Shown one piece after another: positions 1-58,369 of a stretch of DNA of 58,369 nt (position 1 is its first letter; every line of letters begins with the position of its first letter). Both the position numbers and the translations under genes were made by a program. This DNA comes from a virus (lineage: Duplodnaviria > Caudoviricetes), in the IMG/VR virus record IMGVR_UViG_3300009160_000050, positions 1-58,369 of that record. One strand, given 5' to 3'. The notes under the pieces are model-generated. The model did not search any database. It worked only from the letters and a program-made list of their open reading frames with translations, and was not told the DNA's origin.

Positions 1-1
1 A

Positions 2-2134
2 GTACCAATCATTGAGGAAACTACTGAATTTACAGTAAATGAAATCTTCTACAAGCTTAACTTAATGAATGATAAGTTAAAAAATGAGTTTTTACCAGTA
101 AACGTTAAAATAAAAGACATTATTGGAGAATTCATCTACTTTCAAAAACTTACTATTAGTTATTGGCGAGACGATACTCATATTTTTGACTATGACCTAA
201 ATGAAGATGCAACAATTGATGTTTATCCTGATTTAAACGTAAATCTTACGCTTCGTGCTCTTGACCCATTATATCGTCGAGTTAGCACAAACGGAATTGA
301 CTTTGGTGTTGCTCGAATAAATGAAATTGCAAAGAATCCATTTGAATTTGGTCAAAAATACCTTACTGCTGAAGAAAATACACGAGTGATTAACAATATT
401 GAAACGTTCTATTCTGAGATTAAGGATCAAAAATTTCCGAGTCTTAGACAAAAACTAACTTGGGAATCCGGCGACGATCCTCAACGAATTATTGGAGCAC
501 CAGCTGTTTTTACAGTAGATATTGGAAAGTTTACAATTGCTGATCTAAAAGGAGTAAAACTAGAAGACTTAGACGAAATTGCCCCAGGTTTATTTCCCTA
601 TTGGACTCTAAATAATATTGACTTTAAAAACTATTATGAAATAACTTGGAGAATCACAAAAGACTCTCCAAATCCCTATAACTTTGAACACAGAGGTAAG
701 ATCGTCGATCTATATCGTATTGCACACTTCCTACCGTATGCTGGAAAATATAGAGTTACAGTAGAATTACATGACTTCTATGGAAACACTAGTGTATTTA
801 GTCGATTTGTAACAGTACAGGACGACATGAAACCTGAGATTATTGCCTATTCTAGACTTGAAGACAAGTTTGAATATTCAGTCGGTAACTTAGCTAATGT
901 TCAATTACAAGATTTTGGTGCCTCGCCAATCTATTATCCAAAAGTAAACGTTTTGGATAACGAGGACTCTGCTGTAAAAATTGATATTTACAAGAATTTA
1001 ATCGAGTGGATCTCTTTCTATAAAACTAGATATGGAATGGGACAAAATCTTTATGATGTTGAACTTTGGGACACAGATTTAAACATTTATGTTCCATATA
1101 CTAGCCCTTTCCAAAAACACCCAAAGAAACTCTATTGGGGATTAGGAGAAGATGACACTCCAGTCAAGATCAAAGATCTTAGAAGTATTAAACTTGGTGA
1201 GCTATATTGGATGCGATTGACTGATCTCATCTATTTAGATGATTTTGAAGCAGGGTTCTACCTTAGAAATCCAACTCCTGGTGACGTTATTCAAATTTCC
1301 CTTTTCTCAGACTATATCCTACCTAATTTCTCTACACTAGATGAATTAGTGCAGATACTTAATAATAGTGACCATCCTGGAATAAAATTATTTAATTACG
1401 AGATAATTAACGGGCGCCAGTCGGATAACCAATACATTATCCATGCTCAAGCTAATTACTTAAGTAAGGAAATGTATCACATCCTTAATATTTCTGGAGC
1501 AGGTAGTCCAGCGAGTCCAACTAGTCCAGGCATAGGTAGCGGTTTACGCGGCGACAAATATACATTCTTCTTACCGAAGAAAGTATTTTCAAAGTCGCTT
1601 ATCGATTACATGAAATCAATATCTCCAGTATTTGACGACGAGACCATGTTCCTTCTTGCAAAAACCAGTGATGTTCTCTCTGGTGCGGTGCAAGATCCAG
1701 GATTCTGGAGAGATGAAAGGTACTGGAAATTTGTTAATGACGAGCAGATCGGTTACTTGCCAACCACTATTGACCAAAATGCATTTAATATTACAGATAT
1801 TAAGTTATATGAAGAAACCTTTACTGTGCCAGAAAACGGTATTATCTTTTTCGTAATTAACAACTTAGATGGAAAAAGTGACTTTATTTGGAAATTAACA
1901 AACGTTGTGACTGGAGAAGAGATAGTAAAAGCTAAATCCGTGCCGTTCTTTGTATGGAAATTTAAGGATCTCGGTAACTTTACTCTTAGCGTAGAAGTTT
2001 TTGATAACCGAAACACAAGATATGTTTCAGAGATTCAAAACTTTATACAAGTTCTTGATAAAAAACAATATACTGGAAGAATCGAAACTCGGTTAAACGA
2101 CAGAAAGCGTCGTTTATTAAAGAGTCGAGTTTAA
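2..2134 (+). CDS. Large virion/baseplate structural protein, 5'-truncated, with PKD/Ig-like segments
   Basis: Frame is open from position 2 (VPIIEETTEF...) into the 65..2134 ORF. PKD-like strings YAGKYRVTVELHD and GNFTLSVEVFD. First of a run of very large structural genes. Confidence 0.55.
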   Translation, partial: VPIIEETTEFTVNEIFYKLNLMNDKLKNEFLPVNVKIKDIIGEFIYFQKLTISYWRDDTHIFDYDLNEDATIDVYPDLNVNLTLRALDPLYRRVSTNGIDFGVARINEIAKNPFEFGQKYLTAEENTRVINNIETFYSEIKDQKFPSLRQKLTWESGDDPQRIIGAPAVFTVDIGKFTIADLKGVKLEDLDEIAPGLFPYWTLNNIDFKNYYEITWRITKDSPNPYNFEHRGKIVDLYRIAHFLPYAGKYRVTVELHDFYGNTSVFSRFVTVQDDMKPEIIAYSRLEDKFEYSVGNLANVQLQDFGASPIYYPKVNVLDNEDSAVKIDIYKNLIEWISFYKTRYGMGQNLYDVELWDTDLNIYVPYTSPFQKHPKKLYWGLGEDDTPVKIKDLRSIKLGELYWMRLTDLIYLDDFEAGFYLRNPTPGDVIQISLFSDYILPNFSTLDELVQILNNSDHPGIKLFNYEIINGRQSDNQYIIHAQANYLSKEMYHILNISGAGSPASPTSPGIGSGLRGDKYTFFLPKKVFSKSLIDYMKSISPVFDDETMFLLAKTSDVLSGAVQDPGFWRDERYWKFVNDEQIGYLPTTIDQNAFNITDIKLYEETFTVPENGIIFFVINNLDGKSDFIWKLTNVVTGEEIVKAKSVPFFVWKFKDLGNFTLSVEVFDNRNTRYVSEIQNFIQVLDKKQYTGRIETRLNDRKRRLLKSRV

Positions 2135-2167
2135 AAATAATAAATAAACTAAAATAATTTAAAGAAC

Positions 2168-3145
2168 ATGGCATTTTTACCTGTTTCGTTACCCATTCAA
2201 GAAATCCTGTTGACCAATTTCGTTACTGATATTGCAACAATTAGTAATGCTAACGATTTAATCCTTAAAGATAAACTTGAAGACTTAATTAATAACTTCG
2301 AGTTTGATCTTACTGCGCTATCAATTGGAACGGATAATCCGATTAATTATGTAAGAGCACAGTCATTTATCGTTCAAGATACGGGAATTACATTCCAAAC
2401 AGGAACTCCAACCCAAATTATTGCACGATTAGAAAAAAATGCAAGTACTGAGTCAGTATTTACAGTAGATCGTATCAATGTTAACGTATTAACAACGACC
2501 GATCAAGTTAATGTAAACTCCGCAGTAGTTAATGATACTCTAGTAGTTGATGGAACTGCCTTATTCAACAATTCAATTGAATACAAAGCATCCATTATCG
2601 AATCAAAAGAAACAGTTACTGCAACTTTAACGAATGCCGGAACTCAAGCTGAGGCTAGAATCACTTTAACTAGCTCTTCTAGAAAAAATATCTTCGTTAA
2701 ATTAAAAGCAGTTACTGCACCTAACTTAAGTTTTGTGTACGATGGTGTTGGTGGATTTGATCCAGCAATCACTCAATTCGTGCTTTATATTGATTTCGAT
2801 GCAATTAACCCACCAGTTCAAAATACTGCATTTACTATCCATTTAGTAGATATTATTGAAGAAATTACTTCAACAAGTATATTACCATTTGTTTCAAGTG
2901 CGGCTCTTCCAACTATTATTAGAGGAGGAGACAATTTAAGTGCATTACCTACCACTGTTCCAGTGTATTTACACAATAATTTAGGTACAGCAACATACGA
3001 TATCGGAATCAATCCAGCTAGCTTAACCGTAGGTAACAACGTTGTTTCTTACTATGGCAATAATTTATCTCTTCTCTATATTCTTGATGAAAATACAGAC
3101 GACCGATTAATTATTACAAGTTCAGTTGGAATGGAATTCTTTTAA
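2168..3145 (+). CDS. Putative virion structural protein (beta-rich)
   Basis: 325 aa, Thr/Ile/Val/Asn-rich. ATAAATA at 2140-2146. Structural cluster context. Confidence 0.5.
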   Translation: MAFLPVSLPIQEILLTNFVTDIATISNANDLILKDKLEDLINNFEFDLTALSIGTDNPINYVRAQSFIVQDTGITFQTGTPTQIIARLEKNASTESVFTVDRINVNVLTTTDQVNVNSAVVNDTLVVDGTALFNNSIEYKASIIESKETVTATLTNAGTQAEARITLTSSSRKNIFVKLKAVTAPNLSFVYDGVGGFDPAITQFVLYIDFDAINPPVQNTAFTIHLVDIIEEITSTSILPFVSSAALPTIIRGGDNLSALPTTVPVYLHNNLGTATYDIGINPASLTVGNNVVSYYGNNLSLLYILDENTDDRLIITSSVGMEFF

Positions 3146-3168
3146 TTTATAAAAAATATAAAAGTTAA

Positions 3169-5256
3169 ATGGCAGTTACTCCATTAATTAAACCAGTACA
3201 AGACAAAAAGGGTATTTTCTACAACTTTCAGAGTGCGCTAGAAGACATCAATATTACTTTAAGTAATAGTGAGAATGCAGTGCGCTTTTCAAAATTTGCT
3301 CTTCTTCGTATTCCGGAAATAGGTACTCCAAACACATTAGCTACTGATAATAAAATTCAGTTTTTAGCTCAAGGAGAAACACCGTTAATTGATGGTTTAA
3401 ATCCAGACAATAATGTAAATCTTGCACAAAGCTTTCAAAATTATGCATTAAACTTTGAAGCGTTACTTTTAAATCGTCCACAATACAAAAGAGACGAGAA
3501 ATTAACAGTATCTGAACGTGTTTTTTGGAAGTGGATAAAAGAGCTTGGTGCAATTAGATTTCAAGATGCAAATGCATTAGAGAAAAATACTGCAGTTTTA
3601 GGAACCACTCCTAGATTCGTAGAAAAACCAGAAACTTCTTCTACATATAAGCGCGTTGTAAAATACATTGGTGATATTGACGTAGTAAACTCCTTAAAAT
3701 CAAAGGATAATTCTTACACTGAAATTTATATTCACGTACCAACTAACGTTGGTACAACCCCACACGTATTATTCAAATCAATTAGTGATTATAACTATTA
3801 TGAGAACATGACAGTTGCAAATAATGCAGCTGATCCTCTAAATATTGAATATCTTGCTGGAAGAAAATATAATGAGACTCATCCATTTGGACTTTCCATA
3901 AAGGCTTCATATGATTTAGATGACTCTACTGTTTTTGCACAAATCAAAAATACTATTCCTGATACTTATGCTCCAGGAAACTGGTTTACCCAAACTATTC
4001 GTAATGCATACTATACAGACAGTGTATTTAATATTGCAGCAGATCAAGTAATTTCAAAGCAATCTGGTTTATTTACAGTAGAATATTTAAGATCTAAACT
4101 TGATGGAATCTCTCTAGATTTTGATCTTGCAAATTATAAATTAGCTTCTGAAAATCCAGAAATAAAAGTATTTGCACAGTTTAACGATTATGTTGCAAAC
4201 CGCGACTTTGAATTTAATGCTGTTCTAATTTATTATGATACATACGATCCAAACAACCTAGATTCAAACGGACTACCTGTTGATTTTAGAACAAATCTAT
4301 ATGGTGTCCTTTTCCTAGATAAAATACAACAGAGCGGACTTGAATATCAAATTCCAGTAATTCAAAAATTCAAGCCAGATCCTTTAAATAAAATCAATGG
4401 AAACGCGTTCTCATTTAAGATGAACCTTAAATTAGATACATCAATTGAGAATGTTATTGTTGAAAAATCAATAAATGACTACTCTACTTTTTCATTAGAA
4501 TTGTTTACTGATGTTTTAACTCAATTCAAACAGTTACAACAACGATACAATGATAAGTTATTGGATCTTGAACAGCTTCGTCAAGATGTAGAAGGCCTAA
4601 AGGATTTATTAATTAATACTGAAGATCAAAATGAATTAAAAATTAGAGTAACTAATTTAGAAACTTCAGTTGCTGCAAGTAATGCATTATTTGATAACAC
4701 AAATGCTGTAGTACAGATGATAACTAGTGTAAACCAAAAAGTTGACGATATTATTAATGGAGATTCAAATATTACAGTATCTTATGACCTAGACACAGTT
4801 CGTCCAGGTGAAGGTATTTCAATTGATCGTAGAACTCCTAACCGTATTAGAGTAATAAATACAGATCAACAGTACAATATCTCAAATAATTCAATTACAA
4901 ATATCTTTACAAATAACGTATTAGAATTATCAAATTTCACAAACTACTTTGTTCACCAAAATAGTGGAGTACAGACAGTATTAGTTAGAGACTTAAATAT
5001 CTTTATAAATGATACAGTAGTTGCTTGGAAAAAAGGCCAAGTAGTAAGATTAGTATTTGATGATGAATTAGTTGCAGACGTATATAATGTAAAAATTTAT
5101 ACTGATGCATTAAATAAAAAGAATACTGGAGTGTATGGAGTAAATATAACAGTCTTAAACGACTTAGATTTTCTTCCATCACTAAATAAACCAATATTCG
5201 ATATTGTATGTATTGATGAAACTCTACTTACTTTCAGAATCGATAAAATAAGATAA
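3169..5256 (+). CDS. Putative virion structural protein with central coiled coil
   Basis: 695 aa. Heptad segment QFKQLQQRYNDKLLDLEQLRQDVEGLKDLL. Context. Confidence 0.5.
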   Translation: MAVTPLIKPVQDKKGIFYNFQSALEDINITLSNSENAVRFSKFALLRIPEIGTPNTLATDNKIQFLAQGETPLIDGLNPDNNVNLAQSFQNYALNFEALLLNRPQYKRDEKLTVSERVFWKWIKELGAIRFQDANALEKNTAVLGTTPRFVEKPETSSTYKRVVKYIGDIDVVNSLKSKDNSYTEIYIHVPTNVGTTPHVLFKSISDYNYYENMTVANNAADPLNIEYLAGRKYNETHPFGLSIKASYDLDDSTVFAQIKNTIPDTYAPGNWFTQTIRNAYYTDSVFNIAADQVISKQSGLFTVEYLRSKLDGISLDFDLANYKLASENPEIKVFAQFNDYVANRDFEFNAVLIYYDTYDPNNLDSNGLPVDFRTNLYGVLFLDKIQQSGLEYQIPVIQKFKPDPLNKINGNAFSFKMNLKLDTSIENVIVEKSINDYSTFSLELFTDVLTQFKQLQQRYNDKLLDLEQLRQDVEGLKDLLINTEDQNELKIRVTNLETSVAASNALFDNTNAVVQMITSVNQKVDDIINGDSNITVSYDLDTVRPGEGISIDRRTPNRIRVINTDQQYNISNNSITNIFTNNVLELSNFTNYFVHQNSGVQTVLVRDLNIFINDTVVAWKKGQVVRLVFDDELVADVYNVKIYTDALNKKNTGVYGVNITVLNDLDFLPSLNKPIFDIVCIDETLLTFRIDKIR

Positions 5257-5263
5257 AAATTAA

Positions 5264-8200
5264 ATGGAAGTTAAACACACATTATCAGACGTTTTAAAAA
5301 GACTTGTTGTTGACATCGACAACATGAACTCTTTTTTGTATAGCTTAGAAAACGTACTTGAATCAAAGTCAGAAAATGTAAATGTTAGCCAAACAAATAG
5401 TGATGGCTCAACATATTCCATCAATGTTCCATCTTTTGGATATTTAAAAGGAAAGATTGAAGATATTAATACTCGATTTGAAACTTTACTTTCAACAAAT
5501 AGCGATGTTATTGGAATCAAATCTGCAAACGGAGATGTTCGTAAATTTGAATTAAAGAAAACATCACAGTTATTACAAGAATTAGAGAGCATTTCAACTG
5601 CGTCATTTACACTACCTACTGAATTTGGAGTTAAAAACAACTGGTTCTTTGAATCATTTTTAAATCCATTACTTTATGTGAGCTTAGATATTTCAGGAGT
5701 TTTAACTGATGATATTGATAGTTTTGTAGTAAAGAGACTAATTGTAAACTCAGTAAATAACGATGATATTGCTACCTTCTTTGATAGCAACTACAAAAAC
5801 AGAAACGATATTTCATTAGAGACATTAAAACTTGATCTTGACGCAAATTCAATCGATTATTTTGAAGACGATAATATTGTTGATGTACAAACTGCAATCA
5901 ATCGATATAAAGGATCATTTGATGTATTGCGTATTCTTGAAGAAGAAGTAGCGCAAACTTTAACTAATCAAACAGTTACTGTAGTCCGACGTCGTTATAA
6001 ATTAAGCAGCTTAAACTATACAGATGTTCTTTCCGGTGTAAAAAATACTAGAATCCTAGCTGAAGGTGATACCTTAATTACTTCAAATGATTCTGAATAT
6101 AGAGTAACCACAGTTGACAAAACAAATACTGAAGTTGTATTAGAAAGAATTTTCGGAATTGACCCGATTACAATTGGTGCAAGCTCTCTTAGAATAAGAC
6201 CAGTTCCTTATCGCGAGCCTAAATTACAAATTAATGTAGGTTTCAATGAGCGTCAAATTCTTTTTATTAAACCTATTAGTAAAGCTAAAAACCTAACAGT
6301 TGATGACTATTCAACTGGTGTTGCACTTTACACAAATGATCTTACTATTCCATTACCGGATAGCACTACTGCTACGCTAGAAAATTATTACACCAATTTC
6401 GTTTCTGATTTTGGTTTAATTCTATTAAACATGGCAAAAGAGCGTAAACTACCTGCGATTGTTGCAAGTACCCCTACTGCTCCTACCTTATCTACTGCAA
6501 ACTTTAGTGTTATTCAAGTAGATCAACACATACAGGATGATAAGAATGTCACTCAAGTTCAAAACACAATAAAAGAAAAAGCAACTACTGAAAAAGAAAT
6601 TCAAGAGTTGAATAAAAAGATCGATGACATTAAGTCAACGATTACTACTACGGCTAAGTCTGAACCTGAGGTAAAGAGACTTAAGAAACAATTAACTGAG
6701 GTTCAAAAAAATAGAGATGAAAAAACAGTAAGCCTATCAACAGTAGTTACTAACCTTACTCTACAGATTTCTACTACTCCTCAATTTGTTGTACCTAAAA
6801 AATATGCAGTTCGAGGATTTTGGCAAATTCCTAGTCCAGTTAAAACAGTATACGGCGAACAAAACATAGTTCAATTTAAGTATCGTTACCGATATTTAAG
6901 TCAATCTGGAAATCAGCCTACTGCTCAACAACAAACGTTTGTAGATGCAGATGGAACACAGAGATCTGCGTCATTTTCACCATGGAAAGAAGTATTAAGC
7001 AAGCCGCGTACAAAATCATTAGATGCAACAACCGGTTTATATGTTTGGGATACTGAAAATGTTGCTGATTCGGAAGTTGTAAATTCTAATCAATTAGATA
7101 TTACAATCCGTAAAGGCGAAATCGTAGAAATACAAGTAAAATCCCTATCTGAAGCGGGATGGCCGGATAACGCTGCTGAATCTGCTTGGTCAAATTCAGT
7201 GCAAATACCTTTCCCAGAAAATATTTCTTCTGAGGAAGAGTCAACTGTTATCACACAACGTGCATTTGCAGATAAGACTAAAATCGATTTTGAAAGGAGT
7301 TTAATTGCTAGAGGATTAGATACTCACTTAGCACACCAATTTACAACTGGTGAAAAATTCTTTGCGCATACTGCCGAAGATATTTCAAGTGGATTCTTTA
7401 CGGATCAGGGCAACGTAATTAATATGTACGAGCAGATTAAAGCGTTAAGATCTACTGTAGAAAGTTTACAACAAGCAATCGCATCTGACAATGGAGTTAT
7501 TAAGCTTAGTATCATTGACCCAGACGGAAACACTACTGAGGTTGCAAATGGTGATACCATTAACTTATTTGCCGGCTATTATAAAGACTTAATCAAGGAC
7601 ACTACTGGCGGAACCACTGTTTATAACGAAGGTAGAATTATTACAAAACAATATGTAATTTCAATTCAAAATACATCAGCAAGTACGCTTGAACTTATTT
7701 CATTCTTATTTGGTGGAGTTGATGAGCTTTCGCTTGGTGTAAATTCACTAGGTAACCCGATTGCAACTGATCCGAATGGATACTTAACTTCAGATTATCA
7801 TGTAAATCGCCGTTACGATATTGTACCAATTGGTGTAAACAAAAATGCAACACCAATTATTGGTAATTTTAAACAAGCTGCAAGCGCACAATCTGGACAA
7901 GTAAAGAGTCAATATCTTACAAGTCGTATTAAAAATTACGGACTTTCAGAAGAGCTCTATGCAGATACAAATAATGGTTCAACTACTCCATCTTATCCAG
8001 CAACTGGATATATTGGCGTCAGTTATTATGCTAGCGGTTATACATGGTTAGGTCGCACAATTGGTACTACTTTAAATGTGCCAGCAAACGGGGCACACTA
8101 TTTACCATTTGACCCACAAATTGCGCCATACGGTTCAGTAAATACTAAGGTGTGGAACGGAACAACTGACTCTAGCTCAAATGGAGTCGGTGGCGGAAAA

Positions 8201-8896
8201 TTAACAGAATTCTGTATTAGTAAAGATCACCCTAGTATCAAAACGCTATGTGGTGCAAGTTACACCTACTCAGTTGCAAATATACGTTCAATATTTAGAC
8301 CGACCTTTGCGTCTGCAGTTCCACCTACAGTTGATGCTACTGCACCTCAACAATATTTACCATTTTCTCATGCACTACACTTTGAAACAACTGTGCAGGA
8401 GGATACAAATGTATATGGGGTAAAATATTATAAACAAGCATCTCGAATTACGCCAAGTACGCCAAGTACAACTACTGCTAGAAATGAATCACATTATCCT
8501 GTTAAATTAGGATTTAAACCAAACGATGAATATCTAATCGGTAAATATACGTGCGGTTCGTACTTATACTTATTTCCACAAGAATATGATACCGTTTCGG
8601 TTCAAGGAAATTTCCCAGCAACATCGTCTAAACAAATTAAATATGGTACTGAAAATACTTATAACATTCCTGTACTATTTCAATTTAGATGTTCAGACAA
8701 GTTAGGATACGTAGGAGGATTTAGACAAGCTGGTGCACTAAATAATGTTAAATATCAGAAAAAAATTGGAATCGACATCAATGTTAAGAATGATGTGCCT
8801 TTTTCTTTTGATCTTGAAATAAGCGCTCAGTATACTAAAGAAACTTCATTAGATGCACCATTAGTTCAAGGAAAAGGAAAAATTAGCACATTCTAA
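5264..8896 (+). CDS. Large putative baseplate/tail structural protein (coiled coil + FN3-like segment)
   Basis: 1210 aa. Coiled coil KEIQELNKKIDDIK. FN3-like VEIQVKSLSEAGWP...SAWSNSV. Confidence 0.5.
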   Translation: MEVKHTLSDVLKRLVVDIDNMNSFLYSLENVLESKSENVNVSQTNSDGSTYSINVPSFGYLKGKIEDINTRFETLLSTNSDVIGIKSANGDVRKFELKKTSQLLQELESISTASFTLPTEFGVKNNWFFESFLNPLLYVSLDISGVLTDDIDSFVVKRLIVNSVNNDDIATFFDSNYKNRNDISLETLKLDLDANSIDYFEDDNIVDVQTAINRYKGSFDVLRILEEEVAQTLTNQTVTVVRRRYKLSSLNYTDVLSGVKNTRILAEGDTLITSNDSEYRVTTVDKTNTEVVLERIFGIDPITIGASSLRIRPVPYREPKLQINVGFNERQILFIKPISKAKNLTVDDYSTGVALYTNDLTIPLPDSTTATLENYYTNFVSDFGLILLNMAKERKLPAIVASTPTAPTLSTANFSVIQVDQHIQDDKNVTQVQNTIKEKATTEKEIQELNKKIDDIKSTITTTAKSEPEVKRLKKQLTEVQKNRDEKTVSLSTVVTNLTLQISTTPQFVVPKKYAVRGFWQIPSPVKTVYGEQNIVQFKYRYRYLSQSGNQPTAQQQTFVDADGTQRSASFSPWKEVLSKPRTKSLDATTGLYVWDTENVADSEVVNSNQLDITIRKGEIVEIQVKSLSEAGWPDNAAESAWSNSVQIPFPENISSEEESTVITQRAFADKTKIDFERSLIARGLDTHLAHQFTTGEKFFAHTAEDISSGFFTDQGNVINMYEQIKALRSTVESLQQAIASDNGVIKLSIIDPDGNTTEVANGDTINLFAGYYKDLIKDTTGGTTVYNEGRIITKQYVISIQNTSASTLELISFLFGGVDELSLGVNSLGNPIATDPNGYLTSDYHVNRRYDIVPIGVNKNATPIIGNFKQAASAQSGQVKSQYLTSRIKNYGLSEELYADTNNGSTTPSYPATGYIGVSYYASGYTWLGRTIGTTLNVPANGAHYLPFDPQIAPYGSVNTKVWNGTTDSSSNGVGGGKLTEFCISKDHPSIKTLCGASYTYSVANIRSIFRPTFASAVPPTVDATAPQQYLPFSHALHFETTVQEDTNVYGVKYYKQASRITPSTPSTTTARNESHYPVKLGFKPNDEYLIGKYTCGSYLYLFPQEYDTVSVQGNFPATSSKQIKYGTENTYNIPVLFQFRCSDKLGYVGGFRQAGALNNVKYQKKIGIDINVKNDVPFSFDLEISAQYTKETSLDAPLVQGKGKISTF

Positions 8897-8900
8897 ATAG

Positions 8901-11900
8901 ATGGCAACAGATTTACAATACACTAAAACTCTATCACCCGAGTCAAGCTTTCAATTAGTTAGGACAAATCCTAAGCTAACTGGCAATATCAAACTAACTC
9001 TTAATGAAGCTGGCGACATGTGGTTAGATTCAATTAAGGCAAATTTAGAATTAGCAAAGGACGACTATTCTAGATTTCCAATCGATATTACTCAATCCCT
9101 TGCGGCAAACGTATATCAATTTTTTAAGAACGGCGAAACTCCAAATGAAATTATATTTGGTCTTACTGAAGGTGTAGATGCAACAAAAACCTCAAAGGAT
9201 TACAAAGATCAATATGATTTTTCTAATTATTTTAGCGGAGTCAAATATTTTCCTTCTAACAAGTATGACGAGCGTCTTTCTTATTTTGCTCCATTATATC
9301 TTAAAAAAGAGATTCCTAAGTATTTTGTTATCCTAAAAATCAAGGATCCATTAAACGATCCAATCAATATATCTAAAAGTAATTTTGAAAATGGTCAAAG
9401 CCGAGCAGATTACTTAATTGGATTATTTAAGGACGCATCAATTATCAAGACGTTTGACCTAAGCGAAAACTCTAAGCCAGGAAAATTTATTCGTGATTAC
9501 TTAAACAACAAAAATTTTCCAATTAGTCCACTTACTGTTTCTTTTGAAGAGGATGAATTTACTACATGGAATGGTATTGTTGTTAATTCTGGAACTTTAG
9601 GTAATCGCGGTGAATTACTCTATTCTCAATATAAAAGCTCAACTCCTCTAAAGTTTTTTGAAGAAAACATAACTAAGGGATTTGAAAGGAATGGAGTTAT
9701 CTTTCCAAATATCTTAAACTTAGAATTTATTTTCGATGATGATACTTCTGAGAATTATGATTTTAACCGATACTTAGGATTATATGTTAATTCAATTGAA
9801 CTTTCTGAGTTAGATATTGACCTTGAAAGAATGTATAATGAACGTGCAATCTGGTTAAATACCCCTCGTTTAAGAAGACCGTATCTTGAATCAGAAGAAA
9901 CGACGCTAGCTCAAACTAATACAGATGGAGTAGTCGTTCCATATAAGAATCTTAATTTTAACATGACTGAATTTGAAGATATTTTCTCAGATTCAGAAAC
10001 TCTATATTTTAACTACCTTACTGATAAAGACAATCGTCTTTATCTACCAAAGCTTGAGCAGCCATACTCGGTTGACTTGTCAGCGGACCTTTCAGTAGAC
10101 CTGGTTGGCGGCGGTACAACAGTTACTGTAACTTCAGTTACTCCACATGGATACGCAACTGATGATTTAATAATTATTACAAGTAGCGTTACTGGATTAA
10201 CTGGAAGTTATTTTATTACAAAGGTTTCAGATACTCAATTTACTTACCTAAACTCTACAGTTACCGCCAGTGTTACTGGTTCTGCTGCAACGGCTATTGG
10301 AGTAGGTAAGATGATTTTAAGTAACACTAATGTGGATGTTGCTAATTTCTTCGGTCCGTCGAATAACTTATTTTTACAGGATAAAGGATTTGGCAGTAAT
10401 TCAGCGGGTTTTTCATATGGTGTTATTAAAGTTAAGACAAATCTAAGTAACTTAGATGAGATTAAATTTTATCATCCAAATGGAACAAATGTAGATACTG
10501 TAGGCAAATATGATTACTTTACTGCGGCTACTGGTTATAGCTTAACTCTTAATCCTGGAGAATATTATGCATATAATGATTATGAAAATATTGTTGGACA
10601 TGACGTATTTTATTTTAATCCAGTAGGGCTAGCCAATGAGGTTGCAACTGCAATTGCAGGTTGCTTTAATTCACTACGTAATCGTACTGTTACTGCTTAT
10701 GCATATGATGAATACGTATTCATTAAATGTGCAGCTGCTGGTGACTTTGATAGTTTACATAAATTAAAGTTTACCTCACCATCTGCTCAATACTCTTCAG
10801 TTGAAATAGATGAGACTGGCGGGACGCAATTAGTTGGAACATATTTCCAATTTAAGGGCGGATCTAAAGCTACTAATAATCGTCTAGTAATCGATAGGGA
10901 TCACCTAGCTAAAATAGATCAGGAACTTGATAACTTATTAGTTAAAACAAATGGTAGCTGGTCAAAGATCAAGAAAACTTCAGGGTATGTTGACTTGATT
11001 ACTGAAGAGAACCTAACTTCTATTAAGGCTAAAAAATCTGCAATTGATAACTTCCTAAATAAAATGGTAGTTACTCTTGAGAATGAAGAATCACCAAATA
11101 TTCAATATGGAGATTTTATCATGCGAAAAAAATTTAGACCTGAATTTGGTTTAATTTCTCTTTTCCCAATCAAAGATATTGATTTTGATTTTTATACAAG
11201 CGGATACTTAAACTTTCCTCTAATTGATCTATATCAATATTACTATATTCCTTCAGACTATCCTCTATTGGAGCCTGGAACACAGTATATTTGTATTAAT
11301 TCTGGTACTGGAATTATTAATGATCCAACTATGCAGGCAACATCAACGACTGCAATTAATTTATCAGCGATTCTATCACTATCTATAGTTACGGTAAATG
11401 TTGGTACCGCTACTACATATGGATTTGCTAATGCATTTCAAACAATTCAAGTACAGTATGATGCTGAAAACTATTTTTACGGAACGGTTAACACATATAA
11501 CCCATTAACTGGAGATCTATTACTTGATGTAGCAAATTCACTTACTCAGGTTAAGTATACATCAGCTACTGCTCTTTCTTCATGGACGATATTTCAAATT
11601 GCAGCACCAACCATATCTTCCGGTGGATTTTTTCCATTTAAAGTAAATCAAACATGCTCTTATTCTAATCTTGTTGGATTTCCAGTAGTTTCATATTCTA
11701 GTGGAACTGCAGTATACAATCCATTAACCTATCCTATACACGATGAAAATTCAGAGCTTAAAAATTTCCCAGGATTCTCAATATTGAAGGATCCAGCAAA
11801 AGTAATTGCAGCAGATTTATCAGATGAATATACAATCAAAACTAAATATACAAACGGTTTAACTAATACTGAATATGATTTCTACAAAGAAAATGAAGCA

Positions 11901-14465
11901 ACTGATTTTGCATTACGCTCTAAGATAATTCCATATATCACTAAATGGGGAATCAAAAATGGACTTGATTCTCGCGATAATCCATATCGATTAAATACTG
12001 AAATTGTGTTTGGTAGAAATAATTTTTCACCTGACCATACAGATCGTTCTCAAAATCCAGATAACTTTACCCACGAGTGGTTTTATATAGAGAGCAAATT
12101 TAATTATGTAGATGCGCTAGAATCAATAAAACAAAATACATATTATTTTGATACACCGTTTGATCTTACTCAATTATTAAGCGACCCAGAATATTTTATC
12201 AATTATTTTACTTATTCACCACAGTTTGGAACAGATACTAATGGTGAACCGATTGACGTTGCTAGTGCACAATTTAGATATTCAAATATCTTTAAAAATG
12301 CCGCAGGTCAATATGAAACTTTCTTTAAAGGCTTTAAAGTCTTATTTAAAGACGTACATGATTCCGCTGTGCTTGGTGAAGACGGAAAACCTGTTGCAAA
12401 AAAGGAAACTTCTAGATTTGATAATTATAAATTTAGCTGTATCTTAAAACCAGTAAAAGAAGATTTTTTCAATCGTACTCAACCTCCTATAAGTTTTAAA
12501 TTTATTGAGCACAAAGACTATAAGTTTATTGTGCTCGTAATTGAGATAGCAATAGGATCAATTGATGATATTGGCGCTTGGTGGTTAGGAGATTTTCCTC
12601 CAGGCTTCTATATTCCTCGACAAAGACTCGTTAGTGGCGATCCTGCAGTAGTTTCCACATCAACCAATGTACACTGGGCAACCAGCGCATTCTCTAATTT
12701 TGAAACTATCTATGGAGATTACAGAATCAAGTTTGACCAAGTAGACGGTGTCGACATATCAAACATTAATCATAACTTACTCTATTCGCTAAAGAATAAA
12801 AAATATAATATTCGACTAGATAATTTTTCAAACATTAAATTATCATCTCAGCTAGGATTAGCAGTTGGTGGTATCGAATTTTTAACTTCAACTAACGGAA
12901 CTATTAAGAAGAGCGAAATTGCACAAATTACAAATTATCCAGACTCGCTATCTGATGAGTTTACTCCAACCTCAAACTTGGGATTATTTGCAATGAAGAA
13001 TATGTCAAGTGGAGTATTTTATATTATTGATCAGACTCAAGCACTAGTTCCAACTAACTCAAATCCAATTGATGCTGCACTCGATGATAAACTTATTTTT
13101 AACTTAGATATTACTACGCCATCTAGTGATTTAAGCCTAGTTACTCTAGTTGCAGGCCCACCATACACTACAATCTATCAGACTCTTCCGTTGTCTACTG
13201 GTTTTGCTGCTACTATACGAAATTATTACTCTTTCTTTGTAATCGGAGGTGGTAAAAATTACTTTGAAAAATTATTCCAAAAGCTTTCTTTTTCAAAGTT
13301 TAAAAGCTATGTAAATTCTCTTGATCCAATTATTAAATTTGAATCATACTCACTAGATTCAAATGGAGTGAGTCAATTAGCCACAAATCCTAGATACTAT
13401 ATTGAAGTGCCAGACATTTCTCATGTTCAACTTACTAGTCAAATTATTGTTAACTCTGATATTGATACTCCAACTCAATTTTCTTTTGACAAAGAAATAG
13501 GATACCAGTACGAGCAAGCAGCTCTAAATAATGTAATCGAATTTAATAGATATAAAGGAGAATATGAACCGCTCGTAAAAGACGTACTCTATTGCAAATC
13601 TAATTTCAAGTTTTTCAAAAATAAGATTAACGACTTAAAATTAAGTAACGTTCGTTTAAATTCTCAAATTAGTGAGCTTTTAACCCTATCTAACTTTAAT
13701 CATATTAAAGTTTCAGATACAAAGATTTTAGACCTCGAATCAGACTCTAAGTATACTCCAATTTATCCTAAGATTGGAGAAGTTGCAATCGGTCAAGCTG
13801 ATTACTTCTTACTAAATAGTAACTGGGATTGGGGCTTCCATCATAAATATTCTAGCAAAACAGTCTATTCTCCAGTATCTGGAGCACTACGCGTAGAAGA
13901 GGACGAAAACTTCCTTGGTAAAATCCTGATCGTGCCAAATACTATTAACTTAGAACAGTTTACTATTACTACTCTTACACCTAACCAAAAGTTAGAGGAC
14001 GTAGATTTAACACAAATTGAAATGGTAGTAAAAGAAAACGAGTTGCAAGTAGACGGATACCTTAACTTAAACAATGCAATCACGACCTACTTGCTAAATG
14101 ATGGAATTGAACAAAAGTTTAACCAATACCTAGTTGACTCTAGCGCCTACATTGGAAACTATGGGTCGATCCAAGAATACGTTAAAGATTATATTAAGAT
14201 TAATATTTTAAAATTATATGACATAACTACTGCAGACTTTTTTAGTAAAAGAGATGCTAAACTATTTTCTACAAGCAAAGTAAAAAATTCTAATACCGTT
14301 TCCTTTGATTTCTTAACTGACGCTCAGCGAGTTAAACTAGGATATTCAGAGTTTAAGAATGTACAAATAAATAAATCAGAACGACTCATACTCAAATTCA
14401 GTATTCCAAAATCAAATGATGCCGGATTAAGTATTAGTCCAACGATAAAAATTAAATTCATCTAA
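8901..14465 (+). CDS. Very large putative baseplate/tail structural protein
   Basis: 1854 aa. Contains VTVTSVTPHGYATDDLIIITS...GSYFITKVSDTQFTY, a beta module typical of phage baseplate wedge proteins. Confidence 0.55.
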   Translation: MATDLQYTKTLSPESSFQLVRTNPKLTGNIKLTLNEAGDMWLDSIKANLELAKDDYSRFPIDITQSLAANVYQFFKNGETPNEIIFGLTEGVDATKTSKDYKDQYDFSNYFSGVKYFPSNKYDERLSYFAPLYLKKEIPKYFVILKIKDPLNDPINISKSNFENGQSRADYLIGLFKDASIIKTFDLSENSKPGKFIRDYLNNKNFPISPLTVSFEEDEFTTWNGIVVNSGTLGNRGELLYSQYKSSTPLKFFEENITKGFERNGVIFPNILNLEFIFDDDTSENYDFNRYLGLYVNSIELSELDIDLERMYNERAIWLNTPRLRRPYLESEETTLAQTNTDGVVVPYKNLNFNMTEFEDIFSDSETLYFNYLTDKDNRLYLPKLEQPYSVDLSADLSVDLVGGGTTVTVTSVTPHGYATDDLIIITSSVTGLTGSYFITKVSDTQFTYLNSTVTASVTGSAATAIGVGKMILSNTNVDVANFFGPSNNLFLQDKGFGSNSAGFSYGVIKVKTNLSNLDEIKFYHPNGTNVDTVGKYDYFTAATGYSLTLNPGEYYAYNDYENIVGHDVFYFNPVGLANEVATAIAGCFNSLRNRTVTAYAYDEYVFIKCAAAGDFDSLHKLKFTSPSAQYSSVEIDETGGTQLVGTYFQFKGGSKATNNRLVIDRDHLAKIDQELDNLLVKTNGSWSKIKKTSGYVDLITEENLTSIKAKKSAIDNFLNKMVVTLENEESPNIQYGDFIMRKKFRPEFGLISLFPIKDIDFDFYTSGYLNFPLIDLYQYYYIPSDYPLLEPGTQYICINSGTGIINDPTMQATSTTAINLSAILSLSIVTVNVGTATTYGFANAFQTIQVQYDAENYFYGTVNTYNPLTGDLLLDVANSLTQVKYTSATALSSWTIFQIAAPTISSGGFFPFKVNQTCSYSNLVGFPVVSYSSGTAVYNPLTYPIHDENSELKNFPGFSILKDPAKVIAADLSDEYTIKTKYTNGLTNTEYDFYKENEATDFALRSKIIPYITKWGIKNGLDSRDNPYRLNTEIVFGRNNFSPDHTDRSQNPDNFTHEWFYIESKFNYVDALESIKQNTYYFDTPFDLTQLLSDPEYFINYFTYSPQFGTDTNGEPIDVASAQFRYSNIFKNAAGQYETFFKGFKVLFKDVHDSAVLGEDGKPVAKKETSRFDNYKFSCILKPVKEDFFNRTQPPISFKFIEHKDYKFIVLVIEIAIGSIDDIGAWWLGDFPPGFYIPRQRLVSGDPAVVSTSTNVHWATSAFSNFETIYGDYRIKFDQVDGVDISNINHNLLYSLKNKKYNIRLDNFSNIKLSSQLGLAVGGIEFLTSTNGTIKKSEIAQITNYPDSLSDEFTPTSNLGLFAMKNMSSGVFYIIDQTQALVPTNSNPIDAALDDKLIFNLDITTPSSDLSLVTLVAGPPYTTIYQTLPLSTGFAATIRNYYSFFVIGGGKNYFEKLFQKLSFSKFKSYVNSLDPIIKFESYSLDSNGVSQLATNPRYYIEVPDISHVQLTSQIIVNSDIDTPTQFSFDKEIGYQYEQAALNNVIEFNRYKGEYEPLVKDVLYCKSNFKFFKNKINDLKLSNVRLNSQISELLTLSNFNHIKVSDTKILDLESDSKYTPIYPKIGEVAIGQADYFLLNSNWDWGFHHKYSSKTVYSPVSGALRVEEDENFLGKILIVPNTINLEQFTITTLTPNQKLEDVDLTQIEMVVKENELQVDGYLNLNNAITTYLLNDGIEQKFNQYLVDSSAYIGNYGSIQEYVKDYIKINILKLYDITTADFFSKRDAKLFSTSKVKNSNTVSFDFLTDAQRVKLGYSEFKNVQINKSERLILKFSIPKSNDAGLSISPTIKIKFI

Positions 14466-14467
14466 AG

Positions 14468-17400
14468 ATGCCAATTAGAATAAACCTAAAAGAACTTTTT
14501 CCTGCTGATGCTCAAGAGATAACAGTAGATAAACTAAATTTTAACTTCAACAAGCTACTTGAACTTGGTATTGGAGAGCAAGGATTAAGAGGATTCTCTG
14601 GCGTCCAAGGTTCACCTGGACCTGGAGGTATTCCTGGTCCAACTGGCATTAGAGGTAATGCTTGGTTCCTGGATTCAGTATACGATCCAAATACCCTAAC
14701 TTTTACTGAACCTTTAATCGATGGAGATTTTTACCTAGATTCAACCACTTTTACGGTATGGCAATACAATGGCGCTACTTGGGATTTTGTATTTGACCTT
14801 ACTGCAATTATTAATTCATACTTAGCTGCATCACCTTCTCCTTTTTCTAGAGGATTAGGTATTGGTACACCAAAGGATGAACGATTTATTGTTTTTGGTC
14901 GTCGCGATGACAATATAAATGATAGTTCATTCGGTCAATCAAATAGTGCAAATAATGACGTGCTCTTCTTAAATAACTTTAATGAAGATGTACTAGCGGC
15001 ATTAATTCCTCCCGGATTTGATTATGGTCCAGCAACTAGCCCAACCGGTAGCCAGATTCCAGTCGGCGATCTTTTTACGTCATTACTTACAGTATACGTC
15101 GATCACCGAAATGGTATTCCAGGCAGATATCACCTAGAGTTTGGTGAATTGTATGAAGATAATACAGTTCCTGATCCTAACCCAATTTTAACTCAGGTTA
15201 CTCAAAACTTTAAAATGAAGTATCTTCGTGAGCAATCACTAATTGATACTGATATCTTTAATATTGCCCAGTTTTCAGTAGACGCTCCAGACACTTTTGC
15301 AGATAGTTCTAGAGTATTCAATGCGGTATTTCAATTTGATTCACCGCGTTGGGACGGAAGTTCTGCATCTGGCAAAACCAGTTCTCTCTATTTTGGTTCA
15401 CGATATGGACTAGACGAAATTGCTGGTTCTGCAAATACTATTGAAACGGATGGTATTCTTTTTTATGATCCTGCAGGTACACTACGTACCAACATAGGTA
15501 TTGCAAAAGAATATACTATTGCAAATTTTCCAACCGAGACTGGTTACGTAACGAACGATGGAACTGACAGCTATTTTATGCTCGATCACGCTGCAAATAT
15601 TTCATCAATATTCCTAAAAAATAAGACTTTACAGGACGGCGGTAATTTTATTCAATTAGGAACAACTGCACCTCGTACAATTGATACTGCAGTTGCACCA
15701 CTGGTTCCTACGTCAAGCCATGTTTTTTCTGCAATCGTTTCAGATAATGGAACTCTATATCATGTTGGTGGAGCTAAAAATTCTACACTAACCGTTGTAG
15801 ATGGAGGTGGCGGATACATGACAAAGTATTCAATACTTAATCCAAACAAACCACTTGCTGAGTGGTCTCAAAAATTATATGGAATGACCGATAATTTCAC
15901 TGTTGGTCTACCTGACTGCAGTAATACTTATCCATATCCACAATATCAAGGCTCAGATTACCCAATTCTTTCTAGTGTAGCAGATATGGCAATTGCTGGA
16001 GAAACAATGTATTTAGTAAACAACCAGTGTACCTTGCTTACTGCAAATTACTCAGACTTTAGTTCCTATTATTACCGTACCTATTTTCAAATATTAAAAT
16101 TAAATAGTATTGGCGAAACCGCACCAACTAGGCTTTCTAGATTAGGTTATGGAGAAACTGCAGGTACTGAAACTTTTCCTGTTTATGAAGACGATCCGTC
16201 AGAATTAAATTGTGCTTGGAGAATTAAGCTCAATGGTAATACTGCAATTGTTGCACGAAACGGTCTTCCTTGGGGAACAAATATCGTTACTCCAATGGGA
16301 GGTGCTTCAGGCTATATTTCAATGGCAACCGATAAACCATATACTGGAGGACTTGCTGCAATTGATATTACGGATCCTGCTAATCCAGTTATTATAGAAA
16401 ATGTAGACCTACCACTAAAAACCAGTCAAGAGGATATTTCTTCAATCCTAGATATTACAATCAATGATAATAAATTATATGCATTGACAGTTCGTCAGTC
16501 TATGGTGCCACTGATCACCAATACAGTATACTGGGGAGTTTTCATGGATGTATATGATATTTCTGGATTATCTAGTCCTACTTCAGTTCGCAGTTCTCGA
16601 ATGGTATGGTTTGGTCGCTCAGGTACCGCTATTGATGCAAACGTAGCACTCACAGATATTCAATGGAAGGCTAAGTCTAAATATGGTGCAATTGCAGCAA
16701 ATGACAAATACGTCTTTACTGGATACAGGGATAAAATAACTATTTATAATGCTTATCCTGGCACAAAGGTCCAAGCATATTGGGATCCAGCCGAGTGTCA
16801 ATACAACTACTCTCAAATTTCACCAACCGTGACACTAGACTTTGGAGGAAATCCTCAAGGTTGGGGCGGTAAAGAAATTTATGACATTAAGGTTCACGGA
16901 AACAGCTTATATGTATTAGCAAAAGCAGTTGACTTTGGAGGGGCTCGATACTTTGTGTTTAAGTACGATATCTCTGGAGGTTTATCCAATACTACTAGTT
17001 CCATTCCAAATGGAATCATTAAAGTTTGGCAAAAAGAGCTTTCTGCTCCTTGTTACAGATTTGAAATTATTGGTAAACATATTTATGCTCCTTTAACTTC
17101 AACTTCAGATAGTGACACAGGGTTACCATCATTAGATACTCTTGAATTTGATGGAATTTACACAAGCGGGGCGCATATTGAATCCTTACGTGCAGACAAA
17201 GCGGTAGTTGTTGGACCTGCGGAAATTGGTACTGACCTGAAAGTTAATAATAACTTACAGGTTGGTGGAGACTCTCTAATCAGCGGTAACTTATCTGTGA
17301 GCGGTAATTTAGAAGGTAATTTGACCCACGTGATAGTGAATCAGACTGCAAACCAGACATTTATATCAGATCTATTTACAACTAATTACGTTTCATTTGC

Positions 17401-17872
17401 CACAAAAGAGTTAGATACACTTAGCGAATTTACAGTAACAGGACCAGCAATCAATCGAGTATTTACTGCAAAAAATTCTGGTGTATATCAATTTAATTAT
17501 ACTACACGTTGGACTGCTGACACAGCGCTACAATTAGCTACATGTATAATTACGGCAGTCCTTAATGTGACTCCAAATACTTCCCTTGCTGCATCAGTTT
17601 CGCCATATACTAAATTACTTCATTTTACATATGAACTCGATGATTTAACTATACTTGGAACATCATTTCCTGGAGGAAGCACACCTAGCGATGACCTTAC
17701 GATATCTACTGGCAGTAAGGTTGGTATACGAACTCTTTCTGGAAACACTTCAATTTACCTTAATGAAGGAGACAAAGTAGGAATCGTAATGGGTTGGGTC
17801 GGTGGAGATTTAGGCGGTGACGTTGATTTAATCCTAGACGCCGTTGAACTTACTATCTCTAGACTAATTTAA
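14468..17872 (+). CDS. Tail fibre/receptor-binding protein: collagen-like N-terminus, propeller-like middle, C1q-like C-terminus
   Basis: Ten Gly-X-Y triplets (GEQGLRGFSGVQGSPGPGGIPGPTGIRGNA). LVIVD-like blade (GGLAAIDITDPANPVII). C1q-like FTAKNSGVYQFNY...IYLNEGDKV. Confidence 0.65.
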   Translation: MPIRINLKELFPADAQEITVDKLNFNFNKLLELGIGEQGLRGFSGVQGSPGPGGIPGPTGIRGNAWFLDSVYDPNTLTFTEPLIDGDFYLDSTTFTVWQYNGATWDFVFDLTAIINSYLAASPSPFSRGLGIGTPKDERFIVFGRRDDNINDSSFGQSNSANNDVLFLNNFNEDVLAALIPPGFDYGPATSPTGSQIPVGDLFTSLLTVYVDHRNGIPGRYHLEFGELYEDNTVPDPNPILTQVTQNFKMKYLREQSLIDTDIFNIAQFSVDAPDTFADSSRVFNAVFQFDSPRWDGSSASGKTSSLYFGSRYGLDEIAGSANTIETDGILFYDPAGTLRTNIGIAKEYTIANFPTETGYVTNDGTDSYFMLDHAANISSIFLKNKTLQDGGNFIQLGTTAPRTIDTAVAPLVPTSSHVFSAIVSDNGTLYHVGGAKNSTLTVVDGGGGYMTKYSILNPNKPLAEWSQKLYGMTDNFTVGLPDCSNTYPYPQYQGSDYPILSSVADMAIAGETMYLVNNQCTLLTANYSDFSSYYYRTYFQILKLNSIGETAPTRLSRLGYGETAGTETFPVYEDDPSELNCAWRIKLNGNTAIVARNGLPWGTNIVTPMGGASGYISMATDKPYTGGLAAIDITDPANPVIIENVDLPLKTSQEDISSILDITINDNKLYALTVRQSMVPLITNTVYWGVFMDVYDISGLSSPTSVRSSRMVWFGRSGTAIDANVALTDIQWKAKSKYGAIAANDKYVFTGYRDKITIYNAYPGTKVQAYWDPAECQYNYSQISPTVTLDFGGNPQGWGGKEIYDIKVHGNSLYVLAKAVDFGGARYFVFKYDISGGLSNTTSSIPNGIIKVWQKELSAPCYRFEIIGKHIYAPLTSTSDSDTGLPSLDTLEFDGIYTSGAHIESLRADKAVVVGPAEIGTDLKVNNNLQVGGDSLISGNLSVSGNLEGNLTHVIVNQTANQTFISDLFTTNYVSFATKELDTLSEFTVTGPAINRVFTAKNSGVYQFNYTTRWTADTALQLATCIITAVLNVTPNTSLAASVSPYTKLLHFTYELDDLTILGTSFPGGSTPSDDLTISTGSKVGIRTLSGNTSIYLNEGDKVGIVMGWVGGDLGGDVDLILDAVELTISRLI

Positions 17873-17885
17873 AAAATAGAAAAAC

Positions 17886-18221
17886 ATGAGCAATATATCA
17901 CATACACTAAAAGCAATCCGGTCAATTAATAATAAGGCAATGCCGCTCATTGATTTTACTGGAGAATTTCAAGATGATAAATTCGTACTTCTCTCTTGGA
18001 ATACTGAAAAATTGGGACCTGCTCCAACTCAAGAAGAAATTGATGCAGCAATTGCTACAGTTACTGAAGATATTCGATTAAATGGGTATAAAGAACTAAG
18101 AAAACGAGAATATCCTCCAATGACAGACTATCTTGATGGGGTAGTTAAAGGAGATCAGGCTCAGATTCAAGCCTATATTGATGCCTGCCTTGCGGTAAAA
18201 GCTAAATACCCAAAGCCTTAA
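17886..18221 (+). CDS. Tail fibre assembly chaperone-like protein
   Basis: 111 aa directly after the fibre gene. YKELRKREYPPMTDYLDGVVKG...AVKAKYPKP is typical of small proteins next to fibre genes. Confidence 0.6.
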   Translation: MSNISHTLKAIRSINNKAMPLIDFTGEFQDDKFVLLSWNTEKLGPAPTQEEIDAAIATVTEDIRLNGYKELRKREYPPMTDYLDGVVKGDQAQIQAYIDACLAVKAKYPKP

Positions 18222-19194
18222 AGGAACCTTCTCCAGAACCACTTACTTTTGCAGCAAGCTTGCGATATAAGTATTCTCCTCTAGAGTTAATGTAGGGTTC
18301 AAAGTATCTGAGCACATCTAATAGATTTGCAGAATCTTTTAATTTAAGAATTTTTGGGTCAATCTTAATCGTCTTGCTCGGTACTGACTGAATATAGTTC
18401 TTTACAAAAAATTCTCCAAACTTCTGATCCATATAGTCTGCATATGGACTATCTGCCAGCTGCGACAAGATAACTTCGCGATATTCTTCTGCATCAAATT
18501 CTCGCGCAAGGGCCGACCATTTGTAACCATTATACTTTCTAAGTTCATCCTGGTCTTTAAACTCTGCGCGTTCTCCAGCAATCGCTTTAATTTCTTCATC
18601 GGTTAGCACATAAAGTAGGTCAAAAAATGTCTTTAACGTAGGCGCCTTCATGAGATACGGGTATGCCTGTGCAGTATACCTATTCATTAGTCCAAGTCGA
18701 TAATTTCTTAAAAAATTAGGATCTTTATAATCGTTGTATGCATGTGTAATTTCATGCTGTAAAATATCAGTTAAGTAACCTTTAATTTCAGATAGGTCAA
18801 CCTTTTCTCCATGACGGTGTACTGTGAACTTACAATAAATCTCAAGCTTTACTTTTTCTCCCCTGCCTCTAACCAATCTCACTTTATTATAGTTTCTTTG
18901 ATAGTGTGCATCATAGGGAATTGGATCCTTCTGGTCGACTGCTGCAATCCGCAATATAATCATAAGTTCATCTATTGGAAAGTCACCAGCAGCCTTCTGG
19001 GAAACTTCCTGATAGGCATTATCGATTAATACGTCTTTACTAAAATTAGTAAAGCCTTTTTTAAATTTAAAGGCCGCGTATCGTTCAAGATCAGCCATTA
19101 TCTTTTTCTCAGCAATAGTAGCATACTCAGCTACAGTATTAGAAAAGCCTCTGGCTTCTAATATAAATTGATTAAATCCTTTAAGCATTTTCAA
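18202..19194 (-). CDS. Putative HExxH zinc metallopeptidase, likely internal head protein
   Basis: LQHEITHAYND and downstream TDEEIKA. N-terminus MKMLKGFNQFILEA resembles a T4 capsid-targeting sequence. Confidence 0.55.
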   Translation of the reverse strand: MKMLKGFNQFILEARGFSNTVAEYATIAEKKIMADLERYAAFKFKKGFTNFSKDVLIDNAYQEVSQKAAGDFPIDELMIILRIAAVDQKDPIPYDAHYQRNYNKVRLVRGRGEKVKLEIYCKFTVHRHGEKVDLSEIKGYLTDILQHEITHAYNDYKDPNFLRNYRLGLMNRYTAQAYPYLMKAPTLKTFFDLLYVLTDEEIKAIAGERAEFKDQDELRKYNGYKWSALAREFDAEEYREVILSQLADSPYADYMDQKFGEFFVKNYIQSVPSKTIKIDPKILKLKDSANLLDVLRYFEPYINSRGEYLYRKLAAKVSGSGEGSFKALGI

Positions 19195-19993
19195 ATTTCC
19201 ACTGGTCTAGCGTGAAAGGCATCATTTTTTCTAACCAGACATGCTGGTATAACTCTGCAATAATTAGGGGCTCAAAGTTAACCTTTTTTGCTATTCCCTT
19301 GTTTAGGAGCAGAGTGTCCTTTACTGTTTTAGCTACAAGTCTCTCGTCCTCGTCTTCTTGAATAACTACAAAGCAGACATTCTTTTTACTGGACAGGTTT
19401 TTGAGTTTTAGATCTTCGAGTCTTTCTATCTCGTCGCTAACTGCGTTCTTTTTAATTTCAGGCACAGTAATTGTTCTCACCTTTGAAAAAGTATAACCAA
19501 AGTTTCTTTTTCGGTCTTCGTTAAACTTCCATACTTGATACGCAGTTGTGCCTAACCTGTTGGTTACTACAAATATCTCTTTTTCAAGATGGATCTTTTC
19601 ATTCATGTGGAAAAGTTTAATCTTTCCAAGTATATCGAGATGAACCTTCATGTAGTCAATAATTAGGTTTAAAAACACATAGTTTGCATTCTTAAAAATG
19701 TCAGCAGTCTCTTCCGGCAGGTCATATAGCTTTTTTAAGTCATCCTGAATCTGTTTAATTCTTTCGTTTTTCCAGATCTCTTTAAATTTAGCAGTAAAGA
19801 TATTGCCATTTACTGCCAAGTTATTTAGGTTAAGCATATGGAACATGACCTCGTAAAAACGGTCAATATTATCAGCTTCAATTTCTTTCTTGTATTTTAG
19901 ACTTGCATCTAATAGCACATAGTTAAAATACTCCGCATCTAGGTAGGTTCCTTTGGTAATCCAAAGTGGGTCTAATATAAATTCTTTCTTCAC
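19181..19993 (-). CDS. Hypothetical protein
   Basis: ORF track gives 19181..20002 (TTG). GTG at 19993 fits better with the minus-strand ATAAATA at 20013-20019. Confidence 0.6.
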   Translation of the reverse strand: MKKEFILDPLWITKGTYLDAEYFNYVLLDASLKYKKEIEADNIDRFYEVMFHMLNLNNLAVNGNIFTAKFKEIWKNERIKQIQDDLKKLYDLPEETADIFKNANYVFLNLIIDYMKVHLDILGKIKLFHMNEKIHLEKEIFVVTNRLGTTAYQVWKFNEDRKRNFGYTFSKVRTITVPEIKKNAVSDEIERLEDLKLKNLSSKKNVCFVVIQEDEDERLVAKTVKDTLLLNKGIAKKVNFEPLIIAELYQHVWLEKMMPFTLDQWKFENA

Positions 19994-20092
19994 GTGAGTC
20001 AAGTATTTTTATTATTTATTTTACTACAGGTTGAATATCAGTTTAGTTTAGTATTGACAAATAAATAATAAAAAGTAAATAGCGACAGTAGA

Positions 20093-22237
20093 ATGACAAA
20101 AACTACAGTAAAGATATTAATCGACCCACAAAAGAATTCATTAACTTTTAGTCAAAATTTTAGGATTTTCTCAACTCTTGAGCCAATTACTGGAATTATT
20201 GAATTTACTGACTTCGTTGAAGATCTCATCCTAACCTCACCAGCGGCAATTGATTTAACTAATCTAAAGCGATATATTAGATACTCTAGAAATAGACTAG
20301 ACTGGTCTCTATGGTATGAAGTTGCACCAGGTAATATTGGTGATGCTGGTTCCATGTTCTTGGATAAAAATGACCACTTTTATTTTGAAGTAAAGTATGT
20401 ATATGATGACGGCACAGCAAATGAATTAGCTTCCCCAATTCAAATTAATGAAATTAAGCTAAGATTTGCAAACGGAGTTAGCTTGCCGACTACGTATGCA
20501 CCATCGACTGCGTGTTCAGACGAAAAATGTAATTCGATTATTAGTAATCGTGACCCAAGTTTTAGACCATATGAAGTAGGCAGTGCAGTTGGAATGTTCC
20601 AAGAACTTTCGTACTATACAAACCAGCTATATGGACACCAGGTTGTCTACTTTAGAACTTTACCTGAACTGGACAGTGCAGATTATGTATTTAAGGAGTG
20701 GACACTATATAAAAACGTAGATCGTAAGTGTATTAAAGTTTTAGTACCAAAGAACGCGTTTCCAAGTAATGCTCCAAAATATACTGAGTTTGGAATGGAC
20801 TTTCAGTTACCTTTTGAAATCCACCTTGACCACCGATATTTTCAATCTATTTTTGGTGCCAACTCTGAACCTAGAAAGAGGGACTTCTTGTATTTTCCTC
20901 TAATCAATCGTATGTTTGAGATTCAGGGTTCATACTTACACCGAGGATTTATGATGACTCCTACTTTCTGGAAGATTCAACTTAAGAAATTCAATCCAAA
21001 TATTGATATGTTGCTGAAGGACGAGACTCGTCACTTCCTAGACAACGTAATCACCAACGCTGAACAGTTATTTGGAGATGAGGTAAAGAAAGACATACAG
21101 GATGGAACTATGCCAGAACAATACAAAACTATTTCAACTACATTTGATTCTTCAAGAAGAGCAATCCATCCAGATGTTTCAATTAAACCGCTAAAATATA
21201 CATTTAATTTTGCAAGCTTAATTGAAAATTATTATGACTTTACCCAAATTCCTTTATCGGATCTAAGTTACGAATTGACCTCAACTCATCCACCAGTGGC
21301 AGAGAGCATGAATATTGAAAATCTGCGATCTCTTGATCCGCTGAGTGCACAGTTAAATGATGTAGTATTAGCATATCAAGGCAGTCAACTATTTACTGCA
21401 TGGAAAAATGGAGCGTTACTAACAAATGACAAAAACGTAAAAGGAACTTCTACTCTTTTCTGTAGAGTCAGAGGACCGTTTGATACTATCCCAAATAACG
21501 AAGGTCAATCAGTATCAGGAAGATATGTTAGAGTGGAAGGTTATCGTAATCTTTCATTTAAAGATCAACGCGATTTATTAATCGATACTATTGGTGTCAA
21601 CAAATATATTAAATTTAAAGTGAGACAGACCGGTGTAGTTTATTCAGCTCAACCTAAGTTTAATAAAACAGATTCTCAAAATCTTTCTTATACTAGCTTA
21701 TTTAATGTTCCTTCTACATCAGACGTAGTTAAATTTCTAGATGGATTTGATAACGAGACTGGTACTGGCGTTAAGATTGAAGGATTATTTACCCGATATT
21801 TTGCAACTCACCCAGAAGGAGACCTTGACTTGACAGTTACGATTAATTCTCAAGTAAAGAACTATACAATTGTAAACTTTAAGAGCGATGCATGGCATGC
21901 AATAGTAGTTTCTATTTCAAACGAGTTTAAACAGTGTGGAGTTTACGTATATTCAATTCAAGAGGATCCATCAGATATTATTAATCACAATGATTTTAAA
22001 ACTGTTTTCTCTAGTATCTCGTCTTTAGTTCAAACTGAATTTAATTTAGAGTCATACTATACGTTACCGGTTTCAAACTTGTTAATAACTAATTTACGTC
22101 TTTTCAATACAATGATTAAGGAAGAACAACATGACTTTATTCTAAGTCAACAGTTTATTAAGGACGAGTCAATGTTGCTATTGATTGATAACTGTAAACC
22201 TCAATTAAATCTTCCATACATCGCAAAAAATAGATAA
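20093..22237 (+). CDS. Neck/head-completion protein (T4 gp14-like core) with extra domains
   Basis: LYGHQVVYFRTLP...KYTEFGMDFQLPFEIHLD...FQSIFG...EPRKRDFLYFPLINRMFEI resembles gp14. Lies upstream of the gp15-like gene. Confidence 0.55.
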   Translation: MTKTTVKILIDPQKNSLTFSQNFRIFSTLEPITGIIEFTDFVEDLILTSPAAIDLTNLKRYIRYSRNRLDWSLWYEVAPGNIGDAGSMFLDKNDHFYFEVKYVYDDGTANELASPIQINEIKLRFANGVSLPTTYAPSTACSDEKCNSIISNRDPSFRPYEVGSAVGMFQELSYYTNQLYGHQVVYFRTLPELDSADYVFKEWTLYKNVDRKCIKVLVPKNAFPSNAPKYTEFGMDFQLPFEIHLDHRYFQSIFGANSEPRKRDFLYFPLINRMFEIQGSYLHRGFMMTPTFWKIQLKKFNPNIDMLLKDETRHFLDNVITNAEQLFGDEVKKDIQDGTMPEQYKTISTTFDSSRRAIHPDVSIKPLKYTFNFASLIENYYDFTQIPLSDLSYELTSTHPPVAESMNIENLRSLDPLSAQLNDVVLAYQGSQLFTAWKNGALLTNDKNVKGTSTLFCRVRGPFDTIPNNEGQSVSGRYVRVEGYRNLSFKDQRDLLIDTIGVNKYIKFKVRQTGVVYSAQPKFNKTDSQNLSYTSLFNVPSTSDVVKFLDGFDNETGTGVKIEGLFTRYFATHPEGDLDLTVTINSQVKNYTIVNFKSDAWHAIVVSISNEFKQCGVYVYSIQEDPSDIINHNDFKTVFSSISSLVQTEFNLESYYTLPVSNLLITNLRLFNTMIKEEQHDFILSQQFIKDESMLLLIDNCKPQLNLPYIAKNR

Positions 22238-22242
22238 AGTTA

Positions 22243-23028
22243 ATGAAAAATACAAATCAAGAAAATATAAGAAACGAAAATGTGCAAGACATTTTCATGA
22301 GAAATGCAACTCTTACTGTATTGGATTTACTTAATCGTAATGTGATTATCGATCTTAAACGAGGCGACGCTGTGGAAAAACATGAAGTGCCTTTCTTCTA
22401 TAATTTTGGTGGAGATGAAGGATTCATGAAAGATTTCTTTTTAGAACTTCCAACTGACTGTAAATATCCAAACCATGCAGAAGGAAACTATGAAATTATG
22501 CCAAGAGGAGTAGTAACATTAAGCTCATTTGCGATTCGTGCAAACGATATTACTAATAAATTCGTAAGAGGAACTTTTAATCAGGAGGTAAGAGACATTA
22601 ATGATCAAAAACAGCTTAAGGCATATTCGGCTCGACTTTTTACCTTACCTATTACTTTGAAATATGCTTTAAAGATAGAGAGCGATAACATCAATAAGAC
22701 TTTTAAAATTATTGAGAAAATATTTGATTTTTACTATAAGAATCAGGTAAAGTACTTTCAGTTTAGAGGAGTTAGAATTCCAGCGCAAATTACTTTTCCA
22801 GAAAGTGCAGATTTTCAAAAGCTTTACAACTTTACATATACTGACAATAACATTGTCTCAATTACCTTGAATTTAGATATGGAGACGTATTTCCCTAGTT
22901 TTGACGATCACTCTACTTTCTATAAAGGAAATACAATTCACCAAATTAACCTTAGAGAAACACAAACTGGTTCAAATGCAGCTCTTGATGATTCATGGAT
23001 CGATAAGGACTATCCACCAGCTGAATAA
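22243..23028 (+). CDS. Tail terminator/sheath stabiliser (T4 gp15-like)
   Basis: 261 aa. HEVPFFY, IMPRGVVTLSSF, LPITLKYALKI, FKIIEKIFDFY and ITLNLDMETY follow the gp15 pattern. Confidence 0.55.
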   Translation: MKNTNQENIRNENVQDIFMRNATLTVLDLLNRNVIIDLKRGDAVEKHEVPFFYNFGGDEGFMKDFFLELPTDCKYPNHAEGNYEIMPRGVVTLSSFAIRANDITNKFVRGTFNQEVRDINDQKQLKAYSARLFTLPITLKYALKIESDNINKTFKIIEKIFDFYYKNQVKYFQFRGVRIPAQITFPESADFQKLYNFTYTDNNIVSITLNLDMETYFPSFDDHSTFYKGNTIHQINLRETQTGSNAALDDSWIDKDYPPAE

Positions 23029-23038
23029 ATAATACAAT

Positions 23039-23608
23039 ATGGAAACAAGATTAAAAAGTTTTACCCAATTTATAGGCAAACACCTAGAAATTTCAGAAGA
23101 ATTAAACTATCATGTCACTCGTGATCTATCAATTGCTGAGTCAGTTTTTAGACCGGGCAGCTTTGCCCACATGAAACTATTAACTGAGACCAGGGATCTT
23201 TATGAAGCTGGTAAAATAAAACTTGACGAATTAGATAATATTCTTTTTGAACAGACCGATCTTGGAAAAGTTGCTCTATATGAGGGCAAAGTAGTTCCAT
23301 TGGATCTAGTACTTGAAGCTGAATACCATGGTAAAAAAGTGGAAATCGGTAAGCCTCAGCGTGGTGGTGCTAAAAAGTATCACGTATATGTGTTAAATCC
23401 CAAGACTGGTAAAGTAAAATTAATCTCCTTTGGTGATGTACATGGAGGTCTTACTGCAAAGGTAAGTAATCCTAAAGCTAGAAAATCATTTGCTGCAAGA
23501 CACAATTGTGCTGAAAAAACAGATCGTACTACTGCTGGATATTGGGCCTGCCGAATTAATCGATATGCTCACCTTTGGGGAGGAAAAACTTATCCTGGAT
23601 ACTGGTAA
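23039..23608 (+). CDS. Conserved phage protein with basic C-terminal domain (KKY..V...FGD...RKSFAARHNC...YWAC), likely head protein
   Basis: Motif visible in translation. CTS-like N-terminus RLKSFTQFI. Confidence 0.55.
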   Translation: METRLKSFTQFIGKHLEISEELNYHVTRDLSIAESVFRPGSFAHMKLLTETRDLYEAGKIKLDELDNILFEQTDLGKVALYEGKVVPLDLVLEAEYHGKKVEIGKPQRGGAKKYHVYVLNPKTGKVKLISFGDVHGGLTAKVSNPKARKSFAARHNCAEKTDRTTAGYWACRINRYAHLWGGKTYPGYW

Positions 23609-23862
23609 TGATATACAATGACGAAAATTGGGAAGCTGGAGTAATCCGAACTTTTACTGAAGATGTTGAGCCTGAGAAGTTAATATGGCATCGTGATGGA
23701 GAAGACCGGATAATTGAGGCAACTGAACAAAGCGATTGGAAAATACAACTCGATAATCAAGTACCAATTGGATTAAACCGAAAGGTTTTAATTAAAAAGG
23801 ACGAGTGGCATCGCTTAATCAAAGGAACTGGAGAATTAAGGTTGAAAATAATTAAAAAGTAA
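23608..23862 (+). CDS. Small cupin-like protein
   Basis: ATG overlaps the upstream stop (TAATG). LIWHRD...WKIQLD...WHRLIKG gives a cupin-like His pattern. Confidence 0.55.
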   Translation: MIYNDENWEAGVIRTFTEDVEPEKLIWHRDGEDRIIEATEQSDWKIQLDNQVPIGLNRKVLIKKDEWHRLIKGTGELRLKIIKK

Positions 23863-24485
23863 TGAACGAAGAAATAGTACACAGCGGAAATAAGTGGAAA
23901 GTATTTCCTAGAAAACCTAAACCAGGCGATAAAAAAAGAAAAGCCCTAGGTACTCATACAACAAAGGAAGAGGCAGTAAAACAATTGCGTGCAATCGAAA
24001 TTTCAAAGCATGAAAGTCAAGTTCTTACCTATTCTCAATTCTTAAATGAAAAAAGAAAAAGTCTAAATCCTGCTCAATATAAAGCACCAGAAGGTAGTGC
24101 TAGAGATAAAAAACTAGACGCTGCAAAATCGTTATTGAAAAAGGGTAAAAAGGAAGAAGCATATGCTCTTCGCGATAAGATGGAAGCTCAAGTAAGAAAA
24201 GATCCAGATTGGCATAATACTCCACGTGAAGATTCAAAAGTAAACGAAGCAAAGAAAAATACTGGTAAAAATTTAAGCAAAGAAACTCTTGCTAAAATTA
24301 GAAAAGTTGCTCTTAAGAAAGGCTATTCTTTTGCAAGTCTTAAGCAAGAATATATTAAAGGATTAGGTGCATATTATTCTTCGGGTTCTAGACCTGGAAT
24401 GACTGCTCATCAATGGGCAATGGCCAGAGTAAATGCAGCAAGTCCTAGTAAATCATGGGCAAACGTAAAAAAAGCAGATAAATAA
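23862..24485 (+). CDS. Basic multi-domain phage protein, likely head protein
   Basis: LGTHTTKEEAVKQLRAIEISK module, internal LTYSQFLNE, and C-terminal GLGAYYSSGSRPGMTAHQWAMARVN module. Confidence 0.55.
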   Translation: MNEEIVHSGNKWKVFPRKPKPGDKKRKALGTHTTKEEAVKQLRAIEISKHESQVLTYSQFLNEKRKSLNPAQYKAPEGSARDKKLDAAKSLLKKGKKEEAYALRDKMEAQVRKDPDWHNTPREDSKVNEAKKNTGKNLSKETLAKIRKVALKKGYSFASLKQEYIKGLGAYYSSGSRPGMTAHQWAMARVNAASPSKSWANVKKADK

Positions 24486-25045
24486 TGTTATTAAATTCAA
24501 GACAAAACGGATTTGTATTCTCTTTTCCGCCAGATTTCTTTAGCGATGCGGTGAAAGAAAAATACAAGAAATATTATCAAAGCTTAATTTTGCCATACGA
24601 CAGTATTAATGACTTTATGTCATCTACTATTCAATCTGTTGATTTTCCAGGCTGGAACATGGATCCTGCAGTTCAAACTAGACTATTTGGTAAGAAACAG
24701 GATTTTAAAAATGCAATTCAGATTCCAGACTTATTTAGTAGAGAATTTACGATCACCTTTAAGTTAACTGATGCCTACCTAAATTATTTCATCTTTCTTG
24801 AGAACAGCTTAAATTTCTTGGATTTTGAAAAAAATAAAACGTTACCTACCTTTCCACCAATGCGACTTTCCTTATTAGATAACCAAGGATATTTAGTTGC
24901 ATCAATCATATTCAATCGACCTATCTTAAAGGGTCAAGATGGATTTAAACTTTCCTATAGTGCAGGGACTCCTGACTTCAAAACGTTTAATGCAAAGTTT
25001 TCATACTTTGATTTCGATATTGAATTAGACTTTAATCGAGTTTAA
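24485..25045 (+). CDS. Tail completion / tail-tube-fold protein (T4 gp3-like)
   Basis: 186 aa. IQSVDFPG...FTITFKL...YLNYF...LSLLD...FSYFDFDI pattern. Near gp14/gp15-like genes. Confidence 0.5.
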   Translation: MLLNSRQNGFVFSFPPDFFSDAVKEKYKKYYQSLILPYDSINDFMSSTIQSVDFPGWNMDPAVQTRLFGKKQDFKNAIQIPDLFSREFTITFKLTDAYLNYFIFLENSLNFLDFEKNKTLPTFPPMRLSLLDNQGYLVASIIFNRPILKGQDGFKLSYSAGTPDFKTFNAKFSYFDFDIELDFNRV

Positions 25046-27553
25046 TTAGATTGAGAGTTGAACGCCAGCGATATGGGCAATCCATTTAATTGTCGAACCG
25101 ACAACTCCAGTTACAGCAATCTTTAAAGCATCATTTGGGTCATCTGCAGTAATTGCAATTGCAGTACCAGCTGCAATATCTGTACCTAGTGTAATTTCTG
25201 CGCCTACTGGTAATGTTGTGGTACCGCCAATATTTGAAATAGTAATTTGACGTAAATATCTTGCGATCACTGTGCCTGTTGAGTTAACACCTAAAATATT
25301 AATTGTTCCTGAAAATATTTGACCTGCAAGTAAGGTAAACCCTTCACTAACTCCGTCCAAATATAAAGTTTTAGTTTGTGCGCCATCTGTCGAGTTTCTA
25401 GCAATTACTTGTACATGTTGAGCATCTCCCTGTGCAGAAAATTGTCCAGCTGCATATGTACGTTCGCCATATCGTGAAGCAATTGCAAGATTTCCACCCG
25501 CAGTTGAATAACATCCACTTGCAGCATTACACCTTCCTCCAAGAATAGCTGATCCGCATTGAGTTACGCAATTACAATTTCCTCCAGCTATTACTGATAC
25601 AGTACCACTTGCAGTATGACATCCTCCGCCTCCAATAAATGAGCCAACTCCGCTTGCAACATTACATCTTCCGCCAAATACACTTGAATTACAACCAGAT
25701 GCAACATTACACCTTCCTCCGCCTATGTTTGCATAACAACCTGATGCTATGTTACATAGTCCTCCAGCTACTATAGAACTGTCTCCACTTGCAGTATTAT
25801 TATATCCGCCACTAACTGCTGAATAACAATTGGATGCAACATTATTACGACCTCCACTTATTGTGGAATAACACCCTGATGCCGTGTTGATATATCCTCC
25901 ACTAATTGTGGAAGAATAACAAGATGCAGTGTTGCTAAATCCTCCGCCGACTGTAGAACAATTATTTGATGCAGTATTGCAATATCCACCGCTAATTGTG
26001 GAAGAATAACAAGATGCAGCATTACAATATCCGCCACTTACTGTGGAACAATAACCTGATGCAGTATTATCCCTACCTCCACTGACTGTGGAATTATTAC
26101 ATGATGCCGTGTTGTTTAACCCGCCACTTACTGTGGAATAATAGTTAGATGCAGTATTATTAACACCTCCGCCTACAATTGATGCAGGTCCACTAGCAGT
26201 ATTGCCGCTTCCTCCAGCAACTGATGCACTATCACCGGCTGCGACATTAAATCCTCCTCCACCAATTGTAGAGTAAAGACCAGAGGAAAAATTTTCATCT
26301 CCACCAGATATTGTTGAATTTATATTACATGCAGTATTATAGCTTCCTCCACCAATTGTAGAGTAAAGACCAGAGGCAAGATTAGCATACCCTCCGCTAA
26401 CTGTCGAGTTTGCAGAAGATGCAGTATTACCAGTTCCGCCTCCAACCGTTGAGTTTGCATCAGATGCAGCATTTGATGTTCCGCCAGCAACAACTGAGCC
26501 GCTACCAGAAGAAGTATTTGATCCTCCGCCTCCAATAAATGAGCCGTACCCAGAAGAAGTGTTATATCCCCCGCCACCAACCGTTGCAAACTGTCCTGCG
26601 TCATTAAAGTTTCCGCCACCAACCGTTGCAAAATAATCAGATGCCGTGTTTCCACCTCCACCGGCAATAGTTGCAGAATAGCAAGATGCAGTATTACAGA
26701 ATCCTCCGCTTACGGTTGAATAATTGGCAGAGGCAGTATTTCCATTACCGCAACGAACCGATGAACCAGTGCCGCTGTCTAATACAATAATTCCATATCC
26801 TCCGCTTCCTGTGGCATTTGCAGTAAGAGTTCCAAGACCATCATTATATGTCCATGTAACAGTTGCCGAATCCTGAATTAATAGAGAAACTCGATCGTCT
26901 ACTCGTTCGTTTGTAAAATAAAGATTTGTGCCTTCGGCTAAGTTGCTAGTTGTAAATGGCGCAAGTGACACAGTTGGTGTCAAGGTATTTAGACCATCAC
27001 TATAATTCCAAGTAATACTATTTGCTCCACTACCAGCTAGGCCAGGTTGAAGCAAAAGAGCAACTCGGTCGTCTACTCGTTCATTGGTAAAATATAAATT
27101 AGTTCCTTCTGCTAAATTTGTTGTGGTAAATGGAGCAAGAGTAACGCTTAAGGTAAGAGTATTGGCTGGGTCATTGTAACTTTTAAGTATTCCCGTGCCA
27201 TTAATCAGCATTGTGTTAATACGATCATCTACTCGTTCATTTGTAAAATATAAATTAGATCCTTCTGCTAAATCTGTTGTGCTAAATGGAGCAAGAGTAA
27301 CGTTACCTTGTAAACTATCTGGAATTGGAAAATATGTCCAGTTGATTCCAGTTCCATTAATAATCGTACTTGCAACTAGTGCACCAGTTGAGGTGACTGA
27401 TTGAAAAGTAACATTACCTGCGCCATCAGTAACAAGTACTTGGCCAGAGGTTCCATCTGATATAGGTAAAGAATATTCACCAGCAATAGTAAATTTATTT
27501 GCGGTTAATTCTCCAAATACCTCGTGGTCTGAATATTTTTTGGTTAGTCCCAT
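25046..27553 (-). CDS. Fibre/adhesin-like protein with 15-residue GG-N-AS-ST repeats, Cys-rich
   Basis: 835 aa. Three TT(D/N)LAEG(S/T)NLYFTNERVDDR-type units, then about 28 GGxxNxASxxxSTVS repeats. Confidence 0.65.
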   Translation of the reverse strand: MGLTKKYSDHEVFGELTANKFTIAGEYSLPISDGTSGQVLVTDGAGNVTFQSVTSTGALVASTIINGTGINWTYFPIPDSLQGNVTLAPFSTTDLAEGSNLYFTNERVDDRINTMLINGTGILKSYNDPANTLTLSVTLAPFTTTNLAEGTNLYFTNERVDDRVALLLQPGLAGSGANSITWNYSDGLNTLTPTVSLAPFTTSNLAEGTNLYFTNERVDDRVSLLIQDSATVTWTYNDGLGTLTANATGSGGYGIIVLDSGTGSSVRCGNGNTASANYSTVSGGFCNTASCYSATIAGGGGNTASDYFATVGGGNFNDAGQFATVGGGGYNTSSGYGSFIGGGGSNTSSGSGSVVAGGTSNAASDANSTVGGGTGNTASSANSTVSGGYANLASGLYSTIGGGSYNTACNINSTISGGDENFSSGLYSTIGGGGFNVAAGDSASVAGGSGNTASGPASIVGGGVNNTASNYYSTVSGGLNNTASCNNSTVSGGRDNTASGYCSTVSGGYCNAASCYSSTISGGYCNTASNNCSTVGGGFSNTASCYSSTISGGYINTASGCYSTISGGRNNVASNCYSAVSGGYNNTASGDSSIVAGGLCNIASGCYANIGGGRCNVASGCNSSVFGGRCNVASGVGSFIGGGGCHTASGTVSVIAGGNCNCVTQCGSAILGGRCNAASGCYSTAGGNLAIASRYGERTYAAGQFSAQGDAQHVQVIARNSTDGAQTKTLYLDGVSEGFTLLAGQIFSGTINILGVNSTGTVIARYLRQITISNIGGTTTLPVGAEITLGTDIAAGTAIAITADDPNDALKIAVTGVVGSTIKWIAHIAGVQLSI
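25490..26750 (-). repeat. Degenerate 45-bp coding tandem repeat array
   Basis: 15-aa period. Near-identical DNA copies, e.g. cctccaccaattgtagagtaaagaccagagg twice and ctaattgtggaagaataacaagatgcag twice, each pair about 90 bp apart. Confidence 0.8.
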
Positions 27554-27561
27554 TTATCTGT

Positions 27562-29043
27562 TTATATTTTTGCCTGGAATACAATACTTCCACCAGTAAC
27601 GCTTGCCGTAGTCATTAGAGTAATATTATTAGTATCTACATGTACAATATCTACGTCAATTAATGTATCTCCGTCACGAACAGTATAAGTAAAGTCTTTT
27701 GTTCCTAATCCATGATTAATATTTATTGGAATCATTGCAGTCGTGGTAAACGATCTGATTACTACTTGCATGCTAATGCCAGTTGCAAGATTAACAACTG
27801 TTAATATACCTACACCGAGGTTATTAAATTGACCGCCTGGAAGAACAGTCAAGTTGCCGTTAGCAATCGTAACTTCTCCATAATTATTAACCGTGCCAGC
27901 AACTGTTAAGTTTCCATAAATAAAATATTGATAATCCTGAAGCACAGTTAACGTTTCTGCAGCATAAATATATTTCTTATGCCCAGCATCTCCAGTGCCT
28001 CCGCTGCAACCTGCAGCAAGGATAACAATTTTAATTCCAATAATACTTTGAGTTAGCGTAATATCTACGGTAGTTGGTGTATAGTTATCAACATATGCTT
28101 CAATTAATTCGTTAGTGTCTGTTCTAATTAACTGAACAATAATGCTACTTGTACCCAAATTATGTGTAATTGTCTGAGTAACATTTGCGGTAAAACTTTG
28201 GATAAGTACATAAGAACATGCACCTCCGCCGCCTCCGCCTCCACCATTAGATGGTTGCCATGAAGCGTTACCGAAGGCATCTGATGTTAATACATAGCCT
28301 GGAGTTTGATTTCCATCAACGTATTGTAATTGTCGAGTATTTGTAGTATCGCCAATAATTACTTTACCAGGGAGTTTAAACTTACCGTCGTTTCCTAACT
28401 TTTCCCAAATAAAATCGGTAGTAAGATCGAAAATATCGCAGTTTTCATCAGTATAGTAAAGAGATTGAGTGGTTGGCGTGTATTGAGTCTCATAACCTGG
28501 AGGACCTATCCATAGGACTCCAGTGTTTGGTGCTGGACATGCTGGAATCGGTGGACTACCTGCAAGTTCTTTTAAGAGTAAGGTTCCGTTGCCGCCTTTA
28601 TCAGTAAGACTTACCCAGCCTTGACCTTGCAAATAACCGATAAAGTCTTCTCCAAATTCTGGACGCTGATTTTGGATACCGGTGTAAATTATTTCACCAG
28701 GAACACCAATATCTGGCCAGTCGTTAAAATCAGTTAACCGAAGTCGCTTTGTTTCAGCAACCTTAACTAATAGTGTCTGTCCTTCTGCATTACCTAATGA
28801 GTTAATGGTGAAGGTAGGAATTCCATCTAGAGTTAAGCTTAGTGTGTCAGTAATATTGACAAAATCAAAAGTACCTCGGTATACCTGAAAACTATTTAGC
28901 GTTTCATCATACTGAATATTGCTCAAAAATTCCAAATTTGCATCAGAAAGGCTTCTGAAGTTTAAATTTGTAATATCTATAATTGAGGTTAAACTTGAAT
29001 TACTTAGTTTTCGTATGGCCTTTAAATTTTTGTAAACAGGCAT
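27562..29043 (-). CDS. Virion fibre/decoration-like protein with two H(N/G)LG modules
   Basis: QTITHNLGTSSIIVQL and ININHGLGTKDFTYTV. GYVLTSDAFGNASWQ fibre motif. Poly-Gly hinge. Confidence 0.55.
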   Translation of the reverse strand: MPVYKNLKAIRKLSNSSLTSIIDITNLNFRSLSDANLEFLSNIQYDETLNSFQVYRGTFDFVNITDTLSLTLDGIPTFTINSLGNAEGQTLLVKVAETKRLRLTDFNDWPDIGVPGEIIYTGIQNQRPEFGEDFIGYLQGQGWVSLTDKGGNGTLLLKELAGSPPIPACPAPNTGVLWIGPPGYETQYTPTTQSLYYTDENCDIFDLTTDFIWEKLGNDGKFKLPGKVIIGDTTNTRQLQYVDGNQTPGYVLTSDAFGNASWQPSNGGGGGGGGACSYVLIQSFTANVTQTITHNLGTSSIIVQLIRTDTNELIEAYVDNYTPTTVDITLTQSIIGIKIVILAAGCSGGTGDAGHKKYIYAAETLTVLQDYQYFIYGNLTVAGTVNNYGEVTIANGNLTVLPGGQFNNLGVGILTVVNLATGISMQVVIRSFTTTAMIPININHGLGTKDFTYTVRDGDTLIDVDIVHVDTNNITLMTTASVTGGSIVFQAKI

Positions 29044-29127
29044 CCCAATGTCAGTTATTTTTTTATTATTTATTATTGAATTCCTTCTTTATTTAAACTG
29101 AAGGGAATCACCGTCTAAATAGTTAGA

Positions 29128-30447
29128 TCATCTCTTAATGATCTTTGTATTTTTATCAATTGATGAATTTATAGTAAATTTTCCTCTATTTACCAAACAT
29201 TCTTTAAGTTCAGCATTAATCATCTTCTTATTAGAATTGTCGAGGTAACTTGAGCTAATTTCATTTAGTCCACCTAGATAATCACACTCAATAATTTTTG
29301 AGTTCTTAATAAAATTGTTTGAAAAAATACTACACTCTACCAATTTTGAATGTTTTATTGTGCACCCTTCAAAGAGACACTTTTTAGCATCTGCCTCGAT
29401 TTGGCACTGATAAAACTCAATACCTTCGATCAGGATACTCTTTTTAAGTACAGTGTCTTTAACTTGTAAAGCTTTTCGGCGAGTATCATAATTAATAACT
29501 GCCTCAGTAATTCCTCCACCGACAATAAGCTTAAAGATCTTGTCCCTAATGATTCCATAGTTTGCCTCAATTAATCTAGAATCATCTCTAAGATCAACAT
29601 AAAGAGAAATATTAGGATAAAGCATCTTGAAATTAAAGTAATTTCGGGTACCATCTATTGAATTTTTAAATTCTTCGGCAATTCTAGAAATTCTCTTCTT
29701 TTCTTCTGGAGTATATTGATAATTATGCGCAAGGGTTTCGTATAGGTGTTCAATCACTAAATTAATAGCAGTTACTGCCTCTTTCTTCTTTTTAGTATAA
29801 TCCTTACCTCCAATATAATTAATTACAAGCTTTCCTTCTCCTAATTCGGAAAAGTCATTTGCAAAGAAATCAGATTCAGGAAACTTAAATTCAATTGGAT
29901 CCATTCGTTCGATAAAACTCTCAGTAACAACAGTATTATAAAGATCTCTAGGCTGAATAAAGTTTAGGTGATTTTGATAAATTTTACGATTTTCATTTTC
30001 CTGAACTGGCCAAAGCTTAAATAACTCTTCTTCGTTAATTCCCAATAAGTATTTAAACTTATTGAGCTTGTCTAGTTTCACTGAAAGATTTAACTCTGAT
30101 TCGTTTAGACGAATACGAGTCTTAACTGAGCATCGATTTGTGGTGTGGCCAACTGTGTCGATAAGGTTCATTGTTTTTAAAAACATGTGAACTGCTTCAT
30201 GGTAAGGTAAAAACCCAGTAGAAAGGCTAATTTCTTTATAGCCATTTGAATAGATTGGAGCAATCTTAAAGGATTCGTAAGTCGGTTCAAATGTTGATTC
30301 TACATCTGAGAACCATTTTACATTTTTGCCTAGTGCACGTGCAAACTTTGCAGCGGCTTCTCTTTTATTTAGAGGAGTAAAAAATTCAAAAACAAATGAT
30401 AGACTTGAATTATCATAAATTTCCTTACTTGAAATAGATTTAAACAT
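29128..30447 (-). CDS. Amidoligase (COOH-NH2 ligase)-like protein, apparently degenerate, with C-terminal beta-helix
   Basis: Motif order FVFEFF / STGFLPYHEA / GHTTNRCS / YIGGKDY resembles phage amidoligase-2 proteins. C-terminal I..C/S repeats. Confidence 0.45.
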   Translation of the reverse strand: MFKSISSKEIYDNSSLSFVFEFFTPLNKREAAAKFARALGKNVKWFSDVESTFEPTYESFKIAPIYSNGYKEISLSTGFLPYHEAVHMFLKTMNLIDTVGHTTNRCSVKTRIRLNESELNLSVKLDKLNKFKYLLGINEEELFKLWPVQENENRKIYQNHLNFIQPRDLYNTVVTESFIERMDPIEFKFPESDFFANDFSELGEGKLVINYIGGKDYTKKKKEAVTAINLVIEHLYETLAHNYQYTPEEKKRISRIAEEFKNSIDGTRNYFNFKMLYPNISLYVDLRDDSRLIEANYGIIRDKIFKLIVGGGITEAVINYDTRRKALQVKDTVLKKSILIEGIEFYQCQIEADAKKCLFEGCTIKHSKLVECSIFSNNFIKNSKIIECDYLGGLNEISSSYLDNSNKKMINAELKECLVNRGKFTINSSIDKNTKIIKR

Positions 30448-30473
30448 GAATCATGTCTTTATTCTATTTATAC

Positions 30474-30501
30474 AAAAATCGGGCTCCAATTGGAGCCCGA
30501 T
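30474..30501 (-). terminator. Rho-independent terminator
   Basis: Perfect palindrome ATCGGGCTCC-AATT-GGAGCCCGAT (30478-30501) followed by a T-run on the minus strand, just after the lipoprotein gene. Confidence 0.8.
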
Positions 30502-30521
30502 CAAATTCAAAGCAGTAAATA

Positions 30522-30713
30522 TTACTTTACTTCTTTTACTGAATCTACAGCAAGTGAATCAACTGTAGCACATTCGCTAGAGTCAACTTTTACCGCTGTT
30601 GAGTCTACTGCTGGTGCAGTTGCTTCTCCTGTTCCGCTTTGACATGATGTTAAAGCAAGAGCAGAAATTACTACGAATAGTGCAATAATCTTTCTCATGG
30701 TACGTTCTTTCAT
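30522..30713 (-). CDS. Small lipoprotein
   Basis: MKERTMRKIIALFVVISALALTS-C lipobox (start 30713 or 30698). Acidic tail with four VDS motifs. The longer ORF-track call runs into the tmRNA. Confidence 0.7.
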   Translation of the reverse strand: MKERTMRKIIALFVVISALALTSCQSGTGEATAPAVDSTAVKVDSSECATVDSLAVDSVKEVK

Positions 30714-30760
30714 TTTTTTTATTAATTTATTATACAGTATTATGTATACCTTGGTTTTGG

Positions 30761-30798
30761 AAGTTTTTGCACTCTGACCCAACAAAGTGCAAAAACTT
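30761..30798. other. 13-bp inverted repeat immediately 3' of tmRNA (processing/termination hairpin)
   Basis: aagtttttgcact (30761-30773) / agtgcaaaaactt (30786-30798). No clear U-tract on the minus strand. Confidence 0.55.
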
Positions 30799-30806
30799 TC
30801 CTCGTG

Positions 30807-31212
30807 TGGACACGGTGGGATTCGAACCCACGTCCAAACAGTTGTCAAATTGACTCTTTCACAGGCTTAGTCCATTTTTCTAAAGGGACAAAATATTCAA
30901 CTGGTTCTTCACCATCGTCAGCTGACCACCAATGGGTGTGCGTTTCTTTTAATGACTTAACTGCTCAGTCAGGTTTACTCTCCAGTTATTAGACCGAATT
31001 TCACCAGTTTGCAACTTTCTTTTAAATGGGCAGTTGCCGCACCATTGGTTAGGCAGCTACTGCTACTTCACCGCTTACGAAAGACATTGCGTCTTCGAAA
31101 GTAAAAGTTGACTTTTCGTCAGTTGTTGTTTGATAGGTAGTTAAGGATTTCCATCTAACCCTGCCTGCATCATCTCAAAGAACTTACCTGCCTGTCAAAA
31201 CCGGTCGTGCCC
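30807..31212 (-). ncRNA. ssrA: tmRNA
   Basis: 5' GGGCACGACCGGTTTTGACAGG and 3' GACGTGGGTTCGAATCCCACCGTGTCCA. Acceptor stem GGGCACG/CGTGTCC has the G3-U wobble and an A discriminator. T-loop GTTCGAATC. Internal tag ORF ends VAA-stop. CCA not encoded. Confidence 0.93.
31049..31120 (-). other. tmRNA tag reading frame (A)DEKSTFTFEDAMSFVSGEVAVAA*
   Basis: Follows ACAACT resume context. 23 codons plus TAA, ending Ala-Ala. The resume codon is inferred. Confidence 0.75.
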
Positions 31213-31244
31213 ATATTAATAGATCTAAATTATCTATCCGTAGT

Positions 31245-31273
31245 ATTATATAGAAACGGGTAAAAAAAGTTTT
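31245..31273 (-). promoter_or_regulatory. Putative promoter AAAAC-N18-TATAAT for tmRNA
   Basis: Same architecture at 30739-30767 (-, CATAAT, N18) and 48190-48217 (+, TACAAT, N17). Confidence 0.45.
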
Positions 31274-31278
31274 CCGAA

Positions 31279-31286
31279 TATAAATA
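31279..31286 (+). promoter_or_regulatory. T4-type late promoter TATAAATA (representative of many ATAAATA sites)
   Basis: Exact T4 late consensus 20 nt before an ATG, also at 30465-30472 (-). ATAAATA at 2140, 20061, 23025, 37410, 41109, 45999, 50710, 51841, 56580, 58108 (+) and 20013, 29067, 56566 (-). Confidence 0.7.
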
Positions 31287-31306
31287 ATCTAAAGAAATTA
31301 TACTAA

Positions 31307-32965
31307 ATGGCTAGTGCAACTGAAAATTTTAAGGTATTTAAACGACTTAGTGTTTATATCGAGGACATTTTAAGTCAGTCGATCAATTACTTAACGAGTA
31401 AGTTCGACCAAAACAGAGTAGTATTTACTGCAGCCTCACCATTTGGGCAGTTATTATTAGTTGTTGAAAATTTAACTCAATTAGTTTTTTACTATATCGA
31501 GGACTCAATTACCGAACTTAATATTAATGAAGCAACTCGATTGACTTCAATTTATTCCCTATCAAGTTTATCTGGACATAATCCTAGTCGAGCAGTATCT
31601 GCAGTTGGCGAAGTAAAACTTTCAACTAATGCTGGTGCAATCGATGCTGAATACGATTTTGTAATTATCCCAAACTTAACCCGATTACGTTGTTTAAATA
31701 ATGGATTAACATATATTTTAGACCTTCCACAAGACGAAGTTAGATTTTCCTTTAGCGGAAAGGATAATGGTCTAAAATTACAGATTCGTCAAGGAATCGT
31801 TGAGACTCAGACTGTTTCTGCAAAGGGCGTCCCGACTGACAGTTTTTCAATCGGCAGTCCACAAAACTTCTATGTAGATAACTTTTATGTAAACGTTTAT
31901 GTGAATGGAGAAAAATGGACCAAATATGATTCAATCTTAGATATGCCTCGTGGAGAACGTGCATACATGATAAAAACAGGAGTTACTACTGGAATAGATT
32001 TATACTTTGGTAATAATAACTATGGTAAAATACCTGGATATGGAGCTGATGTTACTGTTGAATACTTAGTAACTGAAGGAGCCAACGGAAATATTAGAAC
32101 GAATGATCCGTCTAAAGTTCAATTTGAATTTATTGATACTGGGTTTAGTATCCTAGGTGATGAAATTGATCTTAACGAATTTATTGATGCAATTACAACG
32201 CATCCTCCATTCTTCGGTTCAAATCCAGAAGACTCTAACTTAACGCGGCTTATTGCGCCTCGTATGTCAAAGAGCTTTGCTCTAGTTAATGCAGATCATT
32301 ACGAGATCTTATTGAGAAAACTTAAATTATTTTCAGTAATTACCGTTTACTTAGACGAACTAGACAATCGTATCCTAAATTTATTCCTGATTCCAGATAT
32401 CAGAAAAACTTTTAATACTGGCCAAGATTATTTTAATGCGAATATTGATCGCTTTATCTTAAGTGATTACCAAAAACAGGAACTACTAAGATTTATTGAA
32501 AAATCAGGATCTAAATTAATTTCAACAGATATTGTAATTATTGATCCTGCTCCATCTAACTATGTAATTAATACGTCAGTTATCGTTTTTGATGATGTAG
32601 ACACTGAAATTATTAAGCGCGATATTCTCAATGCCTTAGGAACTTTCTTTATTGAAAACACAAGAAGAAGTAGAATTCCAAAGAGTGACTTAATTAAAAT
32701 TATTGAGGGCGTAAATGGAGTAGACTCAGTGTCAGTTAATATTATTTCACAAAAGAATGAACTTGCAAAAATTGCAAACCCAAATGCTGTCGACGTTGGA
32801 CTTGATGAATTTAACGATATTGTGACTCTAGCAAACGAGCTTCCTCTAATTCGAGGAGGATTTAGCGATCGTTACGGAAACGTGTATGCTACTGGAATTT
32901 CAGAAGAGTCCTTAGGTGCAGTAAATATCCAGATCAAGGCAATTATGCCAAGACCAAAAATGTAA
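31307..32965 (+). CDS. Baseplate wedge protein (T4 gp6 / baseplate J-like)
   Basis: ELNINEATRLTSIYSLSSLSGHNP, LYFGNNNYGKIP...VEYLVTEGANGN, ALVNADHYE, IIEGVNGVDSV. Confidence 0.8.
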   Translation: MASATENFKVFKRLSVYIEDILSQSINYLTSKFDQNRVVFTAASPFGQLLLVVENLTQLVFYYIEDSITELNINEATRLTSIYSLSSLSGHNPSRAVSAVGEVKLSTNAGAIDAEYDFVIIPNLTRLRCLNNGLTYILDLPQDEVRFSFSGKDNGLKLQIRQGIVETQTVSAKGVPTDSFSIGSPQNFYVDNFYVNVYVNGEKWTKYDSILDMPRGERAYMIKTGVTTGIDLYFGNNNYGKIPGYGADVTVEYLVTEGANGNIRTNDPSKVQFEFIDTGFSILGDEIDLNEFIDAITTHPPFFGSNPEDSNLTRLIAPRMSKSFALVNADHYEILLRKLKLFSVITVYLDELDNRILNLFLIPDIRKTFNTGQDYFNANIDRFILSDYQKQELLRFIEKSGSKLISTDIVIIDPAPSNYVINTSVIVFDDVDTEIIKRDILNALGTFFIENTRRSRIPKSDLIKIIEGVNGVDSVSVNIISQKNELAKIANPNAVDVGLDEFNDIVTLANELPLIRGGFSDRYGNVYATGISEESLGAVNIQIKAIMPRPKM

Positions 32966-32972
32966 AATAAAA

Positions 32973-33218
32973 ATGGTAAAAGGAAGCATATTTCGACCTG
33001 TACTTCAGCGTCGAGAAAAAAGAAAACACGTAGGTTTTGAGTATAAAGGTCAGATCCTAAAGCGAACCCTCTCTTCACAGATGTTTGGTGTAAATGAGAC
33101 TCTTACTACTTATATTTCACAGATTGAAAAGATCGTATATGAGTGGGTCGAGGCAGTAAAGCAGATTAAGATCCACGCAAATCCTGCAGTGGACAAGTAC
33201 GAAGAGAAAATAAAATAA
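32973..33218 (+). CDS. Hypothetical protein
   Basis: 81 aa with tight operon spacing. Confidence 0.55.
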   Translation: MVKGSIFRPVLQRREKRKHVGFEYKGQILKRTLSSQMFGVNETLTTYISQIEKIVYEWVEAVKQIKIHANPAVDKYEEKIK

Positions 33219-33222
33219 TCGC

Positions 33223-33957
33223 ATGGCAGAGCATAATCAAAAAATGAGTAAAGAAAGTCGGCACCATTTAAAGGACGAGATTCAGGCTTTGCTCGGATCC
33301 ATTGGCGCTGAGAATAATCAAAATGATTTAGTAATCGATACTGAGATCTCAAATAAAACTAAGGCAGAGAGCCCCTATGATTTTGAGGCAATGAGTAGTC
33401 AATTTACTCTAAAAGCTAGAGAAATAACTGATTCTCTTTTTAAGAATTTTGTAGATATTGGAATCTTTGAAGAAAACGATTATGCAAAACATAAAAAGGA
33501 ATTAGATACAATTAACATTTCCAATTTCTTTTTCCAGTTAAAAACCCTAAAGATAACGATTATTAAGGTGATGGAAGAAATTACTTCCGGCAATACTCAT
33601 CCTCGTCTAATTGAAGTAATGGGGCAGTTACAAGATAAGATGGCTGCAATTACTAAAATGCAGGCAAACTATATAATCTTCTTAGAAGATACTTATCAAA
33701 AATTAAATCGAGATAAGCCAGTAAACGATGACGACCAGAAGATAGGTTCGAGTCCAGAAGAGGGACAGTTTTTTATTACAGTAGGAACTAAAAACCTTAC
33801 TAAAAGCTTACCAGCTTCGTCTCTAGAACGCCCGAGTGGTAAAACCTCCGGCTCTCTTATTAATCCAAGTAACAAGCACGAACTTATGCGAGAAAAAAAC
33901 ATTGAAATCGAATCTGATGATTCAGACGATTTTATCGATCTCACTGAGATAATCTAA
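33223..33957 (+). CDS. Putative terminase small subunit
   Basis: Directly upstream of TerL. HPRLIEVMGQL echoes the T4 gp16 PR..EV motif. Confidence 0.55.
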   Translation: MAEHNQKMSKESRHHLKDEIQALLGSIGAENNQNDLVIDTEISNKTKAESPYDFEAMSSQFTLKAREITDSLFKNFVDIGIFEENDYAKHKKELDTINISNFFFQLKTLKITIIKVMEEITSGNTHPRLIEVMGQLQDKMAAITKMQANYIIFLEDTYQKLNRDKPVNDDDQKIGSSPEEGQFFITVGTKNLTKSLPASSLERPSGKTSGSLINPSNKHELMREKNIEIESDDSDDFIDLTEII

Positions 33958-33964
33958 ATTACGT

Positions 33965-35944
33965 ATGAGAGATATAATGTCAAATAGCGGCGCATTCACG
34001 TCTCGTAAGATTTCTAGAATAGGCGGAGATGACGACGATACTAACACCTCGATATGGACCACACTTCGTATTCAAAAGATTCTTGATGAAATCGATAATG
34101 GATTAGATATTAAAGGTCTACATAATTCTCCATTTAAGGATAATGACGTTAACTTGAAACGTGCAAATCTGCCGTTTGAATATACACCCGACGAGTGGAA
34201 AGAGCTTTCAAAATGTAAAGAAGATATTATCTATTTTGCACAGAATTACTGTTATATTCAAACTGGAGATGGAGTTAAACTAATTAAAGAAGCTGGAGGG
34301 TTACGTGATTTCCAAGAACAGATCCTTCTTGCATTTATGAATAATAAAATGAATATTTTAATGGCAAGTCGACAAACTGGTAAATCAGTGACCTCTGCTA
34401 TTTTTATCTTGTGGTTCTTGCTTTTCCATGCTGAAAAAACTGCACTAGTTGTTGCCGATAACTTTACAACTACTCGAGAATTATTAGATAAGTTTAGAAT
34501 TTCATTAGACAACCTTCCATTTTTTATGAAGCCTGGAATCAAGCACGTAAATACTGGAAATATTAAATTTGATAACGATAGTCGTATTGTTTGTAGAACA
34601 ACAACTAAAAAATCAGGTATTGGTCTTACTGTAAACTTACTATACATTGATGAGTTTGCGCATATCGACCAGGCAAAATTAGATGAGTTCTATCGAGCAA
34701 TCTTTCCCACTATCACCGCTGACCCTAATTCCAAATCAATTATTACTTCCACGCCAAATGGTAAAAACAAGTTTTATGATATTTGGGTAGATGCAATTGA
34801 AGGAAAAAGCAGTTATGTTCCTCTTCGTGTGGATTGGTGGCAGGTTGCTAATCGTGGTGAAGAGTGGAAACAGCAAGCGACTGCAGATATTGGAGGAATC
34901 GAAGATTTTAATCAGGAATATGGACTACAATTCTTCTCTTCTGATGAACTCTTATTAGGCTCGACTGAACTTAAGAGATTAAACAATATTAAAGTTGAAT
35001 ACATGCATTCACGACTTCCTCTTAGCGAGGATCGCGTGTATATTAATGACTACTTATTATTCCATCCAAAATACGTAACTCGAGAAATAGACGATTGGAA
35101 AAATGATCCAGCCAATTATGTATTTACTATTGATACTGCAGATGGAGTAGGCGGCGACTATTCAGTTTTAAATATTTACAAAGTAGTGGCGATGCCAGTT
35201 TCTGAATTACTTAAGAAAAAAGATGCAGTCAGAAACGAGTTAGACACGATTTCGCTTGTACAAGTTGGAGTTTTCCGATCTAATGAACTAGACGTAACTC
35301 AATTTTCAGCAGCAGCCGAGTTCATTACATACAGAATATTTAACCCAGACAAAGTCCGTATTGTGCTTGAGATGAATCATAAAGGAGAGATCGTTCACTC
35401 TAGATTCTCAGATAATTCTAATTATTGGACTGGGCAGTTTGTACATAGTAAACACACTGAAATGGCAGTGCAAGCCAAACTTGGATTAAGACTTGGACCG
35501 ACGAACAAAATAAAATACTGTGAGAGATTCAAATATCTTATCACTATGAATAAAATTATTCCAACTGATTACTTAACTTTTATGGAGTTAATGTCATTTG
35601 GAAAAACAAAAGGCGGGTCATACCGTGGTCAAAATGGAAACGACGATCTTGCCATGACATCAGTTAACCTGGCACCATTTTTTGACTCTCCACAGTTCTG
35701 GGATCTAGGAGTAGACACCTATGAAAATATGCCTCCTGCATATAGAAAAGAGATTGAAGAAAAAATATTTAACATATATCGTGAAAATAACACGAAGAGT
35801 TTGTATAATTTTGAAGAGCTGAAACGACTAAACACAATACAAGACACATCCGTTCCTGCAGCTAAACAGACCGCAACCAATGTATTTGATTTAGAATCAC
35901 TTGAACAAATGAGAAAAATAAAGAACAGATTTTTTAATTCTTAA
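33965..35944 (+). CDS. terL: Terminase large subunit (T4 gp17-like)
   Basis: LRDFQ, Walker A ASRQTGKS, Walker B LLYIDEFAH, ITSTPNG, nuclease IDTADGVGGDYS and NDDLAMT. Confidence 0.95.
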   Translation: MRDIMSNSGAFTSRKISRIGGDDDDTNTSIWTTLRIQKILDEIDNGLDIKGLHNSPFKDNDVNLKRANLPFEYTPDEWKELSKCKEDIIYFAQNYCYIQTGDGVKLIKEAGGLRDFQEQILLAFMNNKMNILMASRQTGKSVTSAIFILWFLLFHAEKTALVVADNFTTTRELLDKFRISLDNLPFFMKPGIKHVNTGNIKFDNDSRIVCRTTTKKSGIGLTVNLLYIDEFAHIDQAKLDEFYRAIFPTITADPNSKSIITSTPNGKNKFYDIWVDAIEGKSSYVPLRVDWWQVANRGEEWKQQATADIGGIEDFNQEYGLQFFSSDELLLGSTELKRLNNIKVEYMHSRLPLSEDRVYINDYLLFHPKYVTREIDDWKNDPANYVFTIDTADGVGGDYSVLNIYKVVAMPVSELLKKKDAVRNELDTISLVQVGVFRSNELDVTQFSAAAEFITYRIFNPDKVRIVLEMNHKGEIVHSRFSDNSNYWTGQFVHSKHTEMAVQAKLGLRLGPTNKIKYCERFKYLITMNKIIPTDYLTFMELMSFGKTKGGSYRGQNGNDDLAMTSVNLAPFFDSPQFWDLGVDTYENMPPAYRKEIEEKIFNIYRENNTKSLYNFEELKRLNTIQDTSVPAAKQTATNVFDLESLEQMRKIKNRFFNS

Positions 35945-35988
35945 CGTTTTCTTAGTATTATTATATAGACCGAAAAAATCAATCAGTT

Positions 35989-36303
35989 ATGCAATCTTTA
36001 AAATTCAATGGAGATATTACGTTAGACGAAGTCTTCAACCAACACCGAATCTTAATCTATAACAATGTGTTGGATGCAATTCAAAAGAATTACAAAGATC
36101 AGACAATTGAAGAAATAAAAGTCGTAACCATTACGTTAAACAACATTGAGTATTCAATAAACCTTTCTAGAAGTAAATTTGTTAGTGGTCTCGAAAACGC
36201 CATCTCTTTTTACGAAGCAGCTGAGGAATATGAGAAATGTCAAAGCTGCGTGGACATCATCAAAGATCTTAATAAGAAAAAAAAGAGAAAAGCAACTAAC
36301 TAA
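35989..36303 (+). CDS. Hypothetical protein with C-terminal UVR-like helical hairpin
   Basis: LENAISFYEAAEEYEKCQSCVDII. Confidence 0.55.
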   Translation: MQSLKFNGDITLDEVFNQHRILIYNNVLDAIQKNYKDQTIEEIKVVTITLNNIEYSINLSRSKFVSGLENAISFYEAAEEYEKCQSCVDIIKDLNKKKKRKATN

Positions 36304-36306
36304 CAT

Positions 36307-36933
36307 ATGGGATACGAAGAAATAAATGGTAAAATCAACTTACGCATTCAGGAAATATCAGAAAAACTACTAAATGGAGAAATAACTGAGCCTGAAAGAA
36401 ACGAATTAGCACAACTCATCTATCCAAAATTAAAGTTCTATGTCTGGAAATTCTGTAAAAATGAATTTGATACAGAAGAGGCTTTACAATATGCGTTAAA
36501 ACGTATATTTAAAAATGTTGCTCAATTCAATTTTGAAAAAGGTAGATTTACTACATGGATTTATACAATTGCCCGTAATGAGACTTTATATTATCTTTAT
36601 CACAAGAAAAAACACAATCACCTTGACATAGATGATCTTTATCCAAAAGTAGATCGTCCTGATGACTTTGAAGATAATAAAACTTATCATCTTGATATTG
36701 AAGAACTTTATGCAAAAACCGTACATGAGATATTTAATATTAATGATGAGGTGATGAAGAATATTGCAATCGACAAGATGATAAAAAACAAAAAAGTTAA
36801 GCAGATTGCAACTGATTATGAAATGAATGAAAACACTGTAAAAACCAAACTTCGAAAAATAAGAATCGATATTCGAGATGCAGTAATTAAAGAAAATCCA
36901 GACCTAGAAGAAAAAATAAGAATGTTAATATGA
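36307..36933 (+). CDS. RNA polymerase sigma factor (sigma70/ECF-like)
   Basis: Region 2 [18 protein letters not shown]. Region 4 [26 protein letters not shown]. Confidence 0.88.
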
Positions 36934-37391
36934 TGTTTGATAAAACTAATCCAATTAGAGTATTTAAGAATCTCAAAGATTCAATTGAAGACCTAGCAAA
37001 TTTCTATAAATACCAAAAAATTATCTTTGAGCTTCAACGCGAAGGCAAGTTAGAGGCAATCGGTTTCTCATTAGATTCTGATGCAAACCTATATCTTGGG
37101 ATAAACTTAAATCCTGAAATTTTGCTCTATTCTGAAACTTCATCCGGGCCTGCCGAACTTAGAATGGTCAGTGAACGGATGAAAAAATACACAGATTTTC
37201 TAACAAAAGAAGGTATCCTTGACTTTGTTAAAGTAGAGTATGATCGCATCCAGACAGAAGCATATTATGGATATATCCTTCAAGTAAAATATGACTTCAA
37301 AAAGTATAGAAGAGGTAGTTTTATTTATGGAATCAGCTACTTTCTTGCAATGATAGCCTCTATTGCAACCCTAGTATTATTTTTAATCTAA
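36930..37391 (+). CDS. Hypothetical protein with C-terminal TM helix
   Basis: Overlaps the sigma stop (ATGA). Hydrophobic tail [23 protein letters not shown]. Confidence 0.65.
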
Positions 37392-37432
37392 TATTTTCTT
37401 AAAAACCAAATAAATAATAAAAATCAAATACT

Positions 37433-37747
37433 ATGAAAAGATTTGACGAATTTTTAACTAAACACTGGACAAAAATTGTATTAATTCTATTAATTACAAT
37501 TTTTGTAAATACTTGCAGCAATCCAAATAAGACTGTAAACAAACGTATTGACTCTCTTTCAGTTAAGGTAGATTCACTTACTACTGAAATCAATACTATT
37601 AAAGCTTCAACTTTAACTAAAACTGATCTTCAGATTGAAGGACTAAAGGTTGAAAAAAGAATGATTCAATCAACTGATCGCCGCATCCTAGATGTAAACA
37701 GGCAATCTGAAATTGACCAAGAGTTGAAAAAATTAGAAGGAAAATAA
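37433..37747 (+). CDS. Small membrane-anchored/lipoprotein-like coiled-coil protein
   Basis: KIVLILLITIFVNTC followed by coiled coil. Confidence 0.6.
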   Translation: MKRFDEFLTKHWTKIVLILLITIFVNTCSNPNKTVNKRIDSLSVKVDSLTTEINTIKASTLTKTDLQIEGLKVEKRMIQSTDRRILDVNRQSEIDQELKKLEGK

Positions 37748-38412
37748 TGATAGAGTGGATTAAGAGAAACAAGGAGGGGATCATTCGAGCAATGTTCCTC
37801 ATTCCTATTTTATCAGTTGCAACTATTTCTATTTCTCACGTAGTTAGCTGGTACGATTTAGCTAACCCAATTAGCTGGGCAGTATATCTTTCAGTTGCTG
37901 TAGAAATTGCAGCAATGTCTGCAATCGCGGCGGCCTCAGTTAAAGTAAAAGGATTTTCAGTATGGTTTGTGTTCATTATCGTGACACTTATCCAATTTAT
38001 TGGAAATATCTTCTTTTGTTATTCTGAGATCGATATTACCTCAACTTCATTTAAAAATTGGTCAGAATTAACCGGTCCAGTTTTTGAAATGATTGGCAGT
38101 GATATTGCTGATACTATTGCGCAAAGAAGATGGTTAGCCCTTCTAGAAGGCGGGCTCCTTCCTCTAATTTCGCTTACTTGTCTGCACTTTTTTATTAAGT
38201 ATGGCGAAATAGATAATATTGAATCAACTAAACAGGTTGAGGAAGAAGCATCAATTGAAGAAGAGTTACCAGTTACTGAAGTAATTAATGGAGAACAGGT
38301 TGAAGAAGTAAAACCACCTGCTCCAATCAAACCTTCAGTCGGAGGAGCTTTTCCAAAAATTGAAAGACGCTCTGAGCTAAGCGAAAAAATGAAAAAAATC
38401 CAAGGAAAATGA
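37747..38412 (+). CDS. Multi-pass membrane protein (about 4 TM)
   Basis: Four hydrophobic segments and a charged C-terminal tail. Confidence 0.65.
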   Translation: MIEWIKRNKEGIIRAMFLIPILSVATISISHVVSWYDLANPISWAVYLSVAVEIAAMSAIAAASVKVKGFSVWFVFIIVTLIQFIGNIFFCYSEIDITSTSFKNWSELTGPVFEMIGSDIADTIAQRRWLALLEGGLLPLISLTCLHFFIKYGEIDNIESTKQVEEEASIEEELPVTEVINGEQVEEVKPPAPIKPSVGGAFPKIERRSELSEKMKKIQGK

Positions 38413-38942
38413 TTCCTAATTTAAACGACGTTTGCACATGTTGTGGAGGATATGAAGATCAACCACTACTTCAAATATTCGGAGATAACTGCTTTAGAGT
38501 AGTAGAGGGTAAAGCAACACATGGTGAATTTTGCATAGGAGATTTTGCATTTCCAGTAGACGGTTATCAGTGTACTGGATTGAATGTAGATATCGATGGT
38601 GGCGAAATAGTTCTATTTGATAATCAAATATTTGCTGCATCACCAAGCCAAACTCTAGAAAGCGAAAAACTTTATGTTAGAGGCCTAATGCTCAGGATAA
38701 TTTATCCTACAAATAACACAGACGGAGAAGAAATTCAACTTGTTGATAAATCCGTGAAACTTGTAATGGAAAATGCTGACTTGATTTCAGCAGAATACCC
38801 ACTATATGACTTTTTTACAATCTTTACTAATCCAAAGTCAAATAAGGCCGAAGATTTAATAAATAAGATAAAGATAGTCAATCCTAACCTATTGTACAAA
38901 ATTAGAGTTTCTGCTCTAATCATATATGGAAAGGCTATATAA
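38409..38942 (+). CDS. Hypothetical protein
   Basis: 177 aa. Cys cluster CTCC at the N-terminus. ATGA overlap. Confidence 0.6.
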   Translation: MIPNLNDVCTCCGGYEDQPLLQIFGDNCFRVVEGKATHGEFCIGDFAFPVDGYQCTGLNVDIDGGEIVLFDNQIFAASPSQTLESEKLYVRGLMLRIIYPTNNTDGEEIQLVDKSVKLVMENADLISAEYPLYDFFTIFTNPKSNKAEDLINKIKIVNPNLLYKIRVSALIIYGKAI

Positions 38943-38957
38943 AAAAATAAAAAACAA

Positions 38958-39359
38958 ATGCTAGATAGCGGAGTTGAATTAATAACATTAATAGCCGGAA
39001 TTAATTACGAGCCAACCTTTGTTAGTACGGATAAAAGAGTTCCAGCAGGCACGCCAACTAGTCTTGGCTACTTACAAATTGGAGAAATTCAGCAGTATGG
39101 ATTTGCAAAGGGTCCAATATTTAAAGTTGGTTTCTTGGATTTAAGCAGTGTTGCAGTTGCATCCCATGTAAAAATCTGGGGAATCAGCAATAAAAATAAT
39201 GATGCTCCTCTTTTCCCAATTAGTTATTTCACACTAAACCCTGATGTTACTGTGTACCTAAAGAAATTTATTTTCTGTGATGCCTTTGGAGAAGAGGTAG
39301 TAGAGCCTGATTACACTGTAATTGGGTATAAAAAATCAGCAGTACCTTTATCTTGGTAA
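38958..39359 (+). CDS. Hypothetical protein
   Basis: 133 aa with A-rich leader. Confidence 0.6.
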   Translation: MLDSGVELITLIAGINYEPTFVSTDKRVPAGTPTSLGYLQIGEIQQYGFAKGPIFKVGFLDLSSVAVASHVKIWGISNKNNDAPLFPISYFTLNPDVTVYLKKFIFCDAFGEEVVEPDYTVIGYKKSAVPLSW

Positions 39360-39820
39360 TGAAGAAGCTTAACGAAAATAGTATTTCACCAATGGTTTCT
39401 CGAGGAGATTTTACTCGAGGATTACCTTTCTATGGCTCAAAAGGGGACTTTAACTTTACTGTTTCCAGAAGTAGATTTACTCCAGGTATCTCAGTAAGTC
39501 AAGCTCCATTAACGGATATGTCAGTTAAAGGTGACCCAGGATTCTCAGAATTCGATATGAGTGTTGCTAAACTTAAGATGTATTTTAAGCCTGGTGATAG
39601 AATTAGAGGTATTGCAGTCAATTCTATGTTAGACCATGAAAATGGAAAAGTAGTAGTTGGCAAATTACAGAAAATTGTTCCTGACTATTCAAACAACACT
39701 ATAAAAGTTTGGGTTAAAAATCCCAAAACCTTAGAAATACAAGAAGTTTACCCTGAATCTATTGAGAGAATATATGAATCCCATAGAGCAATGTCATTCA
39801 CTCAATTTATAAATTCGTAA
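39359..39820 (+). CDS. Hypothetical protein with SH3-like segment, likely head protein
   Basis: TAATG coupling. FKPGDRIRG...VVVGKLQKI. Begins MKKLNE and ends IYESHRAMSFTQFINS. Confidence 0.55.
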   Translation: MKKLNENSISPMVSRGDFTRGLPFYGSKGDFNFTVSRSRFTPGISVSQAPLTDMSVKGDPGFSEFDMSVAKLKMYFKPGDRIRGIAVNSMLDHENGKVVVGKLQKIVPDYSNNTIKVWVKNPKTLEIQEVYPESIERIYESHRAMSFTQFINS

Positions 39821-39843
39821 ATATTTAACCTTTAATTGATTTG

Positions 39844-39876
39844 AAAGCAACTAGTTTAAGAACCAGTTGCTTTTTT
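39844..39876 (+). terminator. Rho-independent terminator
   Basis: AAAGCAACT-aGTT-TAAG-AACc-AGTTGCTTTTTT. Confidence 0.65.
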
Positions 39877-39905
39877 GCTTATATAAGATAAAAAAATAAT
39901 TAGAC

Positions 39906-40913
39906 ATGAGTCAAAAAATTGATCCAGAAGAAGCAGAACGGTTTCTTAATGCACAGGATGAAAAGTATGGAGTCAACAAAGCTGCCGAACTTGTTGTTGA
40001 AACTGGAAAGGAACCGGAAAAGATAACTAGCTTAGGTAAAGCACAAAGCCATCAAAATCTAGTAGAGCTTTCTGCCGCGGAAGAGTCTCCATGGAAAATA
40101 CTAAACTTGCAAAATCTTCCTTCTCAGGGATTATTTTATCCAGAAGGAGTGGAATTACTTATTCGTTCAGCCAAGACTAAAGAAATTAGGCATTGGTCGA
40201 CAATCGATGAGACTGATCCGATTGATGTCAGAGAAAAGATTAATTTCGTGCTCAATGCTTGTACTAAATTTAAGATTAAGGGTCAAGCAATGTCTCTTAA
40301 CTTTAATGATTTTCTTGAAATAGACAAGTACCATATTATCTTTAGAATATATGAACTTACTTTCCCAAATCAGGAAAATAAGTTATGGGCATACATCAAG
40401 TGTTCGAATACTCAGTGTAACCACGTAAATCAAACCCAAGTTACAAGTAAGAACTTATTAGGCTTTCTCTTTCCTGAAGAGCTCATGAAATGGTATTCAC
40501 CAGAAGAAAAATGTTTTGTTATTGTTTCTGAGAAACTTGGAGAAACATTTAGAATCTTTTTACCAAATATTGGAACCTCTGCAAAATTCAGACAAAAGCG
40601 TAGAGAAGAACAAGAAAAAGGAATCCCTATTGATGACTCCTTTTATTCATATGGACCATATTTGATTAGAGAATGGCGAAAGATCGACATGACTATGCTC
40701 ACTGAACTAAAATTTGCGTCTATTGACTGGAAAGAAAATAAGTTTGTAGTTATCCACAAATTTACTGATTCTCTAGAAAAACAAAGCCTTAATAAAGCTG
40801 CTAGTGTTTGCGAAAAATGTAAAACACAAACTGAGAGCCATATTTTTTTGGGAGGAAGCTTCACTGTTAAAGATATTTTCATTATTTCAGCTGGACTTGA
40901 TGAACTTATTTGA
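39906..40913 (+). CDS. Baseplate hub/tail assembly chaperone (T4 gp26-like)
   Basis: LPSQGLFYPEG...IRSAKTKE, IDKYHIIFRIYELTF, C-x4-C (CSNTQC) and CEKC metal motifs. Confidence 0.65.
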   Translation: MSQKIDPEEAERFLNAQDEKYGVNKAAELVVETGKEPEKITSLGKAQSHQNLVELSAAEESPWKILNLQNLPSQGLFYPEGVELLIRSAKTKEIRHWSTIDETDPIDVREKINFVLNACTKFKIKGQAMSLNFNDFLEIDKYHIIFRIYELTFPNQENKLWAYIKCSNTQCNHVNQTQVTSKNLLGFLFPEELMKWYSPEEKCFVIVSEKLGETFRIFLPNIGTSAKFRQKRREEQEKGIPIDDSFYSYGPYLIREWRKIDMTMLTELKFASIDWKENKFVVIHKFTDSLEKQSLNKAASVCEKCKTQTESHIFLGGSFTVKDIFIISAGLDELI

Positions 40914-41112
40914 GCTTAATGCTCGATTAGCGGTGAAGCTGGGTCAATCCCTAGACACTCTGTATAATTTAGAATACATGGAATATTCATTACTCTTAAA
41001 TATTCTTAAAAAAGATATTGACGAGAAGAACGATGTTCTGACTCAAGAAACAAAAACGGTATACAACAACCCAATTAAAGTCAATCTACCCGAAGGCTTA
41101 AAGTTAAAATAA
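40900..41112 (+). CDS. Small baseplate/tail assembly protein (T4 gp51-like)
   Basis: MNLFELNARLAVKLGQSLDTLYNLEYMEYSLLLNIL. Overlaps the end of the gp26-like gene. The frame is open from 40804. Confidence 0.55.
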   Translation: MNLFELNARLAVKLGQSLDTLYNLEYMEYSLLLNILKKDIDEKNDVLTQETKTVYNNPIKVNLPEGLKLK

Positions 41113-41131
41113 ATAACAAAAAGAAACAAAG

Positions 41132-42805
41132 GTGGCTGACAACAAATATAAAGTATCCAGTGAATTTTTAGATGCATGGTCGAAGAATTCTGCAGAAAGA
41201 TTAGCAGAGGCAAAGGCACGCGTTGATGCCTACTCTGTTGCATATTCAGCTGCAAGTAAATTAGTCGATGATTATATTAAGGCTACTCCTGGAGATGCTG
41301 CAGAAAGAGCTAGATTTGATGCACAATATACCCCAACTGGTACAGGTATTGATTTTGATAGAAGTGGAATTCGATTAGAACCACTTGTCAACAAAATTAA
41401 GGACTGGAACGGAAGTTTATTACCGACTAAGGACTTAAAATCAAATCGGGGTGCAAATACATGGTACGCAAAGCTTCAAGCGCTAATTGCAAAGTCGCCA
41501 GATGATATTTTTGCAGCAGATGCTCAACTGATTCGTGCAAAAACATTAGCCATTACTCCACCTTTTACGGGTGACCTTGATGAAGATGCGTTCGACGCAC
41601 TAGAATTAGAAAATACCCAAATTGATAATATCATGCCTGTTGGGTTTTTGGTTAATGAATACAATGCCTTTAATAAGAGTACGCCAGCTACTTCTACTTC
41701 TGAGCCGGTAAATGAAGCAAAGCCAGCTGAACCTACTCCAGCTGCTTCTCCGATCAATGCTGCAGAAAAGGGAGAAAAACCAAAAGCTGCTTCGACTTTA
41801 AATCCAGAAAAAGAAAGTGCAACTCCAGTTGAGGCAACTACTGGCACAGTAACTACCGCAAAACCAGAAGTTCCAAAGGAGGTGACTCCAGTCAAACCAG
41901 AAACTGGAACTACTGTAAATGTAACAGTTGCTCCAACTCAGCCGGCCGCTCCATCAGCCGAGCCAACGCCAACTGCTCCGGCTACTCAATCTACACCAAC
42001 GACACCGCCTGCTGCATCGCCAATTAATGCTGAAGCTAAAAAAGAAGAAAAAGTTGGTGGAGTAAATAATACTTTTCTTACTAAATTATTAGGTAAGGAA
42101 AATGTAGAAAAACTTGCAAGTAATACGTCAACCTTAAATGAAAGTAATGCGAGTTCTGCTATAGAAAAATCAAAGGAAACTATACAGAGCACAACGTCGA
42201 CTAACGAATTAAATAAAGAAACTAATACTTCTTCGGTCACTTCAACTACTTCAACTCTTAATCCAGCTGATGTCGCTAAAGCTAAGCCAAAGATGGACAT
42301 GACGGCTCTTACTAGATTACTAGGTAAAGATAATGTAGATAAGCTTACAAATACTACTTCTGAAAAAATAAGCTCATCTGTTGTAAATGAAACAAAGAAG
42401 GTTGACGAAATAACAAAATCAGCTGAGTCCATTGCAGCCGGAGAAACTGGTAAAATTGGCGGAGTAACTGCCGAGCTTGGCGCACCGACTCTACCTAAAG
42501 AAACCAAGACTTCTACTGAAATTACAAAAACTGCACCTACTCTGCCTGCTGCTCCAAAACCTGCTGAGAAAAAAGCTGAATTGGAAAAAACTCAGCCCAT
42601 GACTGCCTCTAAATCAGACGCAGTTAGTCTTACTGAAAGTAAAGAAACAAAGGGAGAAGCAGCAAGTGAAAGTATGGGACCTGCCTCCGCTGAACAAGGT
42701 GCGTCGGCAACGACAAATGTAGATTTTTCAGGAGTTGAATCTCGTCTTGCTCGAATCGAAATGCTCCTATCTGGACCACTTGACGTAAAAATTATTGAAT
42801 CATGA
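41132..42805 (+). CDS. Low-complexity Pro/Thr/Ala/Lys-rich virion protein (tape-measure/hub-associated candidate)
   Basis: GTG start after ATAAATA. Follows the gp26/gp51-like pair. Internal repeats. Short helical C-terminus. Confidence 0.45.
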   Translation: MADNKYKVSSEFLDAWSKNSAERLAEAKARVDAYSVAYSAASKLVDDYIKATPGDAAERARFDAQYTPTGTGIDFDRSGIRLEPLVNKIKDWNGSLLPTKDLKSNRGANTWYAKLQALIAKSPDDIFAADAQLIRAKTLAITPPFTGDLDEDAFDALELENTQIDNIMPVGFLVNEYNAFNKSTPATSTSEPVNEAKPAEPTPAASPINAAEKGEKPKAASTLNPEKESATPVEATTGTVTTAKPEVPKEVTPVKPETGTTVNVTVAPTQPAAPSAEPTPTAPATQSTPTTPPAASPINAEAKKEEKVGGVNNTFLTKLLGKENVEKLASNTSTLNESNASSAIEKSKETIQSTTSTNELNKETNTSSVTSTTSTLNPADVAKAKPKMDMTALTRLLGKDNVDKLTNTTSEKISSSVVNETKKVDEITKSAESIAAGETGKIGGVTAELGAPTLPKETKTSTEITKTAPTLPAAPKPAEKKAELEKTQPMTASKSDAVSLTESKETKGEAASESMGPASAEQGASATTNVDFSGVESRLARIEMLLSGPLDVKIIES

Positions 42806-43041
42806 TAACTGACTATTCAGACCAACTAAAAAATGTGTATTTAAAGTATAATCAATTACATAACGAACTTTCAACTCTAGAAAAACTTGCACAGGATCTG
42901 TCAAACAAACAGACTATGTTAAGTCAAGAATTAGATGATAATCGAAAGACTGAGAAATTCTTAATAAATAAGATAGAAGAATCAATTAATCGAAAGATTA
43001 CTCAAGAAGATCTTATGCAAATAATTAATATTAATGAATAA
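42802..43041 (+). CDS. Small coiled-coil protein
   Basis: 79 aa heptads. ATGA overlap. Confidence 0.6.
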   Translation: MITDYSDQLKNVYLKYNQLHNELSTLEKLAQDLSNKQTMLSQELDDNRKTEKFLINKIEESINRKITQEDLMQIININE

Positions 43042-43450
43042 AGACAAACTCTACTTAATACTAATCAGTATTTTGTTGCTAACCACGTTAATTTTTGGTT
43101 ACAAATGGTTCTATAGCGGTAACTCTGCATCAAAAGAAAGAGTTAAACAGCTTGAAACTGAATTTAAAGAACTAGAAGAAAAGAAGAAAGCTAGTGATGC
43201 TCGAATAAAATATTGGGAGACTCATTTTGCTGCACTGCAAGCAAAATCAGATTCTCTTAAAGCTGAAATTGATGCTCTTGAGAGAAAAACTAAAGTCGCG
43301 GAAGCTGAAGCTAAGAAATCAAAAGCACGATTTGAAGAATTAAGCAAAGAACTTGCTAAAACTCGTCATAATATCGAAGAGTTCAAAAAGAATCCTCCTA
43401 ACCGAACTGGAGACCTTCTACTTGAATCTTTAAAAAATAAAACCAAATAA
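43034..43450 (+). CDS. i-spanin-like protein (N-terminal TM + coiled coil)
   Basis: LYLILISILLLTTLIFGY followed by a long coiled coil. Confidence 0.45.
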   Translation: MNKDKLYLILISILLLTTLIFGYKWFYSGNSASKERVKQLETEFKELEEKKKASDARIKYWETHFAALQAKSDSLKAEIDALERKTKVAEAEAKKSKARFEELSKELAKTRHNIEEFKKNPPNRTGDLLLESLKNKTK

Positions 43451-43451
43451 A

Positions 43452-43967
43452 ATGAAAGTAAGCAAAATAGCAATATTCTTCCTATTTATTGTAACTCTAT
43501 TTAGTTCTTCAAGCTTTGCGCAAACACTAGATTATCCAAGATATGAAGTAGATTCGCTTGGGCAAAAAGTTATAGTTATGACAATTGAACAAGCAATGAA
43601 ATTAGATAATAATTCTGAACTCCTAACTCTATTTGAAAAATTAAATTCGCAATTAGGAGAGTATGATAGTGCCTGTATTAAAGTAATAAACGATAAAGAA
43701 AAAGTAATTAGCATACAAACGGTTGAAATTGCAAAATTAAAAGAATCATTAAACACAAAGGACGAGCAAATCGCTTCTTTACAGCATAGAATTGCAGAAT
43801 ATATTGTCAATGTTGGAATTTTACAAGATCAAGTAAAAAATAGAGAAGGCGTAATTTCCGAAAAGGACAAACAAATAAGAGGACTTAAAATTAAAATGAT
43901 GGTCACTGGAATCGGCGGCGGTGCTGCAATTATTGGAGCGATTTTAGGTCTAATCTTCATACATTAA
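43452..43967 (+). CDS. Exported coiled-coil protein with C-terminal TM (spanin partner candidate)
   Basis: Signal peptide ending SFA-Q, coiled coil, C-terminal GIGGGAAIIGAILGLIFIH. Confidence 0.45.
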   Translation: MKVSKIAIFFLFIVTLFSSSSFAQTLDYPRYEVDSLGQKVIVMTIEQAMKLDNNSELLTLFEKLNSQLGEYDSACIKVINDKEKVISIQTVEIAKLKESLNTKDEQIASLQHRIAEYIVNVGILQDQVKNREGVISEKDKQIRGLKIKMMVTGIGGGAAIIGAILGLIFIH

Positions 43968-43982
43968 AAGAATAGTTAATAA

Positions 43983-45959
43983 ATGAGACAAAGTAGATTT
44001 GTAAGTCTAAGTTCATATTGCATAGCTGAATATATGTTTGACCCATTAGGGTCATTGGATTTCTATACTGATTCGTTCGTATTACTCCAAAACAATCATG
44101 TAGATGCGCATCAAATTTTTAATATTGATGGCTCATACAGCTCAACAAAGAATATTCAGGATTTAACAGCCGTTCCTATTTCAAATAACACGTATGCATA
44201 CTTAGATAGCGAAAAAACGCCAAACTATTTAGTATATGATTCAGAAATTACTCAAACTCCAATTTCTGGATACAATGTTGTGATGGACAAGGTAAGGTTT
44301 CATTTTGTTTCAGGTTTTGAGCTTGACAATTTTAAAGCCCTAATTCTTAGTGTTAAGCACACTGAAAATGATGGTAAAAACAATTTATTTGCCAGTATTT
44401 TACTTGCACCAGAAACGAGTGCGCAATTGATTAGTTACAATCCAAAACCTCTTTTCTTAAGTAATGCTCTATATGATCGATATATCGATATTTTAGTTCC
44501 ATCAATTAAGAATATTAATGAGGAGTATAAAACTGCGCCAGTGCCTTCTGCGACCTTTGTTGCTGCAATCACACCAAACGCAGTAAACTCAACTGGATTC
44601 ATTTATAATAACCAAATTTCAATCGGCTTAGCTGAATGCGGCAAGCGAAATACTCTGTATACAAATATTGGTCAGACGTATGATACTTTTGAGGTAAGCG
44701 AATATTATGAAGCCCCTCTTTCACAGAGTAACGAATTTGACAATGTCGGTGCGTATATTGATGAAGCAACAGATGGAGATTTTATTGAGTTCTATTTAAC
44801 ATTTAATGCTGGTTTTCCAGCAGATCTTATTGGAATCCTAAATGCTAGAAATCCTTCAGATGACTGGATTATCATTCACCAAATCAGCGTATTCGAACAA
44901 ATTGGCACAAGTTTCAATAATACCTCAAGATTTGTATTCTTCCAAGAAGATAGGTTCGATGAACCGAATACATTTAGACCAGTGTTAAGAAATGCAAATG
45001 AAGCAGTAAGCATGTCAGTTGATTACCTTGCTCGATTAACTAATCGCCGTAATGGTGAACAAATTATTCGAGAAGCTTCTTTTTCGCTAGTGTCACCAAA
45101 GAAATACGGTAAGAAATTAATAACTATTCCTTTATTAGATAAACCGCAGTCTCAGAAAATCTACAATAAAATTATTAAGAAGAATTTTGAAGCAACCAAA
45201 TTATTCATTGAACCGACCTTAAATCCATCAGGTTCACCAGTTAATCCAAACCAGGTAGCAACCGTTGTTCGGACTGAATACGTTCCAATTTTCTTCAATA
45301 ATAGCAGTATTTCTATCTCAAATGTAAGTTCTTTAATGAAGGTTAAAGATTCAATGGAAGAAGTAATCTTTTCACAAGGAAAGCTTAGATTTATCCTTTC
45401 GCCGTTTGACAATATAATTAAGCTAAAGGTTTATACTACAAACAGTTCAAGTGATAAGATGACACTTGCTCCACTGGACTTAAATGTAAACTCAGCAAAA
45501 TATCGCCTTGTTTTTGAAACGAATAGTGGAAAAGTCTCAGTCACTAACTTAAACGATGCCAAGATTGAAAACCTTTCTACTGGTGTACTTGGATTCAAGG
45601 TTTCTAAAAAGGATAGTAGCGCTGTTCTTGCGTCAACTACAAAAACAGTATATTTAGTTTCAGTAGGTCAAGATGGTACCGAAACCTTAATTTATACTGG
45701 AGAATGGAGAAAGCCGACTGAACAGGCTGATGTGGATGCGGCAATTGCTGCAGTAAAAGTAGAAGCCAACCAGGCTAGCCAGACACAGTCTATTCTTGCA
45801 GGAATCAAGCAAAATATTTCTATCTCCGAGGTGACAGGATTAGTTAAACCATTAACTGCTATTAAAACAACGGCAGTCGTTCCAATATCTAATAAATTTG
45901 GAGTAAGTAAACCAAAATCAGTATCTGTGAATTCGACTAACGCAGGGAATGGCGTATAA
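43983..45959 (+). CDS. Putative virion structural protein
   Basis: 658 aa beta-rich ORF in the late region. No recognised motif. Confidence 0.45.
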   Translation: MRQSRFVSLSSYCIAEYMFDPLGSLDFYTDSFVLLQNNHVDAHQIFNIDGSYSSTKNIQDLTAVPISNNTYAYLDSEKTPNYLVYDSEITQTPISGYNVVMDKVRFHFVSGFELDNFKALILSVKHTENDGKNNLFASILLAPETSAQLISYNPKPLFLSNALYDRYIDILVPSIKNINEEYKTAPVPSATFVAAITPNAVNSTGFIYNNQISIGLAECGKRNTLYTNIGQTYDTFEVSEYYEAPLSQSNEFDNVGAYIDEATDGDFIEFYLTFNAGFPADLIGILNARNPSDDWIIIHQISVFEQIGTSFNNTSRFVFFQEDRFDEPNTFRPVLRNANEAVSMSVDYLARLTNRRNGEQIIREASFSLVSPKKYGKKLITIPLLDKPQSQKIYNKIIKKNFEATKLFIEPTLNPSGSPVNPNQVATVVRTEYVPIFFNNSSISISNVSSLMKVKDSMEEVIFSQGKLRFILSPFDNIIKLKVYTTNSSSDKMTLAPLDLNVNSAKYRLVFETNSGKVSVTNLNDAKIENLSTGVLGFKVSKKDSSAVLASTTKTVYLVSVGQDGTETLIYTGEWRKPTEQADVDAAIAAVKVEANQASQTQSILAGIKQNISISEVTGLVKPLTAIKTTAVVPISNKFGVSKPKSVSVNSTNAGNGV

Positions 45960-46027
45960 TAGCAGTAAGAAATTACGAATATTTAAACAGGATAGCAGAT
46001 AAATAAAATAAAATAAATCATTACGAA

Positions 46028-47617
46028 ATGAATGAATTAGTGCAAAGAATACTAGGTGAGCTTAATAACAATCCAGCATTGCGTTCTCAACCTCTAGTAA
46101 AAATTCTAGCCGAGTCGACTACTAAATCTATTGAATTGGGTGAAAATCCAGCCCATATTTATAATGGTCTTAAAAGCGGTCTAGTTTCAATCAATGAAAG
46201 CCTTAATGATTCTAACTTAACGGCAATAATTCAAAACTTGGATACTGTTGCTAAAACACCAGAAGCAAAAGTTGAAAAAATTGCAAAAGCAGTAAATCTT
46301 AGCTCAAAAATTGATGCTATTAAAGAATCTAACGCTTATGCTAATCCTATTGTTAAAACAAAAGTTGATTCATTTAATGATACGTTAAATCGCGGAGCAT
46401 TAGACTTTGCATTATGCGAATCATTTATCAAAACTTTCAGTCAATATGGATATGATTCAGTTATCAAAACTGCAGTAGAACAAGTTAATACTTATCTTTC
46501 TGAAAATCAATCTACTCTAGCAGTATTAAACACTATTTACAGAATGGATTCTATGGGATCTCCTATGTATGCTGGTGTAAGTTCAGACTTAAAAAACATG
46601 TTAATTACTGAAAGCTATAGTGCAGACGTTGTTAAAGTGAAATACGGAACATCTGTTCCACTAGTTACAGAATTAGTAAATACTTTAAGTATTATTGAAT
46701 CTGCAAATACTGGAAACTTTACACTTGGTGAAGGTAACTACGATACTAAAGTAACTAATTTAATTACTCCAGCTTTAAAAACAGCAGACGGATTATTACT
46801 TTATACTGACAATCGTTTCTTATCAATTCGCGAGTCAAAAGGATTACTTGGAAACGAATCTAAAGTTCATGTAGACGGAGCATTTAAAATTGCTGATGTT
46901 GATCCTAATTATGTAAGAACAACATATGGTAATTTCTATGATGTGTGTGAAGCCTATGCAACATTAGGATTTGCAAAATCAGAAGACGGTCTTGGCGTAG
47001 AATCTAAGTCAATCAGAAACTTTACACTTGGTTTCAAATTAAACGAAGAAAAAGGAGTTGATCTTTATATTAATAATACTAAGATCGGAACGCCGGCTTC
47101 AGTTAACGTATCCGAAGCTCTTGCGCTAGAACCAAATATCACTAAAGCAAAAGTTGCTAAAATCGTTGAAAATACTAACTCTTTGTTCAATTTTGAATTT
47201 ATTAAAGAGATTACAAATGAAAGAATATTAAGCGAAGCTACTTTAGTGAAATTAAATGACTCTTACTTTATTTGTGAAAAAGTAAATTCTGCAGATCGCG
47301 TTTGGAATCAAGTTAATGAATTTGAATTATATGAATTCTTTAAAAACAAATTCGGATATGATGTTAGCCCTATTTTCAAAACTAAAATCGAAGAATCAGT
47401 TGCTGGATTAAAGAAAATCGAAGAAAGTAAAAAGGTAATACTTACAGATATCACAAAACTTGAAGGATCAGTTACTAAATTAACAGAAGCAGTTAATGTA
47501 TCTGGAATAGAAGTATCTGAAATTAAGAAACTAGAATCAATTAAAGAATCTATCGAAGCTACAATCAATAAACTTAAACAAGATTATATTGCTCTTGACC
47601 TTTCAAAAAAAAAGTAA
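46028..47617 (+). CDS. Prohead core/scaffold-like protein
   Basis: Many (I/L/V)xE(S/A) motifs (INES, IKES, LCES, ITES, IIES, IRES, VSEA, LSEA, IEES, LTEA) resembling T4 prohead-protease sites. Late promoter. C-terminal coiled coil. Confidence 0.55.
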   Translation: MNELVQRILGELNNNPALRSQPLVKILAESTTKSIELGENPAHIYNGLKSGLVSINESLNDSNLTAIIQNLDTVAKTPEAKVEKIAKAVNLSSKIDAIKESNAYANPIVKTKVDSFNDTLNRGALDFALCESFIKTFSQYGYDSVIKTAVEQVNTYLSENQSTLAVLNTIYRMDSMGSPMYAGVSSDLKNMLITESYSADVVKVKYGTSVPLVTELVNTLSIIESANTGNFTLGEGNYDTKVTNLITPALKTADGLLLYTDNRFLSIRESKGLLGNESKVHVDGAFKIADVDPNYVRTTYGNFYDVCEAYATLGFAKSEDGLGVESKSIRNFTLGFKLNEEKGVDLYINNTKIGTPASVNVSEALALEPNITKAKVAKIVENTNSLFNFEFIKEITNERILSEATLVKLNDSYFICEKVNSADRVWNQVNEFELYEFFKNKFGYDVSPIFKTKIEESVAGLKKIEESKKVILTDITKLEGSVTKLTEAVNVSGIEVSEIKKLESIKESIEATINKLKQDYIALDLSKKK

Positions 47618-47859
47618 TTAGTCTAACTGAATCTAAAAGCAAATTTAACGTCGGAGACCCAGTTGAAGTAAAAGGAAAAATAGGTAAGGTAACTGCAGCT
47701 AATGGAATTACACAAGATTACTTGGTAATGATAGGATTTAAAAACGAACGGTATAAAGAGTCTGAATTAAGTAAACCTACACCAGCTAAAAAAGATACAA
47801 AGAAGAAAGATCTTACTCGAAAGAAGAGACCTAAGGAAAACTCAAATAATATTTCATAA
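47614..47859 (+). CDS. Start-less -1 frame extension of the scaffold-like protein (81 aa; SH3-like + Lys-rich tail)
   Basis: After A9G: VISLTESKSKFNVGDPVEVKGKIGKVTAANGITQDYLVMIGFKNERYKESELSKPTPAKKDTKKK...NIS*. The frame is closed by TGA at 47596-47598. Confidence 0.7.
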   Translation, partial: VISLTESKSKFNVGDPVEVKGKIGKVTAANGITQDYLVMIGFKNERYKESELSKPTPAKKDTKKKDLTRKKRPKENSNNIS

Positions 47860-47866
47860 CACTAAG

Positions 47867-47891
47867 AAAAGGAGCATTTTGCTCCTTTTTT
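47867..47891 (+). terminator. Rho-independent terminator
   Basis: AAAAGGAGC-ATTTT-GCTCCTTTTTT, 7 nt after the -1 frame stop. Confidence 0.85.
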
Positions 47892-47944
47892 ATTTTATTT
47901 GGCCCAGAATCTTAGTATAGTATTCCTAAACAAATTCATATACT

Positions 47945-48187
47945 ATGACAAAAACTGTGAAAGTCGGGCCAATTCAACGCCGCAAAAATGACACTGCTAT
48001 TACTGCAGTAATTCGTAAACAAGTTAACAAAATGAAGCTTGGAGACTTCTTTGAAATTTCTGGTGTTGATCCAGAAACTGTGCAAAATCTTCGTTCCACT
48101 CTTTCTTACTTTTCAAAGAAAGACGGCTTCCGAGTTAAAACAAAACATTCTGGCGGAAAATTGACTATTGACCGTGTTAGAAAATAA
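47945..48187 (+). CDS. Small basic putative DNA-binding protein
   Basis: 80 aa. KMKLGDFFEI...LRSTLSYFSKK...FRVKT, winged-helix-like pattern. Confidence 0.5.
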   Translation: MTKTVKVGPIQRRKNDTAITAVIRKQVNKMKLGDFFEISGVDPETVQNLRSTLSYFSKKDGFRVKTKHSGGKLTIDRVRK

Positions 48188-48239
48188 TCAAAACTAATCC
48201 TGAGTCGACAGTACAATAATTAAACACTAAATTCAAAAT

Positions 48240-49067
48240 ATGGATACCAGAATAGACTTCAATACTGCAAAAAAGTTCGATCAAGTAGAATTAGTTGATT
48301 GGAAAACTAGATATGCAGACTTTAAATTTTACGTTAGAAAAGGCCTAAATGAGGTAAAATATAACGTTGGAACAAATGTTTCAAGAGGACCAAACAGTGG
48401 CGAGTATATTAAGCCATTTACTTCCAAGACCATGGGTCAGCCATTGAATATCAATGCAGTCCTTAACCAGTCAGATACCTGGTTAGATATCGGTGGCCAC
48501 TTAGGCTTCTTTTCGATTCGTATGGCAAAACAGTTTCCTAACATCAAAAAGGTAATTTCCTATGAAGCTTTACCGCATAATGTAAGCTTTGCATTGGAAA
48601 ATATCAAATTAAACAATGTTGAAGGAACTTGCGAGTTTGTACAAAAAGCCATCGTCCCAAATGAAGAAGAGTCAATTAGCTTCTTTATTTCTTCTGACTC
48701 TGGAAAACACTCAATCCTTCCTGTAAAAGGTCGTGAAAGTATTACTGTGCCTGCAATCAATATTAATGATGCAATTGCCCAAACTGGTGCAACTGCTATT
48801 AAAATGGACGTTGAAGGTGCTGAATACGAATTAATTAAGGCCGTAACTGACTGGTCAAATATCCGAGTAGTGGTAGTGGAATGGCACTTCAATGCTATGC
48901 GAACCATCACTAAGGACAAAAACTACCGAGTTACTCTTTTCCAAGAGATTATGGCAATCCTTGGCAAGAACTTCGACACTATTCGTCAATTGCCAAACGT
49001 TGAATACGGTAAAAACTTCATCACTCACTTTGTTGCTATCAAGACTGATGGTAAAGAGTCCGTATAA
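48240..49067 (+). CDS. FkbM-family SAM-dependent methyltransferase
   Basis: WLDIGGHLGFF, VISYEALPHN, IKMDVEGAEYELI, VVEWH. Confidence 0.85.
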   Translation: MDTRIDFNTAKKFDQVELVDWKTRYADFKFYVRKGLNEVKYNVGTNVSRGPNSGEYIKPFTSKTMGQPLNINAVLNQSDTWLDIGGHLGFFSIRMAKQFPNIKKVISYEALPHNVSFALENIKLNNVEGTCEFVQKAIVPNEEESISFFISSDSGKHSILPVKGRESITVPAININDAIAQTGATAIKMDVEGAEYELIKAVTDWSNIRVVVVEWHFNAMRTITKDKNYRVTLFQEIMAILGKNFDTIRQLPNVEYGKNFITHFVAIKTDGKESV

Positions 49068-49464
49068 TTTACTACAAGAAATATACCACGAGCATCCATG
49101 GAGGATGCTCGTGTGTTGTATCATGTTAAACTGTACTTCCCGCAAACAGGTGGATCAAGTACGAGAAAAGTTCTTTCGCAGATATCCAGATGCAGTAGAA
49201 GCAGAACGTGCAGATCCTACTGAAATGGCCGAAATTATTGCTCTTCTTGGATTTAAAAATAAACGTACTCAGACTATAATTCGTTTCTCGAGTGACTGGA
49301 TGACCCTAGATTGGTCTGAACCTAATGAATTATATGGAATAGGTAAGTACGGACAAGATTCCTGGGAGATATTCCAGAAGGGCAACCTGAACGTTGTACC
49401 TACTGATGGCGTATTAGATACTTACTTGGCCTGGGCCAGAACCCAACTTCAAAAAACAATATAA
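49048..49464 (+). CDS. MBD4-like HhH-GPD DNA glycosylase
   Basis: LLQE...PWRMLVCCIMLNCTSRKQV, LGFKNKR, HhH ELYGIGKYGQDSWEIF, PTD..L..Y..W. ATG at 49048 overlaps the methyltransferase end. Confidence 0.85.
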   Translation: MVKSPYNLLQEIYHEHPWRMLVCCIMLNCTSRKQVDQVREKFFRRYPDAVEAERADPTEMAEIIALLGFKNKRTQTIIRFSSDWMTLDWSEPNELYGIGKYGQDSWEIFQKGNLNVVPTDGVLDTYLAWARTQLQKTI

Positions 49465-49470
49465 GAATAT

Positions 49471-50529
49471 ATGAAATCACTATATGCATACTTTGGCTTA
49501 TTGAATTTACATACGATTGATTCTCCAGGCCATTCACTTTATCAAATTGGTCTAATGGATTCACTTCGTCAAACTTTTGGAATTGACCAATTTGATTTTT
49601 TCTCATATTACCCAGAAGACTTACAAAAGACTCATAGTGAATCTGGTTCGCGAATGTATCCTGCATCGCCGATCGGCAACATATTTGAGCGATATAAAGA
49701 TGAAATGGTTCACGATCATTTGATGTTAGATGAGACGCTCGCCAATATTACTGCCAAAAAATATAACCTGCTCTTTCTTAAAGCTAGATTTAGAAATCTT
49801 TCTACTTTACAGAAAAAATGGAAAGATGCTAAAGCATTTGAACTACTTATTGAAACTGCAATCCATGTCGGTTATACGAAAGATCAAATTATTATCCTAG
49901 ATACTGACCTTTCTCTGCCAGATTCTTTTTCTAGAAGGTATGGTGCTTCAGTAACTATTAGGATTCCTTCAATAGATTTTCCAGGAATATCCAACCGTTT
50001 CTTATTAGACTGTGTTAGCGTTCATACCGCTAACTATATTAGAGATAGAAATACAGTTTTTTATGGAAATATTGATACTTCAAGTTATAAAAGCGGAAAT
50101 TCAAAAAATGCAATTTTAGGAGAAGCTTTATCTTGGATCGCTAACTCTGAAAATAAGTTAATTATTATTAGCAAGCAGAAAGATTTAGACGAGTGGACTG
50201 ATACTGCAGATGGAATTTTACGAAATAATCGCGGGACTATATGGAATGCACTAGAATCAAGTTTAGTAATGCTCAATATTACTAAGGACAAATATGATAC
50301 TGTGCGCTTTATTCCAGCTAGAGTATATGAAGCAATGATCTTTGGCATGATTCCAGTCTCATATAATTTTAATTTCTTATGCGAAACATTTTCTTTTTCA
50401 AACATAGATGATTTAGTAGAAATTATTAAATATCTAAATGACTGTGAACCTGAAGATCAAAAGAAAGCATACATTCACTTTATCGATAATTATTGTAAAT
50501 ACATTAAAAGTTTAAACCAATGGAAATAG
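49471..50529 (+). CDS. GT-B fold glycosyltransferase-like protein
   Basis: ILDTD, TVFYGN, LVMLNITKDKY...FIPARVYEAMIFGMIPV, a C-terminal GT-B motif as in T4 BGT/CgeB-like enzymes. Confidence 0.55.
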   Translation: MKSLYAYFGLLNLHTIDSPGHSLYQIGLMDSLRQTFGIDQFDFFSYYPEDLQKTHSESGSRMYPASPIGNIFERYKDEMVHDHLMLDETLANITAKKYNLLFLKARFRNLSTLQKKWKDAKAFELLIETAIHVGYTKDQIIILDTDLSLPDSFSRRYGASVTIRIPSIDFPGISNRFLLDCVSVHTANYIRDRNTVFYGNIDTSSYKSGNSKNAILGEALSWIANSENKLIIISKQKDLDEWTDTADGILRNNRGTIWNALESSLVMLNITKDKYDTVRFIPARVYEAMIFGMIPVSYNFNFLCETFSFSNIDDLVEIIKYLNDCEPEDQKKAYIHFIDNYCKYIKSLNQWK

Positions 50530-50696
50530 GGAAACTTGAAGAAAAAGCAATCCGAGTAATTGACAGCTGCACTAACGCTTCTCAAATCGATGCTGCAACT
50601 CGATACGTAGAATTATATTTTAAGAAAACTGGCAATCTGCCATACCTGAGATACTTAATCACTAAACTTGACGGACTAGCAAATTCTTTTTCTTAG
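50520..50696 (+). CDS. Small hypothetical protein (58 aa, not in ORF track)
   Basis: MEIGKLEEKAIRVIDSCTNASQIDAATRYVELYFKK...NSFS*. Overlaps the GT stop and fills the gap. Confidence 0.6.
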   Translation: MEIGKLEEKAIRVIDSCTNASQIDAATRYVELYFKKTGNLPYLRYLITKLDGLANSFS

Positions 50697-50743
50697 CTGC
50701 ATTTTCCTAATAAATAATATTATTAGGAAATAACGTAGTTTTT

Positions 50744-51826
50744 ATGAGAAGAATTATTTTAATTGGTTTACTACTAAGTAGTTTAGCTGGGTATTCACAA
50801 ACCTGCAACACCATCACTGCTTATGATTACATGGAAACCTGGAATTGGACAGGTGATTGGTGGATTCCTGCAGCGACGACTAATTTTTACACAAATGCAT
50901 CAGTTAGTCCTAGTGCAAGCGCAGTTTTATATGGAACTGGCGGGGGAAGTAGTGCAAATGAAGCCGACTGGTATTCTATGCCAAACCAAACTGGACTAAC
51001 TCTAAGTTCAGCATATCATTTTAAATTTAGACTTGGATCTTATCGATTTACTTCAACTAGTGCTACTAGAGGAGTAGACGTTGGTGATTTTATCGAAGTT
51101 CAACTGAGCACAAACGGTGGAGTTACCTATACTTCTGAAATCAGAGTCACTGGAAACAGCAATGCCTATTGGTCATATAATACAAATGGTACAATAAACA
51201 AAATCGCAAACGGCACCCTAACTACTTATTCACCAACTGGTGGAGGTGATCGTACCTTAACTGGAGACGGATACTCAGTAATAGATCTTACTCTTCCTTC
51301 TGGGATAACCCAATGCGCAGTTGATATTTACTGCAGAGCCAATGCTGCCGGTGAAGAGTGGTGGATCGACAATATAGAATTAATTGAATATTTTACATGC
51401 GCACCTCTTCCAATTGAACTTATTTACTTTACCGCACAGCCGGTCGGCTCGCGTGTCGTTTTAGATTGGACAACTGCTTCTGAACTTAATAATGACCATT
51501 TTATACTTGAACGATCAACTGATGCTTTGCGATGGACAGAAATAGGAAGAGTCGATGGAGTCGGCACCACTTCACAGCTTTCTACATATCATTTTATTGA
51601 TGCTCACCCAAATATTGGCGCAAACTATTACCGACTTTCTCAAGTAGACTTTGATGGAACTCAAGAGTTTTTCAATTTAGTATATGCAGAAATTAGTGAT
51701 CCACGAATAAACTGTAAATATTCATATTTCGATATAGCTGGACAGGAAGTAGATTATGATTTTGCTCCTCCTGGAATATATTTTAGGTTATGTGGTGAAA
51801 CTATTGAAAAGATAATTAAGAACTAA
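50744..51826 (+). CDS. Secreted protein with Bacteroidota T9SS-cargo-like C-terminal region
   Basis: Signal peptide ending GYS-Q. PLPIELIYFTA...LDWTTASELNNDHFILERSTD...YYRLSQVDFDG Ig/FN3 module. CTD-like YFDIAGQEV...GIYF...KIIKN. Confidence 0.75.
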   Translation: MRRIILIGLLLSSLAGYSQTCNTITAYDYMETWNWTGDWWIPAATTNFYTNASVSPSASAVLYGTGGGSSANEADWYSMPNQTGLTLSSAYHFKFRLGSYRFTSTSATRGVDVGDFIEVQLSTNGGVTYTSEIRVTGNSNAYWSYNTNGTINKIANGTLTTYSPTGGGDRTLTGDGYSVIDLTLPSGITQCAVDIYCRANAAGEEWWIDNIELIEYFTCAPLPIELIYFTAQPVGSRVVLDWTTASELNNDHFILERSTDALRWTEIGRVDGVGTTSQLSTYHFIDAHPNIGANYYRLSQVDFDGTQEFFNLVYAEISDPRINCKYSYFDIAGQEVDYDFAPPGIYFRLCGETIEKIIKN

Positions 51827-51866
51827 CCAATTCGGCTAAGATAAATAATAAGAAAGATTTCTTATA

Positions 51867-53828
51867 ATGAAATATGTTTCACCTTATGGAAACACTCCAG
51901 AATCTGCACAATTAATTTGCGAATATTTTAAAGGCAATGAGCAAATATTTGCTAAAGTAGTAACTTTTGAAAACGTTGAATGGGAAAGCCGCATGTTAAA
52001 TATTGCAGAGTCTGCAATTTCAGAAAAAGCATTAATTGATCTTCACTTTGATATGATTGTTAATGATGGTGCTCGTGCAATCACTAAATATTACAAAAAC
52101 TTAATTTCTGGTAAAAATGATGTGCTTGAAAGAGCTAAAATCAAATTTACTAATCTTAATAGCCACCGAATCGACGAATCTGCCGATATCTTTAGACAGC
52201 GTGCAAAGAAGAGAATGACTAACATGCTTGCTGAATTGGACCTAAATACTATTAATTGGGCAACTAATCCTGGCGGAGCATTACAAACTCAATTAACGAA
52301 TACTACTGGGCAAACTGTTCCTACTTCCGATCTTCAAAATCAATTAAAAGCTGCCCTAACTGGAGGTGCAAAACCTACCGTGACTGGAGCAATTGCTACT
52401 ACACCGGAAGAATTTGATAAAGCCCTTGCTGGAGGAGAATATGCAGGTAAGAGTGAAGGAAGCACAATGGGGTTTTTGCATGAATTATGGAGTGCACTTA
52501 CTGAGGGCGGATCTACTATTGGAGTTATTCACTTAATTTTAGATATAGTTGGAGTAGTCGGAGACATATTCGGGCCAGCAATACCAATTGGTTTAATGGC
52601 AGACGTACTGAACGCAATCATTTATTTTGTCAGAGCAGCGACTGCTCCAGAAGGAGAAAGCGGCAAGTTCTGGTTACTTGGTTCTATTTCATTAATTGCA
52701 GCATTCATATCTGGTGCAGGTGATGCCCTAAAATTACTTAAACCTGCTGCAAAATCTGCTGCTCCAGTAATGGAAGCCATTCTTAAAGGTGGATCTAAAG
52801 CAGGTGGTGAAGCTCTTGCAAAAGTATCAGCAAAAGAAGCTGGTCCAGTAATGAAATTATTACAATTTATTTCGAAAAATATTAGCGGAGTTTTAGGAAA
52901 AGCAAGTGGTCTTCTTGGAAAATTCTTTGATGGCTTTATTGCAAAATTAGTAGGGTGGATTCCATTTATTGGAAAACCTCTAAAAGGTTTCTTTGAATCA
53001 ATTGGAACATCATTTGCCAAATATGGAGATAATTTAACAGGTTTTGCAAAAGAATATTCAGCTGCTGAAAAAGCAGCTATTGAAATTGGAGCAAAGGAAA
53101 TTGATACTGGAGTAGAAACACTATTAAAGAACAGCAATCAGTCTTTAGTAATCGACGATGTTACTAAAATGGCAAAAATAGTTGACCAGGATGGTAAAGT
53201 AATAACGAAAGAATTTCCAGCCGACTGGTTGAAAAAGGACTTTGACAAAAAAGCAGCAGGTCTCTTCGGTAACGAAAAAGCAATTGCTAAATATTATTCA
53301 AATGTTGCCTCTTCAAATGCCGTAATGGCAGAAGGAATCGGTAAATACGTTATTAAGAAAGGTTGGAAAACAATCAAAGGTACAGGTAAACTTGCATTTT
53401 TCATAGGCAAACAAATTATCAAACTAATCAATAATGGAAAAGATTGGCAAGATCTAGGATACAAAAAAGAAGAAGTTGAATATCAGGGAAATTCATCATT
53501 AAAGAGCTGGATTCAAGATGAAATCCACAAGAAAAAAGAAGAAACGGGTGCAACTTATCTTCCAGCAATCGACCTTAACTCTGATCAACAGGAAGTATTC
53601 GATAATATTACAAACTATCAAAATAATTATGCTAAATTATTTGGGCAGCCAAGTATTATTCCAGTAATCTACAATAAGTATGGAAATACTGAAGATGAAT
53701 TCAATGAATTTTTCGATGAAGTAAAAAAAGGTACAGTAAAACCAGAAGATTCAGACGAATCTAAAAAAGAAAGTGTGAAAGAATCTATTTCACACTTACG
53801 TTATATTATCCCTTATTCTAAATTTTAA
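51867..53828 (+). CDS. Putative head/ejected protein with pre-toxin(TG)-like hydrophobic helical region
   Basis: HLILDIVGVVGDIFG..IPIGLMADVLNAIIYF...GSISLIAAF..AGDALK. xxE motifs (IAES, IDES, VKES). Late promoter. Confidence 0.5.
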   Translation: MKYVSPYGNTPESAQLICEYFKGNEQIFAKVVTFENVEWESRMLNIAESAISEKALIDLHFDMIVNDGARAITKYYKNLISGKNDVLERAKIKFTNLNSHRIDESADIFRQRAKKRMTNMLAELDLNTINWATNPGGALQTQLTNTTGQTVPTSDLQNQLKAALTGGAKPTVTGAIATTPEEFDKALAGGEYAGKSEGSTMGFLHELWSALTEGGSTIGVIHLILDIVGVVGDIFGPAIPIGLMADVLNAIIYFVRAATAPEGESGKFWLLGSISLIAAFISGAGDALKLLKPAAKSAAPVMEAILKGGSKAGGEALAKVSAKEAGPVMKLLQFISKNISGVLGKASGLLGKFFDGFIAKLVGWIPFIGKPLKGFFESIGTSFAKYGDNLTGFAKEYSAAEKAAIEIGAKEIDTGVETLLKNSNQSLVIDDVTKMAKIVDQDGKVITKEFPADWLKKDFDKKAAGLFGNEKAIAKYYSNVASSNAVMAEGIGKYVIKKGWKTIKGTGKLAFFIGKQIIKLINNGKDWQDLGYKKEEVEYQGNSSLKSWIQDEIHKKKEETGATYLPAIDLNSDQQEVFDNITNYQNNYAKLFGQPSIIPVIYNKYGNTEDEFNEFFDEVKKGTVKPEDSDESKKESVKESISHLRYIIPYSKF

Positions 53829-53830
53829 AA

Positions 53831-55423
53831 TTACTTCTTAATTCTCTTAAGAATATTTGCGATTGGTGCTTTAAATTCATCACCTTCACCAGTACAACCG
53901 GTCCAGTAAGCTTTTGCTAGAACTGAAATATCTCCACCTAATTCATCGTCTAGAACTGAGTATACAGTATCTTTCGCATCAATTTTTTGATATTCAACGC
54001 TTACTTCTTTTGCCATTTCTGGAGTTAATCCAGTAATTAGAAGCGCAATTGAACACTCTTCTTGGTCAGTAGTGTTTCCAAATAATCCGCTACCATTTTT
54101 AAGATCAAGTAGCATTGATGCGATATCTGATGCTCCTTGTTGTTTTGCATTTGCAATATATTTACTAGGGTCAGCTGCCATTGTATCATAATAACCCATT
54201 GCTTCTGCCCCTTTTGCAAACATTCCAGGTTCTTCTGCTCCATCTGGCGTTTCACCAGTGTTTGTGCCAATATCTCCAGCTTTTTTAGCTGCAAGAACTC
54301 CCATTGGAGTTAAATTAACTCCAGCAACGGTAAATAATTCAGTTGCTTTTGTCGGAGAAAGATATCCTGGTAAATTTGCAAATGATGTGTGAAATTCTGC
54401 ACCTTTTAATGGTTGTAAAATAACACCAGTCGCATTTATTTCTTTAACCGTATGAGATACCATTTTTCCAGATCTAGCATATTCAATGGTTTTTCCTGCA
54501 GATTCTCCAATTTTTTCTAAAGCTGCGAGTTGGCGTGCTTTTTCTAATTTTGCAAATACTTTACTTAATCTAGTTATATCTGCAATAACTCCAACACTCT
54601 TTCCTAATGCGGCACTTGCCGTTGCCATACCGGTCACTCTTGCTAATTTACTAGCTTTAGAGGCAGCAGATGCAACTTCGGCTCCTTTTAAACCTGCGGT
54701 AAATGCCGCAGATCCTCCAAATGAAACTATCGTTAGCGCAACGTCTCCGAGTATACTCCAAATATTTAATCCTCTCAATACAGATGGTTCAATCTTGCGG
54801 CGATATAGATTACATGAAACTACTTCTCCATATCCACCAAATTCGTCTTCCATAAAGTCTTGGATAGACTTTCCATATTTAGACTTAAATATTTCATCTA
54901 GTTTATCAAAATACATTTGAGGATCTACACTTTTCTCTGCAGCAATTTGTGCAAATGCTCCAGCGAGTGATGCAATCGTTTCTTCATCAGTTCCTGCGTC
55001 ACCAGCTGCATTTCCACCAAAGAAGCTACCAATTCCTCCAACGATACCTCGTTCAGTCCAATCAGTTCCTTCACCGCCAGCTTTTAGAATTGCAGCGGCT
55101 GCTTCCATATCAATGTCGCCCCATAAAAATTGTTCATTCATAATCCACATCATGAATTTAGGAGCAGTTTTATTAGACTTATCGACTTTTACAAAAAGTC
55201 GATCATCACCAACTATTCCAAAAGCAGTCTTATCTAAATCCGTAAGTTCGTACTCTCCATCCTCATAGGAATTAAAGTATTCTGCTAATTTAGCAAGAAG
55301 CTGGTCATTCTCTAAATAACCTTTAAGTCTTTCGTTAAGGTCTTCTGAAATAACTGCAGCTTGTTCATTGACTGCGCCTTGGTAATTGTTATAAAAATCT
55401 TGATATTTTCTATCTAGAAACAT
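53831..55423 (-). CDS. Putative head/ejected protein with two annexin-like repeats flanking a hydrophobic segment
   Basis: GTDEETIASL...FKSKYGKSIQDFMEDEFGG and LKNGSGLFGNTTDQEE...EYQKIDAKDTVYSVLDDELGG. Confidence 0.55.
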   Translation of the reverse strand: MFLDRKYQDFYNNYQGAVNEQAAVISEDLNERLKGYLENDQLLAKLAEYFNSYEDGEYELTDLDKTAFGIVGDDRLFVKVDKSNKTAPKFMMWIMNEQFLWGDIDMEAAAAILKAGGEGTDWTERGIVGGIGSFFGGNAAGDAGTDEETIASLAGAFAQIAAEKSVDPQMYFDKLDEIFKSKYGKSIQDFMEDEFGGYGEVVSCNLYRRKIEPSVLRGLNIWSILGDVALTIVSFGGSAAFTAGLKGAEVASAASKASKLARVTGMATASAALGKSVGVIADITRLSKVFAKLEKARQLAALEKIGESAGKTIEYARSGKMVSHTVKEINATGVILQPLKGAEFHTSFANLPGYLSPTKATELFTVAGVNLTPMGVLAAKKAGDIGTNTGETPDGAEEPGMFAKGAEAMGYYDTMAADPSKYIANAKQQGASDIASMLLDLKNGSGLFGNTTDQEECSIALLITGLTPEMAKEVSVEYQKIDAKDTVYSVLDDELGGDISVLAKAYWTGCTGEGDEFKAPIANILKRIKK

Positions 55424-55439
55424 ATTTGTTTATATTATT

Positions 55440-56549
55440 TTATGTAGTTTGAGTTGGTTGTGCGGCAGGTTGAGTAAACGAAGTTTTTAAATTTTCCAAA
55501 CCTTTAATAAACGCTGCTTGATTTGCTTGACTTAAACCCTGTGCTTGAGTCGCCGTTCCTTCTGTACCTGTTGCAGCCGGTGTTGCTGCACCAAAAATAG
55601 ACTTTCCATCTTTATAGAAAAGCATATTTCTAAGATTTTCTGGAGTCAATTCAGTTGATGCATATTTACTATCATATTCATCTAGGATTTTTTTTCTAAA
55701 TGCATCATCCGTAAACATTTTCTCAAGAAAAGATTTATCTGCAGTATTTGTGATCTCCGAATCATAGAAAAGAGGAGCTCCAGTAGCAGTAGATACTTTT
55801 GTATCTTTTGATTGAGCATCATCTAATGTAGTTGCCCACATTACTTTTTTATTAGCGGCATCATATGATACTGTACCATTTGGATCGCTTCCGTCTTTGG
55901 TTTTTGCAATTATCGTACCGTCTTGTGCAAATTCCATAAGATATAACTTACTATTTGCACGCATAGTATACGCAAACTTTCTACCTTTATCAGGTTTAGT
56001 TTCCTTGTTTTCAGTAGGCTTAGCTTCTTCCTTTTCAGGTTGAGGATCTGGCAAAGTGGCTGCAGCTGCAGTTTGGGTAAGATCCGCGATAATTTGTTGA
56101 GACAGGGTCGAAAGAGCTGCAAAACTTGGAGCATCAATAAACTCAGAGGTCAACGACACATTTGGATATTTCGATTTGCCTTCTGCATCCATTCTATCCA
56201 AGATTTCAAATTGAATCTTTTGTTTAGTACGACCAAATATCTCACCATCTTTTAATACTGTGTATACGATAAACTTTGCTTTAAAGAAAGTTGGAGTAAG
56301 TTGTCCAATCTTTTGAGTAAATTGGTTTTCGTCATTAAAGTAAGCTTTAATTGCGGTAAGTCCAATCGTTGTGATTTTACCAGCATTGTCAATTATATCT
56401 AAATCGTTAATAATTTTCATCACGAATTTAGTATTTGACTGAACACTATATGTAATTTTATGCTTTTTGCCAGAAGAATCAACCATTACGTCTTTGCCTC
56501 TAGCCTCTGCCTCAGTTAATGAGGACCATGTGTCGAACGACTTAATCAT
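55440..56549 (-). CDS. Putative internal head protein
   Basis: N-terminus MIKSFDTWSSLTEA. ATAAATA at 56566-56572 (-). Confidence 0.5.
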   Translation of the reverse strand: MIKSFDTWSSLTEAEARGKDVMVDSSGKKHKITYSVQSNTKFVMKIINDLDIIDNAGKITTIGLTAIKAYFNDENQFTQKIGQLTPTFFKAKFIVYTVLKDGEIFGRTKQKIQFEILDRMDAEGKSKYPNVSLTSEFIDAPSFAALSTLSQQIIADLTQTAAAATLPDPQPEKEEAKPTENKETKPDKGRKFAYTMRANSKLYLMEFAQDGTIIAKTKDGSDPNGTVSYDAANKKVMWATTLDDAQSKDTKVSTATGAPLFYDSEITNTADKSFLEKMFTDDAFRKKILDEYDSKYASTELTPENLRNMLFYKDGKSIFGAATPAATGTEGTATQAQGLSQANQAAFIKGLENLKTSFTQPAAQPTQTT

Positions 56550-56603
56550 GAAAAGTATTTTATTTTATTTATTCTCACGATAAATAATAAAAAGACTATT
56601 CAG

Positions 56604-57458
56604 GTGAAACTAAAGAAATTTAATGAATATGCAGCATTTTATTCAAAGGACCCAAAGAACTTTGAAAAAAAGGTATGTTTTGCTTGTTCAGAAGGCACAG
56701 TACCTGATGTGTTTACTCACGTAAACGATTCAGCCGACTCAAAATTTACAAATACAGATGTCCCGGTTATACTATGGAATAATTTTAACTTTCAAAAATC
56801 TCCTCTCAACGAGAGCTCAACTTTTCTTTTTAATTCAAAAGGCCTTCCGCAGTTCGAAGAAGTATCTTCAAAACTTAAAGGGGCAGACTTCTTGCCAAAA
56901 TCGACTAACGAACGGTCACAAGTCAAAGGGTTAAAGTTTCCTATCTTTGGTGTAGACGGAAAAAACAAGACAGAGTTTAAAACATATGGTAAATTTAAAA
57001 AGGGAGAAGAGAGGTTTCCTACATTTACCGAAAAGATCGTTCCTCAAACTAAATTTAACGTAATTGCATTTAAAGGAGAACCTATCCATATTCAAGAGAA
57101 AATTAATAAACTTGGATTTGATGTTGACTCTGCAAGATTCAAATACTCAAATTCTGTAAAAAATATAACAGAATCACTAAATGCCGAGTATCCATTGGAT
57201 TTCTATCATGTTGAACTATTAGAATCAAATGGTAAATTATATCTTAACTCTCTTGATACTTCGATAAACCTAAGTCCTTCACAAAGTATAAAAATGTATG
57301 AAAAAGCATACGAAGAATATTTTGCGGCTCACTTGCCAGGATGGTTTAAGAAGCAGATATTTGAGTCTCATGTAAAGCCTTATTATGTAAAGCGATATTA
57401 TGATGCGGCTTTAATTAAACCAAACCACTCAATAGATTTTAAAAAATATTTAGACTAG
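56604..57458 (+). CDS. ATP-grasp-like protein, apparently degenerate
   Basis: FLPKS, LKFPIFG, FTEKI...KFNVIAFKGEPI, LDFYHVELLE.NGKLYL follow the RimK-like motif order. CTS-like MKLKKFNEY. Confidence 0.4.
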   Translation: MKLKKFNEYAAFYSKDPKNFEKKVCFACSEGTVPDVFTHVNDSADSKFTNTDVPVILWNNFNFQKSPLNESSTFLFNSKGLPQFEEVSSKLKGADFLPKSTNERSQVKGLKFPIFGVDGKNKTEFKTYGKFKKGEERFPTFTEKIVPQTKFNVIAFKGEPIHIQEKINKLGFDVDSARFKYSNSVKNITESLNAEYPLDFYHVELLESNGKLYLNSLDTSINLSPSQSIKMYEKAYEEYFAAHLPGWFKKQIFESHVKPYYVKRYYDAALIKPNHSIDFKKYLD

Positions 57459-57643
57459 TGATTATAATTAATTGTACTAACCGAAAGATTGAGACATGTC
57501 TTAAAGAGTACAGGCAAAAGACTGATAAGATCGCTCAGACTCAAGAACTTAGGGATCGTAAAACATATGAACCGCCTTCTCAAAGGAAGAGAAAACAAAA
57601 GAACTTTGCAAAATACAAACAAAAAAAGTATGGGAATGCTTAA
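57458..57643 (+). CDS. rpsU: Ribosomal protein bS21
   Basis: 61 aa basic protein. IETCLKEYRQK...ELRDRKTYEPPSQRKRKQK..AKY matches the bS21 pattern. GTG overlaps the upstream TAG. Confidence 0.85.
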   Translation: MIIINCTNRKIETCLKEYRQKTDKIAQTQELRDRKTYEPPSQRKRKQKNFAKYKQKKYGNA

Positions 57644-58115
57644 CTTCAATCAATATCTAAAAGAAAATTCAAAGGCTAGCCACGATGCAGCTGGGGTTGC
57701 AATAATCTATAATAATAAAATACTCTTAATTCATCCGACCAACGCTTCATGGAAAAGGGGTACTTGTGGAATTCCTAAGGGTGGAATTGAACCTGGAGAA
57801 GATCTTATGGAGGCAGCATTGCGCGAATTAAGGGAAGAAACTGGAATAATATTACAACCTGAACAATTGGATCCTTCTTCAGAATCTGTACATATTTCTC
57901 GAAAAAATGTAGAATGGATGCTATTCTATTTTATATGTAAAATAACCGATCTTTCAGAAATAGGTTTAGACTCAGAACGATTACCGAATGATATGTTACA
58001 ACTTGAAGAAATTGACTGGGGAAAATTTGTTACTGCAGAAGAGGCCTATCCAATAATGACTAGGGCACAACTAATTATTTTAGACCGACATTTAACTCTT
58101 GATCAAAATAAATAA
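57636..58115 (+). CDS. NUDIX hydrolase
   Basis: Nudix box GGIEPGEDLMEAALRELREETGI. Likely start ATG 57636 (MLNFNQYLKE); the longer ORF call overlaps bS21. Confidence 0.88.
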   Translation: MLNFNQYLKENSKASHDAAGVAIIYNNKILLIHPTNASWKRGTCGIPKGGIEPGEDLMEAALRELREETGIILQPEQLDPSSESVHISRKNVEWMLFYFICKITDLSEIGLDSERLPNDMLQLEEIDWGKFVTAEEAYPIMTRAQLIILDRHLTLDQNK

Positions 58116-58131
58116 AAGAAAAAGAGCGTAG

Positions 58132-58369
58132 ATGACATATCTTTTAAATTACTCAAACTGGCAAAAATTACATGAAGCAGCAAATGGAGAACTTCCGACT
58201 GCTGATCTTGAGTCTATTCCAGTATTACCGACTGAATCTGGTGAACGTCACTCTTTAAATCCGATTGCAGCAGAAGCCTATTCAAAAATGGTAGCTGCAG
58301 CAAACGCTGATGGAATTGACTGGGGAATCACAGATTCATATCGCCCATTAGAAGTCCAAAAGCGATTAG
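58132..58369 (+). CDS. M15B (VanY-like) D,D-carboxypeptidase/peptidoglycan peptidase, 3'-truncated
   Basis: Hand translation MTYLLNYSNWQKLHEAANGEL...LNPIAAEAYSKMVAAANADGIDWGITDSYRPLEVQKRL. SYR..E.Q motif. Runs off the window. Confidence 0.7.
   Translation, partial: MTYLLNYSNWQKLHEAANGELPTADLESIPVLPTESGERHSLNPIAAEAYSKMVAAANADGIDWGITDSYRPLEVQKRL

Follow-up and report, generated by a model that had tools for sequence, protein, structure and literature searches.

In the 58,369-nt stretch of DNA analyzed here (the window; IMG/VR virus record IMGVR_UViG_3300009160_000050, assigned to the Caudoviricetes), a gene encoding a 529-aa protein ends in a run of nine A's, and an overlapping -1 frame reads on past this run for 81 codons before it reaches a stop. 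This -1 frame lacks a conventional start codon over its first half, which raises the question of whether and how it is expressed and, if the A-run joins the two frames, whether the RNA polymerase or the ribosome is responsible for the change of frame. As argued below, the A9 run is very probably a conserved recoding site, at which slippage of the polymerase, of the ribosome or of both leads to a 610-aa fusion whose C-terminal part we infer to be a cargo resembling phage internal head proteins. The features of the locus are collected in the table.

Features of the A9 site, its -1 frame and the surrounding region (positions in the window)
Feature	Positions	Strand	Details
658-aa gene, upstream neighbor of the main gene	43983-45959	+	upstream in 79 loci
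Main gene	46028-47617	+	529 aa plus TAA, from ORF translation
TGA stop of the -1 frame, just upstream of the A-run	47596-47598	+
A9 run, probable recoding site	47605-47613	+	frame 0 reads (TC)A AAA AAA AA(G)
Slippery heptamer A_AAA_AAG	47608-47614	+	frame-0 codons AAA AAG; in X_XXY_YYZ register
Extension, new codons of the -1 frame	47614-47856	+	81 codons; stop at 47857-47859; predicted fusion of 610 aa
Frame-0 stop TAA, directly 3' of the run	47615-47617	+	ends the short, 529-aa product
L-T-E codons, then Ser	47623-47631	+	candidate prohead-protease motif [LIV]-x-E
Predicted small beta-barrel, KOW/Tudor/SH3-like	47641-47769	+	four strands and a short helix in the structure model
Lys/Arg-rich tail, predicted to be disordered	47770-47856	+	model pLDDT 61-70
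Intrinsic-terminator-like hairpin and T-run, 3' of the extension	47865-47891	+	12 pairs

The main ORF ends in TCA AAA AAA AAG TAA and its protein in DLSKKK. Since the -1 frame is closed by the TGA just upstream of the run, it can only be entered at or past 47599; from there to 47856 it is free of stop codons, and its first ATG, GTG or TTG is a TTG at 47722, near the midpoint of the extension. The chance of a stop-free frame of 86 codons is about 0.001 by our own estimate from the base composition of the window. Past the A-run, the frame reads VISLTES, followed by FNVGDPVEVKGKIGKVT and then by the Lys/Arg-rich tail. The hairpin behind the extension is the only strong terminator-like one on the + strand 3' of the main gene, no such hairpin being found between the frame-0 stop and 47859, and terminator-like hairpins also lie 3' of the extension in three related loci (L001, L002 and L004). 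The original prediction, made from the sequence of the window alone, had already listed the end of the ORF, the opening at 47599, the late start, the 81 codons, the LTES motif, the Lys/Arg-rich tail and the terminator placed after the extension, and all of these were confirmed. In addition, the A9 run was found to be the sole homopolymer of at least 9 bases in the window, for which about 2.6 A-runs and 1 T-run would be expected from independent, identically distributed bases.

The run was then considered in 59 distinct related loci, in which the main protein is 34-99% identical. Exact duplicates were dropped from this survey, as were three loci in which the main-gene end falls outside the locus (L056, L079 and L080), a fragmentary locus with an interrupted main frame (L081), a cut locus with a main protein identical to that of L067 (L011) and three loci with the same junction as L055 (L059, L085 and L087). 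Homologues of the extension were detectable by HMM in 35 of the 59 loci. In 22 loci, referred to here as frameshift-type, the extension is read in the -1 frame, where it overlaps the end of the main ORF, and no ATG, GTG or TTG precedes its domain. Every one of these 22 loci carries a run of eight to ten A's (20 with A9, one with A8 and one with A10), compared to none of the 37 other loci, where the longest runs at the equivalent site have 2-7 A's. Among these others, the domain is encoded by a separate gene with its own start in 10 loci, two of which overlap the main gene via ATGA or TAATG; it forms the C-terminus of an ORF of about 255 aa in 3 loci, and it has been lost altogether in 11.

This coupling between the A-run and a start-less -1 ORF across 59 loci makes chance or assembly error very unlikely. 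In many frameshift-type loci, moreover, the stop of the -1 frame abuts the A-run, and the shift must therefore happen inside the run. Judged from substitution patterns, the extension frame shows purifying selection, with a pN/pS of 0.07-0.55 that is below the values of the other two frames in 13 of 13 pairs, and the frameshift arrangement is present on both sides of the midpoint root of the main-protein tree. The KKK at the end of the main protein is partly a protein-level motif of its family. Taken together, the coupling and the purifying selection strongly support the proposal of the original prediction that one gene gives two products through slippage on the A-run, and the joint conservation of the run and the open -1 frame, which that prediction had suggested looking for in homologous loci, was found in 22 of 22 loci and nowhere else. 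Independent starts in homologues had been named there as evidence against recoding; such starts do occur in some clades, but these are precisely the clades without the A-run, so that they add weight to recoding instead of counting against it.

If the A9 run acts as a recoding site, most expression would end at the TAA that directly follows it and yield the 529-aa protein, while a fraction would enter the -1 frame within the run and yield the 610-aa fusion. One route would be the addition of one A by RNA polymerase on the run, giving an A10 mRNA that is then translated in the ordinary way; the other would be a -1 slip of tRNA-Lys on A_AAA_AAG. The two routes would give the same protein, and both may act. 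We favor polymerase slippage, by a moderate margin, as the larger contributor. According to the account in PMC5009743, runs of 9 A or T are sites of efficient slippage by bacterial RNA polymerase in vivo, and the RNA-DNA hybrid spans 9-10 bp; the threshold of at least 9 A or T taken from this source is reached by the run in the window. The A9 is also kept in two codon registers, xxA AAA AAA AAG and AAA AAA AAA G, and the codon ahead of the run ends in A in 8 of 8 loci with the former register compared to 1 of 13 with the latter, the loci being phylogenetically related and the counts hence not independent. When it was tested on these sequences whether run length or codon register is the conserved quantity, the outcome pointed to run length.

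A purely ribosomal -1 frameshift on A_AAA_AAG or A_AAA_AAA, of the dnaX or IS type and with no part played by the polymerase, would account for the same 610-aa product and is possible, if rather doubtful. The window and every one of the 22 frameshift-type loci have one of these heptamers in the proper frame-0 register. A stop codon directly after AAG could favor P-site slippage, and the window has this arrangement. The A8 locus, L010, is alone in having a strong hairpin directly 3' of the run (-13.8 kcal/mol, z -3.1), as at classic sites, and it looks like a ribosomal site. For ribosomal slippage, however, seven bases would be enough, yet 20 of the 22 loci have exactly nine A's and the neighboring codon compensates between the two registers. 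Nor was a conserved stimulatory structure found: by minimum free energy folding without pseudoknots, 16 of 17 loci have a z-score of about 0 over the 70 nt that follow the run, no consistent structure lies upstream either, and a comparison with Rfam gave no frameshift element, only sub-threshold matches on the terminator hairpin. The original prediction was headed with the ribosomal shift; polymerase slippage, which had been named alongside it, may be at work instead.

Contigs that cover the run bear on this choice as well. Among three contigs from RNA libraries, one (X15) reads A10, which fuses the frames and which a purely ribosomal mechanism would not predict, while two read A9, as it would; one of these two, X17, represents the same strain variant as X15. 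A9 is also found in the DNA contig of X2 and in L001, a 99%-identical IMG/VR record. The X15 contig has a depth of 7.3 and comes from a library that possibly contains DNA, and its A10 may therefore be a strain polymorphism or an RT/PCR artefact. As a separate observation, the RNA contigs of X15 and X17 stop at 47861/47862, with stretches that lack RNA-contig coverage after 47862, a weak hint that we did not count as a transcript end.

Translation of the extension on its own, from a non-canonical start or by reinitiation past the frame-0 stop and without any fusion, was rejected as highly improbable. In sister clades, the domain is indeed expressed as a protein of its own, and an ATT occurs early in the -1 frame of the window and of some other loci. 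In the database protein P0100, a synonymous change opens an ATG four codons ahead of the run, so that at least one lineage has, or can have, an independent start. An ATG, GTG or TTG ahead of the domain is missing from all 22 frameshift-type loci, however, and near-cognate codons are not conserved, being absent from this region in L002, L006, L010 and L021. Separate translation would also leave the strict coupling with A8-A10 runs unexplained, and the N-terminal leader found on every separate version is missing from the frameshift-type extensions. Finally, fusion of such domains in frame does exist in P0131, which is distantly related to the main protein (hhalign probability 66%, E 5.6e-5) and has two similar barrels fused in this way.

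Even less credible, and likewise rejected, is an artefact or switching at the DNA level, by which the genome would truly have A10 (a misassembled 610-aa gene) or would carry a variable on/off tract. Homopolymers are error-prone, and the contig reading A10 comes from an RNA library that may hold DNA. Against this, 22 divergent loci that were assembled independently and stem from several collections share both the run and the -1 relation, with none in frame, and the A9 of the X2 DNA contig and of L001 agrees with the window. The extension was in frame in none of 97 related protein clusters. No longer proteins containing the extension were found at E <= 0.001, a search that is weak because it also missed the known forms of about 255 aa. 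That the -1 ORF is a decaying, unexpressed remnant of a once separate gene, as its missing start codon and the loss of the domain in 11 loci might suggest, is practically untenable given that the frame is open and homologous, that purifying selection acts on it in 13 of 13 pairs, in lineages down to 34% main-protein identity, and that a terminator is placed 3' of the extension.

With recoding on the A-run as the preferred reading, the nature of the two joined parts becomes of interest. From sequence comparison, the 529-aa product is a conserved uncharacterized phage protein with 97 relatives, nearly all of 526-543 aa, and the gene for the 658-aa protein is kept directly upstream at 51-98% identity. 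In the structure model of the main protein (pLDDT 85.7), the N-terminal third is helical, the middle is rich in beta-structure and the C-terminus forms a helical hairpin. Neither the main protein nor the extension nor the 658-aa neighbor matched a Pfam or PHROG family, PDB sequence searches gave nothing significant (the 658-aa neighbor included), and tblastn found no match to either the main protein or the extension in 50,697 GenBank phage records. A Foldseek search of the main-protein model against the PDB returned nothing credible (best probability 0.28), VIA-align (wide) matched the C-terminal helical hairpin alone and in a generic way (Z about 10), and the best score in the ESM Atlas, 0.75, was uninformative. 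The BFVD matches were all uncharacterized phage proteins, including one of Tenacibaculum phage PTm1 at 12% identity; PTm1 was dropped as a lead to the function of the main protein after a profile search of its genome found no match.

The original prediction had described the 529-aa protein as head scaffold-like, a label that is unproven. No known family or solved fold was matched, and a neighborhood of portal, protease and capsid genes was not found; in the related contig G001, the main gene is found within positions 160409-166995, and the genes for the protease and the capsid protein map to 53-56 kb, about 100 kb away. Only the C-terminal helical hairpin is scaffold-like, with its generic matches. 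The protein may nonetheless have a core or internal-protein role, with which the outcome of this scaffold test is compatible.

From its sequence and structure model, the extension appears to join an [LIV]xE motif to a KOW/Tudor-like barrel and a tail rich in Lys and Arg. The motif is present at the LTE alignment column in 28 of 28 extension sequences, with an invariant Glu, although the main protein, too, has many conserved [LIV]xE motifs (12 in 529 residues). The barrel is modeled with four strands at a pLDDT of 82-94 over the barrel part, and Foldseek matched it to MutS2-KOW, Spt5/NusG KOW, L24, Tudor and PWWP domains at E-values of 2.9e-3 to 4e-2 and TM-scores of 0.45-0.54. These matches, though weak, agree with the SH3/KOW-like barrel that had been predicted; among PDB sequences, the extension profile retrieved L24 alone, at an E-value of 0.23. 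With its barrel and basic tail, the extension may be a nucleic-acid-binding module.

Several observations suggest that the extension could be an internal-head-protein-like cargo. All 10 separate-gene versions start with a leader that resembles, by eye, the capsid targeting sequence (CTS) of phage T4 internal proteins, reading MK.ILSY(Q/S)(E/D)(F/Y)...L.E before S, compared to MKTYQEFIAE before A in T4 IPIII/IPII; the T4 CTS and its processing by gp21 have been described in PMC9026906 and PMC5694885. Like T4 IPI, IPII and IPIII, from which gp21 removes the CTS, these versions are small Lys-rich proteins with a leader of 15-18 residues that ends in [LI]xE plus a small residue, and genes for a gp21-type protease and a gp23-type capsid protein are present in relatives. 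No homology to the mature parts of the T4 proteins was detectable, however, and packaging and cleavage are putative here. Of five related large contigs, the two that are most complete have a Peptidase_S77 gene, over the cut-off, and a Gp23 gene, while neither Gp23 nor Portal_T4 was found in the window, which represents about 23% of a genome. In the related contig G002, the CTS-like pattern has 6 matches compared to 1.2 expected, the pattern having been devised post hoc and one match being the extension itself. A second basic module occurs in G002 as an ORF of its own, of 63 aa and with a CTS-like start, and in L044 as an in-frame tail of the main protein. The frameshift-type extensions lack the leader, and the window keeps only its L-T-E site; the 529-aa protein would replace the leader as the carrier.

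As a C-terminal fusion to the 529-aa protein, the extension would ride into the prohead, where a T4-type prohead protease would then cut after LTE; the frequency of slippage would set the copy number of the cargo. Cleavage between LTE and S at this candidate site is suggested indirectly by the [LIV]xE motif in all 28 extensions together with the T4-type protease genes in relatives. We tentatively propose that polymerase slippage on A9 serves as a cargo-loading device, by which a set fraction of a prohead-resident carrier is fused to a DNA-binding internal-head protein, in place of the leader of sister phages, and the cargo is released by protease after [LIV]xE. To our knowledge, conserved transcriptional slippage has no precedent in phage head morphogenesis. 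Among the papers listed by a full-text literature search, judged from titles and abstracts, there was no case in a phage head or virion gene, which does not imply that none is in print.

Comparable phage systems, as presented in PMC5009743 and PMC10885494, include T7 10A/10B, the T3 capsid protein, the major head protein of Lactobacillus phage A2, Listeria phages A118, A500 and PSA, and lambda gpG/gpGT. Common to these frameshift extensions and the recoding proposed here are a late gene with two products, a shift near the 3' end and a longer product that carries an extra small domain at a set ratio. While the known cases are ribosomal, with short heptamers that are often followed by a pseudoknot or hairpin, the present locus has A9 without a conserved stimulator, and while their extensions are mostly Ig-like or parts of chaperones, the present one is a KOW/Tudor-like barrel with a basic tail. 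Its carrier, moreover, is an uncharacterized protein rather than a capsid protein, and other clades encode the extension as a separate gene. In the bacterial cases of transcriptional slippage covered in PMC5009743 (Thermus thermophilus dnaX, Shigella spa13/mxiE and some IS elements), a run of about 9 A/T matches the length of the RNA-DNA hybrid, as it does here, and a mixture of mRNAs gives two proteins with a common N-terminus and without the need for an mRNA stimulator. Slippage has been shown experimentally in those cases, compared to one A10 RNA contig here. E. coli dnaX and IS3-family sites have the same A_AAA_AAG in the correct register, but E. coli dnaX also has an upstream Shine-Dalgarno-like element and a downstream hairpin, the latter without a conserved counterpart here.

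Automatic annotation misses the extension, as gene callers give the 529-aa protein and then nothing or a 45-aa fragment; a conserved domain of widespread large freshwater and marine phages is therefore not seen in protein databases. With 22 loci that have the run and 37 that do not, the family also provides a natural experiment that could separate selection on run length, which concerns the polymerase, from selection on the heptamer, which concerns the ribosome. Should the cargo model be true, recoding would be linked to the loading of internal proteins into the phage head, and a compact means of filling capsids with proteins at a fixed ratio would be suggested. If the cargo is indeed loaded through slippage, a recoding fusion, an in-frame fusion and a leader-bearing separate gene would be interchangeable within one phage lineage.

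The main ORF of the window encodes an uncharacterised 529-aa protein and closes on a run of nine A's, beyond which the -1 frame supplies 81 new codons that begin VISLTES, continue with FNVGDPVEVKGKIGKVT... and finish in a Lys/Arg-rich tail. This run is the sole homopolymer of at least nine bases in the 58,369-base window, and no hairpin with a T-run comparable to that following the extension was found from the frame-0 stop to 47859. The anatomy described in the original prediction of a programmed -1 frameshift was borne out by the ORF ends, the A9 run, the limits of the -1 frame and the hairpin position. The second-longest plus-strand A-run of the window, an A8 at 36277-36284, falls 20 nt ahead of the stop of ORF 35989-36303. 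The sigma-factor gene begins shortly after this ORF and is in the same frame, so that no frame change is implied.

Features of the recoding site and its upstream neighbour in the window
Feature	Position	Strand	Remark
658-aa gene	43983-45959	+	Upstream neighbour of main gene; directly adjoining in 79 loci
Main ORF, 529 aa	46028-47617	+	Ends TCA AAA AAA AAG TAA
TGA closing the -1 frame	47596-47598	+	Just 5' of the run
A9 run	47605-47613	+	Near 3' end of main ORF
First ATG/GTG/TTG of the -1 frame (TTG)	47722	+	About halfway along the frame
Stop of the -1 frame	47857-47859	+	Frame open from the TGA to here
Hairpin, 12 pairs, with T-run	47865-47891	+	3' of the extension

A protein search yielded 97 relatives of the main protein, nearly all 526-543 aa long, with the C-terminal motif DL.KK(K) in common. 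From viral and metagenome contigs, 87 loci were fetched and every stop-to-stop frame was scanned with an HMM built for the extension; after removal of duplicates and of loci without the end of the main gene, 59 distinct loci remained, which fell into five arrangements. In 22 loci, the window among them, the -1 frame holds the extension, which overlaps the end of the main ORF and has no ATG, GTG or TTG before the domain (frameshift-type loci). Ten loci encode the extension as an independent gene with a start codon; in two of them it overlaps the stop of the main ORF (ATGA or TAATG), and in several it is found 100-140 nt further on. The domain forms the C-terminus of a separate ORF of about 255 aa in another three. 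No extension was found within 2.5 kb in 11 loci, and in the last 13 the main ORF extends without a frame change into charged tails of other kinds. In L003 (5597-5700), and similarly in L012 and L017, the main gene and the separate extension gene have between them a short ORF that carries a lipoprotein-like signal (MKILVIILVILISC...). A quick maximum-likelihood tree built from 56 rows of the main protein and rooted at its midpoint places the frameshift-type arrangement on both sides of the root, so that it has persisted between main proteins that share as little as 34-37% identity; the two arrangements with a separate extension-bearing ORF were confined to one derived clade.

The A-run was found at the junction in all 22 frameshift-type loci (20 A9, one A8 and one A10), while the longest A-run at the equivalent site of the other 37 loci was 2-7. 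The comparison of homologous loci that had been proposed as a check thus returned an A8-A10 run in 22/22 frameshift-type loci versus 0/37 others. Since a stop of the -1 frame abuts the run in many frameshift-type loci, the frame change is confined to the run itself. Nine A's are maintained across two codon registers. Loci that use AAG as the third Lys codon gain an A from the codon ahead of the run of Lys codons (8/8), while of those that use AAA only 1/13 has an A at the end of that codon; the counts come from related loci and are hence not independent.

The extension frame also appears to be under selection as protein. Its pN/pS was 0.07-0.55 in 13/13 frameshift-type pairs, below both other frames, and the window and L001, a related locus, differ in the extension by 11 synonymous and three non-synonymous changes. 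The extension can be aligned well across arrangements, and a full HMMER search with its profile retrieved 62 proteins at E <= 0.001, including stand-alone forms of about 90 aa and fusions to other modules. No in-frame version of main protein plus extension was found among the 22 frameshift-type loci or the 97 protein clusters. A distant relative of the main protein, P0131 (654 aa; hhalign probability 66%, E 5.6e-5, 318 columns), carries two extension-like barrels in frame after ...DKKK and, as a moderate "Rosetta stone", shows that the two parts can form one polypeptide. In one lineage (P0100), a synonymous change creates an ATG four codons before the run; therefore, independent initiation may occur in at least one lineage. 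The core of the original prediction, two products through a slip at the A-run, is supported by the coupling and by the selection on the -1 frame, and real recoding at the A9 run is very probable.

The fusion protein is identical whether it is made by a ribosomal -1 shift or by RNA-polymerase slippage. Given real recoding, we lean towards slippage as the main contributor. Length nine is conserved irrespective of codon register and equals the length of the RNA-DNA hybrid; the bacterial polymerase slips efficiently in vivo at nine-base runs, a property that is used by Thermus thermophilus dnaX (PMC5009743). The phage-encoded sigma factor suggests transcription by the host multi-subunit polymerase. 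A ribosomal shift is somewhat less probable: all frameshift-type loci have A_AAA_AAG or A_AAA_AAA in the correct register, but the maintenance of nine A's across two registers is what selection on run length would predict and would not be required by a 7-base heptamer; moreover, no consistent RNA structure was found by the run in 16 of the 17 loci examined, and an Rfam search returned no frameshift element. Two features set L010 (4078-4160) apart from all other frameshift-type loci: a shorter run (A8, then CC) and, immediately behind this run, a strong hairpin (-13.8 kcal/mol, z -3.1). This lineage may depend on ribosomal frameshifting.

Run length was also read from contigs of four sequencing runs. 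The DNA contig (X2) and two RNA-library contigs (X16, from another strain variant, and X17) have A9. The RNA-library contig of X15 (depth 7.3, 46900-47861), from the same strain variant as X17, has one additional A, which fuses the frames. This A10 beside A9 contigs could come from a mixed A9/A10 transcript pool, as slippage would give; a DNA polymorphism, DNA carry-over or an RT/PCR error is also possible. Both the X15 and X17 contigs stop at 47861-47862, just before the terminator hairpin, while DNA contigs run on, a weak hint of a transcript end.

The extension was modelled as four strands and a disordered basic tail (pLDDT 78 overall, 82-94 over the barrel), with weak but consistent Foldseek matches to KOW, Tudor, PWWP and L24-type barrels (E 3e-3 to 4e-2, TM 0.45-0.54). 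In the model of the main protein (pLDDT 85.7), the N-terminal third is helical, the middle is rich in beta structure and the C-terminus folds into a long helical hairpin; structure and sequence searches gave no credible solved relative, and among predicted structures only uncharacterised phage proteins resemble it. The scaffold-like label given to the main protein is thus not established; in G001, a related large contig, its gene is about 100 kb away from the capsid and protease genes.

A possible function is suggested by short motifs. [LIV]xE directly follows the junction in 28/28 extensions and is the sole shared motif outside the barrel. Separate-gene versions have an additional N-terminal leader, MK.ILSY(Q/S)(E/D)(F/Y)..., that ends at [LIV]xE and resembles the starts of T4 IPIII/IPII (MKTYQEFIAE|A) and IPI (MKTFKEF...ITE|A) in the T4 record. 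In T4, small Lys-rich internal proteins reach the prohead core by means of capsid-targeting sequences (CTS) of 10-20 residues, which gp21 then cleaves off (PMC9026906, PMC5694885, PMC3012670). Of five related large contigs, the two that are most complete encode a Peptidase_S77 protease and a Gp23-type capsid protein, and the N-terminus of the main family (M..FV.KIL.E|L, then LVE|S and LGE|N) has a look similar to the leader. Relatives of the main protein host other charged modules in frame at the C-terminus; the tail of L036:2501-4708 scores 30.4 bits against PF25632 (cut-off 27), the family of the fusellovirus capsid protein VP2, VP2 being a DNA-binding protein, and the charged module of L044 recurs in G002, another of the large contigs, as an independent 63-aa ORF whose start is CTS-like. 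Taken together, the leader likeness, [LIV]xE, the protease genes and the charged modules suggest, tentatively, that the 529-aa protein could be a prohead-resident carrier that would take small basic proteins into the head on its C-terminus; in the lineage of the window, recoding would attach the cargo at a fixed ratio, and cleavage after LTE would release it.

The CTS-like pattern, which was designed after viewing the sequences, had six matches in G002 versus 1.2 expected, one being the extension itself. Several small G002 ORFs (at 21325, 73088, 133606 and 150677) have CTS-like leaders. In the same contig, an open frame that starts at 56544 (L096) and is flanked by the Peptidase_S77 and Gp23 matches may encode the scaffold or core protein of these phages; Y(Q/A)(E/D)Y...NE-like motifs recur in it and resemble the leader of the separate extension proteins.

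Transcriptional slippage on nine-base runs is already known in bacteria. Frameshift-made C-terminal extensions of phage virion proteins have been reported for T7 and T3 gene 10, phage A2, Listeria phages and lambda G/GT (PMC5009743). Among the papers listed by a literature search, judged by title and abstract, none described transcriptional slippage in a phage head, which is no proof of absence. What appears to be new is the gene family, the A9-type site that is conserved in two registers and has no stimulator, the kind of domain that the extension adds, and the coexistence in one lineage of recoding fusion, in-frame fusion and separate gene with a targeting leader.

The window, a complete viral-contig record, is estimated at about 23% of a genome and includes genes for a T4-type large terminase, baseplate wedge proteins and a sigma factor; sequencing runs that contain the stretch are freshwater and lake metagenomes and metatranscriptomes. 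Pfam and PHROG gave no family for the main protein, the extension or the 658-aa neighbour, and tblastn against GenBank phage records gave no match for the first two. The 658-aa neighbour, with no match among PDB sequences, is 51-98% identical across relatives, above the conservation of the main protein. Downstream, the FkbM-type methyltransferase ORF (48240-49067) and the HhH-GPD ORF (48892-49464) overlap by 176 nt as listed; the true start of the latter is probably further downstream because relatives align only to its last 70-80%. A 360-aa ORF (50744-51826) has a start resembling a signal peptide and, as its sole Pfam match, a weak Endotoxin_C below the cut-off; its C-terminal region may resemble Bacteroidota secretion-sorting domains.
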